Shown piece by piece: positions 1 through 64,000 of a DNA stretch of 64,000 bases (its first letter is position 1; each line of letters begins with the position of its first letter). Under the pieces are notes generated by a model. The model had not been told where the DNA came from and did no database searches. It worked only from the letters and a program-made list of their open reading frames with translations. The translations under genes and the position numbers were made by a program. The stretch is from NCBI GenBank assembly GCA_951406725.2, contig OX597818.1, positions 21,948,001-22,012,000 on the forward strand. Direction: 5' to 3'. Origin of the DNA: Octopus vulgaris. Lineage: Eukaryota.

Positions 1-1121
1 TGAAAGGCAAAATCAATCACAACAGGATTTGAACTCACAGCAGCAAAGAGTGAAACTGAATACTACAATGCATTTTGTCTGGTACTCTACAGTTTAGTAT
101 CTCTACTATGTTCTTAATGATATTTATAACGATTTTTATTTCATTTTACTTTTGTATATTCATTTTTCCATGCATGGGTAGGAGGATTTATTTGTTACAG
201 CTGGATACCTATCCAACCACTAACCATTGGGCCCTGAAGCAGGGAGTGAGTGGTGCCTGTTTTTGCTGCTGGGTCAGCCAAAATGAAGCAATGTTGAGGC
301 TCTTACCCAGGAAAAGTAGCACAATAACAGTAATAAGATCTAAATTTAGGGCCATGTGAACCATAACCTGCAGTTTAATCTTACGGCCATTACCCTTCTG
401 AATAATAATGTTAATGGTGGTGTTAATGATTAATATTCTAAAAGCAATGACGCTATTATTTGGTACAGGTGAATTGAGTGGGATGAAAACCAACATACAT
501 TCCTGTTATCAAAATACTTCTTGTATTTTTATGATTTATCACAATAAATGTCTTTGGATAGCGTCTCCACCCTGTTAGTGACCATCACCATTTGGGTGTC
601 AGCTAAGTACATTTATTAAAGAATGTTAGCTTAGGTCTAGAGCAGTGGACTGGAAGAATTAGTATAGAACAAAATAAAAACACGTCATAGTACTTAGTCA
701 CATTTCTTTGCATTCTGAGTTCAAATCTCACTAAGATCAACTTTGCCTTTCATTCTTCTGTGCATTAACTTTGCTTTTCGTTTTTCAAAAATCAATGCTG
801 CTTTTCATTGTCTTCAAATTGATGAACTTATTACTGTATTCTTCTCCAAAATTTGCAGCTTTATACCTATGTTAGAAATTATCATTATTAGTAGAATTTT
901 TAATTAGGTTACTAGCCAAAATACTTCTGAGACTGATACAGTTGATGTTCAGCTGGAGTATCTGTAAATCAAGTATTGAGTTATATCCATTCAAATTTTG
1001 ATTTCTAATAGCCAATGAGTTCACTTTGCTTTTCATTTTCCTAGGATCAATATAATACAGGGGTTAATTTAATTTATATCACCTCTCACCACAAAATTCA
1101 TGGTCTTGTGCCTGCATTAAA

Positions 1122-1268
<147 letters not shown>

Positions 1269-2152
1269 TTTCATTAGCATCTTCTTACAATTCTGTTTCC
1301 ATTTCTTGCCAAGTGACACCTAGGGCAGAGAAATGTACTGTATACATTGGTAGGCCATTAAAGCAAACACACCAGATTGTTCATTTATAGAGTAATGTGA
1401 AGGAGGAAGACAGAGAAAAAGGAAAAAATAAAAAATAGAAAAGTAAACAAATAAATGGGGGAAAGAAAAGAAAATTCACAGCGACAATGCTCTTCTCAAT
1501 ATGTGTGATGTACCAGTTAAGGCAATCTTTTACACTTCCTGCATGCATGGTAAACCAGGAATCATTCTTAAATAATTTTCAATTCCTTTTTTGATCATTC
1601 CAAGTGCTCCTACAATCACTGGTATTGTAACTGTCTTGAGATGCCACATCTTTTTGATTTCAATTAGCAAATCTTTATATTTTCTGAGCTTATCAAATTC
1701 TTTTGCTGAGATATTATGGTCACAGGGTATGCCCATGTCAATCAATAAACAGACTTTATTACTTTTGTCTTTCACATCAATATCTGGTTTATTTGCCTTG
1801 ATGGTCCAGTCTGTACATACTTGGAAGTCCCAAAGAATAGTTACATTTTCTCCCTCAGTTACAGCCTTAGGTTGGTGCTTGTACCGTTTGTCAGTAGTTT
1901 TGATTTAATAATGCCGACACATCCAATGTAGATATTGGCCAACTCTGTCATGTCTTGATTTGTACTCTACAAGTGCTAAAACCTTACATCCAGAGATTAG
2001 GTGGTCAACTGTTTCTATCCCATTGTTGCAGTATCAGCACTTCGGGTCTACACCATTTTTTATCACATTGGCTTGATAGTTATGGGTCAATAAACTCTGA
2101 TCTTGGCTAGCCAAGATAAAGCCTTCACTCTCTACCTTTAGCCCTGAGCTCC

Positions 2153-2153
<1 letters not shown>
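1269..2153 (-). mobile_element. 5'-truncated non-LTR retrotransposon, R4/Dong-like clade (CCHC knuckle plus restriction-like endonuclease C-terminus), pseudogenised
   Basis: Minus-strand translation across stops gives ESEGFILASQDQSLLTHNY..DPKC*YC..ETVDHLISGC..YKSRHDRV..ILWDFQ..KANKPDIDVKDK..CLLIDMGIP..KEFDKLRKYKDL..IPVIVGALG..ILRRALSL* (stop 1476-1478). These are the CCHC and PD..D RLE motifs of R4/Dong/NeSL-type elements. Premature stops at ~2034 and 1530; both ends abut trinucleotide repeats. Confidence 0.88.

Positions 2154-2243
<90 letters not shown>
2154..2243. repeat. (ATT)n microsatellite
   Basis: Directly visible; abuts the 5' truncation point of the Dong-like LINE. Confidence 0.97.
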
Positions 2244-2249
<6 letters not shown>

Positions 2250-2407
2250 TATTATCATTGTTGTGTTACAGATTAGTGGGTATTTGGATTGTTTTCTCCC
2301 TTACAAGCCCTCCTTTAATCAAAGTTACACCTTTAAATGCTAATATATGAAAAGGTATGGCATGTAGGGAGTGTCAAACCTCTTAAATGAATATGTTAAA
2401 GCTTATG

Positions 2408-2450
<43 letters not shown>

Positions 2451-5400
2451 GCATTCTTATAAAATAATGCAAAGGCTCATGAAATGGTAAAACTAACTAG
2501 GAAGAATCTAACTCTTGTTGTTTAGTCCTTGATCATCTCTGATCAAGTAGGCCTACAATAAAAAATGTTCCATTATCCTTTAATTTTTTTTTCAAGTATA
2601 AATTATTCAATGTATCCTTTCTTTCTTAAGTTAATAACTTTATTGGGGAGAGTTTTGACTGCTATTTCTAGCAGGTCAAGCAACTATATTGAAGTTCTTT
2701 GTTGTTGTTGTTGCTTGTTTGTTTCTAGATCAACCCTTATCCAATAAGCCTATGACTAAAGATATTCAAACTGCAATTGTGCCATCTTGGTTTAAGATGT
2801 AATCTACAGTTTGGACTCTGTTGTTGCTTCAATGAATGAGGGTTCAGCATGCCAGAGCTGCACTGTGTTCTTACTTTGTTGTATTGTTGTGTAATTTGAC
2901 TTCTGGAGAAGAGTGGTGCTGGTATCCTGGTTTGCTGAATAATCTGCACAATGAATATCATTATAGTAGACATGGTTTGTGCAGACCTACTCCCCACTCT
3001 CTTGTACTTCAAACTTGTATCAGTCTGGTGCAATAAATGTCACAAGGCCCAGTGGTTATCACAATGCAAGATAGATTGGATTTACTTTAGATTGATTTAC
3101 CTTAGACGAGAATCTCAAGAGCTGAAGGGTCTCATCTGCCCTGGGTTCATTTAGATTACTATGAATGCCCTTCTGCAGGCAATTTCATGACAGGCTAATT
3201 AACCCATTACTGGGACTCTGGCAGGTACTACTATACTGAGTCAGTATAGATCTAAGAATCATAGTGGCTGAGAGGTAGTTCAATACTTCTCAAAACCCTG
3301 GAATTCCCGAATCAGGGCCCCACTACTGGATACACTTTAAAGTCATACCCAGAACAATGTAATCAATGTAGGCCCACATTATTTTAAATTCATTATATCT
3401 CCAAAAGTAATGTGTCAGTAACACCAAATATGTGTGATTTCTTCAAATAAAAAGCAAATAAACAAATGAGCTTTTACTCAATCACTCAATCTAAAAGAAT
3501 TAACATCTAAATTTCCCTTGTATCTCACCCAAAAGTATGATCACATTGGATAATGAAGTCCAAAGTATAATGTGTCTGAAACAAGTTACAATGGTCACAG
3601 CTGTATTTTCTTGGATTATGGTCTGATCAGACAGGGGTTAAGTGGGACTAAAGCAAAATAATAAGAGAACTTCTATGTAGTTGCTTGATCTCTAAGATGT
3701 AGCACCCCAATCCTCTTCAAATCATATTTCACTGCTTTAAAATGGGATAATATAGACTCAGATACACTCTGTTCAAAAACAAAAATGGGATGATCAGCCA
3801 GAGCACATTTAATCATAGGTCTGCTGGATTCCAGGATGACCAGGGGGCTAAACAACAATAACAAACTAAACAAAAAGTCTGTGAATACTAGTTGTGATCT
3901 GTATTGGCAATTAGTGAGTATAAGCAGCTCAAATGTATTGCATTTTTAAACTATAAGATTGAATTGTTAATGATGGTGTTTATCAGTAGAAACAAACCTC
4001 TCAACTGGTTTAACATCAATGTCTGGCAGTTGGCTATCTTTAATGATGTCACTCAATTACTCAATCTCCAGTTTGAAGATAGCTTACACTAGTCTCACAG
4101 TCTCTAATATTGGACATAACCATGTTATTAAAAAAAAAGCTTAATTAGAAACCAGTCCTGTTAATCTATATTATATATTTTTAGTGGTCTTGACTATTAA
4201 TTATTCTCTCTTCATGTACCACGTCTGTTGTAAATGCTAGTGATCATGGTCTTCTATGCCAAAATTTGAAGATTGACAATTTTTCTTGGAAAAGATACAA
4301 CAGCAGTTTCCCATTACTTTCTACCAGTTTATTTACAGTTTTATTCTTCTAACCATTTACTTTCCTAGTCTCCTGCTGTCCTAAGTTTATCCTTGTGGTA
4401 GACACCCTATTTAACCCTTTGGCAGAGGGACTAAATCACATGACATCAGAGTATGTCCACACACTTGAGTCAGCACAGCACAAGTCTATGAACCAGCCCT
4501 CTTCTGACTCTTCTAAACCTTAACCCCAGGACCATATTCTTCTATTTGACCCATGACTGGAGCCTGTGACAGCTACAACCATTCCAGGCCAGATTAGAGC
4601 TGGCAATAGTGGTGGTTAAAGGTAGCTCTATACTGGACATGAGCAACCTTTTTCAAGAAGCAGGCTATATGAGACATGGCTAACCATTAGGCAGGCTGCA
4701 CTGCTTAAAAACTTTCAAGGTAATTTTTAGTTAGGTGTACCATTCAGAAAATCCCACAAACCACATGAACTGCAAGTTGCCCATAACTGCTCTATAACCC
4801 CTGCAAACCTCCTGAACTCTTAAATTAGAGCTTCATCACCATATGCAGTTTAATTTATTGTCCCGGGCATATTAATAATTATGTGTGTTTTTGATTATGT
4901 AACTTGTATATTTTTCCATTTTTTGTGTGTGTGTGTGTATAGAGTGCAGATGTCTAGGGAATAGGGTAACAGACAAACAGCAAAGATGTTGGCAATTTGT
5001 TTCCTGTGTCATTCTGTTTAGCTCCAGATCTGTCCTGATTGAGAAGATCTGTTATGAAATGTGTTCCAGCTGTAACAAAACCACCTTCTTTTCATATAGT
5101 TCTACATAGCTCTAGGAAGATTTGGTTGTTTTTTCTAGTGTACCAAACATTAACTGAGACTCCATCATCTCATTACCAGGGATATGTCCATAAAAGAACA
5201 CTTAATTAACTCTCAAAAGGGTACAGTCCACATAGCTGTAAAGTTAGTCTACAGAGTACAAGCTGCTCTTTGCATTGTTAATTCAATCAGTTATGATCTC
5301 ACAGTGCAAAGTTCAGTTTCTCTTGTAGGGAAAGGTATCCAATGAAAAATTTATCTCGCATTGGCTTCATGTTACAAAAAATAGAGATAAGCATCAGGCT

Positions 5401-6479
5401 ATGTGACTTTATTGTAATTGAAATTAAAGAAAAAAAATTACTTGTTATGTGTTTAGAAAAAGATTTGTTTTGAAATATTATATTGAAATGGAGTTAACTT
5501 TGAAATTAAATCAAGTAAAACAAACAACCTCATTCTTTTCATTATTCCTATTATTGTAGTTTTAGTCTTTTTTTTCAATGTTTTTTTCTTCAAAACATAT
5601 CAGAGAACAGCTCATGATTGTATGGAGAAAGACATTAGTTATACTAACTCTAAGAAGGAATAGATGAGTAAAAAAAAAAAAAAAAAATAATAATAATAGT
5701 AATAATAATAATTTACTAAATTGATCACCAAAAATGGGCTAATGGCAGCAGGTAGCAGAATCAGTAAAAAAAATAGTTATAACTGACACCTCTTCATATT
5801 ATGAGCTCAAATCCTGATGCTAAAGTTAGAAATCCTTTTCGTCATGGATTAATACTGTAGGGATTCTACTGTCTCCTATATCTGTCAAGAATTGGTTTTG
5901 TGCTTAAAGAAGAAATTATTGCGAAAAAAAATTCTTCTGATCAGAAAGTTATGTATAAATTTCTTCATTTTTATAGATCATCATCCTTCAAAACGGCTAT
6001 TTATCTTTTGATAGTTCCATAAATGATTGGAACTAATAAGAAAAATAATGTAGTTTTAATATCGTTTTGATTTTAAAATCTATTTTGAATTAAATATTTG
6101 AATGTCATACCTGTTTCCATTATTATCATTTTTTTGTTTCTACATTATGATTTTTAGGTTCAGTCCTCTCTCTTTAATAACCTATATGAGCCTTAAAATG
6201 TAAAGATTGTAGAAGGTTCCCATATGATAAATACTATTAAATTTTGGTACAATCTACTAATGTTATGTTAGCATGTCTGCATTTTAAATTTAATATGTAT
6301 TGTAAATAACACATCTCAGATGGTGCATGGCTTGTTCTGTTTTCAAGCATGAAGTCAATAACTTGAAATTTTTTTTAGAAATTTAACAAAAAAAAATGCA
6401 TCTTTTGGATTGTTCTTCTGTTTTTAATTTTTTTTTTTTAATATCTTGCACTAACATTTGTTGCCTTTTTTTATTGCAG

Positions 6480-6503
6480 AGAGTTTGGAATTATTGATGT
6501 CAG
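6480..6503 (+). CDS. Candidate 24-nt frame-preserving microexon of the CAP/SORBS gene (x-SLELLMS-x, phase 1/1)
   Basis: Branch point CACTAAC at 6449-6455, polypyrimidine tract, TGCAG acceptor ending 6479, and CAG|GTTTCT donor at 6504 (weak intronic side). Length is divisible by 3 and the phase matches the acceptor at 30368. Confidence 0.3.
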
Positions 6504-6997
6504 GTTTCTCCGCTTGCATGGCTCGCCTCATTAAGCATAGTACATTGATTACTTGACTTCATATAAAGTTGAGCTGTAGAATTAACTAATTATTTACTGT
6601 GCTATGATGATTGTTGTTACTATGACAACCAATAACATACATCATTTTCCAGCCCCATTATCAAACCATTCTCAGACCCATTCTAGTACAAAAAAAGAAA
6701 AAGGAAGGAAAGAGCACGAAATAGAAAAGCTTGTGTTCTGTTGTTCCCCTCATTTGCTAATATTATTTAGATTCCAGTCTGGCTTATAGACTAACAATAA
6801 TCCCTTTCATAACTACCATTCTGGGAAGCTCCATGTAATTATACACATATACAAACAATAATTTATGAAAGATTAATGATTCTGCTTCCAGCTCCATATT
6901 TTTAAACATATCTTGTTCATCTCCTAGAAATGTGCACTAATTATTTTGTGTCTCCTAAATATCTGAATTTCAGATAATAACAAAAACACATGATAAT

Positions 6998-9900
6998 ATG
7001 AGATATAAGGACCCTTTATACTTTATCCAGCCTCTGTTATTATCTAATACGCAACACATTAGCAAAATATCAAATACTTTCATTTACCTGTTCATCAACT
7101 CCATCATTTGTAATGTTATTAATAAAATGCAAAGCCCAACATTGTATAAGTATGACACAAACCAACAATCTTTCTTCAGTATAGACAAAGATACAAGTGA
7201 TTCTCTATACACTGGTAATGAAGAAAATACTAACATTTACTCTCTAAACTCTGAAGCTTATCAACAGAAGAGTGTGCCTAAAAGTACATTTCCCTTTGAT
7301 GATACCATGACTAGATTTGAAATGGGTGCAAGAGATCAAAACTATACTGAGGAGGATTTAGCTAAATCTAACAATTCTTCTATCAATGATAGGTCTCAGA
7401 ACAGATCAAACCAAGCTAATATTAGTAATCATGTGAAAACTGACAGCTTGCTAGCTCATAAATCAAAATTTGTAGATGTCAAAGATTATGCACATGAAGA
7501 TCAGTATAGGAGAAATGTATCTGAAGAAATATCACTTCTTGAAGAAAATAGAGCAAACTACAAACAGTTTGCTTCACAGCTTGGTGCCCAGTTATGGAAC
7601 TCACAGAAGGAAATGAAGGAGGAGCGATCCAAGCACAAACCTGGTAGTAATGACCCTGTTAATCGTATAGATCATCATACCTATCAGTCTTATGCTGCTG
7701 GAATACTACATTCCTCAAAAAGATCTGAGAAATTTTTAAAGCTCAAGAAAAACTTTGACATACTCAATCAGATTTCTGTTCTTGAGAATCACTATGGCAT
7801 TTCTAGTGCTGCTGTGTCTGAACCAAACAACAATAACTATAATAAGCTTCCTCCTAAAAAACTTCGCATGCTGAACCAACTCTACCAGGAATTAAATGAT
7901 GCGCAAAGCAAAAGAGAATTCTATTGCTCTCTACATCCTGTCCAAAATCACTGGAATCCAAATAAGGACCAAGGGTTGAAGCTTCAAAAACCTTTTAGAG
8001 ATCGATTTGCAGTTTACAGTAAAGGTGTTAACAGAGACCAACCTGTGAAACATGCCGAGATAGGTCAAATAAAGTCATCACAGTCAGTTAAGAATCTATG
8101 TATGAAATATACCAAACTTGATAATGAGAACAAAGATCAGAAATTGAAATGTGCCAAAAGTAATTCCAACTCAAAACAACACAGTTTTGCAAGCAACACT
8201 TTACCAAGGGTTCTTACAGAAGGAAAAAAAGACAATTTGGGATCATACACACCCCGACCTACTCATGGTACTAATATTGAAGAAGTTCCACATTTATATG
8301 AAATTCATGTAAAACATGCTCGGTCATTGCCTCGCCTAAATTTGCAATCATTACACATTCGTTCTGAATCGGCACCTTATGAAAATAAACGTGAGAGGCA
8401 TTCTCCAGTTCTGACTAGGTCTTCATCATGCAGAGACTCTTTCTTTGATTTCTCAAAGAATTTAGAAAATAATAACACCAACAGCAGCAGCAATGACTTT
8501 CATGGAAATTTTCCAGAAAATAATTCATCTATTTCAGCAATTCATAACAATTTGACATTAAGTTCACCACATGCAAATGAGTGTTTAAATAAATCATCTT
8601 TTAGTTCATCTTCAACTGAAAATGATATTCATTTCAATGGCAGTAAGTATCAATTTTGTGAAGAATCTACAAGAAATCCACATGAAAACCTGTCTTTTAA
8701 GCATGATAGAAAGTTAACAGTAATGAACAAAGACAGTGTCATGAATAACATGACTGCCATTGATTCTCATCCATCTTCTCAGAAGGAAAACTGCAATCCT
8801 TTCCAAACTGAAAATGATTACAATCAGATCACAGCACCTCTAACAAATGGGAACAAAGATCATCAGAATTCTACAGCAAGGAATAATGATGATACTGCGA
8901 ATCCAGTATTTTATATCCGTGATGTAAAGAGTTTTGTCAAAGACAATAATGAATTTTATAGGGAATCTCTTTTTGATGTACCAGACCAGTATTTTGAAGT
9001 TCCAGTTTTAAATTCTTCACCTCCAGATTCTCCTCCACCTATTGATGAATTAGATAGGGAAGAAGTAACCTTTCTAATGCAGTCACTTGACCCCTATGAT
9101 ATTTATCCTGACAAACCTTTTACAACAGATGATCATTCTGTTTATTTTGATGATGACTTGAGACAAGGACAGAGATTATATAAATCCTTATCTGTACCTT
9201 CTTTCCACACTGGAAATGAAGCAGAGGATTATTTATTAGAGAGCCAACCTGTGGAATCTGAAGATTTGCATGATGACAACAAAAATCTAAATCAAATTAA
9301 AGATGGCTATCATCTTAATTTTACAATGCCATACTCTTTGCAAGCACCTATGCAGCCATTGGAACATGTTGAACCTCAAGAGCAAGTTCCAAATCATATT
9401 CAAGATACATATAGTGCTAGTAATTTTCAATCAGAAAATAACCAAATATACAAAATTGATGAAAATTTAACTATTCAAGGGCTTGACAGTGCTGATAAGG
9501 AACTAATAAGAAACCACATTAATAATTTAAATGGAGAGTGTTTACTTTCTGAACTGTTGTGCTCACGTAATAGAAGGTCTCATAGGATTTCAAATAAGCA
9601 AAATAACTATACAAATAGTAAAGTTGATCCCCAAAATATTGTAGAAAACTCTAAAGAAAATAAGGCTATCTCTAACACAATTGGAGACAGGTCTACTTTA
9701 AGTTCAGTTGTCATTTCACCCAATCCAATTTCTTTGACAACTGAATGTAGAAGACCTACCACAACTAGTCACTCCCTCCAACTAAGTTCTAACCCCTTCT
9801 ATACTCCTGCCAGCTCAGAAATTTCCACTTCATATCAGTCTGACTTATTGCCTAAGTCATCTGATAGTAAGATAGTGAAAAAAGCATCTAAACCACCAGA

Positions 9901-10718
9901 GGTTCCTCCTCGTACATCAGGTATAAGCATTATTAAAGCAGCTAGATCAGGTGTACCACCTCATATATGTAGAATAACCTCAGCAAAAACATCTCCTGTA
10001 CTAGATCTGCCACCAAGCATATCTGGAATAAACCCACTTAAAAGATATGACTACTCTGTTTCCCCAGACACATCTGGGATAAATCCATTTAAAACATCAA
10101 GCCAACCAGATATATCTACAAACATATCTGGAGTTAATCCATTAAATACATATAACCAGTCTAATGTCACAACAATTGGAGTAAATCCTTTTCTAACATT
10201 TAGTCAATCAGATATATCTCCAAGCAGGTCTAGTATCAACTCCTTTCAAACATCTAGTCAACCTAATCTATCTCTTAACACCTCTGGAATGAATCCATTT
10301 AAAGCTGCTATCCCATCAGATAGGCCTCTTAACACATTTGCATCAAATCCATTTAAACCCTCTAATTTGTCACAGCTATCTCATAGCACATCTGGAGCTA
10401 GTGTAAATGTATTATCTAATCAACCAGATTTATCAGCTGGCATTCATGGAGTTAACACTGTCAAAACACCACAAACTCAACCAGTTTTATTGAATGATAC
10501 TCACAGAATGAATATTGTCAACACAATGCAAAATGAACTACAAAACAACAACTGGCAAAGAACACTTCCACAAATGACTTCAAATACCACAGCTACTACT
10601 ACTACTACTTCTACAATAACTACAACTGCTAATGCAACAACTACTATTAGTGCTACTACATCAACCACAACTGCAGAACAGGAAATGATTATTTCACAGC
10701 CAGACCAAGAAAATACAG
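6998..10718 (+). CDS. SORBS1: Giant (~3.7 kb) exon of the CAP/sorbin and SH3 domain-containing protein gene; largely disordered Ser/Asn-rich region; probably an alternative first or cassette exon
   Basis: Uninterrupted 1246-codon ORF in very AT-rich DNA, which cannot be chance. Donor ACAG|GTGAAT after 10718 is phase 1 and joins in frame (G+CT=Ala) to exon 30368. The 5' boundary is uncertain: in-frame stop at 6956-6958; possible starts are ATG 6998, ATG 7127 (aaaATG context) or the acceptor CAG at 6971-6973. Gene assignment rests on splice-phase continuity with the downstream SORBS-like exons. Confidence 0.75.
10022..10555 (+). repeat. Coding tandem repeat, about 10 units of ~54 nt (18 aa), consensus SG(I/V/M)NP(F/L)..S.QPD.S
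   Basis: Unit starts at 10022, 10073, 10127, 10175, 10229, 10283, 10337, 10391, 10445 and 10502 (spacing 48-57 nt, mostly 54). Confidence 0.8.
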
Positions 10719-11532
10719 GTGAATCATTTTACACCTGATTCATTAGTTTATATTGAAAAGTATAATGATAATAGTAATAATTGGTTCCCTATTTAGGAAA
10801 AGTCCTCTTTATTTTAGTACTAATTTTATGTGGTTTGATTTTGTAGTTTCTTGGTTCATCTATTCTTTCTTTTTGTTTTTGGCTTTCAAATTTATTAATT
10901 TCTTTCATTAATAGTTAACATACTTAATTATTTTTGTTTTCATTTATGGTTTATCATTGTCTTTAAATTGCTTTCTGGAGAAACACACACATACACACTC
11001 TCTCTCTCTCTTTCTCTAACACACACAATGCCTTAGCGCGGCCTTAACTTTTATGGTTAAAAATGAACTGACAAAAAGTGTGTGTGTTTGTGTCAATAAA
11101 TGTATTTGCAAATATATTCAACCCTCCCACTAACCTAAATGAAGAAAAATTTCCATTCCTGTTAAAAGCTTATTAATTTCATTTATCTTAATTGAAATTA
11201 ATTTTTTTTGTTTAGAAGTTTAAAATTTAATGTGAATATGTATTTTAAAAATGATGATAATTGTTTTTAATAAGGCAAAGCAAACTAAAAAAAAAATTTT
11301 TAGTAAGAGGAAGGAATATTTGATTAAATCAGCCTCAGTACCCAACTGGTACTTTGAAAGGCAAAAGTGACCTTAGTGAGATTTGAACTCAAAATATATA
11401 AATAGTTGGAATAAATTCTAAGAATCCTTTTATCCAGCACTATCAATTCTGCCAATCTAATGACCTTAATAATAATAATAATAATAATAATGATGATGAT
11501 GATAATGATGGTTAAATAATACATACAAACAC

Positions 11533-11562
<30 letters not shown>

Positions 11563-11566
<4 letters not shown>

Positions 11567-11775
11567 TTTTTCCTTGGGGCTGGCCAAATTGGAGCAATCT
11601 CAAGAGTAATCAGCCGAAATTGCGTGGATAATCTGGTGCTTGACTGAGGATAGAAAACTTCGAATGACCCGTCCTTGTTTTCTTTGTATCGTCTATCTGG
11701 ATGTTTTGCTGTCCCTTTTTGTATCACCTAGCTGTCTGGATGTTTTGCGTTCTTGTCCCATTTTGTATTTTATAT
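11563..11775. mobile_element. Interspersed repeat fragment embedded in (TA)n, possibly a Penelope-type terminal segment
   Basis: CpG-containing ~210-bp block with an internal repeat (TCTGGATGTTTTGC twice), bracketed by TA/CA microsatellites. Family assignment is tentative. Confidence 0.35.
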
Positions 11776-12195
11776 TTATATATATATACACACACACACA
11801 CACATACATATATATATTTCTTTACATATAGATAATCATAAACATTTAATATTAATATATAGTTTCTTGGCATTCTTTCCATGAAAACTGGAATAAAAAT
11901 GACTCTATGTTAATGTCTCTCTATCAATCATTTTTTTTTTAATGGATTATTAATGATGTTTTGGTAGTCTCTGTAAGAAATTCACTTTGCAGTAATGTTG
12001 TTCCTATGTCAATTTAACTATATGACACCTTGGACAAATATCTTTCTTTACAGCCTCAAATTTGGGCAATGCCTTCTAAGTTAAATTTTTTTTAAAGGGA
12101 AACTACATGAAAAACTGTTTTTGTGTGTGTATAATGTGTGTGTGTGTGTTTTATACATTTCAGCACTAAGCTGTGGCCATGCTGGAGCACCACTA

Positions 12196-12238
<43 letters not shown>

Positions 12239-15060
12239 TTAATCAAAAAATCAAGATGACTATTTCTAATAGAACTCAAAACAGAATGTGCAATATGGTG
12301 AATCACTAAGTTATTTACAGAGTATATATATATATATCTATTGTCTTTTGCATTAGTTTCATGTAATTGTTGAGTTTATGAGGGATTGTTGTGTGTGTCC
12401 CATGTAATATTTTATTAAATTTCCTGTGGTATTTACTCTTCTGTGATATAATTAGTGAAATGCCTTGAAAGTATTACCCTAACATAGTTACAGTGCAATG
12501 ACTGAAACCAGTAAAAGAGAAAGAAAGGTGATTAATACATATTAATATAAGCAATAATAGGTTTCAGTTTTTAATTTGAGAAGGAGGGTGAGGTAGGTTC
12601 CCTGTAGCGTAATTGGTAAGCTATGGTTCTTGTCATGTCAGTTGGTCTGTTGCTTTTTGCTATCTCTTTACATACACACATATACACAAACAGGGGAAAA
12701 AAGTGCTTTACACCAGTAGTAAAGTGACTGAATTAAGTTGTATTATTTATAACCAAAGAAAAACTTGTCTGTTCAACTAAAAAAAATAAATATTAAAATA
12801 TTTTTTTGAAATAATATTCATTTATTGAAATGGGGTGAGTCACCAAACTGCTTAACTGTCCTAAAAAGAAAAGCTGGTATCTTCCTAGTTTGGACCAGCT
12901 ATATTAAAATTGACGCTTTAATTGAACTATTACAGTTATATGAAAAGCTTGAGATTTCAGTCAATTATATTCAACCCTAAAGTTTAATGCCACTCATTTC
13001 ATCACTCTCTGTTTATCAAATGGCTAAAACTGAGAGAGAGAGAGAGATTGCTCTTTTACAAACTTAAATACCTGAAGAAATTTACATATGCACAACATAC
13101 ATATACATTGTGCATGCACATGCATGTACACACACACATGCACACACACACACAGAGCTTCTATCAAATTTCTCTCAGAAGACATTGGTCAAGGCAATTG
13201 CTGTAGGTACTTACCCAAAGTGCCATGCCATGTAATTAAACAGCTTTAACCACACAGTCATGCCTAATAACTACATCTTAAAAGTGAGTTATTTTAATAA
13301 TTAATTGAAACATACTGGTAGTTCATTCTATATTGTTATGCACATGTCGTCATTGTTTAGTCCAAGGTTAACCTTGATTGAGTTAAAGGCTTTCCAGCCA
13401 AGCCATCCCTTTATTTTTTCAGACAAAATATATCAATGACATTATTCATTTTAACTTCTTTTTTTAAGACAATCGGGTGTGATTTGAGGGAGATTTGGCT
13501 TTCATATATAGTAGGTTGAGTGACTTATGTGGAGGCTCCTTCATTGTGATACATGATATACTGCAGGGCTATATGCTATACATGGCTTTAATGCTATGTA
13601 TGGCCAGGGAAGTTAATGTGTCAAGTCTTCTCTTTCCAAATTGATATTGTTTTGTTCCAGGTTAGCCCTGAATGAAAAGTAATGGTCAAAAGCAATACTC
13701 CCATGACCATTCCAGTTTTTGTTTAGGCATAATATATCTTTTTTTTTTTAAGATGGTTGTATATGGTTTAATGGAGTTTTGATTGCTGTTTCTAACAAGG
13801 CAACCAACCATGTAGAGACTCCCTTACAGGTTTATCTTTACTAAAGTTATACTCATAATTAGATAAGAGAACAGCACTCAGAACACTTGTTAGTCATATA
13901 GTGTTCCAGTTGCTGTTGTTGTCATTTACAATTTTGTAGACTAAGGGTAAAGAATAAAGACACCTTTTGATCATGAATGACCATAGGATTGCACCTAGAA
14001 AGTTCCCCTTTGAGGCACAAGTCTGGGCAAGATTGTTTATGGAAGACCAGCAGTCACCCATGCATACCCTTTCCACACCATCAATGTTATCCAAGGAAAA
14101 GGCAAAGGCCAATACAGCTTGGCACCAGTGACATCACAACTCATTTCTCCAGCAACTTGAAATAAAGTATCTTGCTCAAGAACACACAGCCTGATCCAGG
14201 AATAAAACTCACTACATCATGAATGAGCCCAATGCTCTAGCCACTGAGCCATGATGCAACAGATAAGATATTGAACTACTTGCTCTTAAGTTACAAGCTC
14301 AAGTCTACTGTGAATGTATTATTGTGTTCTTAGGCCAACCACTTTATTTTGTATTATCCAAGTTTAACACTCAGCTATCAGGAATAAGTGTCTGATCATT
14401 TGGGAATGTCAGCCTACAATAGATCAGCATCCTATCCTGCAGGTGATTTAACTCTTATTCACTTCATACCACTGGACAACCATTAAATTCTGTTCCTTGG
14501 AACAGGTGGGGTGCTTAAGAGATGTTTCCATTTTCCATTTCATATACAGTTTTTGGACAGTCAAGTCTCTCTCACTATCTCCCATTCTCTCTTTTTACTT
14601 CTCTTTCTCTCTCTCCTTCCTCTCTTTCTCTCCTTCCTCTCTTTCTCTCCCTCATACATACACACACAGCAATTTTTTCTCTTAGTATTTAGTTAGCCAT
14701 GTGAAACACAACCAACCTGTTTATATGAAATAATTACATGATATGGACTTCACGATAAAATCTTAACCTTTTATATCTATGGTTGTGCGCAAGCAATGTG
14801 GTAAAACAACTTTGTTATAACAACATAACAACAATTTAAAGGTAAAACATAGTTTTTACCTGCCTTTCATTTATTTCTAACAAAACCAACCAACCAATGA
14901 TGGCTGCAAGTACATGGAATGGTGGTTGTAGTTTTTCTTTTTAATGTATATTGTTGTTTTCTATCTGCATGTCAGTTCTGCTTTGGTGATACTTCTACAC
15001 ATACACCCCCCACACACACACACGCATGCATGCGCACACAAACACACACCTGCACACACA

Positions 15061-15151
15061 ATTTAGCTGTAAGCTATGTAAGTAGATCAAGGGCCCGAAT
15101 GTTTTGTTCATTGTACTTCCTTGATTCATTTATATAGCTTTACAGCTAAAT
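15061..15151 (+). ncRNA. Intronic long hairpin (pre-miRNA-like or ADAR substrate candidate)
   Basis: 15061-15092 pairs with 15119-15151, giving a ~32-bp stem with one bulge, three G-U wobbles and one A-C mismatch on the + strand, and a 26-nt loop. Confidence 0.4.
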
Positions 15152-16386
15152 ATACACACATATTTGCTCTACTTTTGAGTATTGAGTTCTAGTCTTCTAT
15201 TTGTATCATTTAACTTTTATATGTGTGTATAAATGTGACATTTTTTTTAATGACGCAAACCCTGCTTAACATACATGAAAGGAACTAAAATGTAGGGATC
15301 ATTTGGGAATTTTTATTGCCTTACCTTTTTAGTTTAATTAGCATTATACAGAATATAAATAAGAAAGAAGTTTTGCTATTGAATTTAAGTAAAGCCTAAA
15401 CATACACAACGATTTAAAATGATTGCTAAAAAAAATAAACAAAACTATAGCCAGCGCTGACAAGAGAGTATGACTTGGTTGTGTGTGTAAAATCTAAGAT
15501 GTGAAGGTTGATGAGAGAGAGAGAGCTGCAACACTACTAGGCTGAATCGGTTGCAATAATGTGAAATGAATTAAACCCACAACTTTACAGTCACAAGTTC
15601 AATACCATTAAGTCACATAGCCACATGCTTTGACATGTGTAAACATCCACTCACCCTCATGTACATGTGCACATAAACACACACACACACACACTCTCAA
15701 TATTTATATACATCACCTAAAATGTCAAATGCACAATTTATGAAAACTGTATGGAGAATTCCTGTGTTCTACTGGTGGGTGGAGAATGCAGATGTTTAAG
15801 GGAGTTATGTTGATTGTAATCTAGCTAGCTTAGTGGGAGCAAGAGAGAATTCTACATATAATACCTGGTATTCAATTACCATTGTACCTAATGGCCAATT
15901 ATTTAAGGAAAATGGTCTCTTTTAGATTATACAAGATGTATGTATATACAAGACATATTAAGACTGACTTTTGCCATTCTACTTTGGGCAAAATGTGCGA
16001 AACAGAAAATACTAACTTTTTAAAATAGTTTATTTAGCCTGTAACAATTGAATATTAAGAATCAAAATGAGTTACTTGTTAATTTTATTAGTTGATTCTA
16101 TGCACTCTCTGTCAGTCTCTGATTCATTCCCACCCTATTTTTTTCTTTCTTTCTTTCTATCTCGTTAACTCTCTTTTTAACTTCAGCTTTTAATTCTTAA
16201 AATCCTTTGCAGCAAGACTATTAAGAACATCAATTTACCTCATCTGATTGTGAGGGCCTACAAAGAGTGTGGGCATTACCTCTCTTTCTCAGGATAAATA
16301 ACAACAATAATAATTATTATTTCTTATATGGACACAAGGCCAGTAGTTTTTCTACTGTGCACCAGTATCAGCTAAAATTAATAATA

Positions 16387-16601
16387 CTTTCTACATAAGG
16401 TACAAGGCCTGAAATTTTGGGGTAGGGGACCAGTCAATTACATCAACCTCAGTGCGTAACTGGTACTTAATTTATTGAACCCAAAAAGATGAAAGGCAAA
16501 GTCAACCCCAGCAGCATTTGAATGCAGAATGTAGCAACAAGTGAAATACCGCTAAGTATTTTAAATACTGGCTTGCTTATGATTCTGCCAGCTCACTGCC
16601 T
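16387..16601 (-). mobile_element. tRNA-related SINE, family A
   Basis: Reverse complement matches the family-A pattern seen repeatedly in the window (GGC.G.GAGCTGGCAGAA...TTCAAAT...GACTTTGCCTTTCATC...TAAGTACCAGTT...GGCCTTGTGCC). Confidence 0.8.
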
Positions 16602-16885
16602 AAGCTGATAATAATAATAATGATGATAATAGTAATAATAATGGTAATGATGATTTTCAGATTTAGGCACCAAGAACAATATTGAGGGAGGGGTGTTAGT
16701 CATTACTATCAACCCCAGTACTTGACTGTTACTTTATTTTATTGACTCCAAAAGAATGAAAGGTGAAGTTGACCTCAACAGAATTTTGAACTCAAAACAT
16801 AATAGCACTGTAATGATTCTACCAGATCACAGCCTTGTTGTTGTTATTATTATTAGTAATAGTAGTGGTTGTGGTGGTGGTAGTG

Positions 16886-16919
<34 letters not shown>

Positions 16920-17366
16920 TAGTAGTAGTAACAATAATAATAATAAATATTTAAATTTAAATACATTATATGTGCTTGTACACTCTCTTCAAAAGATCAC
17001 ACACATAATGTATGTATAGGTTAATAGGTTGTCCTTTGCTTTCTATTTGCCTCTGTATTATTACATTATTTCAAATGTCTGTTATTCCATTTGAATTCAA
17101 AATATAATGACGTGTAGCTACATACCAGAAAGTATTCTGCTGTATCTACCATTCTTTGCTCTATTCACAAGAATTATGATTTCTAATGAAGACACATTTC
17201 TTGGTGATAGTGTTAAATTAACCTTGATTTTGATAATGGCTTATTTTACTGATACTAGGATTTGGCTTTGGCAGGATTTGAAAATAATTTAATAACACAA
17301 TGCTTTTAATTTGTTACTCTATTAATTCTGCATGCTGCTATCCACTACATCTTTTCTCTTTATTTC

Positions 17367-17578
17367 TTAACCCTTTAGCATTCCAATTAGCTATATCTGG
17401 CCAAAACATCCTACCAGTTTTATGTTAAAACTGGCCTCTCACACCTATACTACAATGTATTTCTGAAACTAAGCAATCACATCATGAAAGTGTCTTAGCT
17501 ACAAAATGATGCATGATTAAATAATGTGAATAAATAAGCATTACATTTGAGAGTGTAATCTGAATACTAAAGGGTTGA
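17367..17578. mobile_element. piggyBac-type MITE (~205 bp)
   Basis: TTAA-CCCTTTAGCATTC ... GAATACTAAAGGG-TTGA termini; related copies at 32891-33118 and 45854-46083. Confidence 0.75.
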
Positions 17579-19653
17579 AACAACACAGGACCATAAGTTT
17601 ATACGATAAGGATATCAGTCATTGAATCGGGTTTCAGTTGTAACTGCTTCCTATTAATAACAATTGTTTCTAACATAGGCACAAGACCTGAAATTTTATG
17701 ACAGAGGGGTTTTACTCAATTATATGACCTCAGTGCTTCTCTGGATTCCAGTTCTTTATATTTGTGTAACTCATACATTCTTGTGTTTAAATATTCTTAT
17801 GAAATTTGGCAGGCAAAATAAAGCAGTGCTACCTAAATTTATCGCATGGACTTTATTTGCAATTCCTAGTATTTTACCCTAATCTGGTTTGATTTTTTGG
17901 CATTAAACAAAGATTCTCACTTCAGTGATTTGCACAGTTTTCAAAGCCACTGTTTTGTGCCAAGCATTTAAGATATTCTAGATATAAATTTCTATCTGGC
18001 TTTCATTTATTCTTTACTTATAGACAAATATTCATTGAGTCAGGATTAAACAGGTTCAATTGCAACTGAAGAATAAGAAAATAAATCAAAGAACTTATTT
18101 ATTTATTTTTTTACTAATCCTAAATAATCATTTAATTATACTTAATTTATACCCTCTTTTACTGGCTTCAGTTATTGGACAACAACCATGCTGTAGCATC
18201 ATCTTCAAAGATTATTAGTTGAGTATATTGTCCCTAGTACTTATTTCAGTGTGAGACTTAATTCATCAATTTCTATTTGTTGAACCACTAAGATACAAGG
18301 CATAAAGGAACATGACACTACCTATGTGGTAAAACATAGAATACACACACACTTGCGTATTCAGAACTTTGCATACATACATGACTGGTTTTTACACTAT
18401 TTCTCTCAGCGAAGTTCCACTCACAAGGCATTCTAACACAGGGAAGTTATGTTAGACAAGTGTCTTCTATTGTTTGGCTGCAATAGAAGACACATGTTCA
18501 GCATGCTGGAAAGCAGGATTGAACTGGGAACTATGTGATTGCAAAGCTTCTTGACCATACTGCCAGGCCTGTACTTATTTTATTTTATAAGTATTTATTA
18601 TATAGCATTTCATTAATTGATATTTATTTATTTATTCTATTGTTTTAATTAAATGAATTATAAATTTAAAAACAATGAAGCATAGTATATGTTAGGTTAA
18701 AGTGCTGGACTACTGATCATAGTATATAGTCATAAGTTTACATATGACATCTTCAATTATTGTGGTGAGCTACTTAATTTTATTTGTCTCAATCTGTCTT
18801 TATCAAAGAAGAGGATCTGAACGTTGAAACAGTCACTGAGGCAATATGCAAGCGTCCACATTTGCAAAAGGCTATCCATATCCATGTTAACATGAAACAA
18901 AATTAAATATATTCGTTCCTTCCCTGTCCTTCCATATTCTCATTCCATTCCTTTTTGTTTCTAAATTCCTCATCCCATTCCTTCTTATTTCTAAATTCCT
19001 CTCCTTTTTTCTACATATTCTCTCTCACTACACTCAACTCATTCTTCTCTCCATTCACAGTCACCAGATTACACGCAGCTCATTCCTCTTCTGCCTATAC
19101 ACAGTTGCCAGACTACATTTAGCTCATTCATCTTCTTCCTTTCTATATCTTTCAATTTTATTACTTATGTTTATGTACCAAAACTCCTTACCATGATCCT
19201 AACTCTCAGCCACTTAGTGTTCTTTTACTGAATATTTTCTCTTAATTCCATTTTACTGAATGTTAAGCATTCAGTTAGCTCAATCTGTAAGTGTTCCAGA
19301 CAGACAGGCAATAGGTCGACTATTATTTCAGTGCCCACAGCATGTAACTGTATCCATCTTGGTGTAAATAGATATAACAGAAGAGAAACAATTTTCTAAT
19401 ATAAGCAATGGAAGTGCTGTGTAATTGACAAATTATTTTTTGTCCTGCTCTGTAGAATATAAATTTTGATACACTCTTTCCTGTGTTCTTTCTATTTCAA
19501 GAACATCTTTGTCAAACTTATTTGTTGTTATTAGATTTATATTTTGTTTTATTTTCCAAGGCTTTACATAAATCTCTCTCTTTTTTCAATTTGACAATTA
19601 AAGATTACAGTTGTTAAGTATATGTGTGTTACAAATCTATATTCCCATTTTAA

Positions 19654-19685
<32 letters not shown>

Positions 19686-19690
<5 letters not shown>

Positions 19691-20589
19691 TTTCTTCCCC
19701 TGACTTGCAGCGATGTCCATGAGCAGGCTAAGATTCTCGCTTCTATTTCATACATACATACATTTGTCTACCGTTTAAATGTTTTGAACTTATAACCACC
19801 AATCTGCTTTGCTTTCCTTTTCTCTCTACATGCCACCCTAAAAACATCGCCATTCCCGCCCGTTTCTCTAAAGTTCAACCTTCGCATATTCCCTTTAATT
19901 CGATCTCCACCATTCACTATCATTTCTTCCCCTGACTTGCAGCGATGTCCATGAGCAGGCTAAGATTCTCGCTTCTATTTCATACATACATACATTTGTC
20001 TACCGTTTAAATGTTTTGAACTTATAACCACCAATCTGCTTTGCTTTCCTTTTCTCTCTACATGCCACCCTAAAAACATCGCCATTCCCGCCCGTTTCTC
20101 TAAAGTTCAACCTTCGCATATTCCCTTTAATTCGATCTCCACCATTCACTATCATTTCTTCCCCTGACTTGCAGCGATGTCCATGAGCAGGCTAAGATTC
20201 TCGCTTCTATTTCATACATACATACATTTGTCTACCGTTTAAATGTTTTGAACTTATAACCACCAATCTGCTTTGCTTTCCTTTTCTCTCTACATGTCAC
20301 CCTAAAAACATCGCCATTCCCGCCCGTTTCTCTAAAGTTCAACCTTCGCATATTCCCTTTAATTCGATCTCCACCATTCACTATCATTTCTTCCCCTGAC
20401 TTGCAGCGATGTCCATGAGCAGGCTAAGATTCTCGCTTCTATTTCATACATACATACATTTGTCTACCGTTTAAATGTTTTGAACTTATAACCACCAATC
20501 TGCTTTGCTTTCCTTTTCTCTCTACATGCCACCCTAAAAACATCGCCATTCCCGCCCGTTTCTCTAAAGTTCAACCTTCGCATATTCCC
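19686..20589. repeat. Tandem array of ~3.9 near-identical 232-bp units
   Basis: The motif CATTTCTTCCCCTGACTTGCAGCG recurs at 19689, 19921, 20153 and 20385. Only one substitution was seen (CATGTCACC in unit 3); no spacers. Confidence 0.97.
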
Positions 20590-20845
20590 GGTGCACCCGC
20601 CCTTGCCCACCCCCACCACCAATACCGGATATCTCTATATTTTTATTCCATCTATACCGGATGTCGCTTCTCCCACCACCATTATAGGTGTCTACTCTTC
20701 GAACCCCCCTCTTCAGCACGCTATTTCACCATGCATTACCCCTCTCTTGATATCCTACGTTCTACTTGCCTAGAACCTGTCATCATTTCTCTGAACCACC
20801 CCTCCCCACTGGTGCTCCCCTATATATTTCTATACCCCCCCCCCA

Positions 20846-21069
20846 CATAAAAAGCACCATCCGAACGTGGCCGATGCCAGACCCCTCTGGCACCTGTGCA
20901 GGTGGCACGTAAAAAACACCCACTACACTCGCGGAGTGGTTGGCGTTAGGAAGGGCATCCAGCTGTAGAAACACTGCCAGACTAGACTGGAGCCTGGGGC
21001 AGTCCCGAGCTCCCCAGACCCCGGTCGAAACCGTCCAACCCGTGCTAGCGCAGAAAACGGACGTTAAAC

Positions 21070-21100
<31 letters not shown>
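20846..21100 (+). mobile_element. RTE-type LINE/SINE 3' tail segment ending in (GAT)n
   Basis: GGTGGCACGTAAAA..CACCCACTACACTC..GAGTGGTTGGCGTTAGGAAGGGCATCCAGCTGTA.. is shared with the 3' end of the RTE LINE (52818-52993) and with 55067-55403. Most CpGs are intact, suggesting a young copy. Confidence 0.8.
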
Positions 21101-21102
<2 letters not shown>

Positions 21103-23566
21103 ATACACACACATATATATACACACACATATACCTACTCTATTGACAAATATATAAATATATGAGTTCCTTTTTTTTCTGACTTATCGATTCTTAAACA
21201 ACTATGTGTGTGTGCATGTTGCTACTAGTAATGGTTAAATATTTTGAAATTTAAATGTATTGCTTTGTTTAGAATCACCAGAATCCAAGATAATTAATGG
21301 GTTGGATTGGATATATAGAGTTAATGTAATAATGGTAATTCTAGACAGTATACAGTCCAAACAATAATAGTTATGTTTAACCCATATCAGCCCTGATTGA
21401 GCAAACTTATGTTGAAAGACATTCCTGTCACAACCATCTCTGTTTACCATTAATGAGTTCAAGAGTATAGTATTCTGGATGCATGTCTCTTTCCCTTTTT
21501 TAAGAAGGAAATTTGGCTACTATTTCAAGCAGGTCAGGTGGCTGTGTAGAACTCTCTGTTCCTCTCTTTTACTTGTATAGCTATATTGGTCTGTACTGGC
21601 AAGATAGCACATGCAGTAATGGTAGTATAAAGTTAATATAGCAGTATTAGTCTATCTTGGCAATATAGAATCAATACAGTAATGCTGTATTTGTAATAAG
21701 AGAATACAGTTTTGGTAACCTACATTGGCAGTATAGATAAGTTCAACAGAATAACATTTGTGTACATTGACAGTGTAGATCCAATACAATAGAAGTAAAT
21801 AAATAAATGGATGGATAAACAAATGAATGTGTTATATTAGTTTTCTTTAAGGGAGGAAATATCTTGAGATTTTAGGCTGAACTCTGCTGAATACTTCAAA
21901 CTGGAATGTTTGTAGTTTGAAATTTCTCTGCTTAACAGCACTGGTAGAAACAATAGAGATTTCTTTTTTTCCTTACTGCAGTGATTCTCAACTTTTTCTA
22001 GGCCCTGCAACCTTCAGAAATGTTTGATTTAATTTTCACACCCATTACCTAAGTAATACTACATTTGGAGATTAGAAAGTAAATTTCCTAATAACCAATT
22101 TATTTTAAAACTTGTTTGGTCTTATTGCTCTCTAGAATGAATAAAGTTTTTGATGTGCTTAATAGAACAAAGTTATTTTAACAGTAAGTTAATAATTTCA
22201 TTCTGAATAGCAATTTTAGTAGAGTGTATATATATATATATATATATTAGAAAAATAAGGTACTCAGAAATCTGGATGGTTGTACATTTACAGATTTTTA
22301 TTGATATGCCACATGTTTTTATAAATCATATATTACCGCTTGCATCTACTCTAGTAGATTCTTCAGATTTGTGTATGTATATATATATATACAGTCCTCC
22401 TTCGTCATGCCTCTGAAGTGCTATCTTGCACTCCCAGAAGGTGTGAGTACTCAGGTTGGGAACCACTTCCTTGCAACAACCTAACATACCTCAGAGTTTT
22501 ATTTTTAAGCCTTCAAATTTAGCTGTTATTTTTTCCCAGTAATTTGTGATATTCCCAAGTAGCATAAAGTATAAAAAGCAATTAACTTCTGGGATTTATT
22601 TAACTGGTAAAGGGCTTGATATCTTAATTTTGGAAAATAAAATTCCAAATCATCAAATAAAAAAACCAACAAGATGTAATAAAAAAAGAAAACATTTTCA
22701 CTTTCTTTTTGAAGTCTTTGATAGCCTGAGATTTCTTTATGACTATTGACAGTACAGGCTTTATACAGTTTACAAAATAAATTAAACAGTAAAAATTACT
22801 TTTCTTTAGGGCATCATAACTATTAGGTTTTTATTTTTTCTTCCCCTTCTATAAAATTGTCTTCCTACAAAATTTTTCATAATTTTCACAAACTGGTTCT
22901 TCAAATCATACTGTGATGTTTGATAAGCACTGTATCTATCTGTCTATCGATTTCTCTGTGTCCATTTGTCTCTCCTTGTTTCTTTATAAGTCTATTTGAC
23001 TAGGGGTCAAGGTTGTGTTTCCATACTGCTTCGTTTCACCCCTTGTGTATTACTGGTTTCTGGAAATTTCTGGAAATGAGAATTCATGCATATCTCTAAC
23101 ATATCTCGGTGTTTTTACTTTTAAGTTTCCATATTTCCCTCAAGAACATTTAATGCCTAAATTAATGAAACCATGTGTCCATTTATTTCCTTAGTCTCTG
23201 ACTTACTTTCTTCTGACATTAAAAAAAAAAGTTAAGATTCCTTTCTTAATTTAACTCATGACACTTTCATGACAGGTCATCCTTAAGTGTGTCTTCACTT
23301 CCATCGTTGACATATAGAGGCTGCTGTGACTGCGTCATCTCTTCCTTAGTTTCAAGAATTAAACAGCCAGTCATGCTGTTAGATCAGTACCAAGATACAA
23401 TAACAGTACAAAAGCTGTAATTACGGATTGTTTCCTTCTCACTTCGTAATATGTTTATATAGTTAATAATTTGTTATTTTTGGCCATATACCCTAGCATT
23501 GCTTTCTGTGTATGCATGTGTGTGTGCTTGTATGTATAGTATAGAAATATATATGATACAGAAATA

Positions 23567-23610
<44 letters not shown>

Positions 23611-24307
23611 TCACTTTACTTCCACTTTCGATGCTGGTATGGGTTCGATAGGCTGCCAAGATCTGAGTTAGCTCTCTTGTTCAGACTTAGACTGGTTGGA
23701 AGACTGATTTTTCTTTACACATTTTGTTTTTGGTTTGATTTCTACAGTTGCATGCTCTTCTATCATCATCTTTACAGAGTGTACTCAGTACCTTTTGTCT
23801 TGGCACCAGCATTAGAGAGGTTTCATGTCCTCAACAACACTACAAGGTCCTCTTGACCTTATGTTGCTTTTGCTTATTCATTACATTATAAAATGTACTG
23901 GGTGCATTTCATTGTGACTCCAGCACTAGAGAGGTTGTCATGTCCTCACTAAAGATGAATGATCTTCTCAAATCTGTGCTGTCCCAGCTGGTTTGCCAAC
24001 CACTTTTTAGAGTGTACAGGATGGTGTTTATTGTGGCACTAACCTTGTATTCTATGAGATTGGTGGGTTTTTACTACTCAGTCATGTGTTCATTCACTCC
24101 AGGTAACAAGGCAAGAATGTAAATAAAAGTGGTCACTGTTGATTAAATACATCAAATAGAAGAGAGGATGAGTGGAGGGAGAGTGAATGGTGGAGATAAG
24201 TGAAGATATGAGTGATGGGATTATGAGAGAAAGAAATAGCAGATGTAGACTTAATGACAAATTGGCAAGATCCAAATACATGCATATGCGCACACACACA
24301 CACATGC

Positions 24308-24342
<35 letters not shown>

Positions 24343-24861
24343 TACACATGCATGCATGAATATATATATATATATATATATACCTGCACACACATACACA
24401 TTATGCTCCCCCAACTCCATCAATATCGTAATTTTTTTAACATTGGTTTCACTGTGCTTACAGGTCAGGTCTCTCCAGCACTGTATGATGCCAATCATTT
24501 TAGTCTATCGTTATCTTCTCCATTAAGCTCATCCGTTTTCACCATTCATTGCATGTCTTCCTGGATCTCCTCTTTCTGCATATTTCACCTGCTTTGGGTA
24601 CCCTGCACTTCTTTATACAACTGTATTGTCATCTGTACACATCACATGCTCATACTAACACAATCTTCTTCCTTACAATATAAAAGTGTGTGTGTGTGTT
24701 CTAGGCCCACTGACACAGGTTGGAGGTTATCCAATTTCTATAATGCTTAAATAACTGAGAATACAAGGCTCCCCTCTGAATGGGACTCCTGTATGTCAAA
24801 AGGTTAAACTTCCAGCTGGGCCTGGTATCTTTCTATATTTTACTTAAATCAATGTACATTA

Positions 24862-25105
24862 TACAGGGTTGGCCAAAAGTCACCTGACAGTAAATCAGAA
24901 CCCATTAAATTCCAAGATTAAAACAAAAAATTATTTTATATGAGACTTTGCAAATAAATAGACAAATGCTGAAAAAAAAAACGGTAATTTTAACTCACAG
25001 CATTCAATTACTAAACATTCATAATTGGAATGAATAAATAAAATTAAATATTAAGTATTTATGGAATTTTGATTTACTATCGGGTGACTTTTGACCAACC
25101 CTGTT
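24862..25105. mobile_element. Tc1/mariner-type MITE (240 bp)
   Basis: TA-CAGGGTTGGCCAAAAGTCACCTGACAGTAAATCA at 24864 is an inverted repeat of TGATTTACTATCGGGTGACTTTTGACCAACCCTG ending 25103 (~34-bp TIRs). The right TA TSD has decayed to TT. Confidence 0.85.
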
Positions 25106-25388
25106 TGAATTTTTTTCTTTCTTATAAAGGATATCAAGTTTCATAATTTCGGGTTTTCTTCAATACTTTATTTTTTAGAAATATTGTAGAATTTATCTTC
25201 ATTTCTTTTCTGTTTTATTTTCACTTTTTTAAGTACACTAGAATAAGATTTCACAGCTCGTGAGTGAAAAGATTCATCAACCCTAGTACTGGACCAGTAT
25301 TTTATCCTTTATCCACCTCAAAAGGATGAAAAGCTAAATCGACTTCTACAGGGTTTGAACTTAGAAGACAACTTTAGTCTTTTAACAA

Positions 25389-25428
<40 letters not shown>

Positions 25429-25430
<2 letters not shown>

Positions 25431-25735
25431 CCATGATCACTTTGACCGACTGGGCTATCAGATGTCGCTACACATCGCTGGTCACAATGTGCTTCGCATT
25501 GTTTTAGCCTTCTAATGACGCCACCCCGCTGGCTAAGCGAGCAGGCCAACAGAAGATAGAGTGAGAGAAAGGTGTGGCGAAAGAGTACAGCAGGGATCGC
25601 CACCCCCCCCTGCTGGAGCCTCGTGGAGCTTTAGGTGTTTTCGCTCAATAAACACTCACAATGCCCGACCTGGGAATTGAAACCATGATCCTACGACTGC
25701 GAGTCTGCTACCCTAACCACTGGGCCATTGCACCT

Positions 25736-25737
<2 letters not shown>
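25429..25737 (-). mobile_element. tRNA-derived SINE (family C) inserted in a (TA)n tract
   Basis: Minus strand starts GGAGGTGCAATGGCCCAGTGGTTAGG (A box) ... GGTTTCAATTCCC (B box), followed by a GC-rich body; flanked by (TA)n on both sides. Confidence 0.85.
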
Positions 25738-25784
<47 letters not shown>

Positions 25785-27028
25785 ATTTTTACCATACATT
25801 TATGCTACACAGAGCAATCCATGATTCTATAACTGATGTATCATTTCAATATTCCAGGACTTATAAACTGTTTTAATTCTGAGTAGTGACACATGTCCAA
25901 TTTGAAAAGTATGCTACAGAATAAAACAAAATTCAAGAAAAACTCACATATTAAATATATATGATACTCCAGTTACTCAGACAATGGTTTCAAAACCATC
26001 CATATAGGACAAAATCTTTTCAGTAGGTTGTAATAATTATATTAATAGTTGCAGCAACGCAAACTACATTGTGCAGTTGGCCTTGTTTCTATCAACAGAT
26101 TTTCTGTGCTATGCTTTCATTTGCTGTGTTGAATCAAATAAAATCATATTAGTTTCAGCTTTTTTTAAAACTTGTATCTTATAAGACTTGCTCTTTAGTT
26201 TGTTTTCTAAACAGGTCACCATTAGATAATTATCAGTATTTATATAATAAAATAAAAAAATAGAGCAGCTATGTGGGAGGAAGCATAAAAATAACCAGTT
26301 ATGTGGAGCAAAGTAAGAAAGTAATTCAAATATATTTTCTGAAGATGTAAGTCCAATTTTGATAAGTTTGTACTTATGATTCTATTATTGGTAGCACTTG
26401 TTTAGTACCTACTTATTAAAAAAGCTGAAGGGGTTAAGCACTCTAGCTATAGTAGTAGTAAGGCAAGAAAGAAAATCCTAAATGTCTATATTCTAGAAAA
26501 AAATCTATTGTCAGGCATCAACAGCAACTGAAAACATTGGTCTCAGGAAATCTTATTGTTCTTTAGGCCCAGGTCAACCAAAATTATGATCAACAAGGAT
26601 TTTATCAATAATTATCTCATCTTTTTGTGTATCCAAAACTATATTGTCCAGTGTGACCTTTCTTTTTTAAAATTAGGAGATTTAGCTGTTATTTCTAACA
26701 AGTCAATTGCATGAAGACTTCTGCAAAGGCTTTAAGGAATCTTGTGTGTTTAGTATAGATGGCAGAACAGCAGAGAAAATACTTCTCAGGTGCATCCATT
26801 TTATTTCCTGAGTTCTAATCTTGGCAAGTTCAATAGAACAACAGTCAGGTTCTGGAGTTCATCTAATCAATTCTGCCTTCTCCAAATGGTATTAGAAACT
26901 TCTAATACTGAAAAATTAAATGATTTTAAAATGTTTTTTTTAATGTGGGTGTATAACAGATTCTTATGATAATTGCCATCAGAAACAATAACACATAAGA
27001 CAAAATACCTTGCAGTATTTAATTACAT

Positions 27029-27237
27029 AAGGTGGTAAACTGGCAGAACTGTTAGCACACAAGACAAAATGCTTCGTGACATTTATGTTCTGGGTTCTAG
27101 GTTCAAATTCCACTAAGGTCAACTTTGCCTTTCATCCTTTTTAGGGTTCATTAAATAAGTACCAGTTGAAAACTGGGTTGATGTAATAAAATTACCCCCT
27201 CCCTCAAAATTGCTGCCCTTGTGCCAAAATTTGAAAC
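27029..27237 (+). mobile_element. SINE family A with target-site duplication
   Basis: Family-A sequence; CAGTATTTAATTA occurs on both sides (27012-27024 and 27238-27250). Confidence 0.8.
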
Positions 27238-30200
27238 CAGTATTTAATTAGATGCCTTTATGTTCTAAGTTCAAACCCTTCTGCAGTTGACTTTGTCTTT
27301 TGTTTTTATTGAGTCAATAAAATAATTAGCATCTCTGTACTGAAATTAATTCATTTGGCTCTACTCCTCTACTTATCACTGATCTTCAAACATCTTCCTT
27401 TAAAAAATTCTTCACGCCATCTGCTTGATTTTTTATCTTATGACCAGAAATTACCAACAATGCATGTTTGGTTTTATTGAACTGTTGTTAAAACCAGTGT
27501 AATCCCCTCCCCCACTTCCCCCACAAACAACACCTCCCATATTTGCCCATATGTACAAAAGATGTGAACTCTTCACTGTTTGATAATGAAACATTGTCAA
27601 TTATCTTTACACTGCTACTTAGGGTAGTGTACCATTCCACTGCATATTACCTATTTGCTTTTAAGTGAACTGTACTGTTGAAAGTTAACTTGTTTTTTCT
27701 TTCTTTTTTTTTTTTTTGGCCATTGGCACAGCACCAGTTGCCTACCTCCTAAATATCTTCTACTCTATCAACATGACCATCCACATCCACCTACCCACCA
27801 GTCCAACAATTAAACCATTTGCCACAAACAATGCACTGTTCTATTTTATTCAATATTTCACCACTCTCTTATCTGAACTATCCACTACTCTATCAACTCA
27901 ACCTTTCATTGCTTTCATTGGTCCTCATAAAACCATTTTATAATCAATATACAACTTGACCGAGATAAGTGGATAGTTAAGTCAAAAGAGTTGTGACATA
28001 CATAGCTTTTTTTTTCAAAAGCATTAATGTGTAGAACATAGTTTGGGAACTAAAACAAAAGAAATATCACTGAAGGTAAATAAAAACAAAGGAGCAACAC
28101 AGCAACAGTTACAAAGATGAAAAGTAGGACAAATAACCATTTTTATGAATATTGAATCAGAAACTTACTTTTACCCTTTGCAACTTAACTGTTGTTGAAG
28201 GTAGGGCCTAGATGACTCCCCATAGATTTTACTAAGATCCATTCTTTGGTAATGCAACAGTGATTATGCTGCTGCTACTACTACTACTACTAATAATAAT
28301 AATAACTGTTGTTGTTATTGATGTTGTATGACCTTGTGCCAAATTTAGAAATTATTATTCTTAATTTATGGTGGGATTAGTTAAAATGTCTCTCTTTATT
28401 TCTCTCTATCTCCCTCTTTTTATATTTCTTTGTATTTTTCATTGTTATTTGTCTCTCTTTGTTTCCCTGTATGCATGTGTATGTATATGTGTGTGTCAGT
28501 CTAAGGAATTCTTGGTTGTGTTCAGGGCAATTGCAGCCCCTATCAGAGTATATGTTATGTGCTTTATAACAATATTGGAGTATTTTATATATGATGATGA
28601 TGATATATGTATGTATATGTATATCCACACACACGTGTTGACTGATTCAACAATGTACTAGAGTACTGGATCTTAGAGTCTTGAGTTCAAAACAACTATA
28701 GCCTTACACACCAACAGACATGCACTCTCTCTCTCTCTCTCACACTCTCTCTCTCTCTGTATATGTGTATGTGTGTGTGTAATGCAATGTAATGTGCACA
28801 ATTTAGGTCACCTTGATTATACATTTTAATCCACTTAACATTGAGAAATAAGTTCTAGATTTATTATTGCCAAATGACAGGTGCTCTATCCAAGGAATGA
28901 TTTTACTGTTTATTTACTTGACATCATGAAGTTGGTGCTATGCTACAAGCTTATATCACTTCTTCAGGTCTCCTGAACCACGTTTCAATAAGCCAAGTGA
29001 TCATTTGAAAAAGACTAAAAATACTTTTGTATTAAAATCTATAAGCTATGCATGATGCTTAACATTGAATGTGTAATATCTCTTTTTAAACATATATCTC
29101 TATTTCTTCTCATTCTGTCTCCTATACTTTCATGGGTTGCATGGTTCTTTAGATTTAGAAAAAGATTTTACAGCTCTATGCTCATCTCATTGTTGTAGGT
29201 GCCCTATAGTAGGATAGAATAATGATACATTTCTAAGTCAGCAACTCAGTTTCATTCCTGGTGAAATCCCTCATTTTATTGATTTGTATTTTTAATGTCC
29301 TTGAGATGTGCATGAACATCAAAACTTTCTTATTCTTCTCCTTTACAAATCCTAGCTTTCACGCCTGCTCATGCATATATCTTTGTACAATGTAACAGCA
29401 CCTTGAGCTAATTCTGAAATTCAGTAGGCTGCATGTCTATATCAGAAATCATTATTATGGTGGTGGTGAGTGGCAGAACAAGTATAGTTCTAGCCAAAAT
29501 ATCTTGTAGTACATTGTTAAGATTACTTTCTGAGTTCAAATCTTGCTGAAATCTGGTTTGTCTTTCATCCTTATTAAGTTGATAACAAAAGTACCAGTTA
29601 TAATATACTGGATCGATTTAATCACTTATTCCCAAATGTTAAGTTTGTTACTTTATGTAAATTGTTTTGATTCAAATTAAATATATTGTAATATTAATAA
29701 TAATAATAATAATAATAATATGCTTGTTGATATGTCTCTTTTGAGATGGGGATTCATAATATTCTGCAATATGTAAGTGTGGTACTATTGTGTTGAGTTA
29801 ATGTTTAAGCAAATCTTTTTTCTTCATTCTCTCTTAATATCTATAATATTTATTAGCACACCCATACTAGTATATAATCTCCCTCTGCTTTAGTCAAAAG
29901 AAAGAACAGATTAACTTTCCAGGCAAAGAGAAATATCAGGGTAAAGTCAAAATTATAACTTATGAAGCCCACTTTATTCATTCATAGCTGTTCTTGGATG
30001 TAGTGAGAAGTGCCCAGAGAGCTATTTTTGCTATTTGATCCATTCTGTTTCACTCAACAATACATGCTCTTTCTTTTGGTCAAAGGAATTGATACCTTTC
30101 ACTCACAATGTTCCATCCTTGGAATGAGACACAAGATTTGTCTAATTAATTTATAACTGACATTATATATCTTGTCAATTATATATCTGTGTGTGTGTAT

Positions 30201-30367
30201 ACACACACATACGTGCATTTATACATACAGAGAGTGGGGGAAGAATAATATGTGCTGAAACATATATGTATGGTATAGATGTTTTAGTGTGTATATATAT
30301 ATATAGTAATTTGTTAATGATTTTAATGTTCATTTGAAAAATATTTCCTTTTGTACAATTTCTACAG

Positions 30368-30468
30368 CTTATAAACATCAAACATCGGACATCAAGCCGA
30401 GTCCAACAGCAGCCGAGAAAGAGAGGAGACGGAAAGAAGAAGATGAAGAATACAGAAAAAAGAGATTG
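30368..30468 (+). CDS. SORBS1: CAP/SORBS coding exon (AYKHQTSDIKPSPTAAEKERRRKEEDEEYRKKRL), charged coiled-coil-like segment
   Basis: Acceptor TTTCTACAG ending 30367 (phase 1) and donor TTG|GTGAGT at 30469 (phase 0); purine-rich coding composition; in frame with both neighbouring exons. Confidence 0.85.
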
Positions 30469-30952
30469 GTGAGTATATATACCATCATCATTTTATATTT
30501 GTTTTTCCAGGTTGGAATGAGTTGGATAGACAGGTCTCCACAGTTTCTCTCAACTCTTTGCATCCTTCTTCACCAGGTACATACAACAACAGTGAAAACC
30601 CAGCTATCTTTGCTGTTTGTCATATTTTATGTAGCTAGATGCTTCTCCTATTACCAACTACCTTATAGTATAATCTGAGTGCATTTTATCATGTCACCAG
30701 CACTATAGAGTACTCTCCATTGTTCATCAATTTTTTTTAATGTTCTCCTAGATGGGTTGCTTGTACTGGGGCCTATGGAGTTCATAGTTTCCTTTCGAGG
30801 ACAAGGTTTTTGCTGTTGGATGTCCACCCTCTTGCACACCAACCAATTCACAATATGAATTGATTGTATTTTATTGTGTCACTGGCACTAGAGAGGTTTT
30901 CTGCAACAAGACTAAAAAGTCCTCTCTCTTGCATTGCTTCTATCCATTCCTT

Positions 30953-30994
<42 letters not shown>

Positions 30995-32504
30995 ATTTTG
31001 CAGATGCAAGCCCATCCTGTCATCAACTACTGTACAGTGAACTGATTGCATTTTATCATAACACTGTCCTTAGAGAGGTTGTCTCTCTAAGGTCAGTGGT
31101 ATGACCTTAGGTTACTCTAGGTTCATTTGTTCCCTTTTTTTTACATGGCTTTTGATGGGTACACCGCATTGCTTCTGTTGTGAGGTCTTTACAGTGATAG
31201 TCTAGAGCTGTCTAAAAGATACTAGATAGGAGGGAAGATGTTTAGTTATCATGAGAAAGTCTCCTGATGGCTGTTGGGTCTTCTTTATCAAGTTAGTTTG
31301 AAAATATAAGAAGTAAATAATTCAGAGACAGTTGGCCTCTGTTGCAGGATAGATGGTGAGAGACAAAGAGTTAATATGTTAAATGTGGCTGTGACTACAT
31401 CATAAAGTTAGACAGTGGGGCCATATATGTCATCTGTATCAGTTTATTTTTGAAGCCTCTTGTTTTATCTCCTATCAACCACTATCAAGCAATACCTTCA
31501 AAGGTATTCTAGTTGTGACCACATTAATTTTTTTCTAAACATAGTGCATATATGACTTCATTATCCAATATGTACCTCCATTTTAAATAGCTGGGGTGTA
31601 ATTTTTGGGTGATGCAGCTGCTGTTTCATGCAGATTGAGTAACTAAGTAGAAGCATCTTTGTTTGCTCATGTCCTTTTGTGTTTTTATTGGTGGTGGTAA
31701 TATTAGAAGAGTCAGTAGTGATGAAAGGATGTAATTTAAGCAAGATTTGGCTGCTATTTCTTGCAAGTTCAAGTGAACATGTAGAGATTCTTTTACTTAT
31801 TTGTTAAGACTCAGACATTTTCTCATTGACTTATGAATCTTTCTTGTTGGAGCAGTTGTATTTTTCTCTACTTAGTAGTTATTGTATTTTTTTTCTTGTA
31901 TCAAATAGTGACCCCTAGTAAGGATGATTCATTACTCATACACCAGGCTTTTATACAGTTTCTGTCTATCAAATTCTACCCACAATGTATTTTAAGTAGA
32001 ATTTGGAACCCAATGCTACTGTACAAAACACTTGCCCAAGGTGCCATGCTGTCAGATCAAACCTGGAACTATATTGTTGTGTAGTGAAATTCTTAATCAA
32101 ACAACCATGTACAGTTACAATAATACCATGTAGCTTATTGGATAGATGTATTTCAATTGAATGTCAAATATTATTTCTTGAACTTTAATTCATGTTCTTC
32201 TGCTTGTATTTAATCACAAATTATCTAACAACTACATCCTTTAGTGAACAATCTCTACTATTTTATATAATTCTCTTTGACCTTAAAACACAGGAACCAA
32301 AACATTACTGCTGCCCTGCTTTCTGTTCACTTTTCTCCCTCTATATACAGTTGATTAGCTAAATCATTAGGGCTTCTTATTAATGTCTTACAGTAAATTT
32401 TTCATCTCTGCATTCTGAGTTTATATCTCACTGAGGTCATCCTTCCAAGGTTCTAAATGCATTACTGAACAAGTATTTGGGTTGATTTCCCTCTCTCTCT
32501 CTCT

Positions 32505-32537
<33 letters not shown>

Positions 32538-32890
32538 TGTCTACATCCTACTGTGAGTATGTTGTGATTGGGATGAAGTAGGGTTATTCATACTGTTCCT
32601 TTCCTCCAAGAAATAGAAGTTTCATTTAGAAGCAAGTAATGTTTTTTCATTTAGTATTCTAAAGAAAGCACACATGGCAGTCATGAAATGAGCAGTGTGT
32701 GCTACACCATGGAGCAGTTAAAAGTTGTGTGTGTGCGTGCACAACAGTGTAGAGGGAAAAGGACAGAATGAACAAAATATTGGGATTTCCAACCTACTTA
32801 GTTAGAAATAGTTACCGTCATATCATATTACCAGTGATAGATTGGAATCCTATCCAGAGGAATATGACTAGCCAGGCTAGTTATCAACCC

Positions 32891-33118
32891 TTAACCCTTT
32901 AGTGTTCAGATTATTCTGTCAAATGTGATGTTTGTTTATTTAAAATGGTTTGAATTAATCCTGCATTATCTTGTAGTTTAGAGATTGCAGTGATGTGATT
33001 TTTCAGTTTTAGAATGATATGGTAGGGCTGAGGTGAGAGGCGAGATCTGGTCAGTTTCAGTATAAAACAGGTTAAATATTTTGGCTGGATATGGCCGGTT
33101 TGAATGCTAAAGGGTTAA
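32891..33118. mobile_element. piggyBac-type MITE
   Basis: TTAA-CCCTTTAGTGTTCA ... TGAATGCTAAAGGG-TTAA; the body is the reverse complement of the 17367 and 45854 copies. Confidence 0.8.
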
Positions 33119-34708
33119 AACATCTGATGGATCAGGGAATAGTTACCCCTTAGGGTATCTTAAGTTCCCAAAAGGCCAATGAATGTCAGTAGGGTGTCTA
33201 TAGAAGATGCTCGTTGTTAAAAGGTGCTTGTGATTTTTCTTAGAAATAAAATATTTAAACCAGGTTCAATATTTGTGTTTTAAACAGATTAAAAATTTTT
33301 TTTTTTTTAATTAAGAATATGAATAGGACATTGTGTTATCAGTGAGCAGAAATATAACTGATGATATGCCAAAGTTCAATGTAATTTTATTATATATAAG
33401 TTTCCATCTTTTTTAGTAATTTCCATAAAAGTTTAACTTAGGGGCATTTGTTAATGCAAATATCTAAAAAGAGGCACATGCAAAGCTTTGTAATTGGAGA
33501 AGAAAAATGGATAATAAACCACTGTGCAAAATTAGCTAGTTTGATTAAAATAATTGATTGCATTTTTCAGAGATTCTTTTTTCTTTTCTTAATACCTCAA
33601 GAGTATGCAAAGGAGCATTTGTAAAACACCATTTGGTGAAAGTGGGCACCAAATCACAAAATATTGAGAGTCAATGATTTAAAAACATCATGTTCTTAAC
33701 TTTAAGGCATAAGACAAGTAGAAATTTCTATTTTAAAAACTAGTAGAGACTATGTTAAGTGAGATTTGTTTACTTCATTGATCAGGTTCAAGTAACCATA
33801 TAATTTGATTATCTCCTTGAGTATGTTTTTTGAAAAATGGATGCATTTGTTGTTTTAGAACCACCACCCACTTCCTTTACTGCACTAAATTTAGTTTGGA
33901 AAACTACAAACTTTTGCATAAACAAATATCTTATCAATGCAATGAGCAATGTCTTTAATATGTCAAATACTTGAGTTTCTTAATCTTGTAATTGGCTACA
34001 CAAAAATATCTTTATAGATAATAATGTAACTCTTTATCTGTCTAAGCTGTTTGTGTATGGGTTAAAGTTACCTATCATGTCACAAATGTTTTCAAAAGTT
34101 GTGGAAGCTACTATGCAGTCTTTTGACTTACTTGAAATAGTAGCCAAATTTCCCTCCAATTACACTCTACTGTCTTAGAATAGATGATTGCATTAACTAA
34201 TATAGTCTTAGGTACACTGTGCTTAGGAAAAGAAGGGAAGTGGGTTGGGGGTCTTGATCAGAGCTGACCTGGTTCTATCTACTTGTAATAATTAGGTGTC
34301 AGTTTACAAGTCAAGGGTACTTCTTGCCTATCTATAAAGCAGATATATGCTACTATGAAAATAAGCATTCTGAAACAAATATATTTTATTCATCAAAGGT
34401 TTCAATATAAAAAGTAAATGGCTTCTTTTTTTCTTCTTGGCAACATTTTTTTTCTATTTTATTATAAATATATTTCAGTGAATACACAAATTTTAAAAGT
34501 TATATATTCTTTGAGTAACATTGAATATGAAACTAATTAACTTTTGGATATTCCTTGCATTAAATATGTCATTTGTATCTTAATTTTGTTATGTAGAATA
34601 ATACATAATCTGACCATTTCTGTTTTTCAATGCTAACCAGTGTACATTCCTTAACATTTACTTAGTGGTTTCTCTCATTACCTCTTCGCCATGTACATTA
34701 AAGTCAAT

Positions 34709-34752
34709 GCTTTGCTGATGAAGTCATAATAAGGTCAAAACGTGTCCAGAGT
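34709..34752 (+). other. Degenerate type I minimal hammerhead ribozyme motif (Penelope-like element remnant)
   Basis: GCTTTG-CTGATGA-A-GTCATAATAAGGTC-AAAAC-GT-GTC-CAGAGT. Stem I GCUUUG/CAGAGU pairs fully, and the CUGAUGA core and GUC cleavage triplet are present. The GAAA box reads AAAA and stem II is mismatched. Confidence 0.5.
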
Positions 34753-35010
34753 TATCCCTGGACTATTCAAAATGATTAAAATGATATTAGTTATTCACAA
34801 ATATTGTCTTTTTTTTAATTACATATTTTTTCTAGTTAGCTCTTTTGATGCTCATTGCATTAAATGTTTACACTATCTTAACTAAACAAAGCAAATTCTG
34901 ACAATCAGAAATGTTGATTTGAAATCAATTTAAGTGCATTTATAATAAACTTGAAATGAATCTTTGGTTAGTATGGCTTATAAGTGGATTTTAGAATATA
35001 TATGCCCACA

Positions 35011-35104
35011 GGCATATGGTGTAGTGGTTAAGAGTGTGGGCTACTAACCCCAAAATTCCAAGTTAAATTCTAGGCAGTGATTTGAATAATAATAATAATA
35101 ATAA
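35011..35104 (+). mobile_element. Short tRNA-derived SINE or tRNA pseudogene with (TAA)n tail
   Basis: TGGTGTAGTGGTTAAGAG (A box), GGG-CTACTAA-CCC anticodon-like arm, decayed B box AAGTTAAATTCT, then (AAT)n. Confidence 0.6.
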
Positions 35105-36824
35105 TGTTTTCATTGTAATACATGTGTAATTTTTTACAAATTGCATATACAACCTTTGTATGATTGCAACCTCAGTCTATCCTTGTATGACTGTCTATCC
35201 TTGTCATTCTTTCATTCACCCTTCTGTCTCTCGAAAAGCAAATTATGGAATTGTTATTTAGAAAGTAACTCATTAAATTCATGTGTGTGTGTATTTATGT
35301 ATCTGTTGTGACTCTTTGCATTCTGGCAGCAGTGCTGCAATGACAGTTATTGTGCCAAGCTACATGGCCTTTGCCTTTCCTTTGGACATCATCATTAGCC
35401 TTGGGAGGGAAGATTTGCATGCACAGAAAACTGCTGATCTTTCATTACAAAAATAAAACCTGCACCTTGGATGGAAACTTTCCAGGTGGATAGCCATCAT
35501 CTGACTAAAAACATACATCATCATCAACATCAGTTGTCCATTTTGTGAGCTGAATCATTAGCTGTTATTACATATAATTAGCTTTGTGATTATCTTTCAA
35601 ATAATGTGAATTAACATTCATTCATAGTACCTCATTTATTTTACCCATAAACAACCTAATTAACACATTTTTCCTGTACATTTTAACAATTTCATTTGTA
35701 GATTTACCTAAAAAATGTCTCACTATTATATATTTATATATGTTATATGTAATATGTTGTATGATACCATAGCCCTTACTTGCAAGCAAGTATGACTTGC
35801 TAGTATATGCCATGCTAGTTGTTTTAGGTGCTTATGTAGTTGCATGCAGACATAGACACCTACGTAGCCCTCTCATCTATTGATCCAGCAGAACATAAAG
35901 GGTATGACAGCTGGGGATGTAGTGGGGGGGGGAGGGGGGCAGACAATTGCATCAACACAAGGCTGGTACTCATTTTCATCTGAGTAGACTAGAGAAATGG
36001 CTAAGAAGTATCTTGCTCAAGGACACAATGTGTCTTTCATTCTGGGGAATTGAACCCATAGCCTAATGATCTTGAGCCCAACATTCTAGCCACTAGACCA
36101 CACATCATCAAATGTTATATGCAACCATCGGGTTGGTGGAATGGAATGGCAGCATCTGTAGAGCATCAGACAAAATGCTTTGTGATATTTGATATTTTTT
36201 TTGCAGCTCTTTACATTCTTTACATAAATCCCACCAAGGTCAAATTTGCTTTTCATCTCTCTAAGATCAATAAAATTAAGTACCAATCAAATGCTGGGGT
36301 CAATGGTATTGATTAACTCCTGCCCTTCAGAAATGCTGGCTTGTGCCTAAATCAGAAATTATTGTATGTAGCAATTAAACAATAGCTTATGATGGGTATA
36401 TCGAAGATTATAATGAGGTGACTTTCAGCATTATCCAAAATAATGCTCTATGTTTAAATGATATGAAACTAGATAACAATAGATTTATTATGTGTTTTCA
36501 AGTGTTTCATGTAAGTTTTCATTACACCACCAGATTCTGTGTTCAAAGGATGAGTTCAACATTGTGCTTCAGAGGAAATTGAAAGGTGTTTCTGTGTTAA
36601 ATCAAAATTAATGTGTTTTGTGGGTTTGTTGTTTCATTCTTTATTTTAGTGTTTCATTTATTCCTTATGAAAGTTTACATAGTATCAGGTTAGATGGATG
36701 TGTTTGAGTAAAATCTGCTTTATATAAGTTCTGTTATCTTATTGGATAGTGGTTGTCTAATACATGTGCCCTATGACAGATGAGTGTTCAGAAAATCTCT
36801 CTCTCTCTCTCTCACACACACACA

Positions 36825-37687
36825 GTGTTTGATGAAGACACTTTCATCCTGTTAGTTAAAAAAATCATCAATAGCAGATATCATTGTGATACTGGTTCCC
36901 AGCCATGTGTTTTTTCATGTTGGGAAACAGAAGATAGTCAGTTGGGGTCAAATCAAGAGAATAAGGTGGGTAATCAACCAGTTCAAAGCCACAGTCTCTT
37001 TGCCTCTAAATCAAGCTGGTGGAGCCAACACTCATCCTGAGTTAAGAAATATTCAAAGAAACCAACTGGATCTGCCTCAAACAATATTAGATTTTCTTGT
37101 GATATGATCTGCCTGGTACACTTTTGGTCAGGTGTCAGAAGACATAGCACCTATCGAGCAGAAACCATCATACCAAGTTCATTATGCAGAATATTCTCAA
37201 CTCGCTCATGGCATATGTTTATAGCATTGGCTATTTGATTTATAGTAAATTGCCTGTCATCTATCAGCATGTGGTGAACACAATCAATGTTTTCCTTGAT
37301 TGTGACAGTTGCAAGACGTTCAGACTTTGGGTCATCTTCAAGCCTCTCTCTCCCTCTCCTAAATTCAATTGCCCGCTTTTGCACTGTTGATAAAGCTGAA
37401 GTATCATCCCCTAATGTAGCAAGCATGTCAGCATGAATGTCCTTTGGGGTTAAACTGTTTTTCTGCAGGTGCTTGGTAACACCACAATGCCAAATTTTTC
37501 CCATTTTCAAAAGATGTATGTCACTACTAGTTACTTTTTAAGTCTTCTTTGAACAGTCAGATGTCAGTTTACCTGAAATGAAAGAGTGCAGTTATTAATA
37601 AGAAGAGTTGAAATGAATACATGCAAGATTTCACAGCTTTAGCTTCACTCTTGCATCATCAGCTTATGAACTCTCCAGCCACTCTTG
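36825..37687 (-). mobile_element. Internally deleted mariner transposon remnant
   Basis: ORF 37151..37510 resembles a mariner N-terminal HTH region (KDIHADMLATLG..STVQK..EFRRGRERLEDDP..DDRQFTINQIANAINICHERVENILHNELGM). The minus strand at ~36880-36995 gives GFELVDYPPYSLDLTPTDYLLFPNMKK (YSPDLAPxD motif). A TIR-like end lies near 37664-37687; most of the catalytic core is missing. Confidence 0.85.
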
Positions 37688-40287
37688 TGTATACACACTC
37701 ACTCACACATACATGCACGCACGCACACACACACCATTTTGTGCATTATCTATGCCAGATGAAATTGTGGTGCCTTGCAGAGTACATATTTTTCCCATTT
37801 CTGTCTGATAATGATTTAGGGAAGCAAAGTTCATTTTGATCTTTTTATCAGACTGGACAGAAATGTCCTATATTATCAGATTTGATGAATGTTTTCCCTC
37901 CTACTTTTCGTTGGCACATTGCCTGATGGACATAGCTGCTTACTTGTCTGTGAATTTATTGTCTCTACAAGAACCAGGCAGCCAGAAATTATATGGCCAA
38001 TTGTTTCTTTGTGTTGATTGCACAGTCTGCAGTTGATGTTAGCTCTTCTTTCTTTTTTTTCTCTCTTTTTTTTCTTTCTCCTTACATGGTTACATTGAAC
38101 TCATGCAGCTAAAAACAAACCTTCCATTTCTAGTCCAAAGCTTTACAATCTTCTTTGGCTTTCATACTAGCTCATTTTCTCTTTGTTGAGATTTGCAGCT
38201 GAATGGCTCTGTAGATGTTTTCTTATTAAAGTGGTAAGTTCGCAGGAACAATAGTAGAACGTTATACAAAATGCCTGGTGGTATTTACTACTGCTCTTCT
38301 ATAATGAGTTCAAATATCACCACAATCAACATTGCCTTTCATTCTTCAAGATCAATAAAATAACTACAAATCAAATGCTTCAATCCGAATTGACTACATG
38401 CTTTTCCCAAATTCTGTGGCCTTGAGCCTGTTAGATACAAATATTGTTGTCATTCAACAATGAGTAGCTGCTTAGATTTACTTGTAGATTTCCTCGTGCT
38501 ACATCCGCAACAAGTAAAGCTGCTAATTCTCTCCATACATATGTCATTAAAGGTAAAATTGTATGGAAAAGAAGTTCATGCTAGAATAAGGAAAATACAT
38601 TGTGTGTAAAAGAGGTTTATATGTTTATTCACATTCATTCATTTGTTCATTTTTACATCTGTTTTTCTGCTATCATGAAATAGATGAATACATTTTTGAG
38701 GCATTGATTTAGTCTGATGCTCTTCCTGTGACTAATCCTTACCTGTTTTTCAAGTCAGGGATCTCTCTTTGAATGTACAAAGCCAACAGACAGTTTGTTG
38801 ACAGGGGAAATGACAATCTCTGTTGGTAGCTCAATGATTTTCAGAGAAGCAAAAATGTAAGCAAATAAACAAACATAGAAACATGCATGCATGTGCACAT
38901 ACACATGTGTATATGATAGGCTTCTTTCATTTTCTGTCTAACAAATCTACTGAAAAAACTTGCCTAAGGCAATGTGAAGTGAAACTCAACCCAAGAACAC
39001 GCTATTAAGGAGCAAACTTCTTGACTGTATATCTATGCCTGCATGCATGCATACGTGCACGTGTATGCATGCATGCACACACACACACTGCTAAATATAT
39101 GGAATATAGTGTTACCACTCTGAATATATGTATCTCTCATAAGTGTAATTTAGCTTCAGATTTAGCCTGATTGAGTAGATATATGATGTCAGGCACTTCA
39201 ATCATGTTCAATCTATCTTCTTTTTTTCTAGTGTAAATTATCTATTATGGTCGTCATTTTAAAAAGCTAGGGTATGATTTGAGAGAAATTTGACTGCTAT
39301 TTCTAGTTTGTTGATTGACCATATAGAGGTTCTTCCATAAGCTCTTGTATATAGATGTTTCTACCAGTAGAGCTGGATAGAGGTATATCAATTTACATAT
39401 TAAGTTATTAACATAATCTGTACTTTTTCTAATGTTTTATTGAACAATACTTCAAGAATTGAACAAAAATAAAAGATATAGCCATTCAGGAAATTATATT
39501 GTGACCTGTGTCTGTCATATAAGCTTTAAAATGTTGCAGGAGTTAAATTTTGAATTTTATTTCTTTTTCCTTCCACCTTCCTTCTTTTTCCCTGGCTTTT
39601 GTGTTTTGTGCATGCGTGCATGCATGGGTATATATAAATGCATACATACAGACATACATGTGCCTAAGATATTTGTAGAGTGGAGTTGAACCCCAGACCT
39701 CATAGTTGTGAAGTGGCCTGCTTAACCACATACTAGTTCCTGTCCTTAGTAAGTCAGATTAGCAGAACTTTTCCCACAGAAGGAGTTGAATTCAGTACTT
39801 CAGGTTGACACCCACCCCACCCCCAGCAGCTTTAGTCCCATCCCCACTGTTGGTTAGAGCAACAAAATATTCCTATCCTGCATCACCTACTTTTTAGCTA
39901 AGTGCACTGGGTCATCTGATTGTTAAATGTTTTGGCCATGAACATTATCTAATGTCAGTTGTTTAATATCCTTGTCACATAACCATCTACACCTGTCTCT
40001 CTCAATGTGAGGTGTGGCAATATTTTAGGTGGGGCATAAGTTAAATCAGTAACAAGTGATTAAGATTTGCAATAAATTTGTTGGTGGTAGTTTGTATATA
40101 AATGTACAAGTGCTCAAAATTATATCTGGTAACATTTTATACATTTAAAACTCACTAAATCATCATCATCATATACACAATCTTATATCTTGGTAAAAAC
40201 ACAGACACTTTTATAAATGTTTCTTCTATTCCTATAAAAATCTGTAATACATATCAATAATACTATTAGTGCATCTCCTTTATATAG

Positions 40288-40710
40288 GCACAGATGTGAC
40301 TGAATGATGCGTGTGAACTTTGGATCAGTCCTACTGTGTAATATCTCAGACAAGGAACTTCTGCTATAGCCTTGGACTGACCAAAGCCTTGTGAGATGAT
40401 CTGGTAGACAGAAACTGAAATAAGCCTACTGAAAGTGTGCACATGTGATAGAGAGAGAGAGAGTGTGTGTGTGTGTGTATCTGTATGTTTGTGTGTACCT
40501 TTGTTTTGACATCACATGATGGCTGTAAATGAACAACATTGTCATATGAGTGATGTTGTTTATTTTCAGTCTTCTGTGAAAAACATATCTGACTATGAGG
40601 AAATATTACCTTGCTTGGAAGCAGGTGAGGGTTGGTAATAGGAAAATTTGACTCAAATTCTATCTAATTCATGCAAGTCTGTAAATGTGCACATTAAATG
40701 ATGATGATAA
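40288..40710 (+). mobile_element. Decayed SINE, family B head/core with RTE-type (ATG)n tail
   Basis: Core ACCAAAGCCTTGTGAG..GGTAGACAGAAACTGAAA, internal GA/GT microsatellite, tail ..ACATTAAATGATGATG. Similar copies at 45400-45843 and 53958-54248. Confidence 0.65.
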
Positions 40711-41154
40711 CATTTGTACGTAAGTCACAGCAGTAGATAAGTTGCTCTCTCTTTATGTTTACAATATTTTGGCTAAAGCCTTTTGACTCATTCACAAATT
40801 GTAGGTTGCCTTTCAGTAAAGTCCCCCAAATCATGGAGACACAACATGACAGCATATTTTTATGATCTATATCTGAAATGAACAGATTAACAAGTGCATT
40901 TTTAAATCACCATTCTTAATTGACTGAGAACATATACAGCATCAAATGGGTATTAAGATTATGGCTGGCCAATAGAGAACTGTGCACATGTTTAATATAT
41001 GTGGAAGTTGTTTTTGTGTGAGATGTCATCAGCATATACTTATTTACAATACTAATATTCAAATTGGCTGTATAGTGACATGATCAACCCACTTCACATA
41101 CTCAGTTATTTGCTAATGTGTATATATGTTCACATGTGTGCATGCTACAGATTT

Positions 41155-41341
41155 CAAGCCCAGAACAATGTTTGGTAGATAAATTGCTGGAGATTTTTCA
41201 TGCTTGTTTTTTTCCTTCAAGGAGGAAAAACTATGACATATACACTCAACAAGCCCAGAACAATGTTTGGTAGATAAATTACTGGAGATTTTTCATGCTT
41301 GTTTTTTTTTTTCCTTCGAGGAGGAAAAACTATGACATATA
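41155..41341. repeat. Local tandem duplication of ~95 bp (2 copies)
   Basis: CAAGCCCAGAACAATGTTTGGTAGATAAATT...GGAGGAAAAACTATGACATATA starts at 41155 and at 41250. Confidence 0.92.
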
Positions 41342-42069
41342 AATATAGAGTGTATATTGCAGTCACAATTGTAGTTGCTGATTTTGTTCTAGTTTTGTTT
41401 GTCAACTTCCTGAGTACATGCCCATTGAATTGATAGGTAAATTTGTCTTTTATTCACAGATACAGCTTGTATGATAATTTGTTAGAACATAGGCATACAT
41501 TTAACATATATTAACATATATTGGCCTCGTTCTTGTCTTCCAAACTTGATAATTTGCTCAACAAACAGCATCAGTTGGAAGAGATACTTGAAAGTAGTAA
41601 CACCACTGCTAGAGCCATACTGACATTCTACATGGACTGAAAGATAATAATTTTCAAGACTTTTTTTTTTTTTTTTTAGTATTGCAGTGATTTCATTTCT
41701 AAAACCATCAGTAGTGGGGTTTAACGATGTTAATGTTGTTCATCATAGTTATCTGATCAATGTACTAAAGTTCTTAGTTAATATATAACTTTTGAACTAG
41801 CTGCCAAATATGGGGTTAATTAAACACTGCCTGCTGCAAAATCTACTTTGAGGAATTCACTGATATATTATTTTTGAATGTTTCCCTGTTTACTAAAATA
41901 GAAAATTTCAATTTGAAATTAAATTAATTTCTAGAATGTTTTTCAGAATAAATGAAAAACATTTAATTATTAAAATTTAGATTTTTTTAAAATTCTACAA
42001 ACTCTCTCTTTAAAAGAGAAAAAAAACAACCCAAAAACCATGATTGAGAAAGTATATTTCTCTTATCAG

Positions 42070-42155
42070 GAACAACTTTATGACGAAGAAAGGCGTAGGA
42101 AAAAGATTCTTGAAGAAGCAGATATAGAAGCCAGAAAGCATTGTGATGTATTTAC
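42070..42155 (+). CDS. SORBS1: CAP/SORBS coding exon (EQLYDEERRRKKILEEADIEARKHCDVF-T); not in the ORF track
   Basis: Acceptor TCTCTTATCAG ending 42069 (phase 0) and donor AC|GTAAGT at 42156 (phase 2). The ADIEARKH motif resembles the conserved ADI.ARRH segment preceding SH3-1 in SORBS1/CAP (recalled, not aligned). Confidence 0.88.
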
Positions 42156-42590
42156 GTAAGTAAATTGCTACTTTTTCTTTTCTCTTTTTTGCTTTAATTC
42201 ATTTTCTTTCCTTTTTAATACCTTAGAGGGATGTAATTTCAGCACGCACACACACACACGCACAATTACATAGCTGTGTGTATGTGTGTGTGTGCAACTG
42301 TCCATGTTAATGCCCATGTTTATATTTACATATCTAAACTCATTTGTAATTGCATTGTGTCTCTTTATGTCTTGTAACAGTGGTTCAAAAAAGATAGCAT
42401 TAACATAAAAACCAAGATTAATGTCAAGATCAATATGACTGTCTGAACCCTTGACAGCAGAACCCTATCTATTATGGCTACAATCCAGTGACTGAAACTG
42501 ATAATAAACATTCCCACTGACATACATTCATAATGAAGGTAGCCCTCAATACATGGTGTTCAGTTATTTAATATATTTATTTAAACTTAA

Positions 42591-43007
42591 AGGGCAGCGA
42601 GCTGGCAGAATTGTTAGCATGCCGGGCAAAATGCTTGGTGGTATTTCGTCTGCTGTTACGTTGTGAGTTCAAATTCCGCCGAGGTCGACTTTACTTTTCA
42701 TCCTTTCGGGGTCGATAAATTAAGTACCAGTTAAGCACTGGGGGCGATATAATCGACTTAATACCTATGTCTGTCCATGTTTGTCCCCTCTATGTTCAGC
42801 CCCTTGTGGGTAATAAAGAAATAGGTATTTCGTCTGCTGTTACATTCTGAGTTCAAATTCCGCTGAGGTCAAATTTGCTTTTCATCCTTTTGGGGTTGAT
42901 TAAATAAGTACCAGTTACGCACTGGGGTCGATGTAATCGACTTAATCCCTTTGTCTGTCCTTGTTTGTCCCCTCTTTGTTTAGCCCCCTGTGGGCAATAA
43001 AGAAATA
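42591..43007 (+). mobile_element. Dimeric SINE family A (full monomer plus 5'-truncated monomer) with 18-bp TSD
   Basis: GGTATTTCGTCTGCTGTTAC...AATAAAGAAATA occurs twice; flanks are AATATATTTATTTAAACT (42570-42587) and AATATATTTACTTAAACT (43008-43025). Confidence 0.88.
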
Positions 43008-43485
43008 AATATATTTACTTAAACTGGAATTTTGGTCACTGCTTGAATTTCGCACTTTGCATTCTTTCAATTGACTCTTTTTATGTAATGTGAATAAGAT
43101 GAGGTTCAAGATAAGGTTCCCCCAATCTGTCTAAGTGAGTAGTACCCCTAAATTTAAGCTAACTCTGACCATGATGACCCATCCAACTCTTTCTAGCATG
43201 GAGAGTGGACATAAAACAGTGATGATGATGATGATGATGATGACAATGACAACAACAATTTATTATTATTATTATTATTATTATTATCATCATGAGGTGG
43301 GGTGATTATTGACATTTCAGGCAGGGACTTTTTTTTTTTAAAACTCACCTCTCTTCACATTATACAATCTTATCTTGGTTTATGACACAGACTATGACTA
43401 GTTTCTTTGAACTCTAGTGTTTACTCACTTTTTCTCTGTTTTTTTTTTCACTATTTATGTGTGTGTATATGCCTATGTATTTTTA

Positions 43486-43705
43486 TATGAGGGGGTGCTG
43501 AAAAGTTCCTGGCTTTGGGTAAGAGAAAATACTGGAGGATCAGTTAATTATGATTTTATTCAACATATTCACACACTTGTTGCAGCAGTCCTTCAGTTTT
43601 TACAAGCCCTGTAAAAGAACTCAAAAGGTTGGGCCTCAAACTTGGCCTTTTGCGATACCCTTACAGCCAGAAAACTTTTCAACCCACCCCACCCCACCCC
43701 TCGTA
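43486..43705. mobile_element. Mariner-type MITE
   Basis: TA-TGAGGGGGTGCTGAAAAGTTCCTGGCT ... AGCCAGAAAACTTTTCAAC(CCACC)nCCTCG-TA; TA TSDs. The right TIR carries a CCACC expansion. Confidence 0.8.
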
Positions 43706-44671
43706 TAATATACATGTGTTTGTGTGGTGTGTCTGTGTGTATATATGCACACACAGATATATATACATACATGTATATGTATGTATAGACGTGTGTTTAT
43801 ATATATGTATGCACACACACACACACACACATTTATATTGAGTGACTGATTATCTGATTAATTAATTGTTAGTTTTTGCTTCATCATCAAATTTCCCTTG
43901 CTTTGTATGATGTATATGTTGCTGTGTCAATGTAAATTTATGTGTAGGTGAGTCTGTTGGTTTTGGTCTTTCATGACAGATTAATAATTACAATGCATCA
44001 AAGTGAATACCAAACCTGCATATTCCAAACTGTGTTGCACATTCCTGGTATTGATTTTAGGTATAGCTTTCAGTACTGTTGAGATCATACCCAGCCCCTT
44101 CTGTCCCATGCCATCTCATTTTACCATTTCACTAATCAGTTAAAGACTTGTCATAATTCACTTCTTCACCTTCTCTCTACCATACCTATTGTATGCTTCC
44201 AGCAAATTGTAATTTTTTAAATAGGAAATGATACTGCCACCCCAATCACTATCCATATACCCTCATCCCTTTCATCTCCTCCCCCATATTTTCTCTGCTG
44301 ACTCACGGCTAAAGATTATATGTATTGTAATGTCAGCTGACAACCAGCTAATTATATGCTTTCATCTATCAATCAACCAGTTGTATGCTCCTGTCCATGC
44401 CATTACAGGAAGTAGTCTGGTTTTTCTTATCCAGTTTACATCATCCAATGAACTGGATTGACATCAGGAAGACTCCAAAGCTACAAGCACTTGGATCAGC
44501 CTGAATAAGTTACGGAATACCCTTGTGTGTGTGTGTGTGTGTGTGCATGTGTGTGTGTGCACATGCTTACTGTCAAAACTGGCAGTCTAACCACTGAATT
44601 AACAGAGATTGATAAAACAATTTCCTGGTTAAGATAAGTACTGGAATTGATATTAGTAACTGAAACTCTTG

Positions 44672-44850
44672 AAATGTTTAGCGGTACTTCGCTTGTCTTT
44701 ACATTGTGAGTTCAAATTCCACCAAGGTTGACTTTGCTTTTCATCCTTTTGGGGTTAATAAATATAGTACCAGCTGCATACTGGGATTAATCTAATTGAC
44801 TGGCCCCCTCCCCCAAAATTTCGGGCCTTGTGCCTAGAGTAGAAAAGAAT
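44672..44850 (+). mobile_element. 5'-truncated SINE family A
   Basis: GAGTTCAAATTCCACCAAGGTTGACTTTGCTTTTCATCC...GGGCCTTGTGCCTAGAGTAGAAAAGAAT; same tail as the 56635-56848 copy. Confidence 0.8.
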
Positions 44851-45399
44851 ATAACAGAATACCCATGACAGAATACAAACCACAGGCCTTTCAACTGTTC
44901 TTTAATTTGCTATCACTCAGAGTTCTACAACTAAAGTTTTTGTCATGATTGTGTATGCATAGTCATGAATGTAAGTACTTGGTTGTAGATGTGATTATGT
45001 TGAGTTGCTAGAGTATTGAATGTTGCCCTCTGTTCATGGCCATTACTTAATTCTTACTGACTCATTCTTCTGCTGCTCTGAACTAGCTATATGAATATTG
45101 TCTCTACCCTCTTTACATCCTTCTCTGAGACCTTCCCTGTTTCTTACTTCCCAGATCCTACACTAAACACTTCAATTCAGACTTTACTCTCCAAAATTAC
45201 AAGCCTCTGAAATTCATTTCTTGACCACATTTTTCCAAATTACACTGATCTACAGATTTTCATAGTGAAACCAGCCATATCAATTCTCACTAACCTGGAA
45301 AACCTAACATGGATATTGTCCCTGCTAGTCTAACTTAAAAACTAGTGAAAACAAATTCATCAGAATATAAATAGGTACTTTAGTTTGCTATGGTATAGA

Positions 45400-45843
45400 G
45401 TTAATCATTTCTTTCAGAGTAAGTTGGGCTTGCTTCCCAAGTACATGGTTTCAGGTTCAGTCCCACTAAATGACATCTTGAGTGTCTTCTACTACTGGGC
45501 TGATCAAAGGTTTCTGAATAGATTTGGTAGAGAGAAACTGAAAGAAGCTTGTTGTATTTATGTATGCATGTGTGTGTGTGGGGGGGGGGGGCGTTAGTTA
45601 CTGTCTCCTTGACTTGACATTGCATGATAGTTGTAAACAAGTGTCACAGCCATGCAATTAGTGTCCTTCATTTCCAGTCTTCCATAGAAACATATCTGGT
45701 CATGGAGAAATACTACCTTACTTGGAAACAATTGAAGCTTGGCAACAGGAAGGGTATTTTACTGTAGAAAATCTGCCACAACAAATTCCATCTAACCTAT
45801 GTGAGCATGGAAAATTGGACATTAAAATCATGATGATGATGAT
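45400..45843 (+). mobile_element. Decayed SINE, family B with RTE-type (ATG)n tail
   Basis: CTTGCTTCCCAA..CATGGTTTCAGGTTCAGTCCCACT head, core GATTTGGTAGAGAGAAACTGAAAGAAGC, tail GGCAACAGGAAGGG..GGACATTAAAATCATGATGATG. The 5' boundary is approximate. Confidence 0.7.
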
Positions 45844-45853
45844 AGTCAATACC

Positions 45854-46083
45854 TTGACCCTTTAGCATTTAAACAGGCCATATTTGGGCCAAATATTTTA
45901 CCTAGTTTATGTTAAAACTGGCCTTATCCAGCCCCTCGCACCTGCCCTACAAAGTCAGTCTAAAAACATACAGCCACATCATCAAAATCTCTAAGCTATA
46001 CAAGGTAATGCATGATTAATTCAAAATAGTGTGAATACATAAGCATTACATTTGACAGAGTAATCTAAATGCTAAAGGATTAA
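45854..46083. mobile_element. piggyBac-type MITE
   Basis: TTGA-CCCTTTAGCATTTA ... TAAATGCTAAAGGA-TTAA; homologous to 17367-17578. Confidence 0.75.
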
Positions 46084-47703
46084 GTTATCTTGTGTCTCAG
46101 CCAAACTCAAAACCCTCTTTCAGTTCTTAGTTGAAGCCATTTCACTTCACTGATGCTGATAATGTCTCTGGAAAATGTGCCAGTTCTCTCTCCTTTATAT
46201 CTGATGTATTTTGCTTAAAAGTGAAATTTATATTTATTGTCAACTAAAAATGTGTGTATAAGACATATCTTATTAAGCTGCCACATAGCCCATTGAAACC
46301 CCTTGACAAATTCTCTTTTCATTTCTTCATCAGAACTCCAGCTGACAGGAATTCTGTACTTGCCTTGCCTACTTCCATCTGTGTTACTGTAATATTTCAA
46401 AGCATTACCTCAGTGGCAAAAACATCAAAATCAGTTATCCCTATCACCTTTAAACTACAGGCATTACTTTTCTCTTCCACTTTATCTTCATTCTCTTCTA
46501 AAGAAAAAAAGAAAATCTAAAAACTTCACCCAATGAGCCATTTTAAAATGTCTTTCTGTCTGTGTTTTTGTCCCCCACTACTGCATGACAATTGGTGTTG
46601 GTGTGTTTATGTCCCTGTAACTTAGCAGTTTGGCAAAAGAGATTGATAGAATAAAAGCTTTAAAAAATATGTACTGGGGTTGATACATCTGACTAAAAAT
46701 TCTTCAAGGTGGTGCCGCAGCATATTTACAGTCTAATGACTGAAACAAGTAAAAGATAAAAGGTTTAAATTAAAGCCTTCCATTGTAATTTTGTATAAGA
46801 ATCTTTTCCTATGTTTCAAACACCACTTTGATAATGAAAAGTTAATTGTTCTTTAAAATCTCTCCAAATCGGTGATTATTTTCAAAATGAATTGAAACAG
46901 AAATGTGGTTAAAGGGTTAGAATATAAGTTAGGTAAATATTTTGAGACACTCTTATGGAGTTTTCCTAATTTATTAATTAATATAGGTTTCACAATTCAA
47001 GTCTTACTTTTGAAGGTCAAGAAATACTTCAGGTTTAATCAGTTCCTGACTCTACAAATCCCAGCTAAGATCCAAAATACATTACACATCTGGGATGCCA
47101 CAACTGTTAATTAAATACATGTATACATGCATATGTGCATGCTTGCACATGTGCACACACACACACACAAACACTGCATCCATAAGAAAGCTATCCATGT
47201 GACAAAGAAATACTTATCTACTCACTAGAAAGGATGTCTCGTCACTCTGCCTAGTTTGTTACTACTACAACGGTGTCTTCTTGGAACTACTGAGTTTGGG
47301 CATAGGTTTTCCCTTTTCTCACCACCCATACTCTTAAGTCCACATTAGCCACTTTACTACATCCTTCCTTCTCAAAATGCCAACCCTCTAGATTTCACTC
47401 CCATTTGTAGATGTTGAACAAAATGTTTAACCCAAACATCATCCATATCAGTTTTAGGAAGCCTGTAAAATTCATTATTTGCATATAATCTGTATTATAT
47501 ATTTTTTAATACATGTATTTTATTTTTTAAATCTTCTCTCATCATATTTTGTCTGTCTATGCTTCATAATTTTTCCTTTATGCTATGATCATATTTACAG
47601 CTCCTTCAAATTTTGTGTCTCTGAATTTTATAACAATAATGTGATAATGATGTAAATGAATAATTAATTGAATGCCAAATTTCCTTATTTCTTGCCATTT
47701 CAG

Positions 47704-47748
47704 TAGATCCAGCCCACTTCGTATAATTTCCTATTCTAGAGATTTTGG
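47704..47748 (+). CDS. Candidate 45-nt alternative exon of CAP/SORBS (T-RSSPLRIISYSRDF-G), phase 2/2
   Basis: Acceptor TTCCTTATTTCTTGCCATTTCAG (tandem CAG-TAG) and consensus donor GG|GTAAGT at 47749. It is open in exactly the frame required between exons 42070-42155 and 57534-57674. Confidence 0.55.
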
Positions 47749-48357
47749 GTAAGTGGAAGTATAAGCTAAGACAAAAGCAAATCCTTCCCTCTCTGTGCAC
47801 CCACCTCCAGTGGCTGAATCCACCCAGCTGTGTTATTCCTTTTCTATGGCTGATGTTGTTGTTATTGTTGTTTAGCAAGTGTTGCCATCTTAATAATATG
47901 CATATGTTTGCTCTCAGTGTTTATTTATTTATGTATATTTACAAACACTTGCACTTAAGTATCATTATTAGAATTTTTATTGTAAGATAATATTTAGTTA
48001 CATCTTCTGACATTCTGAGTTAAAACTCCCAATGAGGTTGACTTTGCCTTTCATCCAATGGGGTGCAATAAAATAAGTACTAGAGTCAGGATAGGTATTG
48101 GAGTAATTTCAGAAATGTGTAGCCCTGTACCTGTGTAATAGTAAATAAATTAATGATATTATAAGAAAAACTTGAACACTGGACCAAATGCTTTGCAAGG
48201 TTTGATTACATTTCTTTATAAATTCAACACTTTTGCAAGTTAAAAAAAGTACATCTTAATTGTATAATTACACAGTGTTCCCACTACCTACAACAGTAAG
48301 CTGCATCTACTCATATATAGTGTCTATTTGGTGTAAGGTAGACCAAGCCAGTAAGGT

Positions 48358-48788
48358 TCAACCCTTTTGATTCCAATTCCATCTGAAATTCTGTTTCTAT
48401 GATATAAAATTTCCCTCTTAAATTAAAACTGTCCACCTTAATTTCATGTTAATTTAGGTTTTAAACACCAGCTTATTAATGATTAATGTTTTTACTTAAA
48501 TTCTTCTCTAATTTCAAAATTACTTTAACCCTTTCATTACCAACCCAGCTGAAACCGGCTCTAGTTTTGAGTACAAATGTCTTGTTTTCATAAGTTCTAA
48601 ATTAAAGTCTTTCACCAAACCTTAGTCACAATTTATGTTCCTAACACTAGCTGAATGATAACTAAGTTATTTTACTAAATTCTTTGTTATATTTAAAGTA
48701 ATTGAAAGAAACACAGAGCATCTCAAAATAAATACAGTAATGAAAGGGTTAAGCAAAATCAACAGAGATATGGTAACAAAAGGGTTAA
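48358..48788. mobile_element. Nested piggyBac-type MITEs: inner 48525-48752 inside outer 48358-48788
   Basis: Inner: TTAA-CCCTTTCATTAC...GTAATGAAAGGG-TTAA (perfect 12-bp TIR and TTAA TSD). Outer: TCAA-CCCTTTTGATTCCA...TGGTAACAAAAGGG-TTAA (12/14 TIR match). Confidence 0.8.
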
Positions 48789-51629
48789 GTGGTTGTCTTA
48801 CAGACCACAGACCAGAGTTGGTCACTGGATATGAACCATTTCTTCTTTGTTCAGCAAACTGATAGTCTGGCATCTCACCCCAGCTTCACCTCTTGTAACA
48901 TTATCTTGATAAAGGAGTAATTTAACCTTGACAATACACTCACTGTTGGTGAATGTATTGTCAGTCAATTTGCCACCCCATTGACACTATCACTGTGCAT
49001 ATAGTCAATCTATATACCATCTACACAAACACACACACTTGCACACATCAACACTGTCAGGGAATATATCACATAGTCAATTTACTCCAACCTCCTCCAA
49101 TAGCAGTAACCATATTGATATTTCAAATGGAGTCAATTTACTTTTATTGTTGATGTAATCTTAAGAACAGTATGAACATCACACAGTCTCATTCACTCAA
49201 TGTATTTCCAATATAATTACGGGGACTTGAGCCCGAGAAATGGGAATTTCAATTATTGTTAAATCTATTTCATCGAGGTAAAAAAAAAAAGGCAAATAGA
49301 AATGCAAAACAAATAAGGCTATTTTATAACTTTCATAAAACAAAATTCCAGTTATTCAACTTAATTGTGCTTTTTCATTTTTTGTCTTCATTTCTATTTA
49401 TTTCTTATTTTTACTTTTATTATTGTTTTCTTTGTTTAATTTTGTTTTAATCTTATAATTTCCGCTTCTGATTTAATTGTTGACCTTGTTAAAGGACCTT
49501 TCTGTATCATCAGTTCCATGGATATTAATGTATCTTTCCACAGGATCTATTTGTTTAAACTTTTAATCTGGTGTAACCTAAAGACAATTGATCAATGTGT
49601 TAGAAACAATTATATTAATAATATAAAATTACTATATTAAATTTTGATTAAAAGTCAGGCGTAGCTGTGTGGTAAGAAGTTTGCTTCCCAACCACATGGT
49701 TCTGGATTCAATCCTGCTGGAACTTCATCCATAACTCAATTTAATATTACTACCTAGATCTTCAGTGCCATGAGAAGATTCCCATTTGTTATAAGCTTTC
49801 AACATCAGGTCTGAAGTTAATCTCATACACTGATGTGCTGCATCCTACTCTGGAAACCCCTGAATTTTGGTTTCTCTCCTATCCACCCACGCCTCATCAA
49901 TCTTGGGACTTTGCAAAAAGATCATGGACATTGCCCTTATTACTCTGATGAAAACACACACATACACAAACCAATCAATAACTATTGTCTTTAATGACAT
50001 CGATTAGATTTTCAAGCTAAATTTCCTTATTTTTATAATTTTAAAATTAAAATGGTTGTTTAAAACAAAATTTTATTGTTTTAGTTATGGTTTATCATAT
50101 TTAATTTATATTTAACTTGGTATTGAACTTCTGATATAGAATGGTCCTATATGCATGACTAATGTTGCTTCTCTCACCAGTGCCAAGTATTTTATTGCTC
50201 ACCTCCCTTGTCAGTTTTGCATGATGGAAATCTAAATGTGTTTATATTTATTAATTTTCCAGTTTTTCTTTTTTTTTTTTTTTTCTCATCATGTTGTGTG
50301 TAATGTGTCTCTGAAGTTGTTTGTTAAAGTCTAAATTACATATTAAAAAAATGCAGATTAACAATAACGGTACATTCCCGAAACATTATCATACAACTTT
50401 AAACAGGTTTTCCTTGTTCCATTTTGGTTTCCATTTACCTTTTTCTTTTCTTTTTTTTTTTTACATGGTGGCAATCCAATTCATTTTCTTGTACCCCACT
50501 ACAAACATTCCACTATTATCAATATTATTATAATAATTACAATTTATTGATCTATTTTGTTTGTCTAGCAGACGCCTACCTCTCTCTCTAATACTCTTCT
50601 TTCTTCCACTCTGACTTTCACTATTTCATTATTATTTTATTTTTTTTTGCATTTTGTTGTATTTGTTTTATTTATTTTTTTTTTTTAGATTTGCAACATC
50701 TACATTCCTTCGATCTGTCAGTGTTCAATATACAATTTCAGTGTTGCTTTGTTCTTTTGTAAATAATCTGTTGCTGACTCATCAATAGTTTCTCTCCTTT
50801 CTCTTTTCCCATCTCTGAGCATGCATATCTAAGCTATTTCTCTTCCTTTTTTGACCAAAATTAAGTTATACACAAACCCTATGCATTATAAGCTAATTGG
50901 CACTGTCCAAGCCATGCATCTTGAAGTGCATTCACATCTATGACACAAGGCCTTCACTACAAACATTATTTGATGTCTTACTTCCATGGTGTCTTCTTGA
51001 GCAGAGCTGATCACATCTATGCAACACCACCAGAGTAGTTTATACAGTAGATTGTATTTGTTGATGATGATGTTCAGTCACACCCTTCAGTGTCATTATA
51101 AAAATATATGATCACATCTTTGAAATTTTGATGTTAGGAAGCTATGAATTTTATATGTCTTCAATGTGAAACATATATATCGAAAAACTGTAAAATCTAC
51201 AAAACACATATATTGAACATCTACAAAACATGAAATTCCACTAAACTTCATTAGTCTTTTGACAAAGAGGTTATCTGAAATATTAGTTTAACAATGTTTA
51301 TATTTGTGTGTGTTTTTAGGCCTGGAAACAATGTAGCTGAGTTAATTCAGATGTTTGACTGAAACCCAAAGAGGTTTAGCATATTTTCCAAAGGCACAAC
51401 AAACCACTATTGCAGTTTAGATATAGAAACTTTGACCTGTGGGCTGAGAAATCTCTTTATTTCACCGATTCCAAGTAGCCATTGCTGTACTTCATCCCTT
51501 GTTAATATTAGATAAAAATACTAATCTACTTTATATTACTTAATATCAATCAGCCTTGTACATCACTTGATTGATTAAAATTTGCTAATTATGAACTCAC
51601 AGACACTGCAAAAACATTTTGTTCTTTGC

Positions 51630-52993
51630 CTGTTGTTGGCTGAAGAAGTTCCAGGTATAGAAGCAAGGTCTAGAATCAAAGGGTCTTAGAGTTAACCTAA
51701 CAAAAACCAAAGTCATAGTAAGTAGGAAGGCAGACAAATCACAAATCCCTTCAGATAGATGGCCCTGCTCAATCCATTGAAAAGGTGTAGGTTGAAACTC
51801 CATGAGTGTAAGCTTTGGATACGGTGCACCACCATCAGAGGATGGTTAACAAGGAAACTAACTTTTGTATGTGGAAGGTGTACAGGTGCAATAAACGCTG
51901 AAAATGCACAGATAATAAACTCCATCATCTGCCAGGGTGACAAGCTGAAGGTAGTAGATAGCTTCTGTTATCTAGGTGACCAAGTTAGTAGGAGAGGTGC
52001 CTCTCTCTTAGAGTGAAAGATAGATTGTTTGATGCCTGTGTGCGAACAGCTATACTGCATGGCAGTGAAACATGGGCTATGACAGCTGAGGATATGCATA
52101 GGCTTGAAAAAAATGAAACCAATATGCTTTGCTGAATATGCGATGTCAGTGTGCATGTTCAACAGAGTGTAAGCATCTTGAGAGAAAAGTTAGGTATAAG
52201 AGGAATCGGATGTGGTGTGCAAGAGAGACGACTGTACTGGTATGGAAATGTGATGTGTATGGACAAGGAAAACTGTGTAAAAAAATGCCAATTTCTAACT
52301 GTGGAGGGAACCTGTTGTAGAGGTAGACCCAGGAAGACATGGGACGAGGTGGTGAAGCATGATCTTCGAACTTTGAGTCTCACAGAGACAATGACTGGTG
52401 ACCAAGACCTTTGCGGATGTGTTGTGCTTGAGAGGACCTGTTAAGCCAAGTGCACCTGTGATGGTGACACGAACATCTTTTGAATGTTGAGCCTTACGAA
52501 GGCAAAGTGACTGAGTTCCTTTCTAGTGTTGTGCTCCACAGAGGCAAAATGGCTGAGTTCCTTTTAAGCATTGGGCCTCATGGAGGCAAATTGGCTGAGT
52601 TCCTTTCGAGTGTTAGGCCTCATGGAGGCAAGGTGGCTTGGTTCCTTTTGAGTGATGGACCTCATGCAGCCAAGACCTTTGGCATTATGTTGTGCTTGAG
52701 AAGAAGACCCATCAAGCCGAGCAAAATTGCAGTTGTGACAGATACTGGTGTCACACAAATTGACACCTGTGCCAGTGGCATGTAAATGCACCCCAGTGTC
52801 ACGCAAATGGCATTTATGCTGGTGGCACGTAAAAGCACCCATTACACTTTCGGAGTGGTTGGCATTAGGAAGGGCATCCAGCTGTAAGAAACCATGCCAA
52901 ATCAGACTGGAGTCTGGTGCTGCCTTCCAGCATGCCAGCCCAGTCAAACTGCTCAACCCATGCCAGCATGGACAACAAACATTAAATGATGAC
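51630..52993 (+). mobile_element. 5'-truncated RTE-clade LINE (RT C-terminal region, 3' UTR, ATG tail), pseudogenised
   Basis: Translation across frameshifts gives QGLESKGLRVNLTKTKVIV..DKLKVVDSFCYLGDQVS..LFDACVRTAILHGSETW..LREKLGIRGI..VQERRLYWYGNVMCM..VEGTCCRGRPRKTWDEVVKHDL, typical RTE-type C-terminal motifs. The 3' UTR ends ..GGACAACAAACATTAAATGATGAC. Confidence 0.88.
52484..52675 (+). repeat. ~39-bp degenerate tandem repeat (about 5 units) in the RTE 3' UTR
   Basis: Recurrent G.GCCTCATGGAGGCAA..TGGCTGAGTTCCTTT..AG motif; produces the periodic ORF 52480..52785. Confidence 0.8.
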
Positions 52994-53004
52994 ATATATA
53001 TATA

Positions 53005-53046
<42 letters not shown>

Positions 53047-53489
53047 TGACAAGGGACCAAGACTTCTGGTGGTTTGCTGTACTTGAGAAAGCATGCCAAG
53101 CTAAGTAAAATTATGGTTATCCACACACACAGGTATGTCCTCTACATCCCTCTCTCAGCCAAGAGATCCTAATCTTGCAGGCTCATGGGTGCTGGTGTCA
53201 CCTATCTGTACCTATGTCAGTGCCATGTAAAAGCACCTGTTTCGCATAAAAGTTCCACATAAAAGCATGTAGTACATTCTGTAAAATTATTGGTGTTAGG
53301 AAGGGCATCCAGCCATAGGAACCAAGCCATAACAGACAAGTGGATCCTGGACAGTTCTCCAGCTAGTCAACTCCTGTCAAACTGTCCTACCCAGGCCAGC
53401 ATGGAGATTGGACGTGCACTTGCTTCATTCACACTCCTCTCTGGATATGTTGATTTTCATATTCCAAACTGGTTTTCAAATCATTGTCT

Positions 53490-53529
<40 letters not shown>

Positions 53530-54627
53530 CCCCCCTCCCTCCCTCTCTCTCTCTCTCTCTCTCTATGTCTCTTGTGTGTACTTGCATTTGTATTATTTAT
53601 TTATCTTTATTATTGTTACAAATTCTTAAAATTCTTTCACATTTGTAATATATATTATTTAATTTTTTTAATACTCTTTAAATTGAGATATACACAATTG
53701 GTCTTTTTTGCTGAACAGGAATTTCATGCTATATAAAATTTGTTAAAATTTTATTTATTTATTTCAATGTTGAACAAATTTGATATCCAGTGAATGGAAA
53801 GAACTATTTTCTCTGTCTTCCTTCTTTTTTTTTTCTTCATTATTTAATATGTTTGTGTATAAATATTTTTTATGTCTGTTTCAACATTTAGTATTTTAGT
53901 CTCAAGTCAGTAACATCTGTGTATGTAACTGGATATGCATATGCATGCGTGCACAAATGGTTGTGGCTAAGCAGTCTCCTTTCTAACCACATGGTTTAGG
54001 GTTCAATGCCATGCCTGGCACTTTGGGCAATATTATAGCTCCCAACTCAATCAAAGCCTTGTTAGTAGGATTTGATTGATGGAAATTGAAAGAACCTCAT
54101 GCGTTTGGATGTGTGTGTGTGTGCATTCATGTATGTGTAGGTGCATATATATATATATATATATATCTGGCCATAGAAAATTTATCTCAAAAAATTCTGA
54201 CCCATGTGAGCAAAGAAAAATGAATGTTAAAACAATGATGATGATGATACTGACATGCACACATCACAACTAGAATTTCATTTACCAAAGAATGTAAACA
54301 AAGACACCATTTCACTCAGGCAATGTGTTGAGGATAGACAAAGGGACTCACACACACACGCACATACATATGTAATATGTGTGTGTGTATACACATACAT
54401 GCATGGTGAGTTTTTTTTTCTTAGTACCCATCTGCCAATTCCATTCACAAGGCCTTGTTCAGCCTAAGCCTATAATAAAAGACACCTGCACAAAGTGCCA
54501 CACAGTGTGACTAAAGTCAGAATTACATGACTGCATCTATCATACGTGTGTGAACTCTTAAAACATTCTTCCTTCAGACTTACCAGTATTTACTAAAGTG
54601 GATATAATATACAATCTATGGATATAA

Positions 54628-54842
54628 AGATTTCAAATTTTGGCACAGGGCCAGCAATTTCAGGGGAGGGATAAATCAATTATGTTGACCCCAGTGCTTG
54701 ACTAGAACTTGTTTTATCAACCCCAAAAGGATGAAAGGCAAAGTCGATCTTGGTAGATTTTGAATTCATTATGTGAAGACAGCTGAAATGGCACTAAGCA
54801 TTTTGCCCAGTGTGCTAATGATTCTGCCAGCTCACTGCCTTC
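54628..54842 (-). mobile_element. SINE family A with 17-bp TSD
   Basis: Flanks are ACAATCTATGGATATAA (54611-54627) and ACAATCTATAGATATAA (54843-54859). Confidence 0.85.
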
Positions 54843-55066
54843 ACAATCTATAGATATAATGATAGGCCTTTCCCCTTTTATGTTCCAGCACTTAAGTTTT
54901 CCATTCTTTGTGAACTCAGATTGATATAGGTAAAGTGCAAGCTACCTTTTTTAGAAGACGTGGTTCATCATCAGGTGGACTGCACTATTAAAAAATATTC
55001 ATGGTAATTTTTTGTTAGGTGTACCATTCAGAAAGTCTCGGGGACTACAGTTTGCTCATGACTGGT

Positions 55067-55403
55067 CATCATCATCATCATCATCGTTTAATGTCTGCTT
55101 CCATGCTAGCATGGGTTGGACGTTTTGACTGAGGACTGGCAAATCAGATGGCTGCACCAGGCTCCAATCTTGATCTGGCAGAGTTTCTACAGCTGGATGC
55201 CCTTCCTAATGCCAACCACTCTGAGATTGTAGTGGGTGCTTTTACGTGCCACTGGCATGAGGGCCAGTCAGGTGGTACTGGCAATGGCTACGCTCAAATG
55301 GTGTTTTTTACGTGCCACCTGCACAGGAGCCAGTCCAGCGGCACTGGCAACAACCTCGCTTGAATGTTTTTTCACGTGTCACCAGCACAAGTGCCAGTAA
55401 GGC
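55067..55403 (-). mobile_element. RTE-type 3' tail fragment with (CAT)n
   Basis: Reverse complement of the tail seen at 20846-21100 and 52818-52993, with internal TTTTACGTGCCAC repeats. Confidence 0.8.
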
Positions 55404-56404
55404 AATATAACACAAGAGCCTATTGTTACTTGATTTCTGCTCTACTTTACTTTCCAAGTTAATCCTATGAGTCATTTTTGGATATATACATACTCATAAT
55501 TTTCGTCTTTGGACAGTTGCATCACATCACCATTTGTATATCCATGTATACATATAGATGCACTTACTTGTACATTCGTGCTCACATGTATTCATACATG
55601 CATATATGCACATACACACACTCTCTCTCTCCCATGCATACACACATTAGATGTACTAAACTAAAGAGACTTCAACTAATATCTTCTTTTCTTTAACTTA
55701 CTCTCTATCAAGTTATTGTTATTTGTTGAAAGTTGAACTATTCAGTGTTAAAAATCAGTCACAAGTGTTTTGTATTTAATTATTTTGTTCCCTGTGATGT
55801 ATCAGTGCTATCTGGTTATCCATCATTACTACTTTTTGCAGATTATCACAGATATGATTCATGAATAATCCTTACTATTATCTTCCATGTTCCACAGCAT
55901 CCTGTCTGGTTATATGTATTTGCTGACCTAGTTCCATTTATTAATTATATTTCTATCCATTTTCTCACTGTCTTGTCATCTTCCAAATGGTGTAATGAAG
56001 TAACAAAAGTTTAGGCAACTTTTAGATAACACTTCCCAAGACACTAATCACAGAAGGAAGTTATTCTCAGACCAGAGACCTGGCTTAAATGCTTGCAACA
56101 GTTGACTCCTCTAACAGCATCCATGAGCCAAGTAGTGGTGTTAAACTAGGTAACATATTAAGTCTGCTATCCAAAATGTACAAAACTAAATTTTAGTTTC
56201 CTTTATCTACATTTCAAGTTCATATTCTGCCAGGGAACATTTCCTTTCCATCCCCCTTTGGGGTTGATAAGATAAGCACCAGTAATTTACTAGCGTCAAT
56301 CCAGTGACTATAACCCACTTTTATAAATTGATGGCAATATGCAAGTTTAAAAAAATTAATACATTATTTGCCCAATTCAGTGAAATGAATATCAGCAATA
56401 TATT

Positions 56405-56848
56405 GGTTTCAGATATTGGCACAAGGCCAGAAATTTTGGAGGAGGGGTTAAGTCGATTGTATCAACTCCAGTATTCAACTGGTACTTATTTTATGAACTC
56501 TGAAAGGATGAAAGATAAATTTGACCTCAACAGAATTTGAACTCAGAATGTAAAGATGGAGAGATGCCACTAAGCATTTTGCCTAGTGTGCTTACAATTC
56601 TGCCAGCTCGCCTCCTTAATATTAGTAATATATTCTTTTCTACTCTAGGCACAAGGCCCGAAATTTTGGGGGAGGAGGCCAGTCGATTAGATTGACCCCA
56701 GTATGCAACTGGTACTTAATTTATCGATCCCGAAAGGATGAAAGGCAAAGTTGTCCTTGGCGGAATTTGAACTCAGAATGTAAAGACAGATGAAATATGG
56801 CTAAGTATTTCACCCAGTGTGCTAACATTTCTGCCAGCTCACCACCTT
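56405..56848 (-). mobile_element. Two head-to-tail SINE family A copies (56405-56617 and 56635-56848)
   Basis: Two complete copies with different tails, separated and flanked by three versions of a 17-bp sequence AATATYARYAATATATT. Confidence 0.88.
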
Positions 56849-57533
56849 AATATTAATAATATATTGAAGAATTAATTAATTCAGCTATAAACCCCACCAC
56901 CACTACCACCACCACCACCACCACCACCACTACCTTTAAAATGTATGATCTTGGTACCAATGGAAGAAATCAATCTTTATCATTTGAGATGTTGGTTGCT
57001 GTGTTTTTCGCACTACTCTCTTGTGATTTAAGATTTCCAGAAGCTGTCCATATTAATGGCATCACTGTTACTACTATCTAAAGTAGATAGAATGTGTGTA
57101 TGTGATCAGTAAGTTGAGATGATCCAATTGTTAAAATAAGCCAGAATAAATCACAAATCTCGACCTTTGATCCCCCCCACCATTACAGTATGATGAACCA
57201 TCTATTCTTGACCTTTTTCCAGCAGGTTTCTTGTCTCTCCTATTCTTAATATTCCAGTTGTTATTATCAGTATTATTATTCTTTCCTTTATTAAAGATTA
57301 TTGGATTGGCAGAATCAATGGAGCAATAGATTAAATGCCTTGTAGTATTTAGTTACATCCCTTTACATTCAAAGTGATTTCGCCTTTTACCCTTCTGAGT
57401 AGTCAGAAGATTGATTTAATGGAGTGAACCCTTTCCCTAAATATTGTAGTATGGTGTCTGCTAAATTTTTTCTTCCATGTATTTATTTATTTTCTAACTT
57501 ATTTTGATTGATTGCTTGTTTATTTTCCTGCAG

Positions 57534-57674
57534 TCCATCCCAGAAATCTCCAATACCAAATGATAGGTTTGAAGAAGTGGTAAGCACACTGAGTGTACCT
57601 CCTGAGCGCCGTAGAGGCTTTCAAATCCAAGGAAAAGCAAGAGCACTCTATTCATTCAAAGCCCAGAATTCAAA
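57534..57674 (+). CDS. SORBS1: CAP/SORBS coding exon including the start of the first SH3 domain (PSQKSPIPNDRFEEVVSTLSVPPERRRGFQIQGKARALYSFKAQNSK)
   Basis: Acceptor TTTTCCTGCAG ending 57533 (phase 2, AC+T=Thr) and donor AA|GTAAAC at 57675. ARALYSF is the SH3 ALYxF signature, and PSQKSPIP..R matches the linker before SH3-1 of invertebrate CAP as recalled. The track ORF 57593..57790 is in the wrong frame. Confidence 0.9.
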
Positions 57675-57765
57675 GTAAACTTTTCTTTTTTTCTTTTTTC
57701 TATATTGTTTTTCTAAAACTTTGTATCTTTCCTTTTTTCATATTGCTACATTTTTTTAGGACCTT

Positions 57766-59480
57766 GGTTTCCAGCATTTCAAAAATATAAGTTTATTGAA
57801 AATTAAAAAATTTGGCACGATAATATATTTTCCAAGCTGAATTGCTGGAGTTATTTCACTTTTTCCAGAAAAATGTTTTAAAAAAAGTCATAGAGGTTTA
57901 AAGTTTGATTATTTTCACCCAGTCAGGAAACAGTATTTGGAAGCTATTTTATGCGTGACTGCACATTTTGTCGTAACCATCCGGAAAATAGCTTGTGTTG
58001 TCAAGAAAGCATAAACAACACGTCTTTTGTAGTTTTAACAGAAAGATTTGGAAGAATTAGCATGCAAGTTCTTTAGTATTTTCTTTCATGTAAATAAATG
58101 TTAGCTGTTAATTTTTAGCACACCTCACAACCACCTCAGTGACAAAAAGGAATGAGTAAACAACACATACTTTGTAGTTTTAATGCAAATGCGATAACAT
58201 GTTAGATGGTTTCAATACAGTTTTAACAGAAAGATTTGGAAGAATTAGATGCAAATTCTTTAGTATTTTCTTTCATGTAAATAAATGTTTCTGTTAATTT
58301 AAAAATTTGGCAGCAAACTGTTATAAAATGACAATGTTCTAAAAGATGTACATGTTTATATGTTATATATGAAAATAAAAGAGTGAACAAAATATGCTTA
58401 AAAAATGCAGTAAGAAGCAAATTTAGAAAATATTTTTAAAATTAAAAATGGAAGTTAGAAATACATTCAATCAATTTCTCAAACAAATCACAATTTTCAT
58501 ACCTTCTGTGCCACATAAATTCACAGAGATATGAATCTACTATAGAATGGTGAGTATCACAGCATCGTTTATTACCTCGGTTCACAGAAGCCCATGTACT
58601 CTCCACTTGTTGAATGTGGGTGCCATCTTTCGGGTTAACAAACCCAATGCTGTGGTTCACCGTTTATGCTCAAAATTGTAACCATCAATTTCAGGAATGT
58701 GTGAGTATTCCCTTCACAAATTACTGAAAATTGTGGTTCCTGGAAGAATTGAGTGATGTATACATTCTTTCAGTGTGTCATGTTTCTAACATGGCACTGC
58801 ATACAGAAAAACCTATGTCTGGTCTTGCAACACACTCATCCAAAAATCCACTGCTCAGGTAGGACCCTTCTTCGGTTGTACTTACATCTTCAGAAAACTG
58901 TTTCATCGATCTCAGCAATCTTTCCAGGACCACCAACTTGAATTGGATGATGGAGCAAGTCCTCCGCACATATTTCTTTAACATAGTGATTATAATCAAT
59001 GGCTGTGCTACGGCTCATCCCCAGTTCTTCAATACAAAACCCGACTGAAGTCAATTCCTTAACCCATGAGTAAATGAAGAGCATTACAGTCCTAAGAGGA
59101 AGGTTACCATCTTCAAATCATGTGTCTTTCCTCACCAACACAGACTTCATGCATTCTCGACACCAGCATCGCCAGTACATGTTCCTATGACGTCTTTTTG
59201 TATACATAGCATGCGTCTTCCTTTTACATAGTTTCCTTATTACTATGGAAACAGACACATGCTTTCTTGCAGACAAAAGAGTTCCCATGTTCCACTTGTT
59301 ACTATGGAAACAGGCATGAATATGTTTGTGACATACAATTGGCTAAAATTACCAAAATTTTCAAACTTTAATTGCTAATAACTCTTTATTTATTGATTTA
59401 TAATGAAAATGATTTTTACATAATTCATTAGCCTATAAAGGTGTATCATTACAATTCGAACAAAATTGATGCTGGCAACC
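57766..59480 (-). mobile_element. Merlin (IS1595/ISXO2-like DDE) DNA transposon, degenerate
   Basis: Minus-strand transposase remnant ~58442-59260 reads QVGGPGKIAEIDETVF..KYNRRR..QWIFG..ILPGTTIFSN..VNHSIGFVNPKDGTHIQQVESTW..DSYLCEFMWHRRY. Termini GGTTTCCAGCAT (57766) and ATGCTGGCAACC (ending 59480) are inverted repeats (11/12). Internal ~100-bp direct repeat at ~58013-58113 and ~58218-58300. No TSD recognisable. Confidence 0.85.
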
Positions 59481-60812
59481 AGACTAGATCATTTTTTTAT
59501 TCTCTGTCTCTTCTTTTTCTTTTTTTATTCACTTTTTTCTTGTTTTTTTTATTTTCCATGAGGTTTCAGTTTCAATCCTTCTGCACAGCTCCTTGGGCAA
59601 GTGTCTTCTGTTATAGCCCCAGGCCAACCAGTGGTTTAGGAATGAATTTTGGTTGAAGGAGACTGTGTGGAAGGTTTAATTACATCCCCATAACTTAACA
59701 GTTCAACAAAAGAAATTGACAGAATAAGTATCAAACTTAAAAAATAAGGACTGTGGTCGATTTGTTCAACCAAACCCTTCGAGGTGCTGCCCCAGCATGG
59801 CCTCAATATAATGGCTGAAATATATAAAAGATGACATAAAGTACTTTGTAAGTGTTTGTAGTATTTGATTCACTGTGCTTGTGACTTGTGAGAGAAGTTA
59901 GGTAAGTTCAAGAATCAATGGGGGCCCAGTACTGTTGGCAAAATATGAACCACCAGCTAATAGGAACCCTATTTACATGCCCTCCTTTTTAGAAAAATCT
60001 GAGAACTAAATCTGTTAAGCTGAGGTAACAAAATTTTATCACCAACATCAGCACCATAAGAGCACAAATACCAACTCTAACACCACCACCTCCCCTTATT
60101 ACATCAATACCAGCATCACCAGAAATTCCAACAGCAGCATCAATCACGACCAACAACAATATCCACACCACTCTTATCAACATTACACTCCTTTAAATTA
60201 CAATAACATCAGAAACTGTAGATTAGAATTAAAATTATGAAAACTTTAGGAAGAAAACATGTTCTCCAAAAAAATATTATTTACATTCTTAAATATTTTT
60301 TTTTCTGTGTGTGGTGCATATCTTCCTCACTGTTCAAATATGTATAGAATGGTTGTGCAAGGTTTGAGTTAGGGGATGGAATGACGAGAAAGGAAGAGAG
60401 AAACAATCAAAGGCGATAAGGAAGGGAAACCATTTCTAAAATTCATTGTAGTAAAATGTGAGGTATTTGACCATATGAGAGAGAGGAGGGAGAGTCATGA
60501 GATAAAAGTAAAAAGAAAGAAGAAAACCAAGAATCAGAGAACAAGAGAGAAGGGTGGAGGAGTGATGGAGTGAGAGGCAGACTGTAAAGAAAAACAGAAG
60601 GAAGAGAAAGATTGAGGAAGAATGGACTAGAGAGAGAGAGAGCGTTGGAAGAGGAAGGAAAAGTGTAAAGAATGATTGCATAATGTTAGTATTCAAATAT
60701 GCAGGATGTTTCAGTTTGCAGCTGAAGGAATTAACTTCACTAATCCATGTTGCCATAGAAATATATTAATAAACCATTGCCACTGGATTATATATAGAAG
60801 TCTCTTCAGATA

Positions 60813-60968
60813 GGAGTGGCTGTGTGGTAAGTAGCTTGCTTACCAACCACATGGTTCCAGGTTCAGTCCCACTGCATGGCATCTTGGGCAAGTGTCTTCT
60901 GCTATAGCCTCGGGCCGACCAAAGCCTTGTGAGTGGATTTGGTAGACGGAAACTGAAAGAAGCCTGTC

Positions 60969-61003
<35 letters not shown>

Positions 61004-61237
61004 TGTATGTGTTTGTGTTTGTGTGTCTGTGTTTGTACCCCAACATCGCTTGACAACCAATGCTGGTATGTTTACGTCCCTGTTACTTAGTGGTTCGGCA
61101 AAAGAGACCGATAGAATAAGTACTAGGCTTACAAAGAATAAGTCCTGGGGTCGATTTGCTCAACTAAAAAGGCGGTGCTCCAGCATGGCCGCAGTCAAAT
61201 GACTGAAACAAGTAAAAGAGTAAAGAGAGTAAAAGAG
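60813..61237 (+). mobile_element. Full-length tRNA-derived SINE family B with internal (TA)n(TG)n and (GAGTAAA)n-like tail
   Basis: A box TGGCTGTGTGGTAAG, B box GGTTCAGTCCC, core GGGCAAGTGTCTTCT..GCCGACCAAAGCCTTGTGAGTGGATTTGGTAGACGGAAACTGAAAGAAG, and 3' GACTGAAACAAGTAAAAGAG. Decayed relatives at ~59565-59830 and ~46550-46762. Confidence 0.88.
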
Positions 61238-63274
61238 ATAATTATAATGTCTTGTCAGTTTAAAATTATTGTGTACACATATATGTAAAGATGTGTGTGT
61301 AGCCAGTAAATTATCAGAAAGACCCTGAAATATCATAAAACCAAAAAGCCCTAAATTTGTATTAAGACTGGTAGGGTCATAGAGTCAATTAAAATCAATC
61401 TCAATAATTACTTGGTTCTTGTTTTAAGCCATTGTGGAAACTTATTTGTAGTTGCTCAATTTACTAGAAATAGTAGCCAAATCCTTCTCAAATCACATCT
61501 TAAAAAATTAGAAGGGTACACTGGATAATACTATCTTAGATATCCTTAAAAAGATAAAGATAGTCATGATTGGAATGTCCTTGATCATAGGTCTGCTCAA
61601 TCTCAGAGGAGTTGGAGAAAAAAGCACCATCAACTTCAAATGGGTTCATCCCAGAAGAATTTGAACACAATGTAAAGGGGCAAAACTAAATACCAGAGTG
61701 TATTTTGTTTGGTACTCTACTAATTTTGCATGTACTCTTTTTTTTAATAAGAGTAATATTTTATTTTTTATTTTAATATCTTAAATTGTTTTATAAGACC
61801 AGCAATTTAGAAGCAATTCATGTAGCTGATTATTATCAATCTCAGTACTTCGTACTATTTTAACAACCCAGAATCATGTCAAACAAAGCTAACTCCAGCA
61901 GGAGAATGAACTGTAACTAAATACTACAAAATTTTATTTTTTTGGTGTTCTACCAATTTTGTCATCCCCACCTTTACAGTGATGATATTTTGAAATTTTC
62001 CTCAAAGGCATACATTTTGAGTGAAAGATGAAGTCAGTAAACTGGTGCTGTATTTTATCAACTATAGAAGGACAAAAGGCAGCGTCTGCCTCAGCAGGAT
62101 TTGAACTTTGAAAGCAAAGGGATGAGACCTAACTACAAATCCTTTTGTCAAGTATTCTGTTATATCTGTTTACTGCCTTCAAACTAGTACAAATAATAAT
62201 AATGTATTATATAAGCAAAAGACTTCAAATTTGCAGGTGGGGTATAGTCATTTATACTAACCCCAATACATGTCTTGTGCTTTTTTCATCAATCCCAGAA
62301 AGATGAGAGACAAAGATAATCTCCCTGGGATTTGAACTCAGAACTTACAAGACTATATCCAAATACTAAATGCTACTAATAATACCAAAAGAATGTGGAC
62401 ATTGATCGAAAGAATGTGAAACACTAAGACAAAAATGGACCCTGTTGTTATTGCCTATAGCTTCCAGTCAAACCACGTGCCAAGCAGTTGCAGAAAATTG
62501 CACTCTGGAGAACAACTAACATTCTGAACATGTTTCTCATGGGATATAAACTTCATGTCTCTTGTTCAAACTTGGTTAATTTATAAAAACACCAGTATGC
62601 ATGCTGTGAAATGTAAACAGAGATACCACCAAAAATATCATTTAACACAAGGTCCACAGAATTTGAGAGAGAGTATAGCCAGTTATATTAACACCAGTCA
62701 ATAACCAGCTGGTTCTATATTCTATTTTAACAAACACCAAAATTTGATGCAAGATTTGAACTCAGAACATAAAGGAACATAACTAGATACTGCAGAACAT
62801 TTTGTCTTGTGCTCTTTCTATAGCATGTAATACCTAATATGTATTTCTAATATTTGGTATGAAGCCATATACTTTGGGGAAGAGTTATGCCCAAATAATC
62901 AATTATCATTACCATCATTATTGGCAAAGATATTCATATTTCATACAATTTAAACTGATCTTTAAACAACTGCAATACCTGATTAATTCTTATTCTATAA
63001 GACTGAACTGAACAGTAAAATTGAACTTAAGAAATTAAGTAATTTTGTTTGTTCATCACTCTTCCATTTCTACTATCTGGTATATAGTGAATTATTATTA
63101 TAATGTATGTCTAGCACTTATTTTATCAACTTTGTAGCAATAAAAGGCAATACTGACACTGGCAGAGTTTGAACTCAGAATGTAGAAAAATAACACTGAA
63201 ATACTGAGTGGTGCCTGATCCATAACTCCTCTTGTTCCATTCCACCACTTTCTTTACCATTGATGCTTTGTATT

Positions 63275-63472
63275 ATAAGCACAGAGCCTGAACATGGGGG
63301 GAGGGGACAGTCAATTGCATCAACCCCAGTGCTTAATTAGTACTTACTTTATAGACTCCAGAAGGATGAAAGACTAAGTTGACCTTGGTGGGATTTGAAC
63401 TCAGAGCACAAAACCAGAAGAAATGCTGCTAAGCATTGTGTCCAGCATGCCTATGATTCTGCCAGCTCATTA
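63275..63472 (-). mobile_element. SINE family A; further decayed copies cluster through ~61800-63720
   Basis: Repeated ..GATTTGAACTCAGAA.. and GGATGAAAG.CAAAGT motifs, all in the same orientation. Confidence 0.7.
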
Positions 63473-64000
63473 CTCTTTTCTTAACCAATAATAAGAATGA
63501 TAATCATAATCATAATGATTTCTAATATAGACTACATTTTTCTACAAGACTACATTTTTCTACTTTAATCTATCCCAGTAATTAACTGGTGCCTATTTTA
63601 TTGACTTGGGAAGTATGAAATGAGAATAAGTTGGTCCCAGCAGAATTTGAAATCAGAATGTAGAAGCACATTATGAAATACTGCTAGTCTTAATGTTTTA
63701 CTACAGATTTCACTACTACCCTTCCTATTATAATAAAGTTAAGTATTTTTAACAAATGTTGGAGAAAGGTGGAGTCAATTAAATGACCTCAATGCTTGGC
63801 TGTTACTTATTTTGTTGAAAGCAAAGATGATGCTAGCAAGATTTGAAATGTATTAATAAAGATGATGAGGAGGAGGGTTTTGTTTCTAGGGCACTAGACC
63901 TATTTTTTAGAGTCAGTTGAACCAATCAGTTAATTAAAGTATCATAATTGTTGGGTTGTAGCTGCAAATGGTGATGGTAGTTGGGGTTTTTTTTAGGAGT

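What the first reader, a model, noticed from the sequence alone, without database searches (positions are those of the whole stretch)
9780..10555. Tandem 18-aa repeat building an NPF-motif array next to a PxxPxR SH3 ligand
Seen: about 10 repeats of ~54 nt containing NPF four times (GINPF, GVNPF, GMNPF, ASNPF) plus NPL and NSF variants. Two more NPFs lie upstream (SSNPFY, ENCNPFQ), and KPPEVPPR is at ~9890-9913. Known: NPF motifs bind EH domains (Eps15, intersectin/Dap160, EHD), and PxxPxR is a class II SH3 ligand. Inference: repeat expansion created a multivalent EH-binding platform that could couple this cytoskeletal adaptor to endocytic machinery, and the PxxPxR may bind the protein's own SH3 domains. 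I do not know of such an array in SORBS proteins.
Basis: partly seen in the sequence, partly recalled or inferred. Interest (0 to 1): 0.7.

Follow-up and report, generated by a model that had tools for sequence, protein, structure and literature searches.

The report
Octopus-only NPF repeat in adhesion adaptor
In octopuses, one giant exon of the SORBS/CAP cell-adhesion adaptor gene has grown a decayed 18-amino-acid repeat carrying four NPF motifs that other molluscs lack, and these likely let this protein form grip endocytic EH-domain proteins such as Eps15 weakly, though neutral repeat growth in a repeat-prone exon remains nearly as plausible.

Summary
In detail: a real ~54-nt coding repeat (lag-54 identity 0.46, shuffle maximum 0.38) with NPF at 10082, 10184, 10292 and 10346, two NPL, one NSF, upstream NPFs at 9791 and 8795, and KPPEVPPR at 9890-9913. 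Seven units are clear, nine when defined blind to NPF; 'about 10' includes decayed flanks. It lies near the end of a 4.2-kb exon (6480-10718) of the Octopus SORBS/CAP gene, which starts a SoHo-less, three-SH3 isoform also found in other molluscs. The array is octopod-specific: 0 of 45 non-octopod homologues have two or more NPFs. Among the seven core units NPF codons change far less than spacers (pN 0.11 against 0.42), but this weakens with nine units (P 0.02-0.13) and vanishes with twelve. Between three octopods NPF columns vary as much as spacers (3/21 against 13/105), although each keeps four NPFs and the array is better conserved than flanking disordered sequence. Unrelated repeats arise in 7 of 45 homologues. 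Verdict: a probable redundant EH-binding array (about 0.5), binding untested; a modest new variant.

The parts
6480..10718 (+). Giant exon of the SORBS/CAP gene (AG acceptor 6478-6479, GT donor 10719-10720); its first ~500 nt have stops in all three frames, so it starts its own SoHo-less reading frame
   Evidence: contigs of 4 of 4 runs (RNA by guess) stop aligning at 10718, and 2 of 4 begin at 6480 with 30 unaligned letters
6998..10718 (+). Coding part, residues 1-1241 of the 1671-aa O. sinensis model XP_029637195 (99% identical)
7655..8137 (+). Unnamed conserved helical domain that marks this exon in molluscs and other unnamed animals
   Evidence: 43 hits; invariant R,Y,Y,A,G,L,S in 44 rows; no Pfam; helical model pLDDT 73.5, pTM 0.43; no Foldseek hit
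8795..8803 (+). Isolated NPF (ENCNPFQ); lost (YPF) in the third octopod P0003, probably incidental
9791..9799 (+). Upstream NPF (SSNPFY), unchanged in all three octopod lineages
9857..10015 (+). Three decayed upstream repeat units at 18/17/18-codon spacing, without NPF
   Evidence: NPF-masked identity 0.47, 0.47, 0.54 against background maximum 0.46
9890..9913 (+). KPPEVPPR, class II SH3-ligand consensus; unchanged in three octopods, aligned with a poly-Pro-Lys stretch in the sister lineage
10016..10384 (+). Seven core repeat units of 16-18 aa: NPL, NPF, NPL, NPF, NSF, NPF, NPF
10082..10090 (+). NPF of unit 2 (NSF in P0003)
10184..10192 (+). NPF of unit 4, invariant in three lineages
10238..10246 (+). 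NSF of unit 5 (NPF in P0003)
10292..10300 (+). NPF of unit 6, invariant in three lineages
10346..10354 (+). NPF of unit 7, invariant in three lineages
10385..10540 (+). One clear and two doubtful decayed downstream units, no NPF
10572..10674 (+). Thr-rich triplet-repeat tract before the donor
30368..30468 (+). Next coding exon (charged coiled-coil-like stretch)
   Evidence: tblastn with P0002 and splice signals
42070..42155 (+). Coding exon (EQLYDEERRRKK...)
47705..47749 (+). Small alternative exon, in RefSeq isoform P0002 and not in P0006 (ends approximate)
57534..57674 (+). Exon with the start of SH3 domain 1; the remaining SH3 exons lie in G000:C5:22016341-22024766

Best explanation
An octopod-specific tandem expansion near the end of a giant SORBS/CAP exon put four NPF motifs, 18-36 residues apart, into a predicted disordered arm of a SoHo-less three-SH3 isoform, and these likely act as a redundant, low-affinity, multivalent ligand for tandem EH domains of Eps15 or intersectin. 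Shown: the repeat, its gene, its restriction to octopods, and four intact NPFs in each of three lineages. Inferred: selection keeps the number of NPFs rather than each one (unit 2 and unit 5 are lost in different lineages); the partner is Eps15/intersectin rather than EHD because no acidic residue follows within three places; the SH3 domains would hold the protein at adhesion or actin sites while the arm would concentrate early endocytic scaffolds there. KPPEVPPR is a plausible SH3 ligand with an unknown partner.
For: Core seven units: NPF columns pN 0.113 against 0.420 elsewhere, with similar synonymous change (pS 0.58 against 0.49), so not homogenised by conversion; NPF is the best-kept of 560 column triples. 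Neutral simulation: about 1 intact NPF expected, 4 seen (P 0.003-0.02); with nine units defined blind to NPF still P 0.007-0.04 for four intact. Between three octopods the array varies at 16 of 126 columns against 150 of 653 in background disordered sequence (P 0.003; scan permutation P 0.018), and 4 of the 7 NPF sites (9791, units 4, 6, 7) are invariant. Region predicted unfolded (pLDDT under 50 over residues 54-198 of 232, single sequence). EHD, Eps15-like and intersectin-like EH exons are in the genome (the last two labels are from recall). PMC12808100 (sections 4, 11): three copies of a suboptimal NPF suffice for EPS15 binding. PMC3570524 (passages, section 12, Table S1): nematode TAG-208, listed as SORBS3 orthologue, bound EHS-1 by two-hybrid and in vitro.
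Against: Between species NPF columns vary as much as spacers (3 of 21 against 13 of 105, P=0.73); two of five ancestral array NPFs were lost over ~13% divergence, which neutral drift allows (P 0.30). The within-array signal depends on which units are counted: best-triple-corrected P 0.01-0.08 for seven, NPF departures 9 against 12-14 expected (P 0.02-0.13) for nine, no difference for twelve (6.0 against 6.5 per column). Unrelated tandem arrays occur in 7 of 45 non-octopod homologues, two checked lineages with a similar conserved-core contrast (anchoring on the core makes that partly circular). The finding was picked because it had NPFs. PMC3570524: nematode proteins with several NPFs were not recovered by EH baits. 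PMC12808100: NPF has several non-EH receptors. Ten ATGs precede the predicted start inside the exon.
Confidence: 0.5

Rival explanations
1. Neutral or nearly neutral slippage repeat in a repeat-prone disordered exon: one unit that happened to read NP[LF] was amplified in the octopod stem and is decaying; the NPFs have no selected partner.
For: 7 of 45 non-octopod homologues have their own unrelated arrays; flanking units have lost NPF altogether; NPF columns drift like spacers between species; the sister lineage (P0011, P0015) does without any NPF in a colinear exon.
Against: Four intact NPFs exceed the neutral expectation even with blind unit choice (P 0.007-0.04); Asn is kept in 7 of 7 core units with both codons in use; units 6-7 vary at 1 of 39 columns, as little as blocks shared with the sister lineage.
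Confidence: 0.33
2. The array is under selection but for another reader or property: a non-EH NPF receptor such as SEC23/24, or Asn-Pro turns and Phe residues acting as stickers of a condensate-forming arm, with spacers also constrained.
For: Between species the whole array, spacers included, is conserved (13 of 105 spacer columns against 23% background); NPL variants keep N-P but not F; PMC12808100 lists SEC23/24, SSBP/LDB1, AURKA and POLE2 as NPF receptors; nArgBP2 forms condensates (title and passages of PMC9898538).
Against: Multiple spaced NPFs in a disordered cytoplasmic arm is the usual signature of EH ligands (PMC12808100, PMC8927860 introductions); the nuclear receptors do not fit a cytoskeletal adaptor.
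Confidence: 0.14
3. The units fold into a small repeat (solenoid-like) domain in which N-P-F is a structural turn.
For: Regular 18-residue period with a recurring G-hydrophobic-N-P-hydrophobic core.
Against: No secondary structure and pLDDT about 42 in a single-sequence model (weak); unit length varies 16-20; spacers are Ser/Thr/Gln/Pro-rich with pN/pS 0.85.
Confidence: 0.03

Closest known systems
SORBS/SoHo family (CAP/ponsin, ArgBP2/nArgBP2, vinexin; Drosophila CAP; C. elegans SORB-1)
   Same: Three C-terminal SH3 domains in 2+1 spacing, best PDB hits SORBS1, vinexin, SORBS2; SoHo exons in the same locus; SoHo-less isoforms are known (vinexin beta, PMC5706990); CAP and nArgBP2 already bind dynamin/synaptojanin through SH3 (passages of PMC7259718, PMC9898538).
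   Different: This isoform starts in a 1241-aa exon with an unnamed domain; only octopods add an NPF repeat. No paper held NPF motif + EH domain + sorbin; none of the 20 listed had an NPF or EH term.
Multi-NPF EH ligands (synaptojanin 1, SCAMP1, epsin, Numb, AGFG1)
   Same: Several NPFs in a disordered stretch at a spacing that tandem EH domains could bridge; avidity from weak sites (PMC12808100, PMC8927860, PMC12370899 passages).
   Different: Those are, from my own knowledge, ancient and widely conserved; this one is lineage-specific, built by tandem duplication, turns over between species, and has no binding data.
C. elegans TAG-208 (SORBS3 orthologue) - EHS-1/Eps15 interaction
   Same: A SORBS protein bound to Eps15-type EH domains (PMC3570524).
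   Different: It was a 'specific' interactor, a class that mostly lacks NPF; I could not see whether TAG-208 has an NPF (figure not held). No repeat array is described.
EHD ligands (MICAL-L1, rabenosyn-5, Rab11-FIP2)
   Same: NPF core.
   Different: They have acidic residues after NPF (PMC13282721 passages); here the next three residues are KTS, LTF, KAA, KPS.

Membership tests
SORBS/SoHo adaptor family | Three C-terminal SH3 domains | tested here: met
   3 SH3 stretches in P0002 and P0008; exons mapped in and after the window
SORBS/SoHo adaptor family | SH3 domains closest to SORBS1/2/3 | tested here: met
   top 7 of 23 PDB hits are SORBS1, vinexin or SORBS2, best E 5.6e-38
SORBS/SoHo adaptor family | SoHo domain encoded by the gene | tested here: met
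   two exons 163-169 kb upstream, same strand, match Pfam Sorb positions 2-16 and 22-40 (E 0.013 and 0.00019, each below the cut-off because split); their splicing to the SH3 exons was not observed
SORBS/SoHo adaptor family | SoHo domain in this isoform | tested here: not met
   no Sorb hit in P0002, P0008 or 8 of 8 other SH3-bearing homologues; stops in all frames at the exon start; SoHo-less isoforms are known in the family
EH-domain ligand (class I, NPF) | NPF tripeptides, several copies | tested here: met
   4 in the array plus 2 upstream; 4 in the array in each of 3 lineages
EH-domain ligand (class I, NPF) | Motifs in a disordered, exposed region | tested here: met
   single-sequence model with no secondary structure over the array (weak evidence); no Pfam domain
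EH-domain ligand (class I, NPF) | Motif conserved above its flanks | tested here: inconclusive
   yes among 7 core units, weak among 9, no among 12 and between 3 species
EH-domain ligand (class I, NPF) | NPF-dependent binding to an EH domain | not testable with these tools
   needs a binding assay
EHD-selective ligand | Acidic residues directly after NPF | tested here: not met
   +1 to +3 are KTS, LTF, KAA, KPS, YTP; rule from PMC13282721 and PMC3570524 passages
Class II SH3 ligand | PxxPxR consensus in a disordered region | tested here: met
   PEVPPR 9896-9913, the only one in P0002, unchanged in 3 lineages; consensus recalled
Class II SH3 ligand | Binding to the protein's own SH3 domains | not tested
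   no call addressed it; ArgBP2 precedent uses a cluster between SH3 A and B (PMC3903627 passages)

The most novel reading that the evidence does not exclude
Octopods rewired an ancient adhesion adaptor by tandem amplification of a short motif: a SoHo-less SORBS isoform gained a valency-selected NPF array that directly tethers Eps15/intersectin endocytic scaffolds to SH3-anchored adhesion or synaptic sites, a link that squid-like relatives and other molluscs lack, and a datable case of a multivalent binding platform born from a repeat.
Probability: 0.35. Interest if true: 0.6.

Novelty: new variant of a known kind. Interest (0 to 1): 0.37.

Why it matters
If binding is real, it is a clean natural example of a new multivalent interaction surface arising by repeat expansion inside an old scaffold, with selection on motif number rather than on each motif, and it adds a direct EH route to the known dynamin route between SORBS proteins and endocytosis. 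It is testable in vitro with short fragments. It concerns one isoform in one clade and uses well-known parts, so its reach is limited; if neutral, it is one of several lineage-specific repeats in this exon.

Tried and rejected
Complex prediction of the octopus EHD EH domain with units 6-7: no verdict (score 0.15, mark 0.34, controls not folded); no evidence either way. More octopod sequences: search of shorter proteins found 0 of 1152 candidates; metagenome scan gave one unrelated methyltransferase contig, L006; the second own-genome hit L002 has 7 stops and lies among simple repeats. No DNA for P0003/P0005, so no between-species dN/dS. ESM Atlas gave no usable hit for the array or the conserved domain. 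Foldseek against PDB: 0 matches at E 0.001; VIA-align not run. First Sorb search of the genome found nothing at E 0.001. Earlier-findings look-ups returned nothing. Rejected: N-anchored alignment of the last three units (not the DNA register); PGAP1, IZUMO and New_glue Pfam hits (below cut-off); EHD as the likely partner (no acidic flank). The tree is the quick one; the careful search did not finish, and 11 near-copies were left out.

Full report
Observation. The stretch lies in one open frame of 1259 codons, 6959-10738 on the + strand. The repeat is real: DNA identity at lag 54 is 0.46 and none of 2000 codon shuffles exceeded 0.38. Units are 50-73% alike, too decayed for Tandem Repeats Finder. 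Seven units (10016-10384) fall in register by DNA alone, reading NPL, NPF, NPL, NPF, NSF, NPF, NPF; the three later N-anchored units do not. With NPF codons masked, nine units score 0.52-0.65 and three further upstream 0.47, background maximum 0.46. The upstream ones continue the 17-18 codon spacing through KPPEVPPR, so the SH3-ligand motif probably sits in a decayed unit (marginal).

The gene. The frame is 99% identical to residues 1-1241 of an Octopus sinensis RefSeq model of 1671 aa, with O. bimaculoides models at 94% and an unnamed octopod (P0003/P0010) at 87%. The models join the donor at 10719 to exons at 30368, 42070, 47705 (alternative) and 57534, then to SH3 exons beyond the window. 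The three SH3 domains match SORBS1, vinexin and SORBS2 best. Two exons 163-169 kb upstream match complementary halves of Pfam Sorb, so this is the SORBS/CAP locus. In 4 of 4 runs laid (RNA by guess, four studies) the contig over the array stops aligning at exactly 10718, with 30 letters left over, and in 2 of 4 a contig begins at 6480 likewise: a weak hint that the exon is 6480-10718 and is spliced. Its first 500 nt have stops in all frames and ten ATGs before the predicted start, so it cannot extend a SoHo frame; it opens a SoHo-less isoform (inference).

Distribution. A conserved unnamed domain (7655-8137) found 43 representatives, among them Haliotis, Littorina and Mercenaria isoforms; 8 of 8 SH3-bearing non-octopod hits have three SH3 and no SoHo. 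The exon is therefore old. The array is not: of 45 non-octopod homologues 43 have no NPF and 2 have one (many are single-exon frames), and a unit profile hits once in 1 of 54 non-octopod proteins against 7-8 times in each octopod protein. The closest outside lineage (P0011, P0015 and kin; unnamed, grouped with octopods at SH-aLRT 84 in a quick tree, inferred to be other cephalopods) is colinear along the exon, has a poly-Pro-Lys stretch where octopods have KPPEVPPR and a single K-P-L where unit 1 has N-P-L, and is about 110 residues shorter thereafter. The expansion thus dates to the octopod branch (inference).

Is NPF under selection? For: among the seven core units NPF columns have pN 0.113 against 0.420, with pS 0.58 against 0.49, and rank first of 560 triples. 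A star-shaped neutral simulation tuned to the spacers expects about one intact NPF; four has P 0.003-0.02, and any triple this conserved P 0.01-0.08. Across three octopod lineages the seven units vary at 16 of 126 columns against 150 of 653 in background disordered sequence (P 0.003; background excludes blocks shared with the sister lineage; scan permutation P 0.018), units 6-7 at 1 of 39. Against: with nine blind-chosen units, NPF departures are 9 against 12-14 expected (P 0.02-0.13), though four intact stays at P 0.007-0.04; with twelve there is no difference. Between species NPF columns vary at 3 of 21 and spacers at 13 of 105 (P 0.73): P0003 has NSF in unit 2 and NPF in unit 5, the reverse of the window, and has lost the NPF at 8795. 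The test is weak with three lineages. Each lineage keeps four array NPFs plus SSNPFY, which fits selection on number but also chance. Finally, 7 of 45 non-octopod homologues carry unrelated tandem arrays (z at least 6; shuffle maximum 4.3 in 20), and the two lineages examined show a conserved core of similar contrast (partly circular). This exon breeds repeats.

Mechanism. The array is predicted disordered (single sequence). The genome encodes a full EHD EH domain and two partial EH exons that I read from recall as Eps15 and intersectin. EHD prefers acidic residues after NPF (PMC13282721, PMC3570524, passages); none occur within three places here, which points to Eps15/intersectin. Tripling a suboptimal NPF was enough for EPS15 binding (PMC12808100, sections 4 and 11), EH domains gain by avidity and accept other Phe motifs (PMC12370899 and PMC8927860, passages), so the array would probably bind Eps15 in a tube whether or not selected for it. 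Nematode TAG-208, listed as SORBS3 orthologue, bound EHS-1 (PMC3570524, passages, section 12, one supplement row), but in that screen two proteins with several NPFs were not recovered. NPF also has non-EH receptors (PMC12808100). My best reading: a redundant low-affinity EH ligand that would bring early endocytic scaffolds to the adhesion or actin sites where the SH3 domains hold the protein (0.5); neutral repeat (0.33); another selected reader or property (0.14); folded repeat (0.03). KPPEVPPR and its flank vary at 1 of 22 columns; ArgBP2 self-associates by SH3 binding to its own proline cluster (PMC3903627, passages), but that cluster lies between SH3 domains, and 29 of 45 homologues have some PxxPxR, so self-binding is only a possibility.

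What is known. SORBS proteins have SoHo plus three SH3, with SoHo-less variants (PMC5706990, passages); CAP binds dynamin and acts in receptor endocytosis, and nArgBP2 SH3s bind dynamin and synaptojanin (PMC7259718, PMC9898538, passages). Searches for an NPF array in SORBS found nothing: 0 papers with all three terms, and none relevant in the listings apart from PMC3570524; the library lacks most subscription papers. Verdict: an accurate observation, an octopod-specific variant of known parts, with suggestive but fragile evidence of function. Interest 0.37.

Noticed in passing
window 7655-8137: Unnamed ~160-aa helical domain, strongly conserved at the start of SoHo-less SORBS isoforms across molluscs and other unnamed animals; no Pfam, Atlas or Foldseek match. 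From recall and untested, it may be related to the large neuronal insert of vertebrate nArgBP2. Possibly of more general interest than the repeat.
   Followed up: partly
window 6480-6997: First 518 nt of the exon are closed in all frames up to 6959 and hold ten ATGs; the sister lineage P0011 has about 150 more N-terminal residues, so octopods may have lost the old start. The upstream exon joined at 6480 was not identified.
   Followed up: partly
window ~8891-8974 and ~9461-9544: Two short blocks (PVFYIRDVKSF..., LDSADKELIRNHINNL...) conserved with the sister lineage inside otherwise disordered sequence; candidate binding motifs.
   Followed up: partly
P0012, P0013, P0014, P0021, P0042, P0047, P0050: Independent tandem arrays (periods about 10-20 aa) with different units in homologous giant exons of other animals.
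   Followed up: partly
window 10719-10738: The frame runs 6 codons past the splice donor to a stop; P0003/P0010 end the same way, either from unspliced DNA or a read-through form without SH3.
   Followed up: partly
L012:9040-9179 and L010:4692-4767 (G000:C5 ~21.779-21.785 Mb): SoHo domain split over two exons, 163-169 kb upstream of the window.
   Followed up: yes
window 19686-20589: Near-perfect 232-nt tandem repeat, 3.9 copies, 99% match, in an intron; possibly recent or an assembly effect.
   Followed up: no
window 1533-1904 (-), 37154-37537 (-), 52136-52441 (+), 58893-59117 (-): Short frames that look, from recall, like LINE reverse-transcriptase and mariner/IS1595-type transposase remnants in introns.
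   Followed up: no
P0008 residues ~1310-1330 and window 12166-12192: The extra peptide of the O. bimaculoides X1 model (DCGHAGAPP...) resembles a common octopus interspersed repeat, suggesting exonisation or a modelling artefact.
   Followed up: no
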